From NCBI GenBank assembly GCA_031409655.1, contig JANNXQ010000047.1:1-50064 (forward strand): a stretch of DNA of 50,064 bases, written 5' to 3'. Positions within the stretch are counted from its first letter, which is position 1. Each line of letters begins with the position of its first letter. This document shows positions 1-50,064 of this stretch, one piece after another. A program made the translations under genes and the position numbers. Under the pieces are notes generated by a model that had not been told where the DNA came from, ran no database searches, and saw nothing but the letters and a program-made list of their open reading frames with translations. The DNA comes from Chthoniobacteraceae bacterium. Lineage in GTDB: Bacteria > Verrucomicrobiota > Verrucomicrobiia > Chthoniobacterales > Chthoniobacteraceae.

Positions 1-2
1 CC

Positions 3-1265
3 GTGCTGGCGATCCCAAAACCAGACGGCGGCCCTGCCACGGCGCTGCAACTGACCAAGGCGGCTGGTGGGAACTACATCGACCCGGCGGGACCCGAATT
101 CGGCCTCAATCCGGCGATGTATGAGCTGGCGCAGATGTTCAATCAGAATGCGACGGGCGGTTACGACGTTCTGGGCAATGTGGCCGCTGTTCTCAACACG
201 GGGCCGCTGGTTTTTCCGATGACGAAGGCCCAATACGTGGCAAACTCGATCACCAAGCCGCCGCAACTTTTTTCACACGCCGATCAGGTGACCCAATGGC
301 AGACCTCGATCCCCGACCAACCGCCGCTCACTGGCTGGGGCGGACGGGTGGCAGACATCATTAACTCCGTGGCCAATCCCATGGGCAAAATTTCGATGTC
401 CGTCTCCCTCAACGGAGCCAATACCTTTGAGGTGGGAAACTTGATTTCGCAATACCAAGTCTCGACGACTGGCGCCGTGACCATGAACGGCAACCTGATG
501 ACTGGCACTGGCGCCCGCGTCCGTGCGCTCCGGGACATCCTCGCGATTAACAGCGGCACCACCACCCCGAACCTTCAGCAGCGGGCCTATGCCGATACCG
601 TCGAGCGGGCGGTCTTTACCGGAGACCTGCTCAATACCGCGATTGCGGTGGAACCCACTTGGACGTTTCCCTTTCCCACCTCATCGCTCGGCAGCCAACT
701 ACGGATGATTGCCCGGATCATTGATGCGCGGGGACCGGGCAAGTTCAACATGAACCGGCAGATCTTCTACTGCTCGGCGGGCGGCTTCGATACGCACACC
801 GCGCAGGTCGTCATCCCAAACACGACGACGAATGATCCGACCAATGTGAACGGATCCCACTACAAGCTGCTCCAGGACGTCAGCCAATGCATGTACGCCT
901 TCCAAAAGGCGATGGAGCAACTCGGCCTCGAAGATAGCGTGACGACCTTCACCGCCAGCGATTTCTCCCGCACCTTCCCCACGAACAGCCAGGGCAGCGA
1001 CCACGGCTGGGGATCTCACCACCTGATTATGGGTGGCGCAGTCAAGGGCGTCGCCAATAGTGGTGGGACCTACGGCAGCCTGCCGACCTTCGCGGTCAAC
1101 GGTCCGAACGATACCGGCCTCGGTCGTTGGATTCCGACCATCGCGGTCGATCAGCACTCTGCGACGCTCGCCAAATGGTACGGCGTGGATCCCGGTGCAA
1201 ACATGGCAGCCATCTTCCCGAACCTCGGTCGTTTCGCCACGTCAGACCTCGGGTACATGCTGTAG
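3..1265 (+). CDS. DUF1501 family protein (5'-truncated by window edge)
   Basis: Motifs FSHADQ..WQ, GWGGR, GGFDTH, SDFSRT, GSDHGWGSHHLIMGG, GRWIPT typical of DUF1501. Confidence 0.85.
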   Translation: MLAIPKPDGGPATALQLTKAAGGNYIDPAGPEFGLNPAMYELAQMFNQNATGGYDVLGNVAAVLNTGPLVFPMTKAQYVANSITKPPQLFSHADQVTQWQTSIPDQPPLTGWGGRVADIINSVANPMGKISMSVSLNGANTFEVGNLISQYQVSTTGAVTMNGNLMTGTGARVRALRDILAINSGTTTPNLQQRAYADTVERAVFTGDLLNTAIAVEPTWTFPFPTSSLGSQLRMIARIIDARGPGKFNMNRQIFYCSAGGFDTHTAQVVIPNTTTNDPTNVNGSHYKLLQDVSQCMYAFQKAMEQLGLEDSVTTFTASDFSRTFPTNSQGSDHGWGSHHLIMGGAVKGVANSGGTYGSLPTFAVNGPNDTGLGRWIPTIAVDQHSATLAKWYGVDPGANMAAIFPNLGRFATSDLGYML

Positions 1266-1416
1266 CGAGCCGCGATGAGTGGAGATCCGCGCTTCAGGGA
1301 CTCTCGACCGCCGGTTGCATCGAGGCGGCAGATGGCGAAGGCTGCGGGTAGTGTAATCCTCCTGCTTTCCCTTGCGAGACTGCTGAGTATCTGAAGCAGG
1401 ATAAGTAGGTTGGGCG

Positions 1417-1626
1417 TGTGCCGCACCCGGTTGATTGGACACCGGACAGGAAGATTCAGACAGCTCAGGGCATGGCGGAATGGAAGGCAAGACGGGCTTG
1501 AATGGGAGATTGGTGACGGAGTTTTTTGCGGCGCCAGTGGTGGTTGTAGGCGTGGTCGAAGGTGGCGACAGCGGCGCGGAGTTTGGCGAGGTTTTGGTAG
1601 GAGCGACCGTGAATGATTTGCTCCTG
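1417..1626 (-). mobile_element. IS3-family remnant: transposase C-terminus plus one terminal inverted repeat
   Basis: Minus frame EQIIHGRSYQNLAKLRAAVATFDHAYNHHWRRKKLRHQSP resembles the integrase-core C-terminus (YN..R...L...SP); TGTGCCGCACCCGGTTGATTGGACAC at 1417 resembles IS3-type TG..CA ends. Confidence 0.65.
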
Positions 1627-1637
1627 GGGGTGTAATA

Positions 1638-1740
1638 GTCCCGCCTGAATCCCTCGGCACCCCACGGCCGATCGACTTCCCCGACCCACGCCCAGTGCCC
1701 ACTGCCCGAGGCCAGGCGGGCAAGATTCCCACCCTACCCG
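1638..1740. repeat. Truncated copy of the REP-like palindromic element at 2138-2295
   Basis: GTCCCGCCTGAAT (1638) equals 2175-2187; GGCGGGCAAGATTCCCACCCTACCC matches the right arm GGCGGGCAGGATGCCCACCCTACCC. Confidence 0.7.
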
Positions 1741-2137
1741 AGAGTCGCCGTCCGCGCGCTGAGCCCAGGGCCTTACGGCCATTCGACCGTGGAAACCGGA
1801 TGAGAAGGCATGGCGTCGCCCAGACCCGCTCCCATCCCGCGGAAGGGAAAGCATCCGCTGCCGGGTGAGTTTGCCGGGTTGACAGGAGTTCCGCGTTTCC
1901 CCAGATTTTTCGTCCACTCCCCGCCGCTGCGCTTGAACGAATCTCTCTGCCAATCGCTTTGACTGACTGCGGCGATGGCAGGGATGCGCAGCGCTTGAGC
2001 GCTGCTGCGCATCGCCACAATTTGTGATTTCCGTGGCAGAAGTTTGCGCGTGTTTGCAAAATGCCATTTCAGCCAGCCCGAAGGGCTGATCCCATCTTTC
2101 AGAATCGGGATGACCTTATGCGGAACGCCGCGCGGGC

Positions 2138-2295
2138 CTTGGGTAGGGTAGGCATCCTGCCCGCCGGTTCGGGCGTCCCGCCTGAATTTTTCGGTCCGTC
2201 ACCGGCGATCGACTCCTCGATCCACGCTCCGCTTCAACGTCCGTTTGCCAGGCGGGACGCCCGGCAAGGCGGGCAGGATGCCCACCCTACCCAAG
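2138..2295. repeat. REP/REPIN-like nested inverted repeat (GGTAG type)
   Basis: Outer arms 2138-2165 and 2268-2295 match 27/28; inner arms 2170-2184 and 2249-2263 are a perfect 15-bp inverted repeat. Confidence 0.85.
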
Positions 2296-2396
2296 ACTCA
2301 CCATCCGGCTGCTGATGGCGTCTCTTTGCTTTTGAAAGATGGTATAATTTTCGCGGTCCCTCCGGGGCTACAGCCTTCGCAGCGCCGCAATCCGGC

Positions 2397-2562
2397 GATG
2401 GGATTTAAAACGCCGAGACGCAGAGACGGAAAGATCGCAAAGGAAGGGAACAACCTCATTTCCCAGGACGCGCACCCACCGGGTGAACCCATCCGCCGCC
2501 TCGATTCCGCTCTTCCTTTGCGTCCTCTGCGTCTTTGCGTCTCGGCGTTAAAAATCCCCATC
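2397..2562. repeat. MITE-like element with ~50-bp imperfect inverted arms made of 8-9-nt periodic units
   Basis: Left arm GGATTTAAAACGCCGAGACGCAGAGACGGAAAGATCGCAAAGGAAG vs reverse complement of right arm GGATTTTTAACGCCGAGACGCAAAGACGCAGAGGACGCAAAGGAAG. Confidence 0.75.
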
Positions 2563-2671
2563 CCGCTTTCAGGATAATAGGAAGGAGATGACTTCCTGTG
2601 TTCTTCCGATCTGGGCCATCGGTGTCATCTGTGGTTGAATTATCCGTGGCCTCCCGGCACGCCGCGCCCGG

Positions 2672-5600
2672 CTACGGCTTGAGTGACACGACGTACTCGA
2701 CGATGTCGCGGAGGTCGCGGTGGCTGAGCATTTCGCCATAGCCTGGGGGCATGCCGCTCGCGGCGCTGGCTTCGCGGGTGGCGATGTCCGCTTTCTTCAC
2801 TTGCACCACGGGTGCGCCGGGCGCGGGCATCTGGAGGGAGAGGGTGTCCGCGGTCTCTTCGCGGACCACGCCCATCTGCACGTCACCGCTCTTCGTCGTG
2901 ACGAGCACGCTCTGGAAACCTTCGGCGATGGTGGCGTTGGGATTGACGATCGCTTCGAGCAGAGAGCGGCGGTCCATCTTCGCGCCGATCTCGGTGAGAT
3001 TGGGTCCGGCATCACCGCCGCTTTCACTCACCTTGTGACAGCGCAGGCACTGGGCGACGGCGTGCTCCTTGAAAAGGATTTCTCCTTTCGCTTTGTCGCC
3101 ACCTTCCAGGGCAAAGGCAAAGCGGGCGAGGGGATCGGTCGCGGGCAGGTTTGCCTGCCAGGCCGCGAGCTTCGTCTTGAGGTCGGGGCTCGGGCGTTTG
3201 CCGGCGGCTTCGAGCACTTCGAGTTGCGCTTGGGCGGGGATCTTGCCGGCCTTGAAGTCGTCGAAGATTGCGCTCAGGGCGGTGTCGGCGCTGGCTCCCT
3301 TGAGGTCGCCGAGGGCGACGAGGATTTGTTTTTTTTCCTCCGGCTCCGCACCGGCAAAGGCCGCGCTGAGTTGCCGCGCGGATTCCTCGGGATCGAGCTT
3401 GCCGAGCATCGTGCTGGCTTCGACGCGGAGGGCTGCGGCAGGGTCGGTGAGGGCGAGCTTCACCGCTTCGCCAAGTTCCGGAGCTTCGAGACTGCCAAGG
3501 GCACGAAGCGCTGCGCCGCGCACCTTTGCGGGGAGCCCGCTCTCCTTCATCACGGTGAGAAGCAGCGGGGCCATGGTCCTGGCTTCGAGCTGACTGATGG
3601 CGTCGATGGCCGCGGTGGCAATGGCGGGCGCCTTGGCAAAGACGACTTCGCGGGTGATGCCGCCGAGCGCAGAAATGGCGGGCTGGCCATCTCGGGCAGC
3701 GAGCGGACGGAAGACGCCGGCCACGCGATCGCGCTGCGGTGGCTTTGCGTACATGCCGAGCAGCTTGAGCGCTTCGATGCGCAGCGGTTCGGCGCGCGAG
3801 TTGTCCGCCGCAAACTTCGCCAGGGCGGCCGCATCGCCGGAACGAAACGCGGCATTCAGGGCGCGGAGGGTGAGATTCTGATCGTCCCTTGGCTTGGCGA
3901 GAAGTGCGGCGAGCGCGGGATACGCAGCGGTGATCCCGATGTCATTGATCGCCCGCGCGGCTTCCTGCACGAGCGCCGGGTCAGCGTCGGAAAGAAAACC
4001 CGCGAGCTCCGCGTCCTCCGAGCGCCGCAGCGCGAGCAGCGCGGCGAGACGGACGTCGCGCGACTTCGACTTCGCCGCTTCGTTGATTGCTTCGGTCCCG
4101 ATGGTGGCGAGCGCCCGGACGCCCGCATGGCGGAGGAACTGATCCTTGTCATCGTTCTCCTCCAGCATCTTGATGACGCCCAAGGTGCAAATCTGCGCGT
4201 CCTTGGCTCCCAGCTTCGCGATGCCTTGCGCGGCAAAAAAGCGGACGCGCGGACTGGGGTCGTTCAACCCTAACGTCAGAGTGGCGACCAAGGTCGATGC
4301 CCGCTCCTTTTGACTTCCGTCGCCGATGACCTTGACGGCCTGCGCACGCACTTCCTCGTCAGGCTCGGTGCTGACGTAAGTGAGGGACAGCAAGTCGGCG
4401 GCGGCGCTCTTTTCCTGCGCGTATGCGGCCATGCGGGCCGATTGCCCGAGCGCCCAGATGGCATGGAGCCGCGGGAGGCGCTCGGTGCCTTTCATCGCCA
4501 GATTCAAGAGCGGCATCCCGGAATCTGACTTCGCCGCCAGCGCCCACTGCGCGCGCAAGCGGATGCGCTGATCCTTGTGGCTGAGCAACGCGATGAGTTC
4601 GCCCGTCGGGCGCTGCTTGAAGCCTTCCTTCAAGAGCCGCTGCACTTCCGCGATCGGCTTCGCCTGTTCGGTGCGCGCGGCGGCATGTTCGAGTTTGATG
4701 ATGCGGCCGCGGCCCGTGCCTTCCCAACCTTCACCCCACTCGGTAAAGTACATCCGTGAGTCAGGGCCGAAGTCCACGTCGGTGGCTTGCACATTGTCCA
4801 CGAAGGTCGCGGGTGATTTCTCGACGGCAAAGCCCGCGCCGTCCGGCTGCACTTTCCACCACGAGATCGCCGAGCGGGCGCTGGAGCCTTTGAAGCCGCA
4901 GACGAAGAAGGCGTCGTCGTATTCCGCGGGCAGGCCGGTGCCGGGATTGTGGACCACGCCGCTCGGGCCGTCGGGGATGTTCAGGATCGGCGAGAGCACC
5001 CACGCGGGCGTGTCTGCCTGGCGCGGCATCCAGAGTTTTTCCGTGAGCCACATGTTGCGCTCTTTGCCCAGTGGCGGGTGCTGCCAGCCGATGCGCCAGC
5101 CGGAATCGCCGCCTTCCACGAGATACACCCAGCGCTCGCGGTCGCCTTGATCGCAGTCGTTGTCGCCGGTGAAGAGATTGCCGTAGTCGTCGAAGGCGAG
5201 TTCCTGCGGATTGCGGAGGCCACGATAGACGAGCTCCAGGTGCGAGCCGTCGAGTTCACAGCGGAAGACGGCGCCTTCATCGGGCAGGGCGAGAGTCTGG
5301 CCTTCCTTCGTCACGACGTGGGCGCCGCGGTCGCCGAAGGAAAAATAGAGCCGTCCATCCGGGCCGAGCGCGAGGCCGTGCATGTCGTGACCGGTGAAGC
5401 TGAAACGCACGCCGTAGCCGGAACTGAGCGATTCCTTTTTCTCCGCACGTCCGTCCGCGGCGAGGCCGGTCATGCGCCAGAGATTCGGGATATTCGTGAA
5501 GAAGACCTGGCCGTCGTGCGCGAGGATGCCGGAGGCGATGCCATCGAGCATCGTCGTGAAGCCTTCGGCATAGACGCGCGAGGAGTCGGCTTTGCCCGTG

Positions 5601-6079
5601 CCTTTGGTGTCCTCGATGACGCGCACGATCTCGGTCTGCTTTTCGAGTTCCTTCCAGTCGTTGGGGAAGTTGCGCTTCGACATCGCGATGCGGTCGTCGG
5701 TGGTGCGGCACGCCATGTCGTCTTCGAGCATGAACATGTAGTGCCGGATATCGAGGACGCTGCTCCGGTAGCGATTCGTCTCTGCGGTGAAGACGCGGCC
5801 CTGCGCATCGATGGTGAAGGCGACAGGGTTGCCGAGCATTGGCTCCGCGGCCCAGACGTCGGCGGTGAAGCCAGAGGGCAGCCCGAATTTCGCCATGGCC
5901 TTGCGCGGCTCATCGGAAGCGGGCTGCAAGTGTGGCGTAGGGTCGCGCGGGTCGGGCTTCAAGGCTCCGGCGGCGGAACCACCGATCGCGATGTCCGCCC
6001 CATGAGAGAAATGAACGAGGCCGAGGGCAAGGAAGCCGCAGAGTAAAGCGGGACGACGAGAGAGGCGGGGTCTGGACAT
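2672..6079 (-). CDS. PVC-type heme-binding protein: membrane-bound dehydrogenase-like beta-propeller + HEAT repeats + cytochrome c
   Basis: Signal peptide; WAAEPML.NPVA, GLRNPQELAFD, DNDCD; HEAT-like repeats; C-terminal CLRCH ... GPNL ... SGMP. Start set at ATG 6079. Confidence 0.85.
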   Translation of the reverse strand: MSRPRLSRRPALLCGFLALGLVHFSHGADIAIGGSAAGALKPDPRDPTPHLQPASDEPRKAMAKFGLPSGFTADVWAAEPMLGNPVAFTIDAQGRVFTAETNRYRSSVLDIRHYMFMLEDDMACRTTDDRIAMSKRNFPNDWKELEKQTEIVRVIEDTKGTGKADSSRVYAEGFTTMLDGIASGILAHDGQVFFTNIPNLWRMTGLAADGRAEKKESLSSGYGVRFSFTGHDMHGLALGPDGRLYFSFGDRGAHVVTKEGQTLALPDEGAVFRCELDGSHLELVYRGLRNPQELAFDDYGNLFTGDNDCDQGDRERWVYLVEGGDSGWRIGWQHPPLGKERNMWLTEKLWMPRQADTPAWVLSPILNIPDGPSGVVHNPGTGLPAEYDDAFFVCGFKGSSARSAISWWKVQPDGAGFAVEKSPATFVDNVQATDVDFGPDSRMYFTEWGEGWEGTGRGRIIKLEHAAARTEQAKPIAEVQRLLKEGFKQRPTGELIALLSHKDQRIRLRAQWALAAKSDSGMPLLNLAMKGTERLPRLHAIWALGQSARMAAYAQEKSAAADLLSLTYVSTEPDEEVRAQAVKVIGDGSQKERASTLVATLTLGLNDPSPRVRFFAAQGIAKLGAKDAQICTLGVIKMLEENDDKDQFLRHAGVRALATIGTEAINEAAKSKSRDVRLAALLALRRSEDAELAGFLSDADPALVQEAARAINDIGITAAYPALAALLAKPRDDQNLTLRALNAAFRSGDAAALAKFAADNSRAEPLRIEALKLLGMYAKPPQRDRVAGVFRPLAARDGQPAISALGGITREVVFAKAPAIATAAIDAISQLEARTMAPLLLTVMKESGLPAKVRGAALRALGSLEAPELGEAVKLALTDPAAALRVEASTMLGKLDPEESARQLSAAFAGAEPEEKKQILVALGDLKGASADTALSAIFDDFKAGKIPAQAQLEVLEAAGKRPSPDLKTKLAAWQANLPATDPLARFAFALEGGDKAKGEILFKEHAVAQCLRCHKVSESGGDAGPNLTEIGAKMDRRSLLEAIVNPNATIAEGFQSVLVTTKSGDVQMGVVREETADTLSLQMPAPGAPVVQVKKADIATREASAASGMPPGYGEMLSHRDLRDIVEYVVSLKP

Positions 6080-6245
6080 GGGGCGCGAATCTAAGAACGC
6101 CGCCCAATGAAGCAAGGATGCGTGTGGATCCCGGTGAATGACGCGCTCCGCGCGCTATGCGAAAATTAGCGCCGCTGGCCCTTTTTTTACACGAGGCGCA
6201 TTCGCGCGAAGGTTTTGCCATGCCGCGCGGAGCGCGCCATCCACC

Positions 6246-6584
6246 TCAGCCTGGAGGCCAGTGCAGGCCGCGTCCGCCGAGGACGTGGAGGTGCAGGTGG
6301 GGCACGGATTCGCCGGCGTCGCGGCCGTTGTTGATCACGACGCGATAACCGCCTTCCGCGAGGCCGAGCTTTTCCGCGATCTCCCGCGAGGCGAGGAGCA
6401 TGCGCCCGAGCAGATCGGCATCCGTGGGCTCGGCCTCGCTGAGCCGCGGGATGCAACGCCGCGGGATGATGAGCACGTGGACTGGCGCCTGCGGATTGAC
6501 GTCGTGGAAGGCAATGAAATCCGCGCCCTCGTGAACGATCCGGGCGGGGATTTCGCCAGCGGCGATTTTCTCGAAGATCGTCAT
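6246..6584 (-). CDS. hinT: HIT-family (HinT-like) nucleotide hydrolase
   Basis: TIFEKI..GEIPA, FHDVNPQAPVHVLIIP, VPHLHLHVLGGR..WPPG; ATGA overlap with upstream gene. Confidence 0.9.
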   Translation of the reverse strand: MTIFEKIAAGEIPARIVHEGADFIAFHDVNPQAPVHVLIIPRRCIPRLSEAEPTDADLLGRMLLASREIAEKLGLAEGGYRVVINNGRDAGESVPHLHLHVLGGRGLHWPPG

Positions 6585-7141
6585 AGCAGGGAGAAGGTGA
6601 TCTCGTGCCGGGCGCCCGCGGCGGACGTTTGCTCGCGGGTGAAATTCACGATCTCGGCGCGCAGGGCATCGCTGGCGCGGCTGCGCGTTTTGCAGGAGCA
6701 GAGGAGGCGCACGCATTTATCGAGGCCGAGCAATTCGAAATCGCAGACCGCACTCTGCACGAGCTCCTGCAGGCGCCGACCGAGCAGATCGAAGAACGCC
6801 AGCTCGTAGCCCGCGCCAGCTTCGCGCGCCAGGTCCACGAGGGAGACGCGCTGGCGCGGCGGGCCGGGCTGGAAGTGGCGCGCGACTTCCGCGTAGCCGA
6901 TCACTTGCAAGACGGATTGCACCGCCGTCGTGAGCCGATCCACCGGCATCACATTCAACTCTTCCTGATCGCGCAGAAATTCCGTGACGCTCTCCGCCAC
7001 ATGCTCCGCGAGCCACCACTTCGCGTAGCCGGCGCGCAGGGCCGCCCGCGCCAGCGAACGGACCAGCCAATCGCGCTCAAACGCGACGGCCTGGCCGCTG
7101 GCCAGTTCGATCACCGGGAGATGGTCGTGAAAAGCGATCAT
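6581..7141 (-). CDS. Hypothetical protein with degenerate ATP-cone-like N-terminal domain
   Basis: VIELASGQAVAFERDWLVRSLARAA..LAEHVAESV..VQSVLQVIGYAEVARHF follows the ATP-cone pattern but lacks KRDG. Confidence 0.6.
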   Translation of the reverse strand: MIAFHDHLPVIELASGQAVAFERDWLVRSLARAALRAGYAKWWLAEHVAESVTEFLRDQEELNVMPVDRLTTAVQSVLQVIGYAEVARHFQPGPPRQRVSLVDLAREAGAGYELAFFDLLGRRLQELVQSAVCDFELLGLDKCVRLLCSCKTRSRASDALRAEIVNFTREQTSAAGARHEITFSLL

Positions 7142-7147
7142 TGGGGA

Positions 7148-7238
7148 AAGGAAGAAGGAGGAAGGAGGAAGTAGGAAGTGATCACCGCGCTTCGCGCGCG
7201 CAGGGATTCTGCCTTCTTACTTCTGCCTTCTGCCTTCA
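7148..7238. repeat. Empty 7-bp periodic inverted-repeat element between nrdR and the next gene
   Basis: AAGGAAG-AAGGAGG-AAGGAGG-AAGTAGG vs (minus) TG-AAGGCAG-AAGGCAG-AAGTAAG-AAGGCAG; central CGCGC-TTC-GCGCG. Confidence 0.7.
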
Positions 7239-7724
7239 TTTGAAGAGCTCCGGTTGCAGCTTGCTGGGCTTTGGCCGGCGTTCCAGTTGTTGGATTTCTT
7301 CGATGAATTCGCCGATGTCCTGAAAGTGCCGATAGACCGATGCGTAGCGCACGTAGGCCACTTCATCGAGCCCGTGCAGGCGGTTCATGACTTTCGCGCC
7401 GATGACGTGCGAGGGGATCTCGCGGTGAAATTCGTTCTCGATTTCGAGGATGATTTCGTCCGCGGCCTTTTCGAGCTTTTCCACCGAGACGGGCCGCTTC
7501 TCGCAGGCCTTGATCATCCCGGAGAGGAGCTTCTGTTTGCTCATGGCTTCGCTGCGGCCATCCCGTTTCGCCACGCGGAGATCGTTGCGTTCGATCTCTT
7601 CGTAGGTGGTGAAGCGATGCGTGCAGGCGGCGCATTCTCGGCGGCGTCGAATCGCCTTCCCGTCTTTGGAAAGGCGGGAGTCGATGACTTTATCCTCAAC
7701 TCCTCCGCATTTGGAGCAATACAT
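7236..7724 (-). CDS. nrdR: Transcriptional repressor NrdR
   Basis: CSKC..KVIDSR..IRRRRECAAC..RFTTYE zinc ribbon; KRDG ATP cone; DEVAYVRYASVY. Confidence 0.97.
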   Translation of the reverse strand: MYCSKCGGVEDKVIDSRLSKDGKAIRRRRECAACTHRFTTYEEIERNDLRVAKRDGRSEAMSKQKLLSGMIKACEKRPVSVEKLEKAADEIILEIENEFHREIPSHVIGAKVMNRLHGLDEVAYVRYASVYRHFQDIGEFIEEIQQLERRPKPSKLQPELFK

Positions 7725-7773
7725 CTTGTGGTTTAGGGGCGCAGCTACACGCGTTTAACTCAACAGATTGTGG
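7716..7773. promoter_or_regulatory. Tandem NrdR boxes (7716-7731, 7758-7773)
   Basis: GCAATACATCTTGTGG and (minus) CCACAATCTGTTGAGT fit acaCwAtATaTwGtgt; 42-bp offset; TTGACA on minus strand at 7774-7779. Confidence 0.75.
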
Positions 7774-7847
7774 TGTCAATCGGCGAATTGGGATTTGGCA
7801 AATTTGCGGTTTAAGTTTCACGGCCTCGACCGCTACTACTTTCCTCC

Positions 7848-8327
7848 ATGCCCGCGCCGAAACTTCAGACTCCCGCCGAACTCGCGGCCTTCCGCGAAAA
7901 GCTCGGGGCGCGTGGCCAGCGTCTGGTTTTCACGAACGGTTGTTTCGATCTGCTGCACGTCGGTCATGTGCGTTACCTCCAGGCGGCCCGCGCGCTCGGC
8001 GATGCGCTCGTGGTCGCGGTCAATGGCGATGCTTCGGTGCGCGCGCTGAAAGGGCCGACGCGTCCGGTCAATGGGGAGGAAGATCGCGCCGAGGTGCTGG
8101 CAGCGCTGGCCTGCGTGGATGCGGTCACGATTTTCCACGAGGAGCGCGTCACGGATCTCGTCCGCGCCATCCGTCCGCAGGTCTATGCGAAAGGCGGCGA
8201 CTACACTGTGGCATCGCTCGATGCGGGAGAACGCGCGGCGCTCGAAGAAATCGGTGCCGAGATCCGCATCCTGCCGCTGGTGCCCGGAAAATCCACGACC
8301 GCGATCCTGGAGCGGGCCTCCCGATGA
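7848..8327 (+). CDS. rfaE2: D-glycero-beta-D-manno-heptose 1-phosphate adenylyltransferase (RfaE domain II/HldC-like)
   Basis: VFTNGCFDLLHVGHVRYL, VNGDASVRALKGPTRP, KGGDY, STT. Confidence 0.9.
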   Translation: MPAPKLQTPAELAAFREKLGARGQRLVFTNGCFDLLHVGHVRYLQAARALGDALVVAVNGDASVRALKGPTRPVNGEEDRAEVLAALACVDAVTIFHEERVTDLVRAIRPQVYAKGGDYTVASLDAGERAALEEIGAEIRILPLVPGKSTTAILERASR

Positions 8328-8908
8328 GCCAGAAACCGCCACTCGCTCTGGGCGTCCTCGGTTCCGGCAGAGGCTCAAATTTTCGGGCCATCGCCGATGC
8401 CATCGCGCGCGGCGAGCTGGCCGCCGAAGTGCGCATCGTGCTCAGCGATGTGGAGGATGCGGGCATCCTCGACCTGGCCCGCGAGCGTGGGCTGCGCGCC
8501 GAGTATCTCGCGCCGGGCCGCTTTAAGACGAAGCTCGAGCCCGAAGCCGAGACGCGCCTCGTGGAACTGCTGCGCGCGGCTGGCGTCGAACTCGTGGTGC
8601 TCGCCGGCTATCTGCGGATGGTGAAGGCGCCGCTGCTCGAGGCCTTCCCCCGCCGCATCATCAATATCCACCCTTCGCTGCTCCCGGCGTTTCCCGGACT
8701 CGAATCCTGGCGCCAGGCACTGAACGCCGGTGCGACAAAGACTGGCTGCACCGTTCACTACGTGGACGCGGGCATGGATACCGGCGAGATCATCGCGCAG
8801 AGCGAAGTGCCAGTGCGGCCCGGCGATACCGCCGAGTCGCTCCACGCGCGCATCCAGGTGGCGGAACATCGGCTGTATCCGCAGGTGCTCGCGGGCCTCG
8901 CGCGCTGA
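8324..8908 (+). CDS. purN: Phosphoribosylglycinamide formyltransferase
   Basis: SGRGSNFRAI, LAGYLR, INIHPSLLPAFPG, GCTVHYVDAGMDTG; ATGA overlap at 8324-8327. Confidence 0.95.
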   Translation: MSQKPPLALGVLGSGRGSNFRAIADAIARGELAAEVRIVLSDVEDAGILDLARERGLRAEYLAPGRFKTKLEPEAETRLVELLRAAGVELVVLAGYLRMVKAPLLEAFPRRIINIHPSLLPAFPGLESWRQALNAGATKTGCTVHYVDAGMDTGEIIAQSEVPVRPGDTAESLHARIQVAEHRLYPQVLAGLAR

Positions 8909-8919
8909 CCGAGCGGGCG

Positions 8920-8962
8920 AAAAAGCGACGCCCCACTGGCGGTGAAACCAATGGGGCGTCGT
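8920..8962 (-). terminator. Intrinsic terminator between convergent purN and SWIB genes
   Basis: Stem GCGACGCCCCACTGG / CCAATGGGGCGTCGT with A5 on the left (U-tract on minus strand). Confidence 0.6.
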
Positions 8963-9060
8963 TGCTGCAAATCAATCAATCCGCGGAGGGACCTGGCGAA
9001 TCATCACTGCTTCAAACCTGAAGCGGGATGGAATCCGATCGCCTGCGGATCGGGCCGGAA

Positions 9061-9351
9061 TCAAGCGATGTGTCCCGAGACGAGTTTCGTCATCTCGAAC
9101 ATCGTGACCGTCTTCTTGCCATTGAAGACCGCTTTCAGCGCGTCGTCGGCGTTGATGTTGGTCTTCTTCTTGGGGTCCTGAAGTTTGTTTTTCTTGATGT
9201 AGTCCCAGAGCTTTTTGGTCAGTTCGCTACGGGGCAGCGGCTTGGAGCCGACGATCAGGGAGAGCTTGTCGTCCGGTTGGACGGGCTTCATGAAGGCGGC
9301 GTTTGGTTTGCGTGCAGTGGTTTTTTTAGGAGCGGGTTTGGGTGTGGGCAT
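9061..9351 (-). CDS. Standalone SWIB/MDM2-domain protein
   Basis: NAAFMKPVQP..L..IVG..PLPRSELTKKLWDYIKKNKLQDP..INADDALK..MFEMTKLVS. Confidence 0.92.
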   Translation of the reverse strand: MPTPKPAPKKTTARKPNAAFMKPVQPDDKLSLIVGSKPLPRSELTKKLWDYIKKNKLQDPKKKTNINADDALKAVFNGKKTVTMFEMTKLVSGHIA

Positions 9352-9458
9352 GAGTCGCTTCTACGACTGACCACGCTGCGGCGACAACACTAAAGAAGGG
9401 AATTTTTTCCGGAAAAATGAGGGAGATTTTTATCCGCTTTCCCCAGTGGACGCTTGAC

Positions 9459-10505
9459 TCAATCAGCGCGGGGCGTCTTCGCGTCGCGATAGACGCGCGC
9501 GAGTCGCAACATTGCGGCCTCGAGTTGCGCGAAGTATTCCCCCTCCGTCAGCGTGCTCTTCGCTTCGCGCAGACGCGCGATTTCCATCTCGAGGGCGTCG
9601 CGTTCCCTGCGCACTGCGGGCGAAAGTTCGCGCTCCGCAGTCCCCGGCACGAGATGCATCTGGTGCGCGCGCAAGCCGTCGGGAAGCCCGCCAGTGCTTG
9701 CTTTCTTGACCACGCGCAGTCCCGCAAACCAATCCGCCGGCGTGCCGCGACTGTCGCCGTTGTCGTCGAGGATCGAATGCTCCGTGGCGATCCGGCCTTC
9801 GGATTGGTAGAAGTCCGCCGTCTCCTGCGCGGCGCGCAGCCACGCTTCGAGCAGCGACGTTTGACCGTCGTGATCGAGATCCGCAGTTTCATCCGCGATG
9901 GCCTCGGAAAGGTAGCGGCCGAGGCGCGCATAGTTGTTTTCGCTGCCGCTCTTGGTTGCGGTGAGCACGATGCGACCGGGCACGGAGAGCGGCGTGAGAA
10001 AGGCGCCGCTCGCGGAAAATGCCGCGACGATCACGACCGGTCGCTGCATCGGTTTCAACCACTCGGCGAGTTCGGCTGCCGTGAGATCCGCGCCGCGCAG
10101 ATTGAACTTTGGCTCGCGTCCGTCGGTGGTCCCATGGCCGAGGAGCACGAGCCACAGCGGTTGCTCGCCGGTCGCGGATTCCTGCTGCAAGGCGCTGCGC
10201 AGCGGGGTCAGGCATTCTTCCTCCGCACTGGGCAAGCCGATCGTCGTCACGCGCGCTCCCCCCTTCACGCCCGCCTGCCGCCAGTTCTCCAGCCACTTGG
10301 CGAAAGCCGCGTCGTAGTCGCTTCCTCCACCGGCGCCCGCGACGACGATCAGCGAAGGGGATGGCGTCGCGGCTTCCTGGCCATGCGTTGTCGCGACCAC
10401 GCCGACGAAGGCAAGGAGGCGCACCAAGGAGCAGGGGCGGCCACGCCCCCAGGGAGATGTTGCTCGGGGCGAGGGCGCCCCTGCTCCTTGGTAGTTACTT
10501 TTCAT
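9459..10505 (-). CDS. Secreted caspase/C13-peptidase-like (clan CD fold) protein
   Basis: LIVVAG, WLVLLGHG, VIVAAFSASGAF, RIVLTAT; ATGA-coupled to upstream gene (alternative GTG start at 10424). Confidence 0.6.
   Translation of the reverse strand: MKSNYQGAGAPSPRATSPWGRGRPCSLVRLLAFVGVVATTHGQEAATPSPSLIVVAGAGGGSDYDAAFAKWLENWRQAGVKGGARVTTIGLPSAEEECLTPLRSALQQESATGEQPLWLVLLGHGTTDGREPKFNLRGADLTAAELAEWLKPMQRPVVIVAAFSASGAFLTPLSVPGRIVLTATKSGSENNYARLGRYLSEAIADETADLDHDGQTSLLEAWLRAAQETADFYQSEGRIATEHSILDDNGDSRGTPADWFAGLRVVKKASTGGLPDGLRAHQMHLVPGTAERELSPAVRRERDALEMEIARLREAKSTLTEGEYFAQLEAAMLRLARVYRDAKTPRAD
10423..10492. repeat. REP-like inverted doublet within the ORF 5' end
   Basis: 27-bp arms with 2 mismatches; 10466-10490 identical to 33080-33104. 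Confidence 0.8.
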
Positions 10506-12862
10506 GCGAGTCCTTTCCATCTTCTCAGTCCCCATTCGCTGACGAAGCAGGCGAGCGCGAAAAGGAACATCGCGGGGGTGTGCCAGAGCGGTTGGGTCCA
10601 CGTCTCCGTGACGGGCGCGCTCTTTTCTTGAAGGACCCGCGCGAAGGCATCGAGATCATCGGGCGCAAGCACTCGGCCTCCAGTCTTGCGCGCGATGGTT
10701 TCCAGAAGCGCGCGATTCGGAGTGAGCGTCTGGAATTCCGCGGCAGCCAGATCCGTCGTCCAGCCAGTCGCGCCGTGGCCCACCTTGGCCCCGGCTTCGT
10801 TGGTCACCGCGGCCTCCACCCGGTAGCCGCCATTCTCGCGCGGGAGGTAGCTGGCTTCGTAGAGCCCGGGCTCTTCCGGCGAGGCTTCCGCGGTGAGCGT
10901 GGCCGGCGCGCCCGCTCCGATGGGCTGGACCTTCAGCGTCACGCCAGCGTTATCCAGCGGCTGAAATTTCAAGTCGCGCGCGCGCACTTGCAGGCGCACG
11001 GATTCGCCGCCGGGCTGCGGTTCGGCGCGCAGGTCGATCGCCTCCGGCACATCCGCGACGAGCCAGCGAATCATCTGCCGCCACAGCTTGCTGAGATCTT
11101 TCACCTGCGCCTCATCACCGAGACCGGCGTGCCACAGATCACCGACGAGGACCGCACCGCTGCGCCCGCGGCCGAAGCGCTGCGTCACGATCGCCGGATA
11201 TTCCGTGCGCCCGTCGCTCACTTTGGCCACCACCATTGCCGCGGGCTTGATCGTCGGTGCGCCATTGAGCACGTCGAAGGTCGGTTGCTCGTCGAGTCGG
11301 CGTTGCTCTTCGGCTTCATTTGTCCGGAGACGCGCCCACGGCTGGAGCCAGCCTTCGCGCGTGAGCGTCAGCCGGAGTGCGGAGTCCTGCGGGGGCACCG
11401 CCGTCTGGTCGAGATAGATGGGCAGCAGGTCGCCGATGGCCGTGCGCACATACTTGCCTTCGGCAAAGGATTCCATGCCGCCGAGCATCAGGAAGCCGCC
11501 GCCGCGCTCGCTCACGAAACGCTGCAGGAGGCTCATTTGATCGGCGGTGAAAAACTCCGCCTCGAGGTCGTCGATGATCACCGCGCGATATTTGAAAAGC
11601 TCCTCCGCCGTCTTGGGAAAACCTTCCCGCAACTCGAATTCATCCTGCACATTCAGCCGCCGAAAGACGGGCTGATCGTAGCGCTCGACATCTTCCTTCG
11701 ATTGATTGCCGAAGCCGCGGAAGAGCGGATTGCTGGACTCTCCGGTGCGTCCGAGGAACTCAAATTTCGGTTCGCGTTTCGCGATGCGGATGAGCCCGAC
11801 GAGTTCCGTCTGGGCGTCGCCGAGGATCGCGCGCTGGAGAAATTTGTATTCCCAGTTTGGCCGGCCGCTGACGTAGAGGACACGCAGCTTTTCGCTGCCG
11901 CGATCCACGGAGACGACGGTCTCATTGTTCGCGAGGGTCGCTTCCGTGCTGCCTTCCGATTCCGCGTCCCACTCGCTTTTCGTCGCGATGCGCAGCTTGT
12001 AAAAAAGCACGCCCGTCTTCTCCGGGCGGAACTGGAAGCGGAAGACGAACTTCCCGCTGTCGCGCGGCACGGTGAGCGTCTGTTCGGCGATGGCCCGCGC
12101 AGGCGTGGTCGCGGGCGCCGCATCGGGGGTGATCTCGTCCAACCGGCCCACGATCTCCTCGCCCGCGCAACCGACCGCCAGCACTTCCGCCTGGACCGTG
12201 ACCGGCGCATCTTCAAAGGCGGTCTGCGAAACCGTGGTATTGACGATCGCGAGATCGCGCGGCGGCTGTTCCGCGCCAAAGACCACCGGATAGATCGGCG
12301 GCAGGCCGGAAAGATCCGCACCTTCCAGATCCGCCGCGACGCCGTCCGTGAGCAGGATGATATGAGCGAGCGACTGGCCGCGGTGACGTTCGCCGAGCGT
12401 CTTGAGCGCGCCGCCGAGCGCGCTGCTGCGACCCTCAAAGGCCAGTTCGCGGAAGTCCTGCGTGGCCTGGAGGCGCGAATCCACGAGGTAGTTGCGGACC
12501 TCGAAATTCTCCGCGAGTAGGGGCCTCCAGAGATTGCGCTCGCCGACCACGAAGCGGAGCAGGGTTTCGCCGCGCGTCTCCTTTTCTCCGCGGCCATGGA
12601 GCTTCATGCTCAGGCTATTGTCGGCGAGGACGGCGACCATGTTTGCGCCGGGCTTCGCGCGTTCGCGGCTCCACATCGGCTCGAGCAGGCAGGCGACCAG
12701 CGCCACGAAGCCGAGGAGCTTCAGGGCCGCGCACGCGAGACGCAGCCCGGGCGGTGCTGAGGTGCGCAGATACGACGTGGCGACGAAGATGACCGCCAGC
12801 ACGACGGCAATCGCCGACGGCCATAGCCAGTCGCGTCCTGCGAGGAAGAGCGCACCAATCAT
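10502..12862 (-). CDS. Membrane protein with vWA and class I glutamine amidotransferase-like (DUF1355-type) domains
   Basis: Two N-terminal TM helices, LADNSLSM MIDAS, ILLTDG, WEYKFL, GGGFLMLGG, C-terminal TM with EWGLRR. Confidence 0.8.
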   Translation of the reverse strand: MIGALFLAGRDWLWPSAIAVVLAVIFVATSYLRTSAPPGLRLACAALKLLGFVALVACLLEPMWSRERAKPGANMVAVLADNSLSMKLHGRGEKETRGETLLRFVVGERNLWRPLLAENFEVRNYLVDSRLQATQDFRELAFEGRSSALGGALKTLGERHRGQSLAHIILLTDGVAADLEGADLSGLPPIYPVVFGAEQPPRDLAIVNTTVSQTAFEDAPVTVQAEVLAVGCAGEEIVGRLDEITPDAAPATTPARAIAEQTLTVPRDSGKFVFRFQFRPEKTGVLFYKLRIATKSEWDAESEGSTEATLANNETVVSVDRGSEKLRVLYVSGRPNWEYKFLQRAILGDAQTELVGLIRIAKREPKFEFLGRTGESSNPLFRGFGNQSKEDVERYDQPVFRRLNVQDEFELREGFPKTAEELFKYRAVIIDDLEAEFFTADQMSLLQRFVSERGGGFLMLGGMESFAEGKYVRTAIGDLLPIYLDQTAVPPQDSALRLTLTREGWLQPWARLRTNEAEEQRRLDEQPTFDVLNGAPTIKPAAMVVAKVSDGRTEYPAIVTQRFGRGRSGAVLVGDLWHAGLGDEAQVKDLSKLWRQMIRWLVADVPEAIDLRAEPQPGGESVRLQVRARDLKFQPLDNAGVTLKVQPIGAGAPATLTAEASPEEPGLYEASYLPRENGGYRVEAAVTNEAGAKVGHGATGWTTDLAAAEFQTLTPNRALLETIARKTGGRVLAPDDLDAFARVLQEKSAPVTETWTQPLWHTPAMFLFALACFVSEWGLRRWKGLA

Positions 12863-12884
12863 TGAGCAGAGGACCGCGTTTCCA

Positions 12885-15800
12885 TCAGCGGCTCTGGCCC
12901 AGATCTTCGTAGTAGCGGCGGACGCGCTCGGCGTATTTCGTGGGCACCGGGTCGCGATCGATGGGGACGAGATTTTCCTTGGAATCGCGGCGCGCGAGTT
13001 CTTCCGAAAGTCGCGAACGCAGTTCGGCGAGCGGCGCGCCGATCTTCGTCTGCACGAGGTCCCAATTTGGCGTGACGCTATGCCGCTTGAATTCCGCGCG
13101 CACGCCCTTGGCGGCTTCGCGGACACGCGCGACTTCGGTGCGAAGGTTGGCGTCGTCGAGCATCTCCTCGACATTGCGCAGCCGGTCCGACCACTCGACA
13201 AAACGCTCGCCCGTCAAAGGACCAGCCATCTCGCCATCGACCGGCCCGCCAGTGCTTCCGCCTTCATTGCCACCCGTGCGGCGACCGCCGCGCTGGCCGG
13301 GCTTGTTGGTGAGTTCTGCGAGACGCGAACCTGCCCGACTGCCCTGGCCCGTAGGACTGCCGCTCTGTGAAGGATCCTGCCCACCGGCCATTTGCCCACC
13401 CTGTCCGGGCTGCTGCCCTTGTCCGGGTTGCTGACTTTGTCCGGGCTGTTGTCCTTGTCCGGGCTGCTGACCTTGTCCGGGTTGCCGTCCTTGTCCGGGT
13501 TGCTGTCCTTGTCCGGGTTGCTGTCCTTGTCCGGGCTGCTGACCTTGTCCGGGCTGCTGCCCTTGTCCGGGCTGCTGCCCTTGTCCAGGCTGCTGACTTT
13601 GTCCGGGTTGCTGACTTTGTCCGGGTTGCTGACTTTGTCCGGGCTGCTGACCTTGTCCGGGCTGCTGACCTTGTCCGGGCTGCTGACCTTGTCCGGGTGG
13701 TTGCCCTTGTCCGGGCTGTTCGCCAGCGCGCGGATCGGAGCCTCCGGGGAGCGCGCCCGTCTCGGGTGCTGGTCCCGGCGTCTCGCCGGGACGAACTTCC
13801 CCCGGTGTCCGCCCTTGCGAATCGCGGCCAGGCTGCTGTGAGTCTGTCGAAGCCTGCGCGGGCAGGACGCCCTCGCCAGTGGCCGGGGCGGGCGCGCTCC
13901 CCGGAGGCTGCGTTTCGCCCGGTTGCCGTGAGTCGGCCGCCATCGCCAGATCCGGACGCGCGCGCGCGATTTCGCGATTGAGTTCCTGCCCGAGCGCCTC
14001 GATCTCCGCTCGCGCCTGTCGCAGCGCCTCCGCTTCATCGCCCAGCACCGCCTCCGCCGCGCGCTCCACACCGGTCTTGAGATCGTTGATTTCCTCCCGC
14101 GCCTTTTGCTCAAACTGCCGCGCCTGCTCATTGAGCCCCCGCTGCGTGAGGATGCCCGTCTTTTCCAAAGTATCGCCAGTGGCCGCCTGCGCGTTCTTCC
14201 GCAGCGCATCATAAAGTTCCTTCGCGAGCAGAGGCTCCGCGGCCTCCGCCTGCTCGCTCACCCGCTTCATGTTTTCCGTCAGCTTGGTGAGATCGCCCTG
14301 CTGCTGCTCGAGTTGCTTGGTCACCTGCTCGCGCTCGCTACTGCCATCGAGGGTGCGGCGCTCGGGCTTCTTCGCCGTCGGCTGCAATTTCTCCGCGAGC
14401 TCCTCCTGCTTCTGCGCGAGTTCGCGCGCATCGGTCCGCATCTGCCGCATGTCTTCATTAAATTGCCCGCTGGTCTTCTTGCGGAATTCATCGCGCAGAT
14501 CCTCCAGGCTTTCCTGCGCCCGCGTGCCGCTGGCCAGCGCCTTCGAAGCCTGCTGCTGTTCCATGGCCTCGGCGGCTTTTTGCACATCGTCGCGCGTCTT
14601 TTCGAGCTGCTTGCGCTCCTCGGAAAATTGCGCCTGCTGCGGGGATTGCTCCATCTTCTGCTTCGTCTCATCGAGATCCGCGAGGAGCTGCTGCTCTTCC
14701 TCGCGCAGCCGCTTGAGCTGGCGGCGGATCTCCTCTTTCTGCTCCTCCGTCTTCGCTTCCTGGAGCGCGGTCTGCAGCTCCTTCACGCGTTCATTGATGT
14801 CGTTCTGTCGCTGCGCCAGTTCCTTGAGGCGATTCAAAATGGCGAGCTGTTCCTTCTGTTCCTCATTCTGCTGCGACTCGGCCTCGCTCTTGGTTTCGTA
14901 GCGCTCCTTCTCATCCTTCATCTCCAGTTCATCGAGCTGCCCCTGCCGGCTCTGCGCACCCTTTCCTTTGCCCTTGCTCTTGCTGATTTGAAACTCGTGC
15001 GCCGCCAGCTTGAGCAGCGCATTGTAGCTGTTCTGTTCCGCCGTCAGCGCCTCGGCGAGCACTGCCGGCACCTTCTCCGCGGCCACGAGTTTGTCCGCGG
15101 CCGACTGCATCTCCGCGACGACCTTTTCCATCAGCGCCTGCGACTTCGGATCTTCGAGCTTCTCGCCGAGTTCCGTCGCCTGCTTGAGCGCTTCCGCTTG
15201 CGAGTCGCGCACTACGGGTTCGTCTTTCAAATACTTCTCGCTCGGATCGGTCCCCGGACGCGCGTCTTCGGCGCGCTGGAGATTCCAGGTCGCGGTGACG
15301 ATTTGCTTTTGAACTTCGGCAAGCTTCTCCGCCTCGCCGCCTCCGCCAGACCCACTGCCTTCACCACTCTGGCTGTCCCCCGGTCGGTAGATTTCTTCAA
15401 AGGGCCGCACTTCGGCAAAATACATGTCCGTCGCGGAGCGGCGCGGCTGACCGTCCGGCCCTGTGTCCTCGGCCCACAGATACCACGAGATGAGTTCGTC
15501 GGGCTTCATCCCGAGTTCTTCCAGCTTCAGCAAATGGGCGAGCTGCTGCTTCTCATCGGCCTTCGTCTCGCGACCCAGTTCCACATCTTGCGAAGGTTTC
15601 CCGGCGACGGTGTAAGTGAGCCCGTAGCGCGCGATCCCGAAGTCGTCCCAGACCTCGGCGCGAAACGCCACTTCCTCGATCGGCGAAACCTTCCGGTCCC
15701 CTTTCGGCGTCGCGATCTTCAACTCTGGCCGGCGATTCGGCGTCGCCTCAACGATGAATTGCGCGGGGATTTTGTTCGCGCGTCCGTCGGCGTCCTTCAG

Positions 15801-16853
15801 CTCCAGGGCAAAGCTCTGACTCGTGCGGATCGGCAGCTCCGTGAGCGTCGCCACGGCTTTGTCGGGATCCACGGTGAGCGGCACCTTCGTCCCGTCCTTC
15901 GCGATCAGGGTCGCGGACTTCACGACCTTGTTGAGTTGAAAGGCGACGTCGAGCTTGGTGCCTTCGACCGCGGTGACGCGCCGGGTGTCGGCGATCTTTT
16001 TCTCCTCCAGCTTCGTGTACTCGGGATAGCGCAGCGTCGCATCCGCGCGGTCCAGCCGCGGGTGTTCAAAGACCTTCACCGTGAAGTCGCGCGTGACTTC
16101 GCCGGCGTATTCGATGCGGTAGGAAAGGTCGCCATCGACTTCGGGCAGACCGCCGCCGAAGACCGGATCATCGAGGTTTTTCACCAGCGGAATGCGCTGC
16201 GGCGGCTGGTTCTTTGGTTGAATGACGAGCACCGCTTCGCTCGGCACGGCGCGGTGAAATTTTGCGAGCACGATGAGCCCCGAGCCGCGTTCGACGGTCG
16301 CGTCGCCGGGCGTCACCGTCACGGGTTCCGCGCTTTTCTCCGCCACCCGCTCGCTGGTTCTGAGCGCCGGTTTCCCGGTGTGATAGGAGAGCGTGAAAAG
16401 TGCCGCGACGAGCGCCGCGACCGCACCGCCCCAAGTCCACAGGCGCGACGTGGGCACGCTATCGATCCAGTCCGCTTTGCGCGCCGCTTCGAGCGTTTGC
16501 TGGATGACGCGTTGCTGGAGGAAGCCGAGTTCGCCAGTCTTCGCATCGGGCTTCTGCTCGACGGCGGTGAGGAGCAGGGTGTGCAATTCCGGGTGCTTGT
16601 TTTCGACCGCGTGCGCGATGCCGAGGTAGTCGGGCTCCCAGCGATTCGTCCGCCGCGCGACGAGCCGCGCGATGATGAAAAGCACGAGGAAGAGCAGCAC
16701 CGCGGGAATGGCGAATCTTTCCCGCAGCGCGTAGAGGATCGCAGCCAGCGCGGTGAAACCGGCGAGCCAGGCGGCCATGGTGCGGAGGTAGAGGAGATTG
16801 CGCTGCCGGGCGACGACGGGTGCGAGGGCGTGTTTGAGGAGCGGCGTGATCAT
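12885..16853 (-). CDS. Large membrane-anchored Ig-like/coiled-coil protein (DUF4175-like)
   Basis: Three TM segments, YPEYT, DDFGI, VRPFEE, long E/Q/K heptads, C-terminal DPVPTKYAERVRRYYEDL. Confidence 0.75.
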   Translation of the reverse strand: MITPLLKHALAPVVARQRNLLYLRTMAAWLAGFTALAAILYALRERFAIPAVLLFLVLFIIARLVARRTNRWEPDYLGIAHAVENKHPELHTLLLTAVEQKPDAKTGELGFLQQRVIQQTLEAARKADWIDSVPTSRLWTWGGAVAALVAALFTLSYHTGKPALRTSERVAEKSAEPVTVTPGDATVERGSGLIVLAKFHRAVPSEAVLVIQPKNQPPQRIPLVKNLDDPVFGGGLPEVDGDLSYRIEYAGEVTRDFTVKVFEHPRLDRADATLRYPEYTKLEEKKIADTRRVTAVEGTKLDVAFQLNKVVKSATLIAKDGTKVPLTVDPDKAVATLTELPIRTSQSFALELKDADGRANKIPAQFIVEATPNRRPELKIATPKGDRKVSPIEEVAFRAEVWDDFGIARYGLTYTVAGKPSQDVELGRETKADEKQQLAHLLKLEELGMKPDELISWYLWAEDTGPDGQPRRSATDMYFAEVRPFEEIYRPGDSQSGEGSGSGGGGEAEKLAEVQKQIVTATWNLQRAEDARPGTDPSEKYLKDEPVVRDSQAEALKQATELGEKLEDPKSQALMEKVVAEMQSAADKLVAAEKVPAVLAEALTAEQNSYNALLKLAAHEFQISKSKGKGKGAQSRQGQLDELEMKDEKERYETKSEAESQQNEEQKEQLAILNRLKELAQRQNDINERVKELQTALQEAKTEEQKEEIRRQLKRLREEEQQLLADLDETKQKMEQSPQQAQFSEERKQLEKTRDDVQKAAEAMEQQQASKALASGTRAQESLEDLRDEFRKKTSGQFNEDMRQMRTDARELAQKQEELAEKLQPTAKKPERRTLDGSSEREQVTKQLEQQQGDLTKLTENMKRVSEQAEAAEPLLAKELYDALRKNAQAATGDTLEKTGILTQRGLNEQARQFEQKAREEINDLKTGVERAAEAVLGDEAEALRQARAEIEALGQELNREIARARPDLAMAADSRQPGETQPPGSAPAPATGEGVLPAQASTDSQQPGRDSQGRTPGEVRPGETPGPAPETGALPGGSDPRAGEQPGQGQPPGQGQQPGQGQQPGQGQQPGQSQQPGQSQQPGQSQQPGQGQQPGQGQQPGQGQQPGQGQQPGQGQQPGQGRQPGQGQQPGQGQQPGQSQQPGQGQQPGQGGQMAGGQDPSQSGSPTGQGSRAGSRLAELTNKPGQRGGRRTGGNEGGSTGGPVDGEMAGPLTGERFVEWSDRLRNVEEMLDDANLRTEVARVREAAKGVRAEFKRHSVTPNWDLVQTKIGAPLAELRSRLSEELARRDSKENLVPIDRDPVPTKYAERVRRYYEDLGQSR
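13392..13715 (-). repeat. 18 x 18-bp coding tandem repeat (PGQGQQ)
   Basis: Units such as CCCGGACAAGGTCAGCAG; translation PGQ[G/S]QQ x18. Confidence 0.95.
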
Positions 16854-16922
16854 AGGTCGGGTGCGCAGTGAAACTCCGGCACGGCGCGGGCGTCGTGGAG
16901 CGGGATCGAGGCGGCGGATGAA

Positions 16923-19013
16923 TCAGGTCGCGGCATGGCTCGGAGTGGTGCGCGACAGTCTGCCTGCGATGAGCGTCTCCAGCAACAGGACTCCCAGCGC
17001 GGCGACGACCAGCCAGCGCCAGAGCTTTTGCCGGTGCTCGATCTCGATGGCCTCCGCGCGCGACTTGCTCAAGGCGAGTTCCGCCGGCGTCGGCGCGAGG
17101 GCCTGGTGCAAAGGAACTCCGAGACTCGTGAAGCGCTCGGCGGTCAGCGGCGCGACGCGACTTTCATCTGGCGTGAGATTCACGACGAAGCGCAGCGTGC
17201 CCGGCGTGATCGAATAAATGCCGGGCTGATCGGTGGCGGCGAATTTCGAGCCAGCCTCGGCGGTGACTTCGGTGCCGTCGGGCTTGCGAATCGTGAGTGG
17301 CTGCGGGCCGGGCGGGAGCGGGACTTCGTCGCCAATCAGATACTGCGCTTTTTGCACGGGCAGATTGCTGCTCTGCTCGAGCAGAGCATTGAGGAGAGGG
17401 ACAAATTTCGACGAGAGCGCGAGCTGGCTGTCCGCGGGCCGCCAACTGCTCGTCAGCACCACGACGTGCCCTTTGCCCAGCGGCACCTGCATGATTGCGG
17501 GATCGCCATTCTCGAAAGCCGCGAGGACGCGCGCGCCGGTGAACTGCGCCGGATCCAGCCGACGGTATTTCCAAAAGTGGATCTTCGTGAAATCGCTGAA
17601 GCGCGGGTCGGCGAAGGGCGTGAAGAGCGGATGCTGAAAGTCGATCTGCGCGAGGAGCGCGTAGTCGCGCACGGTGCCTTCAGCCACCTTCCCGACGCTC
17701 TCCGGCGACTCCAGCAAGCGACCGAGCATGGCCGCGCTTCCCACCGACGTGAGCGGCACGAGGACGATGCGCCCTTCAGCCGCAAACTGCCGCACGGAAG
17801 CAAGCGCCGCATCGGAAGCACCGTCACCCAGCACCGCGAGCTGCGCCTGCTGAAGCTGGAAACCCGGCACCGCTTCCGCGCCGCGGTGGGCGATGATCTC
17901 GACGCGCTGCCGGCGAGTGACCGGAAAGGCGCGGCGCAGGTAGTAGAGGGAGCCGCGCGCGTCTTCATCCCCATCCGCGCCGATGAAGAGCACCGGGAGC
18001 TGCGTGGGCGCGGGAGGGAGGATGAAGACGGTATTGTCGAAAGGAGTGTCGTCGCCCGTGAGTGCGAGTGCCGTGGGGCGGTCGGTGGGTTGCTTTGGGG
18101 CGCGGACGATCCGGCTCTGGCCCGCGGGCACATAGGCATCGAGCTTCGCAGTGTCGTCGGTCGGCGCGGTGCCGGCCCAGCGCAGTTGCAGTTGATCGCT
18201 CCGCGCGCCGGCGGAGTTCGTGACGCGCAGCCGGAGCGGCGGGTCGTCGGACGGCTTCTCATTTTCCTCCGACTCGGAGACCCAGTGGACGCTGGCGTTC
18301 GGTCCGTTTTTCCCCTGCACCGGCGCGAGCACCACTTCGAGCCCGCGCGGCCATTCCCAGCCTTGGATGCCATCCAGCCGACTACCCTCTTGCAGGTCGC
18401 TCACGATCACGATTTCGCGGGCCTTCGCGCCGTTCTTCTCTGGCTGTTCGAGGAGTTCCGCCGCTTCGATCAACGCCGCGTCGAGATGCGTTGCCGCCCA
18501 ACTGGGTGTCACCGCAGCGAGACGCTCTCCGGCGATGGCCGCGCGCTCATCCGGGCCGAGCCCGCGCAATTCTTCAAAGCTGACGAGCGAGCGCACGGTG
18601 CGATCAAATACGAGCACCGCAACCTCATCGGCCGGCGTCGCCTGTTCGAGTAACAAACCCACCCAGTCCTGCGCCTCGGCCCACAACTCCTCGCGCCGCA
18701 TACTGGCACTGGTGTCCACGAGGATCACCGTGCGCTTGCCCGCATTCGCCGCGGGCGGCGGAGCATCGCCAGCGCGCTGGAGGAAAGGTCGCCCAAAGCC
18801 AAGCGCGAGCAGCGCGATGGCCAGGCAGCGGAGCAAAAGGAGCCAGAAATTTTCCAGCCGACTCCGGCGCGTGACCCGCGGCGGCGTGGGTGAAAGAAAC
18901 ATCAGCGAACTGAACGGCGTGACCTCGCGCGTCGGCCGGCGAATGAGGTGAAACAAAATCGGCCCCACCACCGCGAGCGTGCCGAGCAGGAAGAGCGGTG
19001 CGAGAAAGCTCAT
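16923..19013 (-). CDS. BatA-type N-terminal double-TM + vWA + GATase-like domain protein
   Basis: MSFLAPLFLLG..PILFHLI..FSSLMFL, LLLLRCL..FGRP, VDTSASM, IVSDLQ, NLTPDES, C-terminal TM. Confidence 0.85.
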   Translation of the reverse strand: MSFLAPLFLLGTLAVVGPILFHLIRRPTREVTPFSSLMFLSPTPPRVTRRSRLENFWLLLLRCLAIALLALGFGRPFLQRAGDAPPPAANAGKRTVILVDTSASMRREELWAEAQDWVGLLLEQATPADEVAVLVFDRTVRSLVSFEELRGLGPDERAAIAGERLAAVTPSWAATHLDAALIEAAELLEQPEKNGAKAREIVIVSDLQEGSRLDGIQGWEWPRGLEVVLAPVQGKNGPNASVHWVSESEENEKPSDDPPLRLRVTNSAGARSDQLQLRWAGTAPTDDTAKLDAYVPAGQSRIVRAPKQPTDRPTALALTGDDTPFDNTVFILPPAPTQLPVLFIGADGDEDARGSLYYLRRAFPVTRRQRVEIIAHRGAEAVPGFQLQQAQLAVLGDGASDAALASVRQFAAEGRIVLVPLTSVGSAAMLGRLLESPESVGKVAEGTVRDYALLAQIDFQHPLFTPFADPRFSDFTKIHFWKYRRLDPAQFTGARVLAAFENGDPAIMQVPLGKGHVVVLTSSWRPADSQLALSSKFVPLLNALLEQSSNLPVQKAQYLIGDEVPLPPGPQPLTIRKPDGTEVTAEAGSKFAATDQPGIYSITPGTLRFVVNLTPDESRVAPLTAERFTSLGVPLHQALAPTPAELALSKSRAEAIEIEHRQKLWRWLVVAALGVLLLETLIAGRLSRTTPSHAAT

Positions 19014-19933
19014 GCTGCCGCCCTCCGGCGCACCAGCTTGCCGCGATCGGCGCGCGTTTTCAGGAAGTCGAAGAGCGCGAGTTCCAGCGGTTGCGCCGTC
19101 GAGAGCTGCACGTGGCTGATCCCGAGCCGCTGGCAGATCGCCTTCACACTTGCGAGATGTTCGCCGAGGCGGCGCTGGTAGTCGGCGCGGGCCTGTGTCG
19201 GATCGAGGTAAAGGTCGCGTCCCGTCTCCACATCCTGAAAGCGCGAGGCCGAGGTGAAATCGAAGCTCAGCTCTGCCGGATCAAGCACCTGAAAAACCAC
19301 GACCTCATGGCGCGCCGCGGTGAGCAACGCCAGCGGCGCCTCGAGTTCCGCAGCGGGCGCGAGCAGATCGCTGATGAGCACCACCATCCCGCGCTTGCGC
19401 ACCAACTCCGACACCCGGCGGAGCGGGGCCACGAGATCCGTTGCCGCACCCGTCGCCGGTTGATCGAGCGCGAGCATGAGCTGGCGGAGATGTCCGGGGC
19501 GATTCCGCGCCGGGAGATATTCGCGCACCTTTTCATCAAAGGTGAGCAGGCCCGTGGCGTCCCCTTGATGAGAAAGAAAGTAAGCCAGCGTTGCGGCCAG
19601 GGTGCGCGCGTAGTCCGACTTCGTGTAAGTCCGCGATCCGAAGGTCATCGAACGGCTGTTATCGACGAGTAAGTGACAGCGCAGATTCGTCTCATCCTCG
19701 AACTTCTTGATAAAGTAACGATCCGTCCGCGCCACCAACCGCCAGTCCAAGTAACGCGGATCATCTCCCACCGAGTAAGGCCGATACTCGGTGAACTCGA
19801 CCGAAAACCCATGATACGGCGACCGATGCAACCCGTGCCAAAACCCCTCGACCACGGTGCGCGCCCGCAGCTCCAGATTGCGGATGCTCATCAGCGCCGC
19901 AGGGTCGAGGAAGTTGGCGGTGGGGTTCGTCAT
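19010..19933 (-). CDS. DUF58 (vWA-like) protein
   Basis: GLHRSPYHGFSVEFTEYRPYSVGDDPRYLDW, KKFEDETN, VDNSRSM, LISD. Confidence 0.95.
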   Translation of the reverse strand: MTNPTANFLDPAALMSIRNLELRARTVVEGFWHGLHRSPYHGFSVEFTEYRPYSVGDDPRYLDWRLVARTDRYFIKKFEDETNLRCHLLVDNSRSMTFGSRTYTKSDYARTLAATLAYFLSHQGDATGLLTFDEKVREYLPARNRPGHLRQLMLALDQPATGAATDLVAPLRRVSELVRKRGMVVLISDLLAPAAELEAPLALLTAARHEVVVFQVLDPAELSFDFTSASRFQDVETGRDLYLDPTQARADYQRRLGEHLASVKAICQRLGISHVQLSTAQPLELALFDFLKTRADRGKLVRRRAAA

Positions 19934-19939
19934 CGCCCT

Positions 19940-20200
19940 TTACCAACGAATGTCACGGAGATCCAATGTGAGCGCTTTGGGTAATACTCGAGCGGAACAC
20001 CATTTTCTCGTGAATAGCTCAATCTCGATACGGAAAAGGGCCTCGTGGATTACGGCTTGATCTAGACCTGGATCGCTTGAAAGCAGGCGAGCCAACCATC
20101 TGTCACGCGCCGAGAGCGGTACCGCAAGTTGGTGCTTGCGCCAGATACGCGCAGCGATGCGTGCCCTGCGCCAAGAACGTTTAAGTTTCTCGCGAGGCAT
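19940..20200 (-). CDS. Small basic orphan ORF (86 aa)
   Basis: Fills the moxR-DUF58 gap on the same strand; lower GC; TAGGTT 6 nt before ATG. Confidence 0.4.
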   Translation of the reverse strand: MPREKLKRSWRRARIAARIWRKHQLAVPLSARDRWLARLLSSDPGLDQAVIHEALFRIEIELFTRKWCSARVLPKALTLDLRDIRW

Positions 20201-20260
20201 GGGCGAAACCTAGGCGACCACCTTTGACTGAGCCAGCGGGGTTTGCGTCATAAGCCCCAT

Positions 20261-21262
20261 CTACTTCACCGTCTCCAGCACCCGCTCAATTACCTTCCCC
20301 ACGCTCACGCCTTCCGCTTCGGCGCGGTAGTTCACCAGCACCCGATGCCGCAGCACTGGACCGGCGAGCGCGGTGATGTCTTCCTTGATCACATGGGCGC
20401 GACCGTGCAGGAGGGCGCGCGCCTTCGCTCCGAGGGTCAGGAATTGCGCGGCCCGCGTGCCGGCGCCCCAACTGACCCAGTCATTGATGAAATCCGGCGA
20501 GCCCGCCTGCTTCGGACGCGTGGTGGCCGCGAGACGCACGCCGTAGCGGACGAGGTCTTCGGCGATCGGCACCTTCTTCACCAGCGCATGGAAGCTCAGC
20601 ACGTCTTCCCCGGTGAAAAGCGGCTCGATCTGCGGCCCCGCAGGTGCCGTGGTCCGCTGGACGACGGTGACCTCGTCCGCCTCCGGCAGATAGTCGATGA
20701 CCACATTAAACATGAAACGATCGAGCTGCGCCTCGGGCAGCGGATAGGTGCCTTCCATCTCGATCGGATTCTGCGTCGCGAGCACGAAGAACGGCTCGGG
20801 TAGCGCGTAGCGGCGACCGCTTGCCGTGACCTGATGCTCCTGCATCGCTTCGAGCAGCGCCGCCTGCGTCTTTGGCGGCGTGCGGTTGATTTCGTCGGCG
20901 AGAATCATGTTGCCGAAGATCGGTCCCGGCGTGAAGACGAGCCCGCGCCCATCCGCGCGGTCTTGGAGGATTTCCACGCCGGTGATGTCCGTGGGCATGA
21001 GGTCTGGCGTGAACTGAATGCGCCGGAACTCGAGGTGAAAAATCTGCGCGATCGATTTTACGAGCAGGGTCTTGGCGAGGCCCGGCGCGCCGGTGATGAG
21101 GCAGTGTCCGCCGGCAAAAAGCGCGATCAGGATTTCCTCGATGACGGCGTGCTGGCCAACGATGGCCTTGCCGAGTTCCTTGAGGATCTGCGCCCGCGCG
21201 AGTTGCAGCTTTTCAAAGGTTTCCTTTTCGGAGTTGGGAATGGGAGGGGGCTGGTTGGTCAT
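20261..21262 (-). CDS. moxR: MoxR-family AAA+ ATPase
   Basis: GAPGLAKT, RIQFTPDLMPTDITG, LADEINRTPPKTQAALLEAMQE, ATQNPIEMEGTYPLPEAQLDRF. Confidence 0.97.
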   Translation of the reverse strand: MTNQPPPIPNSEKETFEKLQLARAQILKELGKAIVGQHAVIEEILIALFAGGHCLITGAPGLAKTLLVKSIAQIFHLEFRRIQFTPDLMPTDITGVEILQDRADGRGLVFTPGPIFGNMILADEINRTPPKTQAALLEAMQEHQVTASGRRYALPEPFFVLATQNPIEMEGTYPLPEAQLDRFMFNVVIDYLPEADEVTVVQRTTAPAGPQIEPLFTGEDVLSFHALVKKVPIAEDLVRYGVRLAATTRPKQAGSPDFINDWVSWGAGTRAAQFLTLGAKARALLHGRAHVIKEDITALAGPVLRHRVLVNYRAEAEGVSVGKVIERVLETVK

Positions 21263-21770
21263 GGCAGAGGAGTCGGGAGTCGGGAGTCAGCTTGCGGCGG
21301 ACCCTTGCCGCCGACTGAGCGGTCCGTCGGATGGCGGAGTGGTCTTGGAAAAATCCAGGAAGAAACCGTCCGGTCTCGCGATCATCGAGCCGAGCATTTT
21401 TCCAATCTCAGTGGACGCAGCAGTGAGAATCCGATGTTCATCCTGGGCGATGTATCCACAGTCTTTCTCGAAGTCCAAGGAACTGTCAGTCTCGCTGTTC
21501 TCGCCGTCACAATCGGTGAGCTTGCTGAGGAAATGCGCCGGATACCGCCGCTTCGCCCAGGCCTCGCGGAGGTTCAAACAAACTGAGCGCGAGGACCGCC
21601 GAATCTGGCTGGTGAGTGCAAAACGCTCTTCGTGAGGAAAGTTTTTGCTGAGGTCGAATACCCGCATGGCGAGGTCGTATGCGCGCTGGTAAACAGTGAG
21701 TTCTTTTTCGGAGCGAACAGGCATGGCAGGCGAAATGGTGATTCCTGACTTCTGACTCCGGACACCTTCT
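21263..21770. mobile_element. Four-helix-bundle cassette bounded by inverted 7-bp repeats (GGAGTCG/CTGACTY)
   Basis: GGAGTCG-GGAGTCG-GGAGTCAG at 21269-21290 and CTGACTT-CTGACTC at 21745-21758; abuts the moxR ATG and DUF4159 TGA; mobility is inferred. Confidence 0.55.
21287..21724 (-). CDS. Four helix bundle protein (23S rRNA IVP/TIGR02436 family)
   Basis: L.VYQRAYDLAMRVF.LSK.FP.EERFALTSQIRRSSRSV..N..EAW.KRRY..HF.SKLTD. Confidence 0.92.
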   Translation of the reverse strand: MPVRSEKELTVYQRAYDLAMRVFDLSKNFPHEERFALTSQIRRSSRSVCLNLREAWAKRRYPAHFLSKLTDCDGENSETDSSLDFEKDCGYIAQDEHRILTAASTEIGKMLGSMIARPDGFFLDFSKTTPPSDGPLSRRQGSAAS

Positions 21771-22649
21771 TCAGTGGGTCATCGCGTAGAAGACGATGTT
21801 GATCCCGAGCGGGTAACTCTTCTTCTCGGAGAATTCGCGGAAGTAGTACTGATTCTCGCCCTCGCGCTCCCAGCCGTCGCCGTTGTCGGTATTGTGGCAG
21901 GCGACGACGCAGAGGCGGCCCTTGTCGTCGTTGATCCCGCGGATGTGGACTTCCATCGCGTCGGGGCGTTCCCAAGTTCGACCGGTGTATTGGCTGTCGG
22001 TGCCGGTGCCGATATTCGGGCATTGCAGGTTCAGGTCTTCGGGCAGTTCGAAGACGGCGTGGAAGATGGGATGGGTGCGCGGGATGTCGAAGAACTGGCG
22101 GTCGGGGAAAACGCGGCTCATTTGCTCCGCGAAATTCTCCCACTCATCCTCACCCCAGAAATCATCGACCATCAGGAACCCACCATTGAGCAGGTAACGG
22201 CGGAGGATCGGCACTTCCTCTTCGGTGAACTCCAGGTCGCCCGGCTCGACGATGTAAATCCACGGATAACGAAAGAGTTCCGGGTCGGTGATCTCAAGCA
22301 CCTTGCCATTCGGGTCCACCTTCATCGAAGTCATCTGCTGGAGGCGGTAGGCGAAGTTCAGGTCGGCATCCGGGTAGTCGATGGCCCAGCGCTCATTGCC
22401 TCTAAAGTAGTACCCATTCGAAGTCCGACGCCCAGTGGCCGAGTAGCGGATGCGGACGAAGGTGAAGACGTCCTTTTCAAACCCCGCTTCGTACTTCCAT
22501 TCGGGAGTCGGCACGGAGTTTTGTCCGGCGCGCGGATTGTCGATGGGGATTTGCTGGCTGCGCGAAGATCGGCTCCGAAATTGCGCGAAGGCTCCGCCGC
22601 CGAGGAGGAGGGCCAAAAGGAGGGCGGTGGCGCGGAGAAGTTTCGTCAT
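21771..22649 (-). CDS. DUF4159 domain protein (secreted)
   Basis: Signal peptide; FTFVRIRY, WAIDYPDADLN, YLLNGGFLMVDDFWG, HNTDNGDGWE, GINIVFYAMTH. Confidence 0.9.
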   Translation of the reverse strand: MTKLLRATALLLALLLGGGAFAQFRSRSSRSQQIPIDNPRAGQNSVPTPEWKYEAGFEKDVFTFVRIRYSATGRRTSNGYYFRGNERWAIDYPDADLNFAYRLQQMTSMKVDPNGKVLEITDPELFRYPWIYIVEPGDLEFTEEEVPILRRYLLNGGFLMVDDFWGEDEWENFAEQMSRVFPDRQFFDIPRTHPIFHAVFELPEDLNLQCPNIGTGTDSQYTGRTWERPDAMEVHIRGINDDKGRLCVVACHNTDNGDGWEREGENQYYFREFSEKKSYPLGINIVFYAMTH

Positions 22650-25294
22650 GGTCTGCTCTCCTTAACCCCCGCCGGTCCGGAAGGTTTGTCGGCGATTTCG
22701 AGGAGCAAGGCGTGAGCAGCGCGGAAGCGCGGCGCTTCCTCCAGGGCGAGGAGTACTTCGCGTTTTGCGCCGGGGTCGCGGGCGGCGTGGAGCAGGCGGG
22801 CGAGGCGGTAGTGAATGTCGGCAGGATCGGGCGGGCCGAACTTGAGCAGGGTGCGGTAGGCGGCAATGGCGGAAGGCGAGTTGCCGTTGCTCTCCTGAGC
22901 TTTGGCTTCGAGGCGGTAGGGCTCGGGGCGAAGCGGGTCCACAGCCTGGTACCGCGCGGCGTAGTCGAGCACGGCGGGCCAGTCCTGGCGGGCAGCGGCG
23001 AGGACCATGAGCCGCTGGAAGGCATCCGTGGCGTCGGCAGCGAGATCGGCGAGTCGCGTGAGGATGGCGGTCTCGGCGTCGGTCTCTTGCAACTCGCGGT
23101 GCGCGCGGGCGAGCATCGCGTAGGCGCTGTCGGCGTCGTGCTGATTGGGATAAAGCTCGATCAGCTTTTTCAGCGGAACTTTCGCGGCTTCCCATTGCCG
23201 GGCGTCGAGCAGCTTGTCCGCTTGCGCGATCAGGGCGTCGTAGTTGTTCGGGTTGGCAGCGATGAATTTTTCCACGGCCTCCTCGGACGCGACCTCACCG
23301 CGCGTGGGTTTGGCCCAGTCGAGCTTCGGGCCAGTATTCCTGGCGAGCGCGATGGCGTGGGTGGCAAAGTCCGCGTCCAGCTTTTCGATCGGCGCAAAGT
23401 GCGTGGTCAGCGCGGCATTGATCGCCACGCCGCGCGCGAGGTCGCCGAGGACGCGCTTCATTTTCTCAATGCCCCAAGTCTCCGTGAGCCACTCGACGAC
23501 GAGCGACGATTCGTAATAGGCGAAGCCGAGATGGAGCGGCGTTTTCGGGCGGAGAAAAGCAGCGCTCAGCTCGCTCACGGGCGTGAGATCTTCGCCCAGG
23601 ATCATCGCCCGGTAGCGCGGTTTCATCTGCTCGCCCCACGAGCCGCGCGCCTGCCGCTCCTCAAAGACGCTGATCCCTTCACTGAGCCAGCGCGGCATCT
23701 TATTCTTCGTGGCCGTGAGCGTGACCACATGACAGAACTCATGCCAGAGGATCGCCTCCCAGCTCGATGGCGAACCGGCCCGCGACGCCGGACTATTGGC
23801 CGTGATCACGCGCCCGAAACAGACCCCGAGATACCCCGAGCCGCCGGGCAGGCCAAAGGTCCGGATGGCGAAATCCTTCTGATCGGGAAAGATCTCGACG
23901 ATCGTTTTCTCCCGCAGCGTGAGCCCGTATTTTTTCGTCAAAGTGGCGTGCGCGCGTTCCAGCAGCGCGACCACGTCGGCGCCGTAGATGTCGGCTTCCT
24001 TCGGGTCCATCTTCACGATGAAGTGCTCGCTCTCGAGGGTGCGGAAATGCGCGATGGCGTCGCGGAGCGAGACGAGGTTAAAGGCGACGACATCGTAGGG
24101 ATCGGCCTTCGTGACTTCCTCAGCGAGCGCCCAGGCCTCCTCGTCGCGGCCGCCGAGCCGCAGCAGATCGTTCGCGAGCTGGCCCTTGGCTGGCAGGTAG
24201 GATGGGTCAAATTTCAGCGCCTCGCGTTGCAAGGCAGCGCCCTCGGCGAAGCGGTACTTCTGCGAGAGCTTGCGGCCGATGAGGTGCGGCACGCCGGGAT
24301 TGTTCTTCCAGGATTTCAGCGCCGCAGTGCGACTTTCCCGGCCCGTCTTTTCATCCGACCGAAGGTTCGCGAGCACCGCGCGGTAGGCGTGCGCTTCAGC
24401 ACTTTGTGGATTCACCTTCAGGGCCGCCGCGAGCGCTGCGTCCGCCTCTTCATAGTGCTCCGCGTCGATGTGCTGATCGGCGATGAGCAGGTGCGCCCCG
24501 ACGTGGTTTGGGTTGAATTTCAGCGTCTTCTCCAGCGCCGCCATCGTCTCCTCCGAATCGCTCGGTGCGAAAGCGCGGGCGAGGCCGAACCACACATCCG
24601 GATCTTCGGGGAATTTCTTGGCCGCGGCCTGAAAGGATTTCGCGGCAAGCGCGAAGTCGTTCTTGTCCAGCGCGAGGTCGCCATTGGCGAGATAGGCGTC
24701 GCGGAAGTCGGGCGCTTCCTTTTTCACCGGATCGAAAAAGAGCTGGATGACTTGCTTCGGATCGCCGCCGACCATGAGTGCGACGCGCCCCAGCGCCACG
24801 CGTTCCGCAGGCTGGCGGTAAGCCCACCGGCGGTTGCCCCCGATGCTATCCATCTCGACGAGTTTCTGCGTCGCTTCCTCGACTGCACCCACATTCAGCA
24901 GTGCCCGATGCAGCGCCAGGCCGAGCGAGAGATCCCCCGGATACTGCTGGGAAGCGCGCAGAAGAATGTCGCGGGCCTCGGCAGAGCGGCCCACTTCGGT
25001 GAGAGCCTGACCGAGCAGCAGCGGCCATTCGGCAGTGTCGGGGTGGGCGCGCAGCCCTTCGCGCGCCGCCGCGATGGCCTCGGGATACGAGCCGCCGATG
25101 AAGAGCTTCCGCGTTGCCTCGAGCTCCGCGGCGTGGAGCGGCCACCCGAGTGTCAGAAACAGGGCCGCGAGTGCGAGGGCGCGGAGTGGGCGGTTTCGGG
25201 ACGCGGCTGCTCCCCGGAACTTCCTATTCCGCTTGCTGGCGTTGCAGGCTCGGGGCTCGGGAAGGGTCGGCGATGGACAGCGCACGGCGCGCAA
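22646..25294 (-). CDS. TPR-repeat protein with peptidase MA (gluzincin) domain
   Basis: Signal peptide, many TPRs, HEFCH..PRWLSEG; start uncertain. Confidence 0.85.
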
Positions 25295-25374
25295 TGTCGC
25301 GGCACTCCGCGCCAGAGTCGAGTGCTCTTCTGCGCTTGCGGCTTTTGCGCCGCGGCCCCTACCTTGCGCCCCTT

Positions 25375-26466
25375 ATGTCCAGCCAGTTCGGCCACGCTTT
25401 TCGCATCTCAACCTGGGGGGAATCGCATGGGGGCGGCGTGGGCGTGGTCATCGACGGTTGCCCGCCGCTCGTGCCGCTCTGCGAGGCTGATATTCAAAAG
25501 GATCTCGATCGCCGGCGCCCTGGCCAAAGCGAGATCGTGACCCCGCGCGACGAAGCCGATGCGTGCCGAATTTTGTCGGGAGTCTTCGAAGGGAAGACCC
25601 TCGGGACGCCGATCTGCGTCTCGGTGCTGAATAAGGACGCGCGCCCGGAATCGTACAAAGAGATGGCGACGGCGTTTCGTCCGTCGCACGCGGATTTCAC
25701 CTATCAGGCGAAATACGGCATCCGGAATTGGCAGGGTGGGGGACGGGCCTCGGCGCGGGAAACCATCGGCCGGGTCGCCGCCGCGGCCGTTGCGAAGCAG
25801 GTGCTGGCCACGCTCGCGCCCGGCCTCGCGATCGTGGCCTACGTGAAGACGATCCACGAACTCGTCGCCGACGTGGACCCCGAGACCGTGACCTTTGAGC
25901 AGGCAGAGGCGAATATCGTGCGCTGCCCCGACGCCGCGATGGCCGTGCAGATGATTGACTTCATCAAGCAGGTGCGGAGCGAAGGGGACAGCGTCGGTGG
26001 CGTGATCGAGTGCGCCATCCGCGGCGTGCCGCCGGGGCTCGGCGAGCCGGTCTTCGATAAGCTGGAGGCCGAGCTGGCGAAGGCGATGCTCTCGCTCCCG
26101 GCGACGAAAGGCTTTGAGATCGGCAGCGGCTTTGCGGGCACGAAGCTGCGGGGTTCCGAGCACAATGACGCCTTCGTGATGGCGGCTGGAAAAGTGCGTA
26201 CGACCACCAACCGCAGCGGCGGCATCCAGGGCGGCATCAGCAATGGCGAAGCGATCTTCTTCCGCGTCGCCTTCAAGCCGACCGCGACCATTTTCAAATC
26301 CCAACAAACCGTGACCGTGACCGGCGAAGACACCGCCCTGCAAGCGCGCGGCCGCCACGACGCCTGCGTCCTCCCGCGCGCGGTGCCGATGGTCGAGGCC
26401 ATGGCCGCGCTGGTCCTCTGCGATCACGCCTTGCGGCAGCGTGGGCAAGTCGGGCGCCTCGGATGA
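25375..26466 (+). CDS. aroC: Chorismate synthase
   Basis: [47 protein letters not shown]. Confidence 0.98.
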
Positions 26467-26515
26467 GCACGCAGCCGATCTTGAGAACGACGGATTCGCA
26501 GCCATACTTCCTCCC

Positions 26516-27076
26516 ATGACTCCGTCGAGCGCCAGCGTTTATAAGATGACCACCAAGGAGTTCTTCGAGCTCCCGGAAGGCCCGCCCTATTTCCAACTCA
26601 TCGACGGAGACCTGTATATGTCCCCCAGCCCCCGACGTTATCACCAACGCATTTCCATGCTGCTCGGCAGCGAACTCCACGCGTTCATCGAAGATCATGA
26701 ATTGGGCGAACTCTACGCCGCGCCGAGCGATGTCGTGCTCAATGGCCACACCGTGCTCGAGCCCGATCTCTATTTCGTGAGTCGCGAGCGCGCTCACATT
26801 CTCAACGATCAGGGGACCAATGGGGCGCCGGATCTCGTCGTCGAGATTCTTTCGCCCAGCACCGCCAAGCTCGATGTGGGGGTGAAGCGGAAACTCTATG
26901 CCGAGAGTGGCGTGCGCGAAATGTGGGTGGTGGTGCCAGAGGCGAAGACCGTCGAGGTCTATCGTTTTGCGGAAAATGCCGCCGGGTCTGCGACCACGCT
27001 CGGCGTGCAGGACTCGCTCACGACGGAGATATTCCTGGGGCTCACGCTGGTCATCCGCGATATCTTCCGGGCCTGA
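26516..27076 (+). CDS. Uma2/DUF820 family PD-(D/E)XK protein
   Basis: QLIDG..MSPSP..HQ, EPDL, GAPDLVVEILSPST, KRKLYAESGVREMWVV. Confidence 0.92.
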   Translation: MTPSSASVYKMTTKEFFELPEGPPYFQLIDGDLYMSPSPRRYHQRISMLLGSELHAFIEDHELGELYAAPSDVVLNGHTVLEPDLYFVSRERAHILNDQGTNGAPDLVVEILSPSTAKLDVGVKRKLYAESGVREMWVVVPEAKTVEVYRFAENAAGSATTLGVQDSLTTEIFLGLTLVIRDIFRA

Positions 27077-27118
27077 CGTGCAGCATTCGCGACGTCCTTT
27101 CCCATCCACGATCCGCGA

Positions 27119-27634
27119 ATGAGCGACGCTGACTCGCAGCAGGCGGGCTTGCTTGCCATCGCCGCGCTCATCGTCGCGCTGAAGACCTGGCACGGCTGGC
27201 GGATCGGGATGGTCCGGCAGGCGATCGGGCTCGGCGCGCTCGTCGTGGCGGTCTTCGCCGGCGTCATCGGTGCGCCGATGGTGGAGCCCATGGTTGAGCC
27301 GCTCCTGGCGGTGCCGGAGGCCGCGCGCGGGCCGATCGCTGGCGTGGGGCTCGGGGTGCTCGTCTATCTGGCCATCACCCTCACGGGCGCGGTGCTTTTT
27401 AAGAAAACGGAGCACCAAACCGTCGGCGTCATCCGGCTCGGCTACGGCTTCGGTGGTGCGGTGCTGGGGGCGGTCGTCGGGCTGATCCTCGCGACGGTGC
27501 TGCTGGCCGCCTTCCTCGCGGTGAATGGCGAGCCCGAGATCGCCGAGCACCTGCGCGATGGTGAGTTCGAAAAGGCACTTGCTTCCGCGACAGGGAAAAC
27601 GGACAAGAAACCCGGCCATCCTCACAAGCGCTAA
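27119..27634 (+). CDS. cvpA: CvpA family membrane protein
   Basis: GWRIGMVRQ after TM1; four TM helices; GFGGAVLGAVVG. Confidence 0.7.
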   Translation: MSDADSQQAGLLAIAALIVALKTWHGWRIGMVRQAIGLGALVVAVFAGVIGAPMVEPMVEPLLAVPEAARGPIAGVGLGVLVYLAITLTGAVLFKKTEHQTVGVIRLGYGFGGAVLGAVVGLILATVLLAAFLAVNGEPEIAEHLRDGEFEKALASATGKTDKKPGHPHKR

Positions 27635-27728
27635 AGCACCGGTTCTTCCTGCATTTTCTTCCTCTTCCTCCTCATTGGAGTACGTGGAATGGCGGGGAGG
27701 CAGAAGAAGGGGGAAAGCCGCCCAGCCC

Positions 27729-29183
27729 ATGTCCTTCATCCCCACGATCGGCCTCGAAGTCCACGTCCAGCTCAAGACCCGCAGCAAGATGTTCTGCGCA
27801 TGTCCGGTGGAGTTTGGCGCGGGGCCAAATTCGCACACTTGTCCGGTGTGCCTCGGCTATCCTGGGGCGCTGCCGGTGATGAATGAAGAGGCGCTGAAGT
27901 TGAGCGCGCTGGCGGGGCTGATGCTCGGCTGCGACATCCCCGAGGTCTGCAAATTTGACAGGAAGAATTACTTCTATCCGGACATGCCGAAGAACTATCA
28001 GATCACGCAGTTCGATCGTCCGATCTGTGTCGGTGGGGTGGTGCCGTTGCACGACTTTGCGTATCCCAAGGACGCGCAGAAGAGCATCGCGCATCCGGGC
28101 AAGAGCGTGCGGCTGACCCGCATCCATCTCGAGGAAGATGTCGCCAAGTCGCAGCACTTCGAGACTTGCACGGGGATTGATTTCAACCGCGCCGGCACGC
28201 CGCTCATGGAGATCGTGAGCGAGCCGGAGATCGAGACGCCGGAGGAAGCCTTTGCGTATCTCACCTCGCTCCAGCAGATCCTGATCTACGGCGGCGTGAG
28301 CGATGCGGATATGGAGAAGGGGCAACTGCGCTGCGACTGCAATGTGAGCGTGCGGCCCGAAGGCACGACGGAGCTGGGCGTGAAGATCGAGATCAAGAAT
28401 ATGAACTCGATCAGTGGGGTGCGGCGGGCGCTGGCCTATGAGATCGAGCGGCAGACGGCGGCGGCGGAGCGGGGCGAGACGCTCATCCAATCCACGCGCC
28501 GCTGGGACGACGCGACCGGGCAGACTTTCCAAATGCGCGTGAAGGAATCGTCGCACGACTACCGTTACTTTCCCGACCCCGATCTCATCCCGGTGAAGAC
28601 CACGGTCTTCATGGCCGAGGTGCGGGCGCGGCGGCCGGAGCTGCCGGGGGAGAAACGCGCGCGCTTTGAGCGGGACTTCGGGGTGACGGCTTATGATGCC
28701 GCGGTGCTTGCGAGCGAAAAGGGGCTGGCGGAATACTTCGACGCCGCCGCGAAAGGCGCGCGCAAGCCAAAGACCGTCGCGAACTGGGTGATCAACGATC
28801 TGCTCAGCGCACTCACCGCGGCGGGCAAGACGATCGCGGATTGCCCGATCTCCGCGCACGCGCTTGATGAACTCGTGAACCTGATCGACGACGGAAAAAT
28901 CAACACCTCGCAGGGCAAGATCGTCTTCGCGGAGATGTTTGCGACCGGCACGGCAGCCGCGCAGATCGTGCAGGAGAAGGGGCTCGCGCAGGAGAGCGAC
29001 GCGGGGGCGATCGAGGCGCTGTGTGCGCAGGCCATCGCGGCGAGTCCGAAGGCGGTGGCTGAATACCGGGCGGGTAAGACGCAGGCGATCAACTCCATCA
29101 AAGGCCAGGTGATGAAGCTCTCTCAAGGGAAGGCGAACCCGAATGTCGTGGGCGAAATCCTCGCCCGGCTGCTGGCGGAATAA
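27729..29183 (+). CDS. gatB: Asp/Glu-tRNA amidotransferase subunit B
   Basis: IGLEVHVQL, CLGYPGALPV, FDRKNYFYPD, HLEED, NRAGTPLMEIV, YRYFPDPDL. Confidence 0.98.
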   Translation: MSFIPTIGLEVHVQLKTRSKMFCACPVEFGAGPNSHTCPVCLGYPGALPVMNEEALKLSALAGLMLGCDIPEVCKFDRKNYFYPDMPKNYQITQFDRPICVGGVVPLHDFAYPKDAQKSIAHPGKSVRLTRIHLEEDVAKSQHFETCTGIDFNRAGTPLMEIVSEPEIETPEEAFAYLTSLQQILIYGGVSDADMEKGQLRCDCNVSVRPEGTTELGVKIEIKNMNSISGVRRALAYEIERQTAAAERGETLIQSTRRWDDATGQTFQMRVKESSHDYRYFPDPDLIPVKTTVFMAEVRARRPELPGEKRARFERDFGVTAYDAAVLASEKGLAEYFDAAAKGARKPKTVANWVINDLLSALTAAGKTIADCPISAHALDELVNLIDDGKINTSQGKIVFAEMFATGTAAAQIVQEKGLAQESDAGAIEALCAQAIAASPKAVAEYRAGKTQAINSIKGQVMKLSQGKANPNVVGEILARLLAE

Positions 29184-29191
29184 GGAGGCCG

Positions 29192-29842
29192 ATGAAACGC
29201 CACGCTCTGCTGCTCAGTGTCGCGCTCGCGCTCGGCGGCCAGACGATGGCGGCGCCGAAGAAGTCCGCGGAGAAGCCGCGCCTCTATCCGAAGATCATCG
29301 AGATGACGGCACCTTCGGCGCCCGATTTGCCGACAAGCGGGAAGCTGACCTCCAGCGCGATCAGCGGGCTCGACTTCCGCTTCCTGCGCGACGCCACGCT
29401 GGCGGGCCTGCTCCAGTCTTATCTCGGCGACCTGGCCAAGGCGAAGGGCTCGGCCGAGCAGGTGCGTCGGATGGGCGAGACCTTCACCGCGACGCAGGCG
29501 GAGGAAAGTCTGCAACTCCAGCGCCTGGCTTCGCGCAAAGGGGTGACCGTCCCGCTCGACGCCTCTTCCGTGCGGACGCACCTCCCGGGCAGGGTGGAGT
29601 CGCTGGAGGGATTGAAGTTCGACAAAGCGGTGCTCGAACATCTGGTGGCGGCGAATCGCCTCGCCGTCTCCGCCTACGAAGCCGGGATGAAATCGCAGGA
29701 TCAGGACATCAAGGCCTTCGTGGAGCAGATGCTCCCCGTGGCCAAAGCGCGGCTGCAACTGGCGAGCAAAATGGCCGGTGCCCAGGAACGCCCCAGCGGC
29801 GTCCCGCAATTCCGCACCAGCACTCCTCCCGTCGCAAACTGA
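29192..29842 (+). CDS. DUF4142 (ferritin-like) secreted protein
   Basis: Signal peptide; D..FL..A..GL, LASRKGVTVP, L.G..FDKA, D.DIKAFVEQMLP. Confidence 0.75.
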   Translation: MKRHALLLSVALALGGQTMAAPKKSAEKPRLYPKIIEMTAPSAPDLPTSGKLTSSAISGLDFRFLRDATLAGLLQSYLGDLAKAKGSAEQVRRMGETFTATQAEESLQLQRLASRKGVTVPLDASSVRTHLPGRVESLEGLKFDKAVLEHLVAANRLAVSAYEAGMKSQDQDIKAFVEQMLPVAKARLQLASKMAGAQERPSGVPQFRTSTPPVAN

Positions 29843-29879
29843 GCAGAGCAGGGTCGATCTTGGGCGTGCCGACCCCGCG

Positions 29880-30494
29880 CTATTCTCCGATGGTCAGCCC
29901 GCCGCCGCCCTGATCCTCTTTGTACACCGTGTCCACCGCCAGGCCCGCGGCGAGCAGGAGGAGGGTGGCCGCTGGATCAGGCTTGTGAATGGCCACCACG
30001 TAGTTGTCCGCCGAGGTGAAAAGCTCCTTCGCCAGCCCGCCCCACTTTCGGGAGACCACGCCGAGTTCCGTCCCACCGGTCGCGATGAAACGGAAGTCCC
30101 AGCTCAGCCAACTGCCCTTCACTTGCGCCACTTCCTTGCCCGCAGCGTCGAACACGCCGAACTTCCCGCCAATGTTCAGCAGCCGGGTTTTGAAAGTGCC
30201 GATGGAGCTGCCGTCGCCCGCGACCACCTGCACCGTGGGACGCAGAAAGGAAAATCCGCGGGTGATGGAAAACGCCACCGGGCCGTTTTCATCCGCCCCC
30301 TCGTGGACATCGATGCGCGTGGGCAGCATCCGTTTGCTCATGAAAAAGCCCGCGAGGATGTTCAGGAGCCCTTTCCTTTCCCTGGCCAGCGCGAGCTGCG
30401 TGCCCGTGGCCGGGTCGAAAATATCGTAGGTGCCGCGCATTTTGAAAACGCCGACGTGTTCTTTGATCAGGTAACTCGGGAGCGCGGGAATCAT
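29880..30494 (-). CDS. Phospholipid scramblase/LURP-one (Tubby-C-like) protein
   Basis: YDIFDP.TG, VKGSWLSWDF, VSRKWGGLAKELFTSADNY, LLLAAGLAVD. Confidence 0.8.
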   Translation of the reverse strand: MIPALPSYLIKEHVGVFKMRGTYDIFDPATGTQLALARERKGLLNILAGFFMSKRMLPTRIDVHEGADENGPVAFSITRGFSFLRPTVQVVAGDGSSIGTFKTRLLNIGGKFGVFDAAGKEVAQVKGSWLSWDFRFIATGGTELGVVSRKWGGLAKELFTSADNYVVAIHKPDPAATLLLLAAGLAVDTVYKEDQGGGGLTIGE

Positions 30495-30571
30495 GGCGCG
30501 GATGTTTGCGGGATGACGCCGCCCCGAAGCAATAACTTCCCGCGGGCCTTCACCCGCTTCGCCGCCACCCC

Positions 30572-31816
30572 TCAGCGTGGGGTCTCGTTGAAATAGATCT
30601 TCACGTTCTTCGTCGCACGGCCAGCGGCGACGATGTCGAGTTTGCCGTCGCCATCGAGGTCGGCGAGGACGAGGTCTTCGCAGGCCATCCCGTTGTCGTC
30701 GATCAGGCTCTCGCGCCACTTCTCGCCCTGCGCGTCGAGAGAGGTCCAGACGGCGACGCCAATGGTGCTCTCCGGCACGCCCGGCTTGCCGCGCCACCCG
30801 ACGACGATCTGATCTGAGCCGGTGCCAAGCACGTCGCCGCAAGCGAGGGCGTGGCCCTCGGTGAGTTTGTCGGTGAGGATGCGCGGCCCCTTCTTGCCGG
30901 ACATGGGATAGGCGACGAGGCGGTTTCCATGCATCGGCTCTACGGCCACGACATACGCTGCCCACATGTTGGGATGCTCATCCGTTGCGTCCCGGTGGAG
31001 AATGCCCCGGCGCACTTCTCCAACTCCTTGATTCGAGGCGCTCGCGTTCGTCGCGTCGGGGCCAACATTGCGGTGCCAACTGCCATCTTCCTGTTTCATA
31101 AGTCGGATGACACCTTCGCGGCCGCCAAGAAGCACCGTGGATCCGTCATAAGGCAGTTTTGACTCGAAATTGTGCGTCATGTGCATCGAGTCATCGATCA
31201 GCTCGGTCTTCCACTCGCCCTTCGGATCGTTGAGCGGCGTGGGCGGGTGATAGAGGAGGACGCGGACGCCGGCGCCTTCGCCGTTCTTGTTGCCGCGGCC
31301 ATGCAGCGGAACGACGACCAGCCCCCAGCGGGCTGGCCCTTTTGCTTTGTCCACGTTGTCGTCGAGTTGCATCCACTGCATCCGATGTGTCGTGGGCTCG
31401 ACGCTGGGGAATCTCACGGCCTCCCACTGCTTTGTCCGATCGGCGGGCGGGATGAGGTAGAAGACGGCGCCGCTCTTTTCGGTGTCGGCGGGGTTCCATT
31501 CGGCGCCGACGGCCAGTTCGCATTTGCCGTCGCCGTCGAGGTCTTGCGCGGCGAGGCAGACGTTGTCTTTCTCGGTGAGATTCTCGGCGATCAGGAATTT
31601 CTCCCACGTCGGATTGCGGTACCAGACGAACTGTTTCTTGTCCGCGAGCAGCACGTCGGGTTTGCCGTCGCCATCGACATCCGCGACGGCGACGCCGTAG
31701 CCGATCTGGATCTTGTCGTCGATGGTCACCGCGCGGAATTTTGGCTCCGGAGGATCGGCGGCGAAAGCGGCGGCGGCGGAAAGGACGACGGCGAGCGGAG
31801 TGAGGCGGAGGGACAT
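30572..31816 (-). CDS. Secreted FG-GAP/VCBS-repeat beta-propeller protein
   Basis: ADVDGDGKPD, DLDGDGKCE, ADLDGDGKLDIV; EPMHGN, EGHAL. Confidence 0.85.
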   Translation of the reverse strand: MSLRLTPLAVVLSAAAAFAADPPEPKFRAVTIDDKIQIGYGVAVADVDGDGKPDVLLADKKQFVWYRNPTWEKFLIAENLTEKDNVCLAAQDLDGDGKCELAVGAEWNPADTEKSGAVFYLIPPADRTKQWEAVRFPSVEPTTHRMQWMQLDDNVDKAKGPARWGLVVVPLHGRGNKNGEGAGVRVLLYHPPTPLNDPKGEWKTELIDDSMHMTHNFESKLPYDGSTVLLGGREGVIRLMKQEDGSWHRNVGPDATNASASNQGVGEVRRGILHRDATDEHPNMWAAYVVAVEPMHGNRLVAYPMSGKKGPRILTDKLTEGHALACGDVLGTGSDQIVVGWRGKPGVPESTIGVAVWTSLDAQGEKWRESLIDDNGMACEDLVLADLDGDGKLDIVAAGRATKNVKIYFNETPR

Positions 31817-31886
31817 GCGCAGAGTGTAGCGAGGTCCGCGGGCGAACGGCTCCAAAAAAAACGCGCTGCCCGACCGTGAGCCGCGG

Positions 31887-33647
31887 CTAGATGGGCTCGC
31901 CGTCGGTGCCGGAGAGAAAGTCGAGCACGGCGGCCTGGTCCGCGGTGGTTTCGAGTCGGGGTTCGGCGTCGGGTGTCGCTGGAAAAACTGGGGCGCCGGG
32001 AGCAGTGGCTGCGAGGATCGGCGGCGGTAGGACCACCAGCGGACGGACGAGCGGCGGGCGCTGCAAGCCAAAGGCGGGCGCATCCGCGTGCTGCGGTGCG
32101 GGGGAACGCTCGGCGTTGCTGGATTGCAGGACGGTGAGGGCCGGGCGGGCGATGAGGGGCGCGTCGCTGGTGGCCCGGAGTGCGAGAGCGCGCAGTGGGG
32201 GAAACCCGGTGGGCCGGGTGGTGGCGACGGGGGGCGGCGCTGGAGGTTCTGGGACCGCGACCTCAGCCACCGGCGGCTCCAGCAGCGGTGGTGCGGCGAC
32301 GGGCGGAGGGAGGGTCGGCAGGACTTCGGCAATCGATGGCGAAGACGCTTCGACTCCGACGCTCTCTTCCTTCAGAGGCTCCACCACTTCTTCCCCTTTC
32401 TCCGGAGCCTCCGCCAACATGATCTCCGGTGGCTCGACTTGGTGGAGAGGCGGCGGCGCTGGAGTGAAAAAGCGATACGGTGCGGGGGCTTCGATCGCGG
32501 TGGCTGGGAGTGGCTCCTCAATGCTCAGCACTCGCGGCTCCGGCGCCTTCGCCTCTTCTGGAATGCTTGGCTCGGGGCGCTGATCTCCGACAGATTCCGC
32601 GAAAATGAATGCAGGCGGTTTCGGCGCGGCGGACTGCGGGCGCGCCTTGCCGGGGAGGTTCAGGAAGATCTCCTCGAGCGGAAGGGAGATCGTCGTGCCC
32701 TCACGATTCCGGAAGCTGCCTACAACCTGTGGCGGCAGCACGGCGAGGAAGCTTTGGAGCGCGATCTCCACCTTCCCGCCGATGAGCTGCTGCTCGATCG
32801 GCTCGAAGGGAAACGCGAGCCGCACGGAGTCATCAACTGTGGGACGAGCGCCCTCGAAGACTTCGTCTGGGCAGTGGGCGATGATCGCGGCGAGGCTAAG
32901 GTGGATCATCTCGGCATTCGCGCCCCGATGGGCGTCGTCGATCGGCTGCGGAACTTCGACGACTGCATCCTCGCTCGTCACAAGAGGCGGGGCGGCAGCG
33001 GGCGCCGCAGTTTCGACGGGCTCCGAGGGTCGGGAGCCGCTTCGTGGAGTAGGGGCGCCCTCGCCCCGTGGATCAACTTGGGGCGAGGGCGCCCCTGCTC
33101 CTTGAAGGTCGGCCGGCGAACCAGCCCCCGGACGCGGCGGCGGGGCCACGGGATTCATGAGTTGATCGAGCAGCTTTTGCAGCGGAAGGCGGATCGCGAC
33201 GTCGTCCGCGGGCGGGATCGGATCTGGGAAAAGATCCGGGCACAATGCCGCGATTCTCGAAAGCGGCACCGTCGCTCGACCACGCGCGATATCGGCGGCG
33301 AGATCGTCAGCCGCGAAGCGCAATTCGCGCCGGGAATCCGGCATGCCGGCGGGGAGATGCTGCGCCGGGATCCGCGGCAGGAGATCGCCGAGCGTGACGA
33401 CGATCTCACGGGGACCGGCGGCAGTTTCAGCCCGGCGACCCGCGGGTGGAATACTGCGCACAATCGCCGATGCCGCAGCCATGCCACGATGCTGCAGGTC
33501 GCGTGGATGGAGGAAAGCGCCTGGATCTGGCGGTGGCGGCGGCACCGTCGGTGCGCTGCCGTCTTTTTCCCGATGGCCGCTTTGCTCGCCCCCCTTTTCC
33601 CCGGCCCCGCGCAGCGGAGTTTTGAAAAGGTGGTCGAGTAATCCCAT
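31887..33647 (-). CDS. Pro/Ala-rich hypothetical protein with two copies of a ~85-aa domain
   Basis: VTLGDLLPRIP..GRATVPLSRI..IRLPLQKLL and LSLAAIIAHCP..GKVEIALQSF..ISLPLEEIF. Confidence 0.65.
   Translation of the reverse strand: MGLLDHLFKTPLRGAGEKGGEQSGHREKDGSAPTVPPPPPDPGAFLHPRDLQHRGMAAASAIVRSIPPAGRRAETAAGPREIVVTLGDLLPRIPAQHLPAGMPDSRRELRFAADDLAADIARGRATVPLSRIAALCPDLFPDPIPPADDVAIRLPLQKLLDQLMNPVAPPPRPGAGSPADLQGAGAPSPQVDPRGEGAPTPRSGSRPSEPVETAAPAAAPPLVTSEDAVVEVPQPIDDAHRGANAEMIHLSLAAIIAHCPDEVFEGARPTVDDSVRLAFPFEPIEQQLIGGKVEIALQSFLAVLPPQVVGSFRNREGTTISLPLEEIFLNLPGKARPQSAAPKPPAFIFAESVGDQRPEPSIPEEAKAPEPRVLSIEEPLPATAIEAPAPYRFFTPAPPPLHQVEPPEIMLAEAPEKGEEVVEPLKEESVGVEASSPSIAEVLPTLPPPVAAPPLLEPPVAEVAVPEPPAPPPVATTRPTGFPPLRALALRATSDAPLIARPALTVLQSSNAERSPAPQHADAPAFGLQRPPLVRPLVVLPPPILAATAPGAPVFPATPDAEPRLETTADQAAVLDFLSGTDGEPI
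33040..33107. repeat. REP-like inverted doublet in frame inside a CDS
   Basis: 28-bp arms with 3 mismatches containing GTAGGGGCGCCCTCGCCCC. Confidence 0.8.
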
Positions 33648-33653
33648 GCAGCG

Positions 33654-35360
33654 TCAGTGGTCGTCCGAGGTCGAACGGAGCACTTCCTCCAAAGTTGTGA
33701 TTCCCTCGCGCGCTTTGTCAATGCCCGCCATCCGCAGGCTCTTCATGCCTTCGCTGATCGCCTGATTTTTGATCACCGCCGCCGACGCCCGCTTGATGAT
33801 GAGCCGCCGGATCGCTTCGGAAACCGGCAGCACTTCGAGCACCGCGCACCGCCCGACGTAGCCGCGCCGTTTGCAGCGATCGCAACCCGCGCCGCGGTAG
33901 TAAACGGTGCCGTCTTCCTCGAGACCGAGCTTTTGGAGCAGCTCCGGTTCGGGCACCATCTCCTCTTTGCAATTCGGGCAGACGCGGCGGAGCAGACGTT
34001 GCGCACAGGTGAGCAGGATGGAGGAGGAAATGAGGAAGGGTTCGATGCCCATGTCGTCGAGACGGGCGATGGCGCCGGCGGCGTCATTCGTGTGCAAAGT
34101 GGAGAGCACCTGATGGCCGGTGAGCGCGGCTTTCACGGCGATGTCCGCCGTCTCGTTGTCGCGAATTTCACCGATCATCACGATGTCCGGGTCCTGACGC
34201 AGGATGGAGCGGAGCGCCTCGGCGAAAGTGAGACCGATGTCGGCCTTCACCGCGACCTGATTCACGCCCGCGAGCTGATACTCGATCGGGTCTTCGACGG
34301 TCACGATGTTGTAGTCGGGACTATTGAGTTCCGAGAGCACGGAGTAGAGCGTCGTTGTCTTTCCGGAGCCGGTGGGTCCGGTGACGAGGATCATGCCGTG
34401 CGGCGCGTCGATCGCTTTTTTGAAAGTACCGAGGGTGTACTCGTCGAGGCCAAGATTCCCGATCGACGCGGAGAGCGCGCCTTTGTCGAGGATACGGATG
34501 ACGATCTTCTCGCCGTGCGTCGTCGGAAGCATCGAAATCCGGAGATCGATCTCTTTGCCCGAGACGCGAATGCGGAAGCGACCATCCTGCGGGAGGCGGC
34601 GCTCCGCGATATCGAGGCCGGCGAGAATTTTAATGCGCGACGCGATGGGCAGCTGCAGCGCCTTCGGGGGTGAGCTGGCTTCGATCAAGTTGCCGTCCAC
34701 GCGGTAACGAAGCTTCAGCGTCTTTTCAAAAGGTTCGAGATGAATGTCGGACGCCTTTTCCTTGAGCGCCTGCACGAGGATCAGGTTCACGATCTTGACC
34801 ACCGGCGCGTCCTCGCTCTGCACGGCGAGTCGGTCGAGATCGATGTCTTCCCGCCGCTCCTTCACCTCCTCGACCTCGCTGGTCTGCGCGGCGTCCTTCA
34901 TCACCTGATCCATCGCCACACTGGACGTGCCGACGCCACTCAAGGCCTCGGTGACGCTGCGCTCGGTGGTGATCATCGAGACGATCTCGAGCTTCGTGCG
35001 CTGCCGCAGATCGTCGAGCGCGAGCACGTTCAAGGGATCGGCCATCGCCACGAAAAGCTTGTTCCCGAGCCGGCACACGGGCGCCAGCTTGTACTGTCGC
35101 GCCATGTCCTTCGGGACGAGCGCTTGCACGTCTTCCGGGACGCGTACTTTGGAAAGATTGATCGGCGGGGTATCCAGGCAGCGACCCATGGAGATCACCA
35201 TGTCCTGCTCGGTCACGTATTGCTTATCGACGAGGAGCTTCAGCAGGCGTCCGCCCTGCTGCTTCTGCATGGTCATGGCCTCATCCAGTTGCGCCTGGAG
35301 GAGGAGGCCGTCTTCGATCAGGACGTCGGCGATGCGTTCGCCGAAAGACTTAATGCTCAT
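33654..35360 (-). CDS. pilB: Type IV pilus/T2SS assembly ATPase (PilB/GspE)
   Basis: ASDIHLEP, ERRLPQDGR, GPTGSGKTTTLY, TVEDPIEY, LRQDPD, GEIRD, tetracysteine motif. Confidence 0.93.
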   Translation of the reverse strand: MSIKSFGERIADVLIEDGLLLQAQLDEAMTMQKQQGGRLLKLLVDKQYVTEQDMVISMGRCLDTPPINLSKVRVPEDVQALVPKDMARQYKLAPVCRLGNKLFVAMADPLNVLALDDLRQRTKLEIVSMITTERSVTEALSGVGTSSVAMDQVMKDAAQTSEVEEVKERREDIDLDRLAVQSEDAPVVKIVNLILVQALKEKASDIHLEPFEKTLKLRYRVDGNLIEASSPPKALQLPIASRIKILAGLDIAERRLPQDGRFRIRVSGKEIDLRISMLPTTHGEKIVIRILDKGALSASIGNLGLDEYTLGTFKKAIDAPHGMILVTGPTGSGKTTTLYSVLSELNSPDYNIVTVEDPIEYQLAGVNQVAVKADIGLTFAEALRSILRQDPDIVMIGEIRDNETADIAVKAALTGHQVLSTLHTNDAAGAIARLDDMGIEPFLISSSILLTCAQRLLRRVCPNCKEEMVPEPELLQKLGLEEDGTVYYRGAGCDRCKRRGYVGRCAVLEVLPVSEAIRRLIIKRASAAVIKNQAISEGMKSLRMAGIDKAREGITTLEEVLRSTSDDH

Positions 35361-36310
35361 AGAGTAATTCGGTGCGCCTCAGCGAGGACTTGGAAGATGG
35401 CCTGCGGCTGCGCGAGGTGCCACTGCACGTTGTAGTCGAGGAGTTGCTGCGCGGCTTCCTTGCCGGCGGCGTCGAAAGGATTGGCCACCGCGACCATCAT
35501 GGTGCGGCTCATGACATCGAAGGGGACCATCAGCCGACCGAGCGTGAGTTGCTCGGGTAAGAGCTTAACCACCGAGCGATCCACGTCGTAGTACTCGAGC
35601 GGGATGTAGGCAAATTTGGAGCGGTCGAGGATGCCGCCGAGGATGACGTCCAGTTCGATGGAACCGCGCCGGCAGATTTCGTCGATCAGCGAACCAGCGA
35701 TGCAGTTTGGTTTCAGGTCGCGGTTCTTTTTCTCCACGCGTTCGAGCGCGGAGGCGACGACTTCTTCGCCAGCCAGCTTGTGCTGCACGAGGAAGCGGGC
35801 GAGGGCGTCGTTGCCGTCCGATTTTCCGGCAAGCTTTGCCGAAACCGCATTGGCGAGCGCGGCATTGCCGACGCCGGATCCGCTGGAATTCAGCGTCTGC
35901 CCGGTGGTCATGAGGCTGCCGGATTCGGCGGCGGCGTGACGGAAATCGAGATCGATCCCCGCGGTCCCCGAGCCCTGTTGGCCGCTGCGGAATTGCCCGC
36001 TCTTCGCGAGTTTGTCCTCCACCTCCGCCAGCGCCGCGACGACCTCGGGGTGCCCGGGTTGCCGCTGCAGGATCGCTTCATACTCCAGCATCGCCGCGGA
36101 GAACTGGCCCTGCTCGACATACACGTCCGCGAGCTTTCGCGCCGTGCCCAGCGAGTCGCTATCCTTGCCCACCCGTTGGTAGGCTTCCTTCAGGATTTCC
36201 AGCGACTGGGTATCCTTGGGATTGGCCTGCGTGATGACCTCGAACATCTCGATGGTCTGCAGGATTTGCTCTTGTTCTTCTGACGTGATCGTCGGTGGTG
36301 AGAAATTCAT
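35357..36310 (-). CDS. TPR + GspE/PilB N-terminal (MshEN-like) domain protein
   Basis: TPR N-terminus; C-terminal VVKLLPE..LMVPF..MMVAVANPFD parallels PilB LVPKDMA..LFVAMADPLN; ATGA-coupled to pilB. Confidence 0.75.
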   Translation of the reverse strand: MNFSPPTITSEEQEQILQTIEMFEVITQANPKDTQSLEILKEAYQRVGKDSDSLGTARKLADVYVEQGQFSAAMLEYEAILQRQPGHPEVVAALAEVEDKLAKSGQFRSGQQGSGTAGIDLDFRHAAAESGSLMTTGQTLNSSGSGVGNAALANAVSAKLAGKSDGNDALARFLVQHKLAGEEVVASALERVEKKNRDLKPNCIAGSLIDEICRRGSIELDVILGGILDRSKFAYIPLEYYDVDRSVVKLLPEQLTLGRLMVPFDVMSRTMMVAVANPFDAAGKEAAQQLLDYNVQWHLAQPQAIFQVLAEAHRITL

Positions 36311-36601
36311 GGGCGCAACACTCGGACGGTGAATAGCTAGTGCCGTGCCTTGCCGCTCAGGGTTCCCGAGAATGCAAAAGGCCAGTGCCGCTTCGCTCCA
36401 AAAAGGCGTTGCACATCCCGCACCCGCCACCTACATAGCGCCTCGTGAAATTTTTCCAGCATTGGTGGCTTCCCTAGACGGGCTCGGATCCGTGCCTCGC
36501 GCGATCCGGTCGTCGCCACTTCTGCGCGCCGATTCCCTGCCCGATGATTCTCCCCGAATCGTCGGGCTTTTTCTTTCCACCCTTTCCACCCTTTCCACGC
36601 C

Positions 36602-36985
36602 ATGACCATCCCACCGCTCAAATACAACCCTGAGGGGCTCATCCCCGCGATCGTGCAAGACGCCTCCTCGCACCGCGTGCTGATGATGGCGTGGATGAAT
36701 GAAGCCGCGTTCCAGGCCACCCTCGCGACGGGCTTCATGAATTTTTGGAGCCGGTCGCGGCAAAAATTTTGGATCAAAGGCGAGACCAGCGGCCACACCC
36801 AGAAGGTGGTGCGCTGGGCCGTCGATTGCGACGCGGACACGCTGCTCTTTGAAGTCGAGCAGATCGGCGGCGCCTGCCACACCGGCTTTCAGAGCTGCTT
36901 CTTCACGGCCTATGCGCCGGATGGCACGGCGCTGGAGACGACGGAGCGGCGCGTCTTCGATCCGGAGAAAACTTACAGCAAGTAA
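36602..36985 (+). CDS. hisI: Phosphoribosyl-AMP cyclohydrolase
   Basis: [36 protein letters not shown]. Confidence 0.97.
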
Positions 36986-37108
36986 CAAGTAACAATTAGC
37001 ATTTAGCATTTTCGAAGTGAGGCGCTTCGCGCGTCGCAGACGAACCAACCTCCGCGCCGCAGGCGCTTCTCTTCCAAATGCTAAATGCTAAATCTCAAAT
37101 GCTAAATT
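36978..37108. repeat. Empty 7-bp periodic inverted-repeat element between hisI and trpE
   Basis: GCAAGTA-ACAAGTA-ACAATTA-GCATTTA-GCATTTT ... CAAATGC-TAAATGC-TAAATCT-CAAATGC; includes the hisI TAA and trpE ATG. Confidence 0.8.
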
Positions 37109-38601
37109 CCCTTCAACCTTCGCTCGCTGAGTTCCGTGAACTCGCAAAGCGTGGAAATCTGATCCCGGTCTTCGCCGAACTGATCGCGGATGCGGAATCG
37201 CCCGTGTCCGCCTTTCACAAACTCGCCGAGGGGAGCGACTACGCGTTCCTTTTCGAGTCCGTAGAGAAGCACGACCAGGCGGGCCGCTATTCATTCGTCG
37301 GCGTGGATCAACGCGTCGTCTTTGAAAGTCGCGGCACGTCCATCCACATCGTGGAGGATGGCAATGCTCGCGATTTTGTCACGACGCGCGACCCGCTCGC
37401 GGAACTCGAGGAACTGATGCAGCGCTATCGCTATGTCTCCTCACCCGCGCTCGCCGATGCGCGCTTCGCCGGTGGCGCCGTGGGGTTCCTCACTTACGAC
37501 CTCGTCCGCTTTTTCGAACCGACCGTGCCGCCTTCGCCACCCGACGATCTCGGCCTGCCGGAGAGCCTCTTTACGATCACCGAGACGCTGCTCATCTTCG
37601 ATCACCGCACGCGCCGCCTGCGCATCGTGGCGAATGCGCACATCGACGGCGATCCCGAGACCGCCTACGGCCGGGCTGCCGATGCCATCGCCCGGACGAT
37701 TGCGAAACTGAATGAACCCGCGCGCCTGCCAATGCTGCCGATCGCGCCCGCGCCGGAAGTCGGGCCGCCCGTGGGCAACACCACTCGCGAGGAGTACATG
37801 CGCATGGTCTCAGAGGGGCAGGAGTTCATCCGCGCCGGGGATATTTTTCAGTTCGTCCCGTCGCAGCGTTTCGAGACCGACTACACCGGCGACCCGCTGA
37901 CCCTCTACCGCACCCTGCGCTTCGTGAATCCGTCGCCTTACATGTTCTGCATGAAATTCGCGGGCCGCTTTGCGTTAGTTGGGAGTTCGCCCGAGGTGCA
38001 TGTCCGCGCGATCAATGGCCGCATTGAAATCCGCCCCATCGCCGGCACCCGCCTCCGGGGCAAAACGCCCACTGAAGACGACGCGAATGCCGCCGAGTTA
38101 CTCGCCGATCCGAAGGAACGCGCCGAGCACCTCATGCTCGTCGATCTCGCCCGCAACGACGTTGGCCGCGCCAGCGAGTTCGGTTCGGTGAAAGTGACGG
38201 ACTTCATGACCATCGAGAAGTACAGCCACGTCATGCATATCGTCTCCAATGTCGAAGGCCGGCTGCGTCCCGACCTCACCGCTTACGACGTGATGCGGGC
38301 CACCTTCCCCGCTGGCACCGTGAGCGGCAGCCCGAAAGTGCGCGCCCTGCAAATCATCAACGGCTGTGAGAAAAACAAACGCGGCGTCTATAGCGGCGCG
38401 GTTGGTTACTTCGGCTTCGATGGTAACACCGACTCCTGCATCGCGCTGCGCACCGTCGTGCTAAAAGACGGCAAAGCCTACGTGCAAGCCGGCGCCGGAG
38501 TCGTCGCCGACTCCACCCCGGAGGGCGAGTACCAGGAGACCGTCAACAAAGCCATGGGCATGATGTCCGCCATCGCCCGGGCGAAGGCCTGCAGCATTTA
38601 G
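37099..38601 (+). CDS. trpE: Anthranilate synthase component I
   Basis: LFESVE..GRYSF, GDIFQFVPSQR, NPSPYMF, GSSPE, PIAGT, EHLMLVDLARND, PAGTVSGSPK. Confidence 0.96.
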   Translation: MLNSLQPSLAEFRELAKRGNLIPVFAELIADAESPVSAFHKLAEGSDYAFLFESVEKHDQAGRYSFVGVDQRVVFESRGTSIHIVEDGNARDFVTTRDPLAELEELMQRYRYVSSPALADARFAGGAVGFLTYDLVRFFEPTVPPSPPDDLGLPESLFTITETLLIFDHRTRRLRIVANAHIDGDPETAYGRAADAIARTIAKLNEPARLPMLPIAPAPEVGPPVGNTTREEYMRMVSEGQEFIRAGDIFQFVPSQRFETDYTGDPLTLYRTLRFVNPSPYMFCMKFAGRFALVGSSPEVHVRAINGRIEIRPIAGTRLRGKTPTEDDANAAELLADPKERAEHLMLVDLARNDVGRASEFGSVKVTDFMTIEKYSHVMHIVSNVEGRLRPDLTAYDVMRATFPAGTVSGSPKVRALQIINGCEKNKRGVYSGAVGYFGFDGNTDSCIALRTVVLKDGKAYVQAGAGVVADSTPEGEYQETVNKAMGMMSAIARAKACSI

Positions 38602-39055
38602 GATTTAGGATTTAACAATTGGATGTTTGACGCTGCGCGTGATGGACAAGGACGAACTCAAGCTGCGAACGAAAGCCTTTGGGCTTCGTGTGATGAAATT
38701 GGTGCGCGCGATGCCCAAGGACGTGGTGGGGCGTACTTTGGCCGGTCAACTGATTCGGTCCGGAACGTCCGTCGGTGCAAATTACCGATCCGCCTGTCGA
38801 GGCAGATCGAAAGCAGAATGGCTGGCCAAACTCGGGATCTGTCTGGAAGAAGCCGATGAGAGTGCCCACTGGCTGGAGCTCATCATGGAGGACGGAATGC
38901 TCCCGAGGAAACGCGTCGAACCACTCTGGAAGGAAGCCGACGAACTCTGCGCGATCTTCTTCACCGCGATTCAATCCGGGCGCGCGTAGTCCAACGCTTC
39001 CGCGCGAAGCGCCTCGCTTCCAAATGCTAAATGTTAAATCCTAATTCCTAAATGC
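38594..39055. mobile_element. Four-helix-bundle cassette bounded by inverted 7-bp repeats (GGATTTA/TAAATCC)
   Basis: Left GCATTTA-GGATTTA-GGATTTA-ACAATTG; reverse complement of right GCATTTA-GGAATTA-GGATTTA-ACATTTA-GCATTTG; mobility is inferred. Confidence 0.6.
38642..38989 (+). CDS. Four helix bundle protein (TIGR02436 family)
   Basis: LKLRTKAFGLRVMKL..QLIRSGTSVGANYRSACRGRSKAEWLAKLGICLEEADES..WLEL. Confidence 0.93.
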   Translation: MDKDELKLRTKAFGLRVMKLVRAMPKDVVGRTLAGQLIRSGTSVGANYRSACRGRSKAEWLAKLGICLEEADESAHWLELIMEDGMLPRKRVEPLWKEADELCAIFFTAIQSGRA

Positions 39056-39058
39056 CCG

Positions 39059-39622
39059 ATGCTCCTCGTCCTCGATAACTACGATTCCTTCACCTACAAC
39101 CTCGTGCAGTATTTCGGCGAGTTGGGGGCCGAGATTTTGGTGAAGCGAAATGACGAGATCACGCTTGCGGAGATTGCTGCCCTGAAGCCGGAGCGGATCG
39201 TCATTTCACCTGGGCCATGCACGCCGAATGAGGCGGGCATCAGTTGCGAGGTGATCCGCGAGTTCGGGGAGCACACCCCGCTCCTTGGTGTCTGTCTCGG
39301 GCATCAATGCATCGGTCACGTCTTCGGCGGCGACGTGGTGCGGGCGGATCGGCTGATGCATGGGAAGACGTCGCCCATCCTGCACCACGGACAGGGCGTT
39401 TTTGCCGGGCTGCCAAATCCTTTTGAGGCCACGCGCTACCACTCGCTGCTGGTGAAGCGCGACACTTTCCCGGCCGCGCTGGAGATCACGGCGGAGACGG
39501 CGGAAAAGGAAGTGATGGGCCTCCGCCATCGCACCTTCCCGATCCACGGCGTGCAGTTCCATCCCGAGTCGATCCTCACCGTCGAAGGCAAGTCGCTCCT
39601 GCGAAACTTCCTCACACTCTGA
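39059..39622 (+). CDS. trpG: Anthranilate synthase/ADC synthase glutamine amidotransferase
   Basis: [35 protein letters not shown]. Confidence 0.95.
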
Positions 39623-39628
39623 GCGGCG

Positions 39629-40627
39629 TTACTTTTTGCCCTCGCCGCCGCCCATCATCGCCTTGCCCATTTTCATCCCCATCTCCTGCATATCGAGCAT
39701 CTGCTTTTGTGCAGTCTCAAAGGAGACGACCTGATCCGCGGAGAGCAGTGTCCGGGCGCGGGTCAGGACGCGCTGATTCATGTCCCGCTGGCTGGCCATC
39801 GCCTTTTCGAAGCCCTCTCCGCTCCGGAGCGCTTTCATCGCTCCGGTCACGTCCTTGCTACCCGCATCGAGCGGCGTCGCCGGTTGCCGCAGACGCTCTT
39901 CAGTCATGATGCCGAGGAGCGCCTTGCGTTGCCCGTCATCCAGGGGAGTGCCCGAGCCACTCAAGCTTTGTTGATATTGCTGGAGCGTCATCCGCTCGCC
40001 AACCGTCCGCTCGTAGTCCTCAAATTTCTTCATCCGCTCTTCGCCGAGAATGTTCTTAATCTCGGCGTCGTACTCCGACTTTGATTTTTGAGCGTCGGCC
40101 GCATTCGCTGCGAGTTTCGCTTCGTCGCCGTCACTCCCGAGCGCCTTGGCGCTCATATCCAGTTGCCGATCGGCGAGCAGATCAAAGACAAGATTGGCGT
40201 CCTGCGAAGAGAGCCCGAGTTCCTTTGCCAGATCGCTATACATCATCCGAATGCCAAAGGCCTGTTGCGCCCGCATCGATTTCTTCATCTCGGGATCGTT
40301 GAACATCTTCGCGATTCCCTTGAGCCAGTTTCCGTCCGGCTTCTTCGCCGCCTGCGCAGGGTCAGCGCCCTCAGTTCCGGGTGCGGCCACTTCCTTCTTT
40401 TGCTCCACGAGCTTTTGCCGGAGTTGTTCGGACTCACTCTTAAAGATCTCGTTCTGCTCCTGCACTTTCGCGATCCGCGCCTCGCTCGCCGTCGCCTGCA
40501 CCGTTAGCTCTTGCTGCCTGGAGTCGAGTTGTGCCTGGAGCTTTTTGTTTGCGGAAACTTCGCCAAACAGCGCGATGGCGAGGCCCAGCGAGAGCAGGGC
40601 AAGGAGGAGTGTGATGGGCGTCTTCAT
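39629..40627 (-). CDS. N-terminally anchored coiled-coil hypothetical protein
   Basis: TM helix, coiled coil, repeated helical motifs (LGLS, ILGEER, LLSADQ). Confidence 0.7.
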   Translation of the reverse strand: MKTPITLLLALLSLGLAIALFGEVSANKKLQAQLDSRQQELTVQATASEARIAKVQEQNEIFKSESEQLRQKLVEQKKEVAAPGTEGADPAQAAKKPDGNWLKGIAKMFNDPEMKKSMRAQQAFGIRMMYSDLAKELGLSSQDANLVFDLLADRQLDMSAKALGSDGDEAKLAANAADAQKSKSEYDAEIKNILGEERMKKFEDYERTVGERMTLQQYQQSLSGSGTPLDDGQRKALLGIMTEERLRQPATPLDAGSKDVTGAMKALRSGEGFEKAMASQRDMNQRVLTRARTLLSADQVVSFETAQKQMLDMQEMGMKMGKAMMGGGEGKK

Positions 40628-40752
40628 AGTGTGGGAACAATCCCAACTGGGATGGTAAAGGACGGGAGCGGCGGCACCAGCCCCGAAAAATACCAATGGC
40701 CCCCCGCCTTTCGACGGAGGGCCATGCAAAGAAGTGGTGGCGGTGACGGCGC

Positions 40753-41712
40753 TCAGATCGCGCCAGGCGGCTGGCCCTGCGGCGGAGGGCCGCCGTGTGG
40801 TCGCGGGCCATCCTGCTGACGCCGGAAATCCTGCGGACCCATCGGCGGACGGTCGCCGTTGCGGTCGCCGCCCCATTGTGGTGGCTGGCGATCTGGACCG
40901 TGCGGGCCGCTTTGAGGCGGGGTGCCGTGGCGTCGTCCCAGATCCGAGCCAGGGTGCTGCGATCCGCGGTTCATTGGGCCGGATTGGGCAGAAGGTCCAC
41001 GATTCCAGGGAGCGGCTTCCGGCGCTCGGTCTCCGCTGGGCTGCGGCGGGCGTTGCATCCCCTCGATGCGCGGGGCCATCCGCTGATCACTAGGGCGCTG
41101 GCTGCGCTGGGCGAGTCGCTTGGTGATTTCCGCGCTCCGATCCATTTGTCCACGTCCCCAATGGCGATCATCACCTTGCGCCCGGGCATCTCCCTGCGGC
41201 TTCCTCGCTGCTGACCCATCGCGGCGTGGCTCACTCTTCGGAGAATTCTGCGGGCCGCCTTGGGTGGCGCGATCTCCGTCCGGTCGGCGATCTCGCAGCG
41301 CATCGGGGCGAGCCTGTTCGCGGCCTTCGTTCGACTTCTCTCGATCACCCGCGCCTCGCGCCGGGCCGGAACGGGCATTCCCATCCCGACGCTCGTCATT
41401 TCCGCGTTCGGTCTGGCTCGGCCGATCGCCAGGCGAGCGGAGTTCGTCTGGGGTCACCTTGCCGTCTTTGTTCCGGTCCATGCCGCGCAGCACGTCGGCG
41501 GCTCTTGCGAGTTCGTCGGAGTCGAGCGCGCCGTCCCGGTTTGCGTCGAGCCCGGCGAAAAATCCGGGTGCCGGCGGCGGCCCGTCGCGGCGCGGGCCGG
41601 ATTCACGACTGGGCTCCGGCGGACGTTGCGGTGCAGGGTTGTCTTGCGCAAACATCGGGACCGCCACGAAGGCGACCGCGAGTGCGAGGAAGGAGGTGGA
41701 CTTGGGGATCAT
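40753..41712 (-). CDS. Secreted EF-hand protein with disordered G/P/R/Q tail
   Basis: Signal peptide; LDANRDGALDSDEL and MDRNKDGKVTPDEL. Confidence 0.8.
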   Translation of the reverse strand: MIPKSTSFLALAVAFVAVPMFAQDNPAPQRPPEPSRESGPRRDGPPPAPGFFAGLDANRDGALDSDELARAADVLRGMDRNKDGKVTPDELRSPGDRPSQTERGNDERRDGNARSGPARGAGDREKSNEGREQARPDALRDRRPDGDRATQGGPQNSPKSEPRRDGSAARKPQGDARAQGDDRHWGRGQMDRSAEITKRLAQRSQRPSDQRMAPRIEGMQRPPQPSGDRAPEAAPWNRGPSAQSGPMNRGSQHPGSDLGRRHGTPPQSGPHGPDRQPPQWGGDRNGDRPPMGPQDFRRQQDGPRPHGGPPPQGQPPGAI

Positions 41713-41923
41713 GGATTTTGGGCCTTTGGGAAGTGGCGCGTGGAGCGCCTGGGTTCGCCCTCATAACGCCACGTCGTGAGGTTTTTGTGTGCCCCAGCGC
41801 GGTCCGATCTTGAGGGCAGAAAGGTGTTGCCTTTCGGGATGAAGACGCGGCATATTTTGCCGGTCTCGCCGAGGGGAGACCCGGCCCCCCTCAAAACTGT
41901 CGAAACCAGAAAGCCCGTTTCCG

Positions 41924-43006
41924 ATGAAAAAGAACCCTTCGCTCCGTCGTGGTCTGCCCGCCTTCGTGACCCTGATGCTTGGCGCGGCTGCCCCGGCGAC
42001 CTTTGCCCAGACCACGGCGGCTTCCGCTCCCTTTGCTTTCATTCCGCTGACGGTTGCCGGGGGCGGTTCCGTCGCTTCCCCCAAGCTCTCGCTGATCTCG
42101 CCGACGGTCACGCAACCCATCGCCTGGCAGGGGGCGATCTCTGGAGTCGCGACCGCCGGCGGCACCACCATCATCTCCGTCGCAGGCGCTCCGTGGACGG
42201 CCAATCGGTTCAACGGTGCGAACGGGAACTACTACGCGGAAATCGTGACGGCTCCCGCCAATACGCACGCCACTGGAGCGCTCGCGGTGATCACGGCCAC
42301 TGCGACAGGCGCGATCACCGTCACCGGAAATCTCACGAGCCCCAGCGTCTTTGTCGCCACTGGCGATTTACTCCGCATTCGGAAGGAGATGACCATCAAC
42401 GACGTCTTTGGAGCGGCCAATACGGCTGGGTTCCTGGCGTCGGAAGATCCCTCCTCGGGGGACGAAGTGCTCATCTATGACGGGGCGGCTTCCACCGCAT
42501 ACTTCTACTACAGTGGAGACCTCATCGGGAATGCCGCCGGATGGTATTCCTCGGGAGCGTTTAGCCCTGCGGGAAATGTGGTGATCGGGTCCGACCAGGG
42601 CGTCGTGGTGAAGCGAAAGGCAGCGGCCCCATTGACCTTCACGGCCAATGGCGTGGTGAAGACAGGCCACACCCTCTTTCCAGTCGTGAATGGACTGAAT
42701 GTCTTGGCGACGGTCTCCTCTCAAGGACTGACCCTGGCGGCGAGCGGGCTCTACACCGGGGATGCCGCGACCGGAGTGAAGCCATCCGACGATCCTACCA
42801 GCGCGGACGAAATCACGATCTACGGAGCTTCTGGTCCAGAGAAGTTCTTTTACTACACCGGGGTCGGCCACCCCGCCGGCTGGTACACCTCTGGGGCGTT
42901 CGTGCCCGCGGATTCGGTGGTCATCGCTCCCGGCACCGCGTTTGTCTTGCAGCGAAAGGGCGGCCCTTCCTTCAACTGGTCTCTGCCGGCTCCAAGCTCT
43001 TTTTGA
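41924..43006 (+). CDS. TIGR02597-like Verrucomicrobial exported protein
   Basis: Signal peptide; two repeats DEVLIYD..YFYY..GW..VVI..GVVVKRK / DEITIYG..FFYY..GW..VVI..AFVLQRK. Confidence 0.65.
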   Translation: MKKNPSLRRGLPAFVTLMLGAAAPATFAQTTAASAPFAFIPLTVAGGGSVASPKLSLISPTVTQPIAWQGAISGVATAGGTTIISVAGAPWTANRFNGANGNYYAEIVTAPANTHATGALAVITATATGAITVTGNLTSPSVFVATGDLLRIRKEMTINDVFGAANTAGFLASEDPSSGDEVLIYDGAASTAYFYYSGDLIGNAAGWYSSGAFSPAGNVVIGSDQGVVVKRKAAAPLTFTANGVVKTGHTLFPVVNGLNVLATVSSQGLTLAASGLYTGDAATGVKPSDDPTSADEITIYGASGPEKFFYYTGVGHPAGWYTSGAFVPADSVVIAPGTAFVLQRKGGPSFNWSLPAPSSF

Positions 43007-43173
43007 CGGACGACCGGGCGGCACTTCCTACTCGTGAAAAAATCAGCGGGTTTGGGACGGGGGGCGGGAATTCGACCGCGCGATTCCCCACGAGCAAGGC
43101 CAGCATCGGGATGACGGTGACCGTTGCAGAATAGGCAAGGCCCGGACTCCCTCTCTGGAAAGTCGGTAAAGCG

Positions 43174-45153
43174 TCACCGACCCTGCTTCTTTTGCAGTTC
43201 GGTGACTTCTTCCGGAGTCAGCCGACGCTTCCCTCCGGAAGATGGCACGGCCTGCTGATTCCCCGAAGGCGGCGGTGGCTGCTGGATGATGGGGGCCTGG
43301 CGTTTCATGACCGGCGCCTGGCGCTCGATCTTTGGGGGTTGCTGAATTGGCGCGGCTGGTTGGCGGCGAGCGGACTCGACCTGGAGTTGGCGGGCGTTCT
43401 GGCTGGCCTGTTCGCGGCGGACGGCGTCGCTTTGCTGTTTGCGGGCGGCGTCGGCGGCTTGTTTCTGGCGGGAGGAGTCGATCTGCCGCTGGCGGGCGAT
43501 GGCTTCCGAGGCGTCTGGCTTGCGGATGGTGTCCACGGGCTTAGGGCGGGATTGCTCCATCTGACGCTGGCGGGTGGCCGCCTGCGAGGCTTCCTGTTTG
43601 CGGGAAAATTCCGCCGCCGCTTCCCGGCGCTTCAATTCCGCGCCCGCGTCGTTTTGCTTCTTCATGGAATCCTGCACCGCCCGCTGGCGTTCGATCGTGG
43701 CGCTGCGCTCCTTTTGCTCAGCGAGAGCGCGCGGGCGATCGACGGCGTCGCGGGCTTTGTCCGCAGCGTCGGACTTGCTGGCCTTGGGCTTTTCGAGCGG
43801 AGTGCGTTCGATCGGCTCCGCCGTAAATTTTTTGACCGGCGCAGGCGGCCTCGCGGCCTCGACCGTCGTCGGCCGAGGAGCCGTCCGCACCTTTGGGTTC
43901 GTTACCACGGGCTTCGTCTCCGGCAGCTTCGTGATCGTGCGTTCCTCCAGCTTCTTTTGCTCCACCACTGCTGGTGCGGGGGCATTCTCGCCAGGCTTGG
44001 TATCTTCACGGGCTTTTTGACGGTTGAGCTTTTCCAGCATCCGTGGATCCACGGGCTTGACCACCACCGGTTGGTCCGCGCCGCTCACTGGCTTGTCCGT
44101 TTGGGGCAGCACAGGCGCGCCGCGCTGCTTCGCCGTCTTCACAGGCGAAGGTGCGGTCGGGTCCGCTTTGCTCGGCACGGGCTTCAGGTCCACGGGTTGC
44201 ACCCGGCGCGCAGGGGCGTTTTCGGGCGAGAGATTCTTCGCGTCCTGCCGCAGTTTCGTGCGGATCGTCGCCTGAGCTTCGGGATCTTTCACCCCGGCCC
44301 AGCCCTTGTTGATCTTATCGGCAGAAATCGTCCGCACTGGCTGCGGGCGGATGAGACCTTCCGTCCGCGCGGCAACCCGTGGCGCGAGGACGGCGAGTTG
44401 GTTGCCCCGCTGCACCGAGTTAAAGACGTTCACCTGCTTGATGTTGATGTTGGTGATGTTCGTATTGCGCACCAGCTTGAGCGCCGGGATCGGGCGATTC
44501 ACGAAACGGTTCACCACGAGGAAACTCGGGCCGCCGCAGTGGACGAGTCCGCCGTAGCCACCGCCCTCATAGTAAGAGATGTTCGTCACATTCGACGTGC
44601 TGATGATGATGGTGGGATTTTCAAAGCGGCTGATGATGTGTGGCCGGAGATAGGGCTCACCGAAGTTTTGCACGCGGCAGAAATTGTAACGCGAAGGACC
44701 AATGTCGTAGGTGGCATCGACCCAGACGCTGATGCCGGTGTCGCGGCGCCAGCGCGCCTCCGGGGGCAGGGGAGCCCAGCCGACGTAATCGTCATTGGAG
44801 CGCCACGACACCCAGGCCGGAGCCCATTCATCGTCCGGCACCCAGCACCAGCCCTCATCTTCCACCTGCACCCAGCGCCCATAGTGATAGACGATGCCGC
44901 CGAAGTCTTCGTAACTGACCCACGTCCACCCACCATCCGTGTAGCTCCAGTAGCCATCCGAGTACGGACTCCAGTCCGCATCGACGCGCGAAGGCCGCCA
45001 GCAGGAGCCGTAGTCACCCACTTCGATCCACTCTCCATAGGGCGAGAGCGAGTCGTAGAAAAAGTCAAAGGAGACGTCCGCCCGCGCCAGCGCCGCGCGC
45101 GGCGCGGCAAAGGCGAAGAGGCAGACGAGGAGGAACAGGGGTTTGAGTTTCAT
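43174..45153 (-). CDS. DUF6600-like Trp-rich secreted protein with long low-complexity tail
   Basis: FYDSLSPYGEW, WSPYSDGYW, WTWVS, YHYGRW, WAPAWVSWR, GWAPLPP. Confidence 0.8.
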   Translation of the reverse strand: MKLKPLFLLVCLFAFAAPRAALARADVSFDFFYDSLSPYGEWIEVGDYGSCWRPSRVDADWSPYSDGYWSYTDGGWTWVSYEDFGGIVYHYGRWVQVEDEGWCWVPDDEWAPAWVSWRSNDDYVGWAPLPPEARWRRDTGISVWVDATYDIGPSRYNFCRVQNFGEPYLRPHIISRFENPTIIISTSNVTNISYYEGGGYGGLVHCGGPSFLVVNRFVNRPIPALKLVRNTNITNINIKQVNVFNSVQRGNQLAVLAPRVAARTEGLIRPQPVRTISADKINKGWAGVKDPEAQATIRTKLRQDAKNLSPENAPARRVQPVDLKPVPSKADPTAPSPVKTAKQRGAPVLPQTDKPVSGADQPVVVKPVDPRMLEKLNRQKAREDTKPGENAPAPAVVEQKKLEERTITKLPETKPVVTNPKVRTAPRPTTVEAARPPAPVKKFTAEPIERTPLEKPKASKSDAADKARDAVDRPRALAEQKERSATIERQRAVQDSMKKQNDAGAELKRREAAAEFSRKQEASQAATRQRQMEQSRPKPVDTIRKPDASEAIARQRQIDSSRQKQAADAARKQQSDAVRREQASQNARQLQVESARRQPAAPIQQPPKIERQAPVMKRQAPIIQQPPPPSGNQQAVPSSGGKRRLTPEEVTELQKKQGR

Positions 45154-45243
45154 GGCGATGCTGCGGGTGATGGGCGTCAGACTGGCGCGAGGGTGGAAAC
45201 ATTCACACGATTCCGGGGAAATGCGCGGGTAGAATGACGGAGT

Positions 45244-45285
45244 AACAGCGAACGTCCAACGTCGAACATGGAACATGGAACGATT
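45244..45285. repeat. Solo array of six 7-bp units
   Basis: AACAGCG-AACGTCC-AACGTCG-AACATGG-AACATGG-AACGATT. Confidence 0.6.
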
Positions 45286-45377
45286 CCGATCCGCTCGGCA
45301 GTCGGGCCGGCGTGAATATTCCGGGGGTTTGGAGATTCCATTGGCCGATGCGACAGAGCGCGGTAAATTTTGGCACC

Positions 45378-46802
45378 ATGAACCAACCCCTTCAGCCGTC
45401 TGTCCGCGGCTCGGTGATCGCCCTATTTTCAGCCGCGCTCGCCTTCCTTTCGACGCTCGCCGAGGCCGCACCGAATGTCGTGACCATCGGCGACAGTCTC
45501 ACCGCGGAGTACGATACCATCCCGGACATCCCTGGCTTCCCGGATGAGGCGACGGCCTATGCGCAGGTGACGACGAAGGGCTGGGAAGCGATGAGTTGGG
45601 TGGAGGTGCTGGCGCGCTTGCAGAAGGGCTATTTCAATTTCGGCGGCGCGCGCGCTCTCTCCTCGCCATGGAATGTGCCGCGCCTCAGTGGCTATGAGTA
45701 CAATTGGGGCATCCCGGGCATTGAGGCCGGGCAGTATGAGGATTTTGTGACGAGCACGGTGCTGCAAAATTTTGCCTACTACTCCCTCCGGCAGCCGCTG
45801 GAGGATCAGCTCAAGAGCCGCGCCAGCCGGGTGGTGATTTGGCTCGGGGGAAATGAATTCCGCGCGAACTACGGAAAACTTTACGACGGCGGGGACAGCA
45901 CTCGGCTGATCGATGGGCTGATCGACGATCTCGGACGCATCGTCGATTTTGTGAAGAAGAAGAACTCCCGCGCGCAAATCGTGATCGCGAACATTCCCGA
46001 CCTCGGCGCCACGCCCTCGAAGAAAGCGGCGCATCCCGATGCCGCGAAACGCGCCCTGGTCAGTGCCGCGACGCGGACAGCGAATACGCGGATCGCGCAG
46101 CTCGCGACGAAGAAGGGGATCGGCCTCGCGAATGTCCATGCGCTCACCGATGCGCTGGTGCGGAATGTGCCCCAATTCATCGGCGCGGTGCAGCTCGTCA
46201 ATGCGAAGGATGCGAATAACAGCCCGCGCTATGGCTTTACGCGCGATGGGTTGCATCCCAATACCTGCCTGCAGATCTTCAACGCCCGGAGCATCGCGGC
46301 GGCTTTTAATAAGAAGTACGGCGCGGGCATCCCGGCGATCACCGATGCGCAGGCGCTCACCTTTCTCGGCATCAGCCCGCATCAGCCTTTCTATGACTGG
46401 CTCACCAACAACGGGATCACGGATAAGTCATTCATCGCTGATCCTGACGGCGATGGGGTGCCGGCCCTCGCGGAGTTCATGTTTGGCCTCAAGCCAAAGG
46501 GGAGCGATGCGGAGGATCTGCCGGCGACCATCGGCGGGCCGGTGGCGGGGATCGTCGGGACGAAATCGGTGAGCGTGACCCCGCTGGCTGGCCGCGTGCG
46601 TTACGCCCGCGTCTCGCTCCAGTACTCCGTCGGGGCGACGTGGAAAGACGTGCCCGCCCGAAACGTGGTGAGCAAGGCCAACGGGGCTTTCGTGGCCGTG
46701 GTCCCGCCGACTTCCGGCCCCACGAATCTCCGCCTGAAGCTCGCGACGATTCCACCCGCGGGCTCGACGACGACGGTGGCGGCTTACGTGCGGTTTGAGT
46801 AG
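45378..46802 (+). CDS. Secreted SGNH/GDSL hydrolase
   Basis: IGDSL, WLGGNE, NIPD, DGLHP; C-terminal ADPDGDG..EF.FG..P module. Confidence 0.85.
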   Translation: MNQPLQPSVRGSVIALFSAALAFLSTLAEAAPNVVTIGDSLTAEYDTIPDIPGFPDEATAYAQVTTKGWEAMSWVEVLARLQKGYFNFGGARALSSPWNVPRLSGYEYNWGIPGIEAGQYEDFVTSTVLQNFAYYSLRQPLEDQLKSRASRVVIWLGGNEFRANYGKLYDGGDSTRLIDGLIDDLGRIVDFVKKKNSRAQIVIANIPDLGATPSKKAAHPDAAKRALVSAATRTANTRIAQLATKKGIGLANVHALTDALVRNVPQFIGAVQLVNAKDANNSPRYGFTRDGLHPNTCLQIFNARSIAAAFNKKYGAGIPAITDAQALTFLGISPHQPFYDWLTNNGITDKSFIADPDGDGVPALAEFMFGLKPKGSDAEDLPATIGGPVAGIVGTKSVSVTPLAGRVRYARVSLQYSVGATWKDVPARNVVSKANGAFVAVVPPTSGPTNLRLKLATIPPAGSTTTVAAYVRFE

Positions 46803-46818
46803 CGTCGCGTCCGCGCGG

Positions 46819-47823
46819 TTAGAAATCGAACTGGTCGATATTCTCCTTCGTGAAGACGAAGGGCTTTCCGAGCACGATGTCCGTGCCTTCGAGCTGCAGC
46901 TCGCCGAGCTTGCCGGCCTGGAAGGTCTTCGCACCGGCCTTGAGCTCGCCTTTCGCCGCCGCGACCGCGGCCTGGATGGTGAGGTAGCCGAGGTCCTCAA
47001 CCTTCCAGAGGATCACTGCCTGGGTCACACCGTCCTTCACATATTGACGATTCTCACTCGGCAGCCCAAGGCCGAGCACTTTGACCGCGCCGGTCTTGCC
47101 CGCCTGTTTCACCGCCTCCGCCGCGCCCGGCACCGCGGGCGAGCAGATGGCCATGATGCACTTCAGCCCCGGATACGCGCTCATGAGATTCGCCGCTTCC
47201 TGCTGCGCCTTGTCCTTCTGGTCGTCGCATGGCTTCGTGTCCACGAGCTTCATCTTCGGATACTTCGCCGCGAGCCGCGCCTCGATGAACTTCCGCCACT
47301 CACCCATGTTCGCCGCCGTGAGCGTGGCGGTGATAATCGCAAAGTCTCCCTCCTCGCCGCAGAGCTGCGCCGCGGTATCCATGAGCGTCTCGCCGATGCC
47401 CTGCGCCGTGGCCTGGTTCACGAAAAAGTTGCGCGCGTCGGGCTGCGCATCGCTGTCGTAAGTCACGACCTTGATCCCCTTCGCCTGCGCCTTCTTCAGC
47501 GCGGAGCTGAGCCCGTCGCGATTCTCCGCCGCCGCCGCGATCGCATCCACGCCGAGCGTGATCCAATTCTCCACGATCTCATTCTGCTTGGCCGCATCGG
47601 TATTCGTCGGCCCATCGAAGAGCATCTCCACGCCCAGTTCCGAAGCCGCCGCCCGCGCGCCCTTTTCCACAGTCACAAAGTACTGGTTGCCCTTGCTCTT
47701 GGGCAGTAGCGCGACGGTGAGCTTTTCGCCCGAAGCACCGGTGCCGCCGGCCTCCTTGCCTTTATCGCAACCAGCGAGCAGAGCGAGACCGAGGGCGAGG
47801 AGGAGGGCAGGGGAGTTTTTCAT
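46819..47823 (-). CDS. Sugar/AI-2 ABC transporter substrate-binding lipoprotein (RhaS/LsrB-like)
   Basis: LAGC lipobox; LPKSKGNQYF, VVTYDSD, FFVNQA, GLGLPS, ILW..DLGY, LGKPFVFTKENIDQFDF. Confidence 0.9.
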   Translation of the reverse strand: MKNSPALLLALGLALLAGCDKGKEAGGTGASGEKLTVALLPKSKGNQYFVTVEKGARAAASELGVEMLFDGPTNTDAAKQNEIVENWITLGVDAIAAAAENRDGLSSALKKAQAKGIKVVTYDSDAQPDARNFFVNQATAQGIGETLMDTAAQLCGEEGDFAIITATLTAANMGEWRKFIEARLAAKYPKMKLVDTKPCDDQKDKAQQEAANLMSAYPGLKCIMAICSPAVPGAAEAVKQAGKTGAVKVLGLGLPSENRQYVKDGVTQAVILWKVEDLGYLTIQAAVAAAKGELKAGAKTFQAGKLGELQLEGTDIVLGKPFVFTKENIDQFDF

Positions 47824-47896
47824 GGGGGCAGTGAAAATGCCCGGCGGGGGCCGGGGAGGGCAAGCGTAGAGCGAGCGCTCGACGGGCGTGCGCGGT

Positions 47897-50035
47897 CTAC
47901 GCGAGGGCGCGTGAGATTTCCGCAACGAGGGCTTTGAGGAAGGCGAGGATCACGAGTGAGGCTTCGTCGCTTGGGCGATCTTTCCGCCGCTGCGCCGCGG
48001 TGATCGTGCCGAGCACGCCGGCCAGGTCCGCCACGACCACCGGTTGCGGGCTGTCCGCGATCCATTCATCCATCGTACTCGCGGCGCTCATTTCGGGCGC
48101 GATGCTGGAGATGTGGACAACCTCGACGGCAAAGCCGCGCACCATGCGTTCGAACTTCAGGCGTGGCGGCACGCCGCCGGAAGGTTTGAGCACGGAGCAG
48201 GCACGCACGATGAGCACTTCCAGATAGGCAAAGGAGTTCTCGTCGAGCGCCGAGCGGGTCGCTTCCCAGGCGAAATCGAGCAGGCCGGGAAAATCCGCCT
48301 CGAGGGCATCCATCGCCGAACCGGGATCGGGGTGGACGCGGTGCATGGCCGCGAGCCGCCGATCCACGTCGCGCTCGGAAAGCGCCGGGATCGTCGGTTC
48401 CAGATCGAGATCGCTGCCGAGATCCCCCAGCGCCCCCAAGCCGCTGAGCCCGTCGTCGATCTCGTCGTCTACAAAATCCTCGTCCTCCGCGAAGCCCAGC
48501 GGCGCGGGTTCGGAGATCATCTCGTGGAGGCCGAGTTCGGCGAGCAGCGGGTTGAGATCGAGGTCGAGACCTTCCTTTCTCCGGCGCCGATCAAGGTCGC
48601 GGAGGTGCGTCTTCATGAGGCTCACGAGCTTCGGGCGCAGCGCGGGATCGGTGGCGGCGGCGCGCGGCGTGTGACCGTCGAGCCACGGGATCGGTTCGTC
48701 GAGGAAGGCTTCGTATTGCCGGCGGAAAGTAACGAGCAGCGTCTCTCCAGGGCCGCCCTCGACCGGAGCGACGCGCTGCGAGGCGAGATGGATCCGCTGC
48801 GGATTTTCCAGCAGCCGGGGCGGGACCAGCGCGGCGTCAAAGTCCACCGCATGCCGTCCGAGCGTCTGCGCCCCGAGATCGTCCGCGCGTTCGCCGAGGA
48901 ATTCCACGCGGCCCGCCGCGAGCCGCTCGAAGCGCGCGCGCAAGTCCTGATGCCGGGCGCCGGACATCGCCTCGACCCGTGCGCGCTCGCGTCCGACCAG
49001 CACCCGCCCGAGCACCGTCTCGCCCAGCGCGACCTTCGGACCCGGGGGCAGCGGGAGCGCGAGCTGCCCGGCGTCTTCCACCGGCGCGCGATCGAGCCAG
49101 GTGTAGCCACTGGCAAAGCCCTGCTCCTCCTCTTCGCCGGACACCGTTTCCGGATCCACGTCCGGGTGTTTTGCGAGCAGGGATTCCAGCCGCGCCCCTT
49201 TCAGCACCCGGTAATCCGTCTTCGAATATCGCGCATCGATCGCCGACATGGTGTCCGCCCAGCGCGCACTCTGCACCGCCCCGAGCGCCTCGCAGGTGCG
49301 GGCAAAATTTTGCGCCAGCCACCTCCGCTCACCGACGGGATCGGAGGGCCCGCCGAGATGCCGGACCACTTCGCGCACCACCACCTCCGGCGCCACCTCC
49401 TGCACCTCGGGCACAAACAATCCCCCGCCGCTGACCCGATGGTAGTGCGGCATCGGGTAGCACCAGAGGAGCAGCACGCTGTAGCGGAAGACGGTGCTGG
49501 CCGTGCCGCGATCGATGATCCGCAGCCGCTGCCCGGTCAGCAGCTCCACCCCTTCCACCATCTGCTCGTCGAGGATGCACTCCACTTCGAAGACGACGGG
49601 CCGCGACTCATTCATCCCCGCGAGCAGCACGCGCTCGTCATTACTCAGCCCGCTCCTTTGATCCGCCAGCCAGCGGTCGCCAAAGGTCCGCCCCTCCGCG
49701 TCCCGCTCGCAGTGGTAGAGCCAGGCAAAGCGCGAGTGATTCGCCAGCACCTCATCGCCTCGCTGGTTCTCGATTTCATCCAGCATCCGCTCGCGCTCCG
49801 CCGGCGACATCAGCTTGGTGGCCCGTTCGTACGTTTTGGAAATGAGCCGCGACTCGATCTCCCCGTGCTGTTCGTAATTCGCGGGCGTGAAGGGAAAAAA
49901 CGGGCACTCCACCGGACACGCATGCACCGACCCACGCCCCTCGCCGCACTCCGCGGAAGTAATGTCGCGCCCGAGCACTGGGCAGGCGCGCAAATGTTTC
50001 TTGGACTTGCTCACGCCCCGAATCGTTGCCCGCAT
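47897..50035 (-). CDS. Hypothetical protein with N-terminal 4-Cys motif and Xre/MbcA/ParS-C (DUF2384)-like segment
   Basis: C-x11-C-x9-C-x3-C; FLDEPIPWLDGHTPRAAA. Confidence 0.65.
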   Translation of the reverse strand: MRATIRGVSKSKKHLRACPVLGRDITSAECGEGRGSVHACPVECPFFPFTPANYEQHGEIESRLISKTYERATKLMSPAERERMLDEIENQRGDEVLANHSRFAWLYHCERDAEGRTFGDRWLADQRSGLSNDERVLLAGMNESRPVVFEVECILDEQMVEGVELLTGQRLRIIDRGTASTVFRYSVLLLWCYPMPHYHRVSGGGLFVPEVQEVAPEVVVREVVRHLGGPSDPVGERRWLAQNFARTCEALGAVQSARWADTMSAIDARYSKTDYRVLKGARLESLLAKHPDVDPETVSGEEEEQGFASGYTWLDRAPVEDAGQLALPLPPGPKVALGETVLGRVLVGRERARVEAMSGARHQDLRARFERLAAGRVEFLGERADDLGAQTLGRHAVDFDAALVPPRLLENPQRIHLASQRVAPVEGGPGETLLVTFRRQYEAFLDEPIPWLDGHTPRAAATDPALRPKLVSLMKTHLRDLDRRRRKEGLDLDLNPLLAELGLHEMISEPAPLGFAEDEDFVDDEIDDGLSGLGALGDLGSDLDLEPTIPALSERDVDRRLAAMHRVHPDPGSAMDALEADFPGLLDFAWEATRSALDENSFAYLEVLIVRACSVLKPSGGVPPRLKFERMVRGFAVEVVHISSIAPEMSAASTMDEWIADSPQPVVVADLAGVLGTITAAQRRKDRPSDEASLVILAFLKALVAEISRALA

Positions 50036-50064
50036 GCCCGCGCTGCGGCAACGCTTGTTTTGCT

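Follow-up and report, generated by a model that had tools for sequence, protein, structure and literature searches.

What is a four-helix-bundle gene doing between trpE and trpG, and why do arrays of short repeats stand at both of its ends? The locus lies in 50,064 nucleotides of a Chthoniobacteraceae bacterium (GenBank assembly GCA_031409655.1, contig JANNXQ010000047.1), a stretch that we call the window. A sequence-only reading had described the gene between inverted arrays of 7-bp units, a hisI-trpE junction with the same ends and no gene, and the same layout with other heptamers at two further sites; it proposed a pair of autonomous and nonautonomous elements without a transposase that insert at gene junctions. 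We located all four sites in the sequence, each between co-oriented genes, and three of the four have two five-unit arms (Table 1). At trpE-trpG the arms can be read directly, with ends a few bases from those first given. When the left end at hisI-trpE is reverse complemented and aligned with the sequence at 39001, 33 to 34 nt match apart from two substitutions and a single gap. The other two sites were as described: 21263-21766 contains a gene and has arms of approximately four units each, and 7147-7239 is empty with five units in each arm.

Table 1. Repeat arms, enclosed genes, and neighboring host genes in the window
Feature	Position	Strand	Remarks
hisI	36602..36985	+	Host gene; PF01502, NF000768; stop (36983-85) within first two left-arm units
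hisI-trpE empty hairpin, left arm	36977..37011	+	Five heptamer units, AGCATTT type
hisI-trpE empty hairpin, inner stem and loop	37012..37075	+	Contains CGCGCGAAGCGCC motif as reverse complement
hisI-trpE empty hairpin, right arm	37076..37110	+	Five units; gives trpE its in-frame ATG (37078 or 37099)
trpE	37099..38601	+	Host gene; TIGR00564 above cut-off; TAG stop (38599-601) in next left arm
trpE-trpG cassette, left arm	38593..38627	+	Five heptamer units, AGGATTT/AGCATTT type
Four-helix-bundle gene	38642..38989	+	115 aa; PF05635 E 5e-14, TIGR02436 E 2e-20
Inner motif CGCGCGAAGCGCCTCGCTTCC, small hairpin	39001..39021	+	Common to hisI-trpE hairpin and relatives
trpE-trpG cassette, right arm	39022..39056	+	Five units; end 2 nt upstream of trpG ATG
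trpG	39059..39622	+	Host gene; TIGR00566
Second cassette, upstream arm	21739..21766	-	GGAGTCA type; directly after DUF4159 stop
Second four-helix-bundle gene	21287..21724	-	PF05635 E 1e-28; different clade, 25% identity to first
Second cassette, downstream arm	21263..21291	-	Ends at moxR ATG
nrdR empty hairpin, upstream arm	7205..7239	-	GAAGGCA/GAAGGAT type; nrdR stop in first unit
nrdR empty hairpin, downstream arm	7147..7181	-	Ancestral ATGA stop/start overlap on either side of insert
Sister-type empty hairpin	2407..2549	.	8-base units ACGCAGAG; same unit flanks GxxExxY gene elsewhere in genome

Both the start and the stop of trpE come from repeat arms, while trpE orthologues in the relatives compared use their own ATG; the left-arm units at hisI-trpE are, in order, AGCAAGT, AACAAGT, AACAATT, AGCATTT, and AGCATTT. 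Where the original junction was an ATGA stop/start overlap, as in the two cases that we saw (nrdR and C127:8164), two copies of the overlap are present. A target-site duplication might leave such a pair, but the pair is also what both genes need to survive. By changing where housekeeping genes begin and end, the element affects both annotation and operon evolution. RNA folding gave z-scores of −6.7 for the hisI-trpE hairpin, −3.8 for the nrdR hairpin, −4.6 for the trpE-trpG cassette, where a stem of approximately 35 bp closes around the ORF, and 0.18 for the cassette at 21255-21780. An Rfam search of the window returned no match. The inner CGCGCGAAGCGC motif was dropped as a hallmark of the family, since it is peculiar to a single repeat type (and to the nrdR loop); of its 24 copies in the genome, 2 fall in the 182 empty hairpins analyzed, and the full pattern is present in 5 of 121 genomes.

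Heptamer arrays are not a product of chance in either the window or the genome. The window holds seven period-7 arrays, compared with zero to two in 20 Markov simulations, and the whole genome holds 521, compared with 37 to 80 for periods of 4, 5, 8, 10, and 11. When arrays were paired at less than 100 bp, 180 of 197 pairs (91%) were inverted complements, as were 6.7% of random pairs. The genome scan also bore out the expected enrichment at PF05635 genes: of the 10 TIGR02436 genes, nine lie between inverted arms built of heptamers and the remaining one between hexamer arms. Gene-less hairpins of the same build occur at about 180 gene junctions, or about 3% of called junctions in the genome. 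The same combination of gene-bearing and empty copies, with 8- or 9-mers, is seen for GxxExxY nuclease genes, a family unrelated to PF05635.

Arms in cassettes span about 25 to 40 nt, with units of 6 to 8 bases. Partner arms with two, three, four, five, six, seven, and eight units numbered 11, 13, 24, 50, 17, 0, and 2, a distribution that is peaked rather than geometric, with a five-unit peak that varies with type and threshold (4 to 5 for GAAGGAT, 5 to 6 for AAACGCC, broad for hexamers, and a mode of 4 in filled cassettes). A simple sequence repeat derived from slippage would give unpaired arrays with geometrically declining lengths, unlike the inverted pairs and the peak at four to six units seen here. 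The core of the unit is 99% conserved and one position is free to vary. Variants are not in register across the two arms (10 observed versus 10.5 shuffled, commonest type), so each unit appears to be maintained individually and not through pairing; copying of one arm from the other was unsupported in any of five types. Two arm configurations were found among the hairpins. Their loops are almost all unique (11 nt in common in 18 of 8,128 loop pairs), and a search for remnants of the four-helix-bundle gene in them gave short, weak matches only. Gene-bearing and gene-less forms have clade-specific arms in common, which supports part of the sequence-only proposal; the gene-bearing form is at most a candidate autonomous element, and the empty copies have no single internal sequence.

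To our knowledge, no function is established for PF05635, a large family, and we know of no catalytic activity for the four-helix-bundle fold, nor is one evident. Curated cut-offs were exceeded for both PF05635 (52.8 and 100.2 bits versus 33.8) and TIGR02436 (73.3 and 94.3 versus 24). The predicted structure (pLDDT 97) has four helices and matches the pentamers 2RLD and 2GSC with TM scores of 0.79 to 0.87. The PDB entry 2RLD contains five chains, and a Xanthomonas member is described as a pentamer in PMC4990558; by analogy, we assume that the trpE-trpG protein is a putative homopentamer. Its gene has a dN/dS of 0.09 to 0.12 against two relatives, and four-helix-bundle genes gave 0.03 to 0.13 in the 8 pairs, out of 14, for which dS was finite, values that place the protein under purifying selection.

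The predicted fold also resembles Avd, the accessory protein of diversity-generating retroelements (DGRs) (TM 0.75 to 0.77), a four-helix bundle that forms a pentameric, stem-loop-binding ring (PDB 4DWL and 8UB7). Avd brings the template and the primer into position for its reverse transcriptase (RT) (bioRxiv 2023.10.23.563531). By extension, the protein could recruit an RT in trans, with RNA bounded by the arms being reverse transcribed and inserted at junctions; insertion in transcribed operons would suit this route. We consider it very doubtful. In contrast to DGRs, there is no template, variable repeat, or RT beside the gene, PF00078 has no match in the 95%-complete assembly, and there is no strand asymmetry. 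The Avd model NF033474 scored 37 bits against a cut-off of 80 for the second gene and nothing for the first.

We compared repeat units with protein clades using 122 genes in a FastTree phylogeny, with arms scorable in 78 of them. Among gene pairs at different sites, units were alike at six or more of seven positions in 82% of pairs at tree distances below 0.5 (n = 11), 37% at 0.5 to 1 (n = 70), and 1% above 2 (n = 2,408). The repeat unit therefore tracks the protein clade, also across different sites, and clade-specific unit and period are retained across saturated synonymous divergence. Up to ten clades with differing units coexist in one genome. Linkage by itself gives covariation of arm and gene, which counts against the reading that we prefer below. 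Across 37 genomes of the family, in which kin are not independent, the cognate gene was present in 6 of 6 genomes rich in (G/C)AACATC-type repeats and 1 of 26 poor in them; for the GAGAGTT type, whose pattern reads almost the same backwards and for which a reversed-pattern control therefore says nothing, the figures were 8 of 14 and 1 of 23. A matching clade thus tends to be present in repeat-rich genomes for two of the three types tested. The third was weak: the 31 GAAGGAT matches of one genome (G007) are not accompanied by a gene of that clade in the set retrieved, and the clade occurs in three genomes that have zero to one repeat matches. No assembled cognate gene was seen for the abundant types AAACGCC, GAGAGTT, and AGATTTC in the genome of the window, nor for GAGAGTT in the two genomes with the most repeats of this type.

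This population structure recalls REPIN-RAYT systems, for which PMC3337134 likewise describes inverted repeat pairs with unique spacers, a common and a rare configuration, hundreds of extragenic copies, and a cognate gene bordered by repeats of its own type. The hairpins could then be true REPINs moved in trans by a resident HUH (Y1) transposase, with the four-helix-bundle gene as cargo. The genome has 13 PF01797 matches and the anatomy is REPIN-like. However, paired heptamer arms lie near none of the 13 Y1 genes (a single array lies at one), specificity follows the four-helix-bundle clade, and the ends are tandem, nonpalindromic 6- to 8-mers rather than short palindromic REPs, so that the chance of this account being correct seems slight. 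In contrast to REPIN-RAYT, the cassette has no HUH/Y1 transposase, the flanked gene encodes a four-helix bundle and itself moves sideways between genomes, and convergent junctions are avoided.

Junctions in relatives proved polymorphic, as the sequence-only reading would have it. In one genus, the cassette was present at 9 of 21 trpE-trpG junctions, with clean empty sites interspersed. Between two loci (L465 and L467), trpE is 95% and trpG 96% identical and the cassette gene 67%. Neither flank tree is accepted by the alignment of the cassette gene (delta lnL 193 to 231), which supports movement of the cassette apart from its flanks and a swap at this site; the two flanks disagree as well, with the trpE tree rejected by trpG (delta lnL 64), and therefore the flanks recombine too. 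Insertion at junctions is accordingly upheld by polymorphic sites and by independence from the flanks, but the trpE-trpG cassette is old and faithful to its site, not freshly jumping. For 16 empty-hairpin junctions, 48 comparisons scored by eye gave 33 absences, 7 hairpins of the same or a related type, 7 of another type, and 1 degenerate copy; empty hairpins are thus gained and lost among congeners. Heptamer hairpins were found at hisI-trpE in 5 of 29 relatives. Insertion hot spots were not apparent: of the junctions that are filled in G000, 4 of 30 have a hairpin in comparators, as do 6 of the 89 that are empty there (P = 0.27). A candidate excision joint (38613->39002) in reads from all four runs examined corresponded to a paralogous empty hairpin (C177:4745-4841). 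Among these runs, which are DNA contigs of one study and include one that is possibly the source, no excised or circular form of the cassette was seen.

Alternatively, the hairpins could be passive passengers that arise by slippage or fold-back and spread by host recombination, the gene in the loop having an unrelated role. Homologous flanks suffice for exchange at a fixed junction, and some empty sites look like deletion remnants (the loop at L014 starts like the 5' end of the gene, and L478 keeps a single arm). Hairpins are also plentiful in genomes without an assembled cognate gene, and the Coxiella ORF is reported as decaying and probably untranslated in PMC4990558. We nevertheless find this account improbable, given the bounded arm length, the inverted pairing of 91%, a clade-specific unit and period that outlast synonymous saturation, repeat abundance that in two of the three types goes with the presence of the cognate clade, and the recurrence of the build in the unrelated GxxExxY family.

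The arms are placed close to coding sequences, at a median of 7 nt past the stop and 10 nt ahead of the start (n = 123), and convergent junctions are underused (9 of 169 versus 13%, P = 0.0005). A sense ORF follows the four-helix-bundle gene at 91 of 113 loci, compared with 47% at random places. The protein could therefore be a domesticated RNA regulator. TRAP is an RNA-binding ring, and a TRAP-like pentamer might use the hairpins as operators or as RNase III sites that tune translation or mRNA processing, with new sites being rare, generated by host recombination, and retained by selection. These placements and the strong predicted RNA stems would fit, as would the translational role that MacGregor suggested for TAACTGA arrays (PMC4679880) and the cutting of the Coxiella stem by RNase III (described in PMC4990558). 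We regard a regulator as unlikely, however: the sense strand has no G-U excess (127 G-U versus 118 A-C in empty and 93 versus 117 in filled copies), hairpin sites are mostly not conserved among congeners, and up to ten clades and units per genome, together with swapping, fit selfish turnover better. A preference for the purine-rich arm first (101 of 123) was dropped as a sign of transcription polarity because an inverted pair reads identically on either strand.

The reading that we prefer, at roughly even odds (about 0.5), is a two-part selfish element, perhaps partly domesticated, with a REPIN-RAYT-like population structure and an Avd-like ring protein. Each clade's gene lies between inverted arms of its own unit, co-oriented in host operons, and the arms often bear the upstream stop and the start of the downstream gene, which leaves the host genes intact. 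Genomes exchange gene and arms together at a favored junction, and the unit sometimes turns up at new ones. A pentamer would bind cognate units once the hairpin is extruded, with each subunit taking roughly one unit; in Avd, all five protomers take part in binding the stem-loop, with bases tucked between them (bioRxiv 2023.10.23.563531). Such binding would keep the unit uniform and help pieces bounded by arms to be copied into further junctions. The steps of cutting and joining would fall to host recombination or repair enzymes or to a further partner, most likely at the DNA level. Whole-cassette exchange at a fixed site could rely on ordinary homologous recombination between flanking sequences. 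Where the stem lies in mRNA, its cleavage by RNase III would be a likely side effect, as in rRNA intervening sequences (IVS).

Parts of this picture are already in print, namely rRNA IVS with heptamers and paired heptamers in Xanthomonas. The rRNA IVS (Coxiella S23p, PMC4990558; CPR inserts, bioRxiv 2024.02.27.582315) are described with the same protein family, an ORF in the loop of an approximately 30-bp terminal stem, ORF-bearing and ORF-less forms, a sporadic distribution, and tandem heptamers at the 5' end in Coxiella (PMC4990558). In contrast, the cassette in the window lies between trpE and trpG with arms that overlap stop and start codons, its gene is under purifying selection, and the genome has about 180 empty copies and ten gene clades with their own units. 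Xanthomonas GGGAATC arrays (PMC4692102) and Beggiatoaceae TAACTGA arrays (PMC4679880) are intergenic heptamers, often in inverted pairs (70 in Xcc), that end just upstream of starts or overlap stops. The passages searched in both papers treat the arrays as simple repeats, G-quadruplexes, or regulator sites and make no link to a four-helix-bundle gene; the searched text of PMC4679880 had no matches for "four helix bundle," PF05635, or 23S rRNA. The Xanthomonas arrays look more static, with 83% of sites reported as conserved between two species (PMC4692102). MITEs are likewise short, gene-less, and numerous with inverted ends, but the hairpins here lack a common internal sequence and a cognate transposase.

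We did not find the gene-plus-arms class described in the literature searched, which was mainly the main text of freely available papers, such that an earlier description is possible. More tentatively, and with the odds against it, the class may be a new kind of mobile DNA that has no transposase. Proteins forming small oligomers, namely PF05635 rings and, as an independent case, GxxExxY nucleases, would each read their own tandem 6- to 9-base code on a hairpin, at about one unit per subunit, and drive the spread of gene-bearing and gene-less hairpins alike into stop/start junctions. Such elements would be the source of the bacterial heptamer excess, of ORF-bearing rRNA IVS, and possibly of Avd. 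The excess has been noted as unexplained (PMC4692102), and "no mechanism is evident" according to a passage of PMC4679880; the pattern of gene, arm, and hairpin points to an undescribed, tiny mobile element behind this repeat. The clade-to-unit code makes both the heptamer excess and the function of PF05635 testable by one binding experiment and, if true, would amount to a natural library of orthogonal protein-repeat pairs. In a search for other cargo among 10 long heptamer-arm pairs, three looked coincidental and seven enclosed a four-helix-bundle gene.

The sequence-only reading had described four repeat sites in the window: two gene-less inverted array pairs (empty hairpins), between hisI and trpE and after nrdR, and two cassettes, between trpE and trpG and between a DUF4159 gene and moxR, whose arms enclose a gene for a four-helix-bundle (4HB) protein. 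Every one was found as described, with five 7-base units per arm at the three sharpest. The hisI stop lies within the left arm of the hisI-trpE hairpin and the only in-frame ATGs of trpE within its right arm; in the trpE-trpG cassette, the trpE stop lies within the left arm, and 2 nt separate the end of the right arm from the trpG ATG. Profile searches placed both arm-enclosed open reading frames in PF05635/TIGR02436. The predicted fold of the first of the two has four helices and matches 2RLD, 2GSC, and Avd. Chthoniobacterales records supply the closest relatives of this protein, which makes that order the probable one for the host. A partnerless arm of the GAACATC type (types are named by their unit) stands in a divergent intergenic gap of the window (see table).

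Across the genome, there were 521 period-7 arrays, compared with 37 to 80 for periods indivisible by three, an approximately tenfold excess. Neighboring arrays less than 100 bp apart were inverted complements in 180 of 197 cases, versus 6.7% of random pairs. With genes called by our own caller, the 182 gene-less hairpins fell in co-oriented (123), divergent (37), and convergent (9) gaps, at contig edges (2), and within called genes (11, with apparent in-frame read-through). At locus L446 of a relative, worn units occupy the N terminus of a gene. Trimmed loops had a median of 29 nt, and nearly every one was unique. The proposed association with PF05635 genes held at all 10 TIGR02436 genes of the genome, nine with inverted heptamer arms and one with inverted hexamer arms, and no other cargo was found within its matched heptamer arms.

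As expected of a mobile element, the hisI-trpE-trpG junctions proved polymorphic among relatives, with clean empty sites. The trpE-trpG cassette was present in 3 of 24 relatives in a first sample and in 9 of 21 from a second genus, scattered amid empty sites on the trpE tree; the other states of this junction were a same-type empty hairpin at L014, remnants with only one arm, and a single hairpin of a different type. Between two loci (L465 and L467), flanks were 95 to 96% identical and cassette genes 67%. The cassette-gene alignment rejected both flank trees; a weaker rejection of the trpE tree came from trpG. Of the nine closest proteins to the window trpE-trpG 4HB, seven sit at trpE-trpG and two (77% and 68%) at other sites. 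Together, this discord, scatter, and site split point to an old, site-faithful clade that has been exchanged sideways and now and then relocates. By eye, the hisI-trpE junction held a heptamer hairpin in 4 of 10 genomes with a trpE-trpG cassette and a visible junction, each time of the sub-type of the neighboring cassette. In one congener (L003), the left arm at trpE-trpG is kept and a different ORF of about 80 codons replaces the 4HB gene.

Empty sites were likewise found at the other two junctions. The DUF4159-moxR cassette was absent from all eight relatives with both flanks seen, two of which, L222 and L223, carried a gene pair there, presumably hicAB-like. After nrdR, 28 of 29 relatives had no hairpin and one congener had another type. 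In 48 comparisons for 16 further empty hairpins, the hairpin was missing in 33, of the same or a related type in 7, of a different type in 7, and degenerate in 1; an insertion hot-spot effect, looked for across junctions, was not apparent. At each of the two ATGA stop/start overlaps encountered, ATGA flanks the insert left and right, which may be a target duplication or merely what survives. Two different 4HB cassettes elsewhere in the genome are each flanked by apparent remnants of a type I methylase gene, N-terminal on one side and C-terminal on the other, the middle part being gone; the motifs in them we take to be HsdM.

We examined 122 of 203 TIGR02436 matches from 61 related genomes. Inverted flanks were found at 96 of these genes, compared with 2% when the flanks paired were mismatched. 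In 71 of the 96, both arms showed a clear 7-base period; the period is 6 or 8 in some clades. Unit and protein clade covary on the tree, different sites included, with similar units in 82% at distances below 0.5 and 1% above 2. One junction type hosts several clades across genomes (at least four at neighbor cluster 1/0, two at trpE). The 4HB gene is under purifying selection, with dN/dS of 0.03 to 0.13 in the 8 of 14 pairs with finite dS. In a comparison of 37 genomes of the family, the (G/C)AACATC type was accompanied by its cognate gene in 6 of 6 rich versus 1 of 26 poor genomes (2 if the distant L184 is included) and, among genes fetched, in none of five middling-count genomes; that of GAGAGTT occurred in 8 of 14 rich versus 1 of 23 poor genomes, and GAAGGAT was mixed. 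Because the assemblies are fragmented and the genomes akin, these co-occurrences are indicative. Cognate genes of three abundant types are absent from the assembly of the source genome. One hexamer-armed 4HB gene there is 98% identical to that at L214, from a second species in the same genus (dS 0.13). Other genes common to the two species are much less alike, and the match reflects either recent transfer or bin contamination.

Units of one type share a fixed core and leave one position free (GAACATC is 99% at three positions). Variants are not mirrored between arms, and the sense strand has no excess of G-U over A-C pairs, so units seem to be kept individually and symmetrically; a protein-read code in DNA fits this better than does selection for base pairing in an RNA stem. 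The arms are most often four to six units long; the five of the commonest type matches a pentamer, a hint at most, as the peak is at four or six in other types. We favor, at roughly even odds (about 0.5), a REPIN-RAYT-like pair, in which the 4HB pentamer would bind its own units on the hairpin and promote their copying with the help of host enzymes. The layout, the covariation of unit and clade, the selection, and the exchange are observations, and binding and catalysis are inferences. A domesticated RNA regulator, by analogy with TRAP, is unlikely, and a gene that is a passive passenger somewhat more so. Mobilization in trans is highly improbable, whether by an RT, of which the assembly gave no match, or by an HUH enzyme, with paired arms at 0 of 13 Y1 transposase genes. 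An excised form was also sought in reads, and the only excision-like joint was rejected as a paralogous hairpin.

The cassette and its hairpins form a real, widespread element that lacks defining features of IVS, REPIN, MITE, and DGR alike, IVS and REPIN being closest in working; that it is a new class of mobile DNA is less likely than not. Portions of the literature served for comparison: the Coxiella IVS, with a 28-bp stem, tandem heptamers, and RNase III (PMC4990558); heptamer arrays in Xanthomonas (PMC4692102) and Beggiatoaceae (PMC4679880); REPIN-RAYT (PMC3337134); Avd (bioRxiv 2023.10.23.563531, PMC10053308); and rRNA inserts (bioRxiv 2024.02.27.582315). In the text searched, we found no description of such cassettes beyond rRNA or of a clade-to-unit code.

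Coordinates of additional features (C, contig of the source genome; L, locus in a relative)
Feature	Location	Description
GxxExxY gene	C84:19404-20130	Inverted 9-base arrays
GxxExxY gene	C28:11500-12030	Inverted 8-base arrays
GxxExxY gene	L300:1004-1500	Inverted 9- or 8-base arrays
Empty hairpin	window 2407-2549	8-base units ACGCAGAG, matching the C28 GxxExxY arms
Worn arm	window 2580-2640	9-base type, after the 2407-2549 hairpin
Palindromes	window 2140-2295	GGTAGGGTAGGCATCCTGCCC-like
Solo arm	window 45250-45283	GAACATC type
4HB cassette	C66:61121-61441	Between methylase remnants
4HB cassette	C179:4200-4421	Between methylase remnants
4HB gene	C23:6337	Hexamer arms
Pentamer hairpin	C215:3245	AGCGG units
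Pentamer hairpin	C241:5109	AGCGG units

The source genome has two genes for GxxExxY proteins, which we take to have a nuclease fold. They too are enclosed or flanked by inverted arrays, here of 8- and 9-base units, and have matching empties, so the gene-plus-empties build is common to two unrelated protein families. Short inverted pairs of periods 8 and 9 numbered 21 and 31 in the source genome, with some overlap, and one of them is the hairpin at window 2407-2549. Between two NADH-dehydrogenase-like genes, one related genome (G002) has a frameshifted GxxExxY copy where the source genome and another relative (G003) have heptamer hairpins. Hairpins of AGCGG pentamers with long common inner stems constitute a further repeat family of five pairs. 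The palindromes in the window form an inverted pair flanking a long stem and are REP/REPIN-like, unrelated to the heptamer arms.

Follow-up and report, generated by a model that had tools for sequence, protein, structure and literature searches.

A cassette of 468 bases separates trpE from trpG in the DNA analysed here, 50,064 nucleotides of a contig from a Chthoniobacteraceae bacterium (GenBank JANNXQ010000047.1; the whole stretch is further referred to as the window). It is of the rRNA intervening-sequence (IVS) type, with a gene of the PF05635/TIGR02436 family in the loop of a stem of about 40 bp. The reading we favour, with a probability of roughly 60%, is that this element of an operon is read as part of the trp mRNA and that its arms pair in the transcript and either are cut by RNase III or couple the two genes by unfolding.

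The upstream gene, trpE (anthranilate synthase component I; 37078..38601, forward strand; PF00425, E 5e-89, and PF04715), has both its start and its stop within repeat arms. Its TAG (38599–38601) lies in the unit CATTTAG (38595–38601), the first heptamer of the left arm (38594..38633, forward strand; CATTTAG, GATTTAG, GATTTAA and further units). In the right arm (39016..39055, forward strand; CCAAATG, CTAAATG, TTAAATC, CTAATTC, CTAAATG), the copy of CTAAATG at 39048–39054 is the complement of this stop unit; it is followed by four nucleotides (CCCG) and by the ATG of trpG (glutamine amidotransferase; 39059..39622, forward strand; PF00117, E 3e-60), exactly as had been stated in the preliminary description. 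The arms are 40 nt each and 80% complementary in the inverted-repeat search. TRF reported period-7 arrays at 38596–38614 and 39022–39055, and the arm motif matches 12 times in the window (expected: 1.7); none of 100 shuffles reaches this count.

The left-arm stops TAG 38599, TAG 38606 and TAA 38613 fall in three different frames. Since seven is not a multiple of three, three copies of a unit with a stop suffice to close every frame, and the upstream gene is thus terminated whatever the phase of insertion. The earlier statement that the upstream arm has stops in every frame is borne out; its counterpart, ATGs in several frames of the downstream arm, has to be narrowed, as the right-arm ATGs (39024, 39031 and 39052) occupy two frames only, neither of them that of trpG.

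The cargo gene (38642..38989, forward strand) encodes a 115-aa four-helix-bundle protein of the 23S rRNA intervening-sequence family, matching PF05635 with E 6e-14 and 52.6 bits (cut-off 33.8) and TIGR02436 ("23S rRNA intervening-sequence protein") with E 2e-20. Its start lines up with the GTG with which the orthologues of two relatives begin. The trpE stop is separated by 40 nt from the cargo ATG, and the cargo stop by 69 nt from that of trpG; no Shine-Dalgarno motif was found ahead of either the cargo start or the trpG start. Counted linearly, 457 nt lie between the end of trpE and the beginning of trpG, which is too far for ordinary re-initiation. A scan of positions 36800–39300 yielded no promoter-like or terminator-like site inside the cassette; the one terminator-like site in this region, with 2.4 expected from shuffles, lies in the loop of a hairpin between hisI and trpE. 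The right arm itself was rejected as an intrinsic terminator because it is followed by CCCGATG and not by a run of T. Also rejected was a contig joint connecting 38613 to 39002, with 22 other letters between, as an empty allele: it proved to be the loop of another genomic copy, on a different contig, matched via the arms.

Three more elements were found in the window. The gene hisI (phosphoribosyl-AMP cyclohydrolase; 36602..36985, forward strand; PF01502, E 3e-34) and trpE are separated by a cargo-less hairpin on the same strand, delimited by TRF, the inverted-repeat search and folding. Its left arm (36979..37011) is made of CAAGTAA and TTAGCAT arrays, its G+C-rich loop of 64 nt occupies 37012..37075, and its right arm (37076..37108) contains 4.6 units of AAATGCT (array 37076–37107). 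The hisI TAA (36983–36985) lies inside the CAAGTAA array (2.4 units, 36979–36995), and the last two hisI codons with this TAA are arm sequence; trpE has its ATG (37078) and another in-frame one (37099) inside the AAATGCT array. The loop contains a small GCGCTTCGCGCG hairpin that recurs in the element next to nrdR. The latter gene (7236..7724, reverse strand; PF22811 and PF03477, the NrdR zinc ribbon and ATP-cone) is separated from the next gene by a cargo-less hairpin at 7148..7237 (reverse strand), having in gene sense a 5' arm of the GAAGGCA type and a 3' arm of the CTTCCTC type and flanked by AATGA on both sides; the nrdR TGA overlaps the first unit of the 7207–7237 array. The placement of these hisI, trpE and nrdR codons agrees with the preliminary description. 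Finally, a second cassette of the same kind was recognized by reading the sequence at 21262..21773 (reverse strand; PF05635, E 1e-28), between a DUF4159 gene and a gene for a MoxR-type AAA ATPase, both co-oriented with it. In gene sense it begins with the upstream TGA (21773–21771), followed by an arm at about 21759–21737, the PF05635 gene (21287..21724), whose TGA is inside the second arm (21290–21268), and the ATG of the next gene (21262–21260).

Empty counterparts of three junctions were found in relatives. Three genomes of the same genus read ..tcATGAcc.., ..gcATGAct.. or ..TGAcATG.. at hisI/trpE; the trpE/trpG site in same-genus genomes is TGAccATG, and the junction of nrdR with the next gene in a same-genus genome is ..caaGTGAtcgc.. 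(GTGA). At the filled sites arm sequence makes up the hisI stop with the last codons of the gene, the stop of trpE and also its start with the first four codons, and the trpE N-terminus can be aligned with the same-genus orthologues only from LQPSLAEF on. Because the empty junctions in same-genus genomes are so tight, or even overlapping, the arms have indeed replaced gene ends: by this comparison, the elements overwrote these ends at arrival, and their arms now carry the lost stop and start signals. The ATG of trpG, on the other hand, is native and conserved, as ATG opens all 25 of the listed junction rows and MLLV followed by I or L and DN is seen in 21. Hence the proposal that the arms supply stop and start codons agrees with the empty sites for the hisI stop and for both ends of trpE, but not for the start of trpG.

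Three further genera and a Chthoniobacter sp. MAG have the same cassette at trpE/trpG, and in all of these trpE ends with ATT-TAG or ATT-TAA in the arm; in the Chthoniobacter MAG the last arm ATG is the trpG start itself. A fourth genus (L019) has at this junction a cargo-less derivative that retains the 5' end of the cargo gene, and its trpE ends with ATT-TAG. Among five orthologous trpE/trpG cassettes, one mirrored change was noticed by eye (both arms read GGATTTA here and GGATGTA in L044), with an ambiguous register and too little to count. Presence or absence of the elements varies among genomes of one genus.

Such variation and the remnant-bearing derivative in L019 are in line with a purely selfish MITE-like DNA hairpin. 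Its arms would be terminal inverted repeats serving DNA-level movement and folding of the mRNA would be incidental, with no role in processing or coupling, which we consider rather unlikely; nor are we much inclined to see in the proximity of stops and starts a mere product of target choice or of the survival of harmless insertions. MITEs have terminal inverted repeats and a target-site duplication of fixed length, and their autonomous partner encodes a transposase. Here the inverted termini are present, but the full-length partner encodes PF05635, which is no known transposase, and duplication of the target is not consistent: the AATGA at nrdR is the sole case, with none at hisI/trpE or trpE/trpG.

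All ten PF05635 genes of the genome lie between inverted tandem-repeat arms, heptameric in nine cases and hexameric in one. Period-7 arrays form 217 inverted pairs genome-wide, as compared with 46 for period 5, 16 for period 8 and none for period 10. With gaps of up to 460 nt allowed, there are 202 non-overlapping elements, that is, about 200 hairpins, nearly all of them cargo-less. This abundance, spread over several heptamer families, also suits a selfish hairpin, as do the occurrence of the two largest families (GAACATC, 66 copies, and AAACGCC, 49 copies) in both orientations and one hairpin nested within the gene of another cassette (contig C179). That these two families have no stops and no fixed polarity counts against the favoured reading.

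The positions of the elements relative to genes point the other way. Orientation was assigned by a coding-frame test with home-made gene calls, which are rough and cover 81% of the genome. Coding sequence was found on both sides of 139 elements, the flanking genes being co-directional for 103 of them, divergent for 32 and convergent for four, although the genome has about as many convergent as divergent gene pairs (660 vs 652). Extragenic palindromes of the REP/BIME type collect downstream of genes, convergent pairs included; the deficit at convergent ends, the usual collecting place of selfish repeats, does not fit this identity and disfavours a selfish hairpin. The stop of the upstream gene is at most 20 nt before the left arm in 63 of the 103 co-directional elements, and in 28 it falls between 2 nt before and 47 nt past the arm start; against the favoured reading, the upstream frame is left open through the element in 11. 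The first in-frame ATG is 0–20 nt past the right arm in 44 of 102 cases and inside the arm in 12. Thus, the elements sit in the few bases between the stop and the start of adjacent co-transcribed genes.

In other phyla, period-7 arrays flank 75 of 80 related genes, with strict inverted pairs in 54, and the median arm length is 4.5 to 4.6 units. The flanking genes are co-oriented with the cargo both upstream (19 vs 1) and downstream (16 vs 3), and in 18 of 19 cases the upstream stop falls between 19 nt before and 4 nt after the arm start. The motif GATT is present in 41 of 64 left arms and in none of the 64 right ones, and G exceeds C in 59 of 64 left arms. Neither the co-orientation with the host operon nor the arm polarity, fixed relative to the cargo gene, is what a selfish hairpin would lead one to expect. 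ATG is seen in 22 of 64 left arms as against a single one of 64 right arms; such right arms are exceptional, and supply of the start codon by the downstream arm is therefore not a general design.

Pairing of the arms, suggested in the preliminary description, is predicted in both the minimum-energy and the centroid folds of the cassette (z −4.44, with none of 100 shuffles folding as well). The hisI/trpE hairpin has z −6.93 (0/200 shuffles as good), and the stem of the nrdR hairpin is weak (z −2.0, 7/200). Among mismatches within the arms of the 103 co-directional elements, G·U (99) did not outnumber A·C (108) on the sense strand (p = 0.58), and folding energies displayed no strand bias, sense being compared with antisense as 25 vs 24 and 28 vs 21. 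Given these two null results, there is no sign that pairing in the transcript has been selected for; the complementarity could be no more than that of a DNA inverted repeat, as the selfish reading would have it.

What argues for an RNA element is the kinship of the cassette with IVSs of the S23p type, which are located in helix 9, 25 or 45 of the 23S rRNA (helix 45 in Coxiella burnetii). In common with the 23S IVSs of C. burnetii and Leptospira, it has a PF05635/TIGR02436 ORF in the loop and a stem formed by inverted repeats. The Coxiella element, as described in PMC4990558, consists of an S23p ORF and a 28-bp terminal stem with tandem GACAGAT heptamers, which puts tandem heptamers in the stem region of both; its heptamer copy number differs between strains, and it lacks a promoter of its own, being read in the host transcript. 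In vitro RNase III cuts it midway along the stem, at the start of the first repeat (same source), and such processing of a homologous rRNA element disfavours the selfish hairpin. The comparison with rRNA IVSs made in the preliminary description has thereby gained in strength, the cargo belonging to the rRNA-IVS protein family and the stem of the Coxiella IVS having tandem heptamers too. Unlike the 23S elements, the cassette lies between protein genes of an operon and not in an rRNA helix, its neighbours use stop and start codons of the arms, and it has about 200 cargo-less relatives in the genome; cutting by RNase III has been shown for the rRNA elements only. This assembly contains no 23S gene, and no PF05635-type protein was found inside the 23S genes of five relatives (four of the same family and one of the same order); one of the five has a 23S insert of about 275 nt with a non-heptamer inverted repeat and no match to PF05635.

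The fold of the cargo is homologous to that of Avd, the accessory protein of diversity-generating retroelements, a likeness noted in PMC10053308. The protein of the second cassette matches the bAvd profile with 45.1 bits (cut-off 40), and an unsystematic look beside those cassettes that were read revealed no reverse transcriptase or template repeat.

Under the favoured reading, the cassette, with no promoter-like site of its own, would be transcribed as part of the trp operon mRNA. The arms would pair there; the trpE stop would then lie within the stem, about 8 bp from its foot, and trpG would start 4 nt beyond the foot on the other side. Judging from the homologous 23S elements of Coxiella and Leptospira, the stem would most likely be cut midway by RNase III, whose gene (rnc) is present in the genome, and the cargo RNA thereby released. 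Of the two remaining pieces, that of trpE would keep the stop and that of trpG the start, and the lower stem might still hold them together. Cutting is proposed here by likeness to the Coxiella 23S element (PMC4990558), and within an mRNA it could equally destabilise trpG. If the stem stays uncut, a ribosome finishing trpE may melt its foot and expose the trpG start. Coupling by RNA unfolding is described for genes VII–IX of phage f1, coat–lysis of MS2, and rpmI–rplT in the review PMC12548453; as in those genes, the hairpin ends just before the downstream start and the upstream frame enters it. Unlike those short local hairpins, the one considered here is a predicted fold, a 40-bp stem closing a loop of 380 nt with its own gene.

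Another way of keeping the downstream gene translated would be a relay without RNA cutting, in which ribosomes restart on the cargo ORF, or on a short ORF of a cargo-less hairpin, and are handed on to the next gene. The precedent is the mycobacterial MIRUs, small repeats that insert at stop/start junctions of co-transcribed genes and leave the downstream gene translatable (PMC12548453). The empty sites (ATGA, GTGA or TGAccATG) resemble MIRU targets; the likeness is one of description, and unlike MIRUs as presented there, the elements studied here are tandem-heptamer hairpins with a four-helix-bundle gene and a far larger coupling distance, unless the stem counts. Left-arm units of the AAGGATG type read AAGGA plus ATGA, which places a purine-rich run 6 nt ahead of an ATG overlapping TGA; three copies use such an ATG of the arm as the start of the cargo gene. 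Together with cargo stops in or just before the right arm and the preference of ATG for left arms in other phyla, this would suit a relay. A MIRU-like element is marked by insertion at overlapping stop and start codons and by an internal ORF coupled at −4 to the following gene. ATGA coupling of this type, seen in the AAGGATG arms, is absent from the trpE/trpG cassette, where gaps of the length found, with no Shine-Dalgarno motif at either start, are poor for re-initiation by the account in the same review. Moreover, several cargo genes are broken while the cassette persists (one by a frameshift, and two others, including that on C179), and S23p of Coxiella is seemingly not made in vivo according to PMC4990558. 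We regard a relay as unlikely.

The heptamer runs may also be protein-binding sites, for the pentameric cargo protein or for an RNA-binding protein of the host, which control translation of the downstream gene or mark the element for copying, arm pairing being secondary. The number of units per arm is close to five, and relatives of the cargo protein are pentameric (Lin et al. 2006, cited in PMC4990558). In addition, each paralogue in the genome has its own unit, and the GATT core is conserved with a fixed strand polarity across phyla. A parallel is provided by TAACTGA heptamers located just upstream of the starts of genes without Shine-Dalgarno sequences in Beggiatoaceae, Cyanobacteria and Bacteroidetes, which PMC4679880 proposes, for Beggiatoaceae, as regulator sites, citing Mrazek et al. 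2007 for the excess of heptamers. Like these, the units considered here have seven bases, stand a few bases from starts lacking a Shine-Dalgarno motif and are scattered across phyla; but those repeats are direct and of one unit with a single inverted case reported, whereas ours are inverted pairs of many unit types, with a gene enclosed by the full-length members. That protein and unit co-vary would follow equally from simple co-inheritance, and for most hairpin families the assembly contains no intact cognate cargo gene. Binding as the main role of the repeats is improbable in our judgement.

A wider generalization is put forward tentatively, and we are doubtful of it ourselves: heptamer-armed cassettes and their cargo-less derivatives might be intervening elements of mRNA present across phyla, entering operons where one gene stops and the next starts and excised by RNase III as their relatives are from 23S rRNA, the arms acting as frame-independent adaptors and the pentameric cargo reading about five units to copy the element. 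Stops in three frames, ATGA or TAAATG junctions and ATG-free right arms could, with the same reserve, be the adaptor features that keep both neighbours translatable. Our literature search, subscription journals not covered, retrieved no description of such cassettes between protein-coding genes or in operons. The present case offers three operon junctions (hisI/trpE, trpE/trpG and nrdR with the next gene) with matched empty sites in sister genomes, so that the replaced bases and the donated codons are visible. Routine splitting of mRNAs at such elements, if it occurs, would call for changes to operon annotation, to the calling of start codons and to models of translational coupling in many soil and water phyla. 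To our knowledge, rRNA intervening sequences and their conserved small protein have been without a known function or origin since the early 1990s, and we know of no explanation for the excess of 7-base repeats in bacterial genomes; the cross-phylum reading, if true, would explain both this 30-year-old puzzle of the rRNA elements and the heptamer excess.

The trpE gene (37078..38601, plus strand, PF00425/PF04715) and the trpG gene (39059..39622, plus strand, PF00117) are separated in the window by a 457-nt spacer occupied by a cassette. It consists of two inverted period-7 tandem arrays of 40 nt each (left arm 38594-38633, right arm 39016-39055), 80% complementary over 40 nt, and of a cargo ORF in the loop (38642..38989, plus strand) that matches PF05635 ("23S rRNA-intervening sequence protein", E 6e-14) and TIGR02436 ("four helix bundle protein", E 2e-20). 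The preliminary description placed stop and start codons of neighboring genes in or beside such arms, and reading the sequence bears this out: the trpE TAG lies inside the first left-arm unit, the trpG ATG follows the end of CTAAATG at a distance of 4 nt, another hairpin (36979-37108), which has no cargo, contains the hisI TAA and a trpE ATG in its arms, and at a third one (7148-7237) the first unit is overlapped by the TGA of nrdR, a gene whose identity was confirmed. Stops in all three frames were indeed found in the left arm (TAG, TAG and TAA), but the ATGs ascribed to several frames of the right arm number three and occupy two frames only, neither of them that of trpG. The loops of both cargo-less elements contain a small GCGCTTCGCGCG-like hairpin (37020-37035 and 7186-7197), and in the cassette the related CGCGAAGCGCC is found close to the inner end of the right arm (39002-39013); this piece may be a conserved inner part of the element.

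The elements are placed in tight operon junctions, and gene termini there are replaced by arm codons, as seen from orthologous junctions of relatives. In a genome of the same genus (L002) trpE ends with GCC TGA, followed by cc and then by the trpG ATG, and most of the 25 scored trpE/trpG junctions are equally tight. Filled junctions, at which the trpE frame enters the arm and stops at ATT-TAG or ATT-TAA, occur in the window, in a Chthoniobacter sp. MAG (L044) and in genomes of three other genera (L004, L010, L019). The trpG start codon of L044 is the last arm ATG itself, and the cargo gene of L004 carries a frameshift. L019 has lost the cargo except for its first ~20 bases; hence cargo-less hairpins can derive from full cassettes. 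Empty hisI/trpE junctions of three same-genus genomes read ..tcATGAcc.., ..gcATGAct.. and ..TGAcATG.., where the window has ~131 nt of hairpin. There the 3' end of hisI is formed by two arm-encoded codons and the arm TAA, and trpE begins with MLNS (or MLNAKSQMLNS) ahead of the conserved LQPSLAEF. Since MLNS replaces MPTH of a sister genome, the start and the first four codons of trpE are arm sequence. Thus, against the empty sister junctions, the hisI stop, the trpE stop and the trpE start are all supplied by arms, as originally proposed. The empty site downstream of nrdR is ..caaGTGAtcgc.., with stop and start overlapping; in the window AATGA flanks the hairpin on both sides, the left copy being the nrdR stop and the right copy the start of the next gene. 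This was the sole sequence resembling a target duplication among the junctions compared.

Tight junctions seem to have been colonized repeatedly. The trpE/trpG junctions of two genomes from other lineages (L029 in G031, L026 in G017) are filled by other hairpins, one of 172 nt with arms of a ~9-base CACGGAG-type tandem unit, the other a 154-nt G+C-rich perfect palindrome. In a further same-genus genome (G003; L003, 1200-1500) the left arm is reduced to its first units, which are followed by 301 nt with no right arm and an unrelated 80-codon ORF having no significant Pfam match; this junction is either scarred or has had its cargo exchanged.

A profile search of the whole assembly yielded 10 PF05635 genes, and all 10 proved to be flanked by inverted tandem-repeat arms when every flank was read. 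The unit varies between cassettes; it is a heptamer in nine, and the period is not strictly fixed, since the cassette at C23:6200-6850 has a 6-base unit (CGTCCT / GAGGAC). One of the 10 is a second cassette in the window (21262-21773, minus strand), flanked by genes for DUF4159 and a MoxR-type AAA ATPase. Its arms are of the GAGTCAG/CTGACTC type; the right arm has the cargo TGA in its first unit and is followed after 5 nt by the ATG of the downstream gene. In AAGGATG-type cassettes every left-arm unit combines AAGGA with ATGA, and such an arm ATG starts three cargo genes. Relay translation via the cargo ORF, as proposed for MIRUs, is a rival reading that we consider improbable. One PF05635 gene (L040, C179:3615-4916) is broken after ~78 profile positions by a nested hairpin whose heptamer unit is of a different type, and the reading frame is lost past it.

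Tandem Repeats Finder detected 1462 period-7 arrays in the 6.85-Mb assembly, forming 217 inverted pairs within 1.5 kb; the respective numbers were 736 and 46 for period 5, 531 and 16 for period 8, and 271 and 0 for period 10. A separate array, an 18-base unit repeated 17.8 times (89% matches) at 13398-13718, lies within a 1322-codon ORF (12885..16853, minus strand) and would encode a 6-residue protein repeat. With gaps up to 460 nt, 202 non-overlapping elements were obtained, a few of which, two-copy G+C-rich array pairs, are probably due to chance; loops mostly span 17-100 nt, and most elements are gene-free. The coding strand was called in 240 nt on either side by a codon-usage score trained on the assembly; at least one side was uncalled for 63 elements, and the placement counts rest on the other 139. 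Flanking genes are co-directional at 103 of these, divergent at 32 and convergent at 4. As convergent and divergent neighbor pairs are equally common genome-wide (660 and 652, by rough gene calls), the elements avoid intervals bounded by two gene ends and occupy those in front of a gene start. Of the 103 co-directional elements, 63 have the upstream stop no more than 20 nt ahead of the left arm, and 28 have it between 2 nt before and 47 nt past the arm start; in 11 it is far downstream, the upstream frame being open through the element, and in one it lies 21 nt upstream. For 102 elements the downstream gene was scored for its first in-frame ATG, which is 0-20 nt past the right arm in 44, within it in 12 and more than 20 nt downstream in 17; none was assigned for the remaining 29, as the frame is open upstream through the element. 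At L140 (C239:17200-20100) a GTGAATG/ATTCACC-type hairpin (~590-625) is seemingly read through in frame within a family-9 glycosyltransferase (heptosyltransferase) ORF, and a second array (~133-160) directly precedes the conserved N-terminus of that protein.

A profile built from five paralogues retrieved 598 relatives from a species-representative genome set. The best 80 of these 598 loci come from Verrucomicrobiota, Planctomycetota, Lentisphaerota, Chloroflexota, Acidobacteriota, Bacteroidota, Cyanobacteria, Patescibacteria and others; 75 of the 80 have period-7 arrays in their flanks and 54 strict inverted pairs. By a crude open-frame test, which left 32 of 63 scored loci uncalled on both sides, callable neighbors point the same way as the cargo (19 vs 1 upstream, 16 vs 3 downstream), and in 18 of 19 called loci the upstream stop falls between 19 nt before and 4 nt past the arm start. 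The element is strongly polar relative to its gene, since at the 64 loci where the gene has an array on either side the left and right arms differ in stop codons (38 vs 20 loci), ATG (22 vs 1), GATT in the unit (41 vs 0) and AATC (1 vs 42), with G exceeding C in the left arm at 59 loci. The ATG-bearing right arm of the window is therefore an exception, not the rule. The arrays could alternatively be protein-binding sites, an explanation we hold to be unlikely.

The preliminary description suggested that the arms could fold the cargo out of the mRNA. Arm pairing is indeed predicted, in both the minimum-energy and the centroid structures of the 496-nt cassette transcript segment (-200.2 kcal/mol, z -4.44). 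The fold of the hisI/trpE hairpin has z -6.93, that of the nrdR hairpin only -2.0. In the predicted stem the trpE TAG lies ~8 pairs inside the foot, and the trpG ATG 4 nt past the opposite foot. Arm positions of the 103 co-directional elements in sense orientation comprise 2651 Watson-Crick, 99 G·U, 108 A·C and 152 other pairs. An excess of G·U over A·C, the signature of selection on RNA, is absent in this set (99 vs 108, binomial p = 0.58), and folding energy has no strand bias, sense and antisense being balanced. Pairing is thus physically expected, with no sign in these two tests that it is maintained for the benefit of the transcript. An inert selfish hairpin is a reading that we rate as doubtful but worth keeping in mind, and it overlaps with relay translation and protein-binding arrays, as these do with each other.

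The reading with processing of the stem draws on the 23S rRNA IVS of Coxiella, which according to excerpts of PMC4990558 is a 428-444-nt element in helix 45 carrying an S23p ORF, with terminal inverted repeats forming a 28-bp stem and GACAGAT heptamers, two or three in tandem, ahead of the ORF in strain-dependent copy number. RNase III cleaved this element in vitro midway along the stem, where the first repeat starts. The excised RNA decays rapidly, and in Leptospira the rRNA pieces are joined by the remaining stem (noted in the same source). As far as these excerpts go, protein family, stem and heptamers are shared with the trpE/trpG cassette, and the one feature that the cassette lacks is location inside 23S rRNA. 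Given these matches and an RNase III gene found in the assembly, the best-supported mechanism, on grounds of homology only, would be processing by RNase III, as suggested in the preliminary description. A relative from the same family (G023; L033, 3775-4049) has a ~275-nt insert in its 23S gene. This insert contains a short inverted repeat that is not built of heptamers and gives no match to PF05635; its ORF on the rRNA strand resembles a small GIY-YIG nuclease by eye only.

We infer that the arms pair in the trp mRNA and that the stem is most likely a target of RNase III cutting, like that of the related rRNA elements; the trpE piece would then keep the stop and the trpG piece the start. Instead of cutting, the ribosome ending trpE might melt the foot of the stem and free the trpG start, which corresponds to the RNA-unfolding model of coupling (as outlined in parts of the review PMC12548453).

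The literature search returned rRNA IVSs, the likeness of PF05635 to Avd (PMC10053308) and heptamer repeats in front of Beggiatoaceae start codons (PMC4679880), and no description of PF05635 cassettes in operons. To this the window adds three junctions for which sister genomes provide the matching empty sites, placement statistics for the whole genome, and two tests of selection at the RNA level, both negative.
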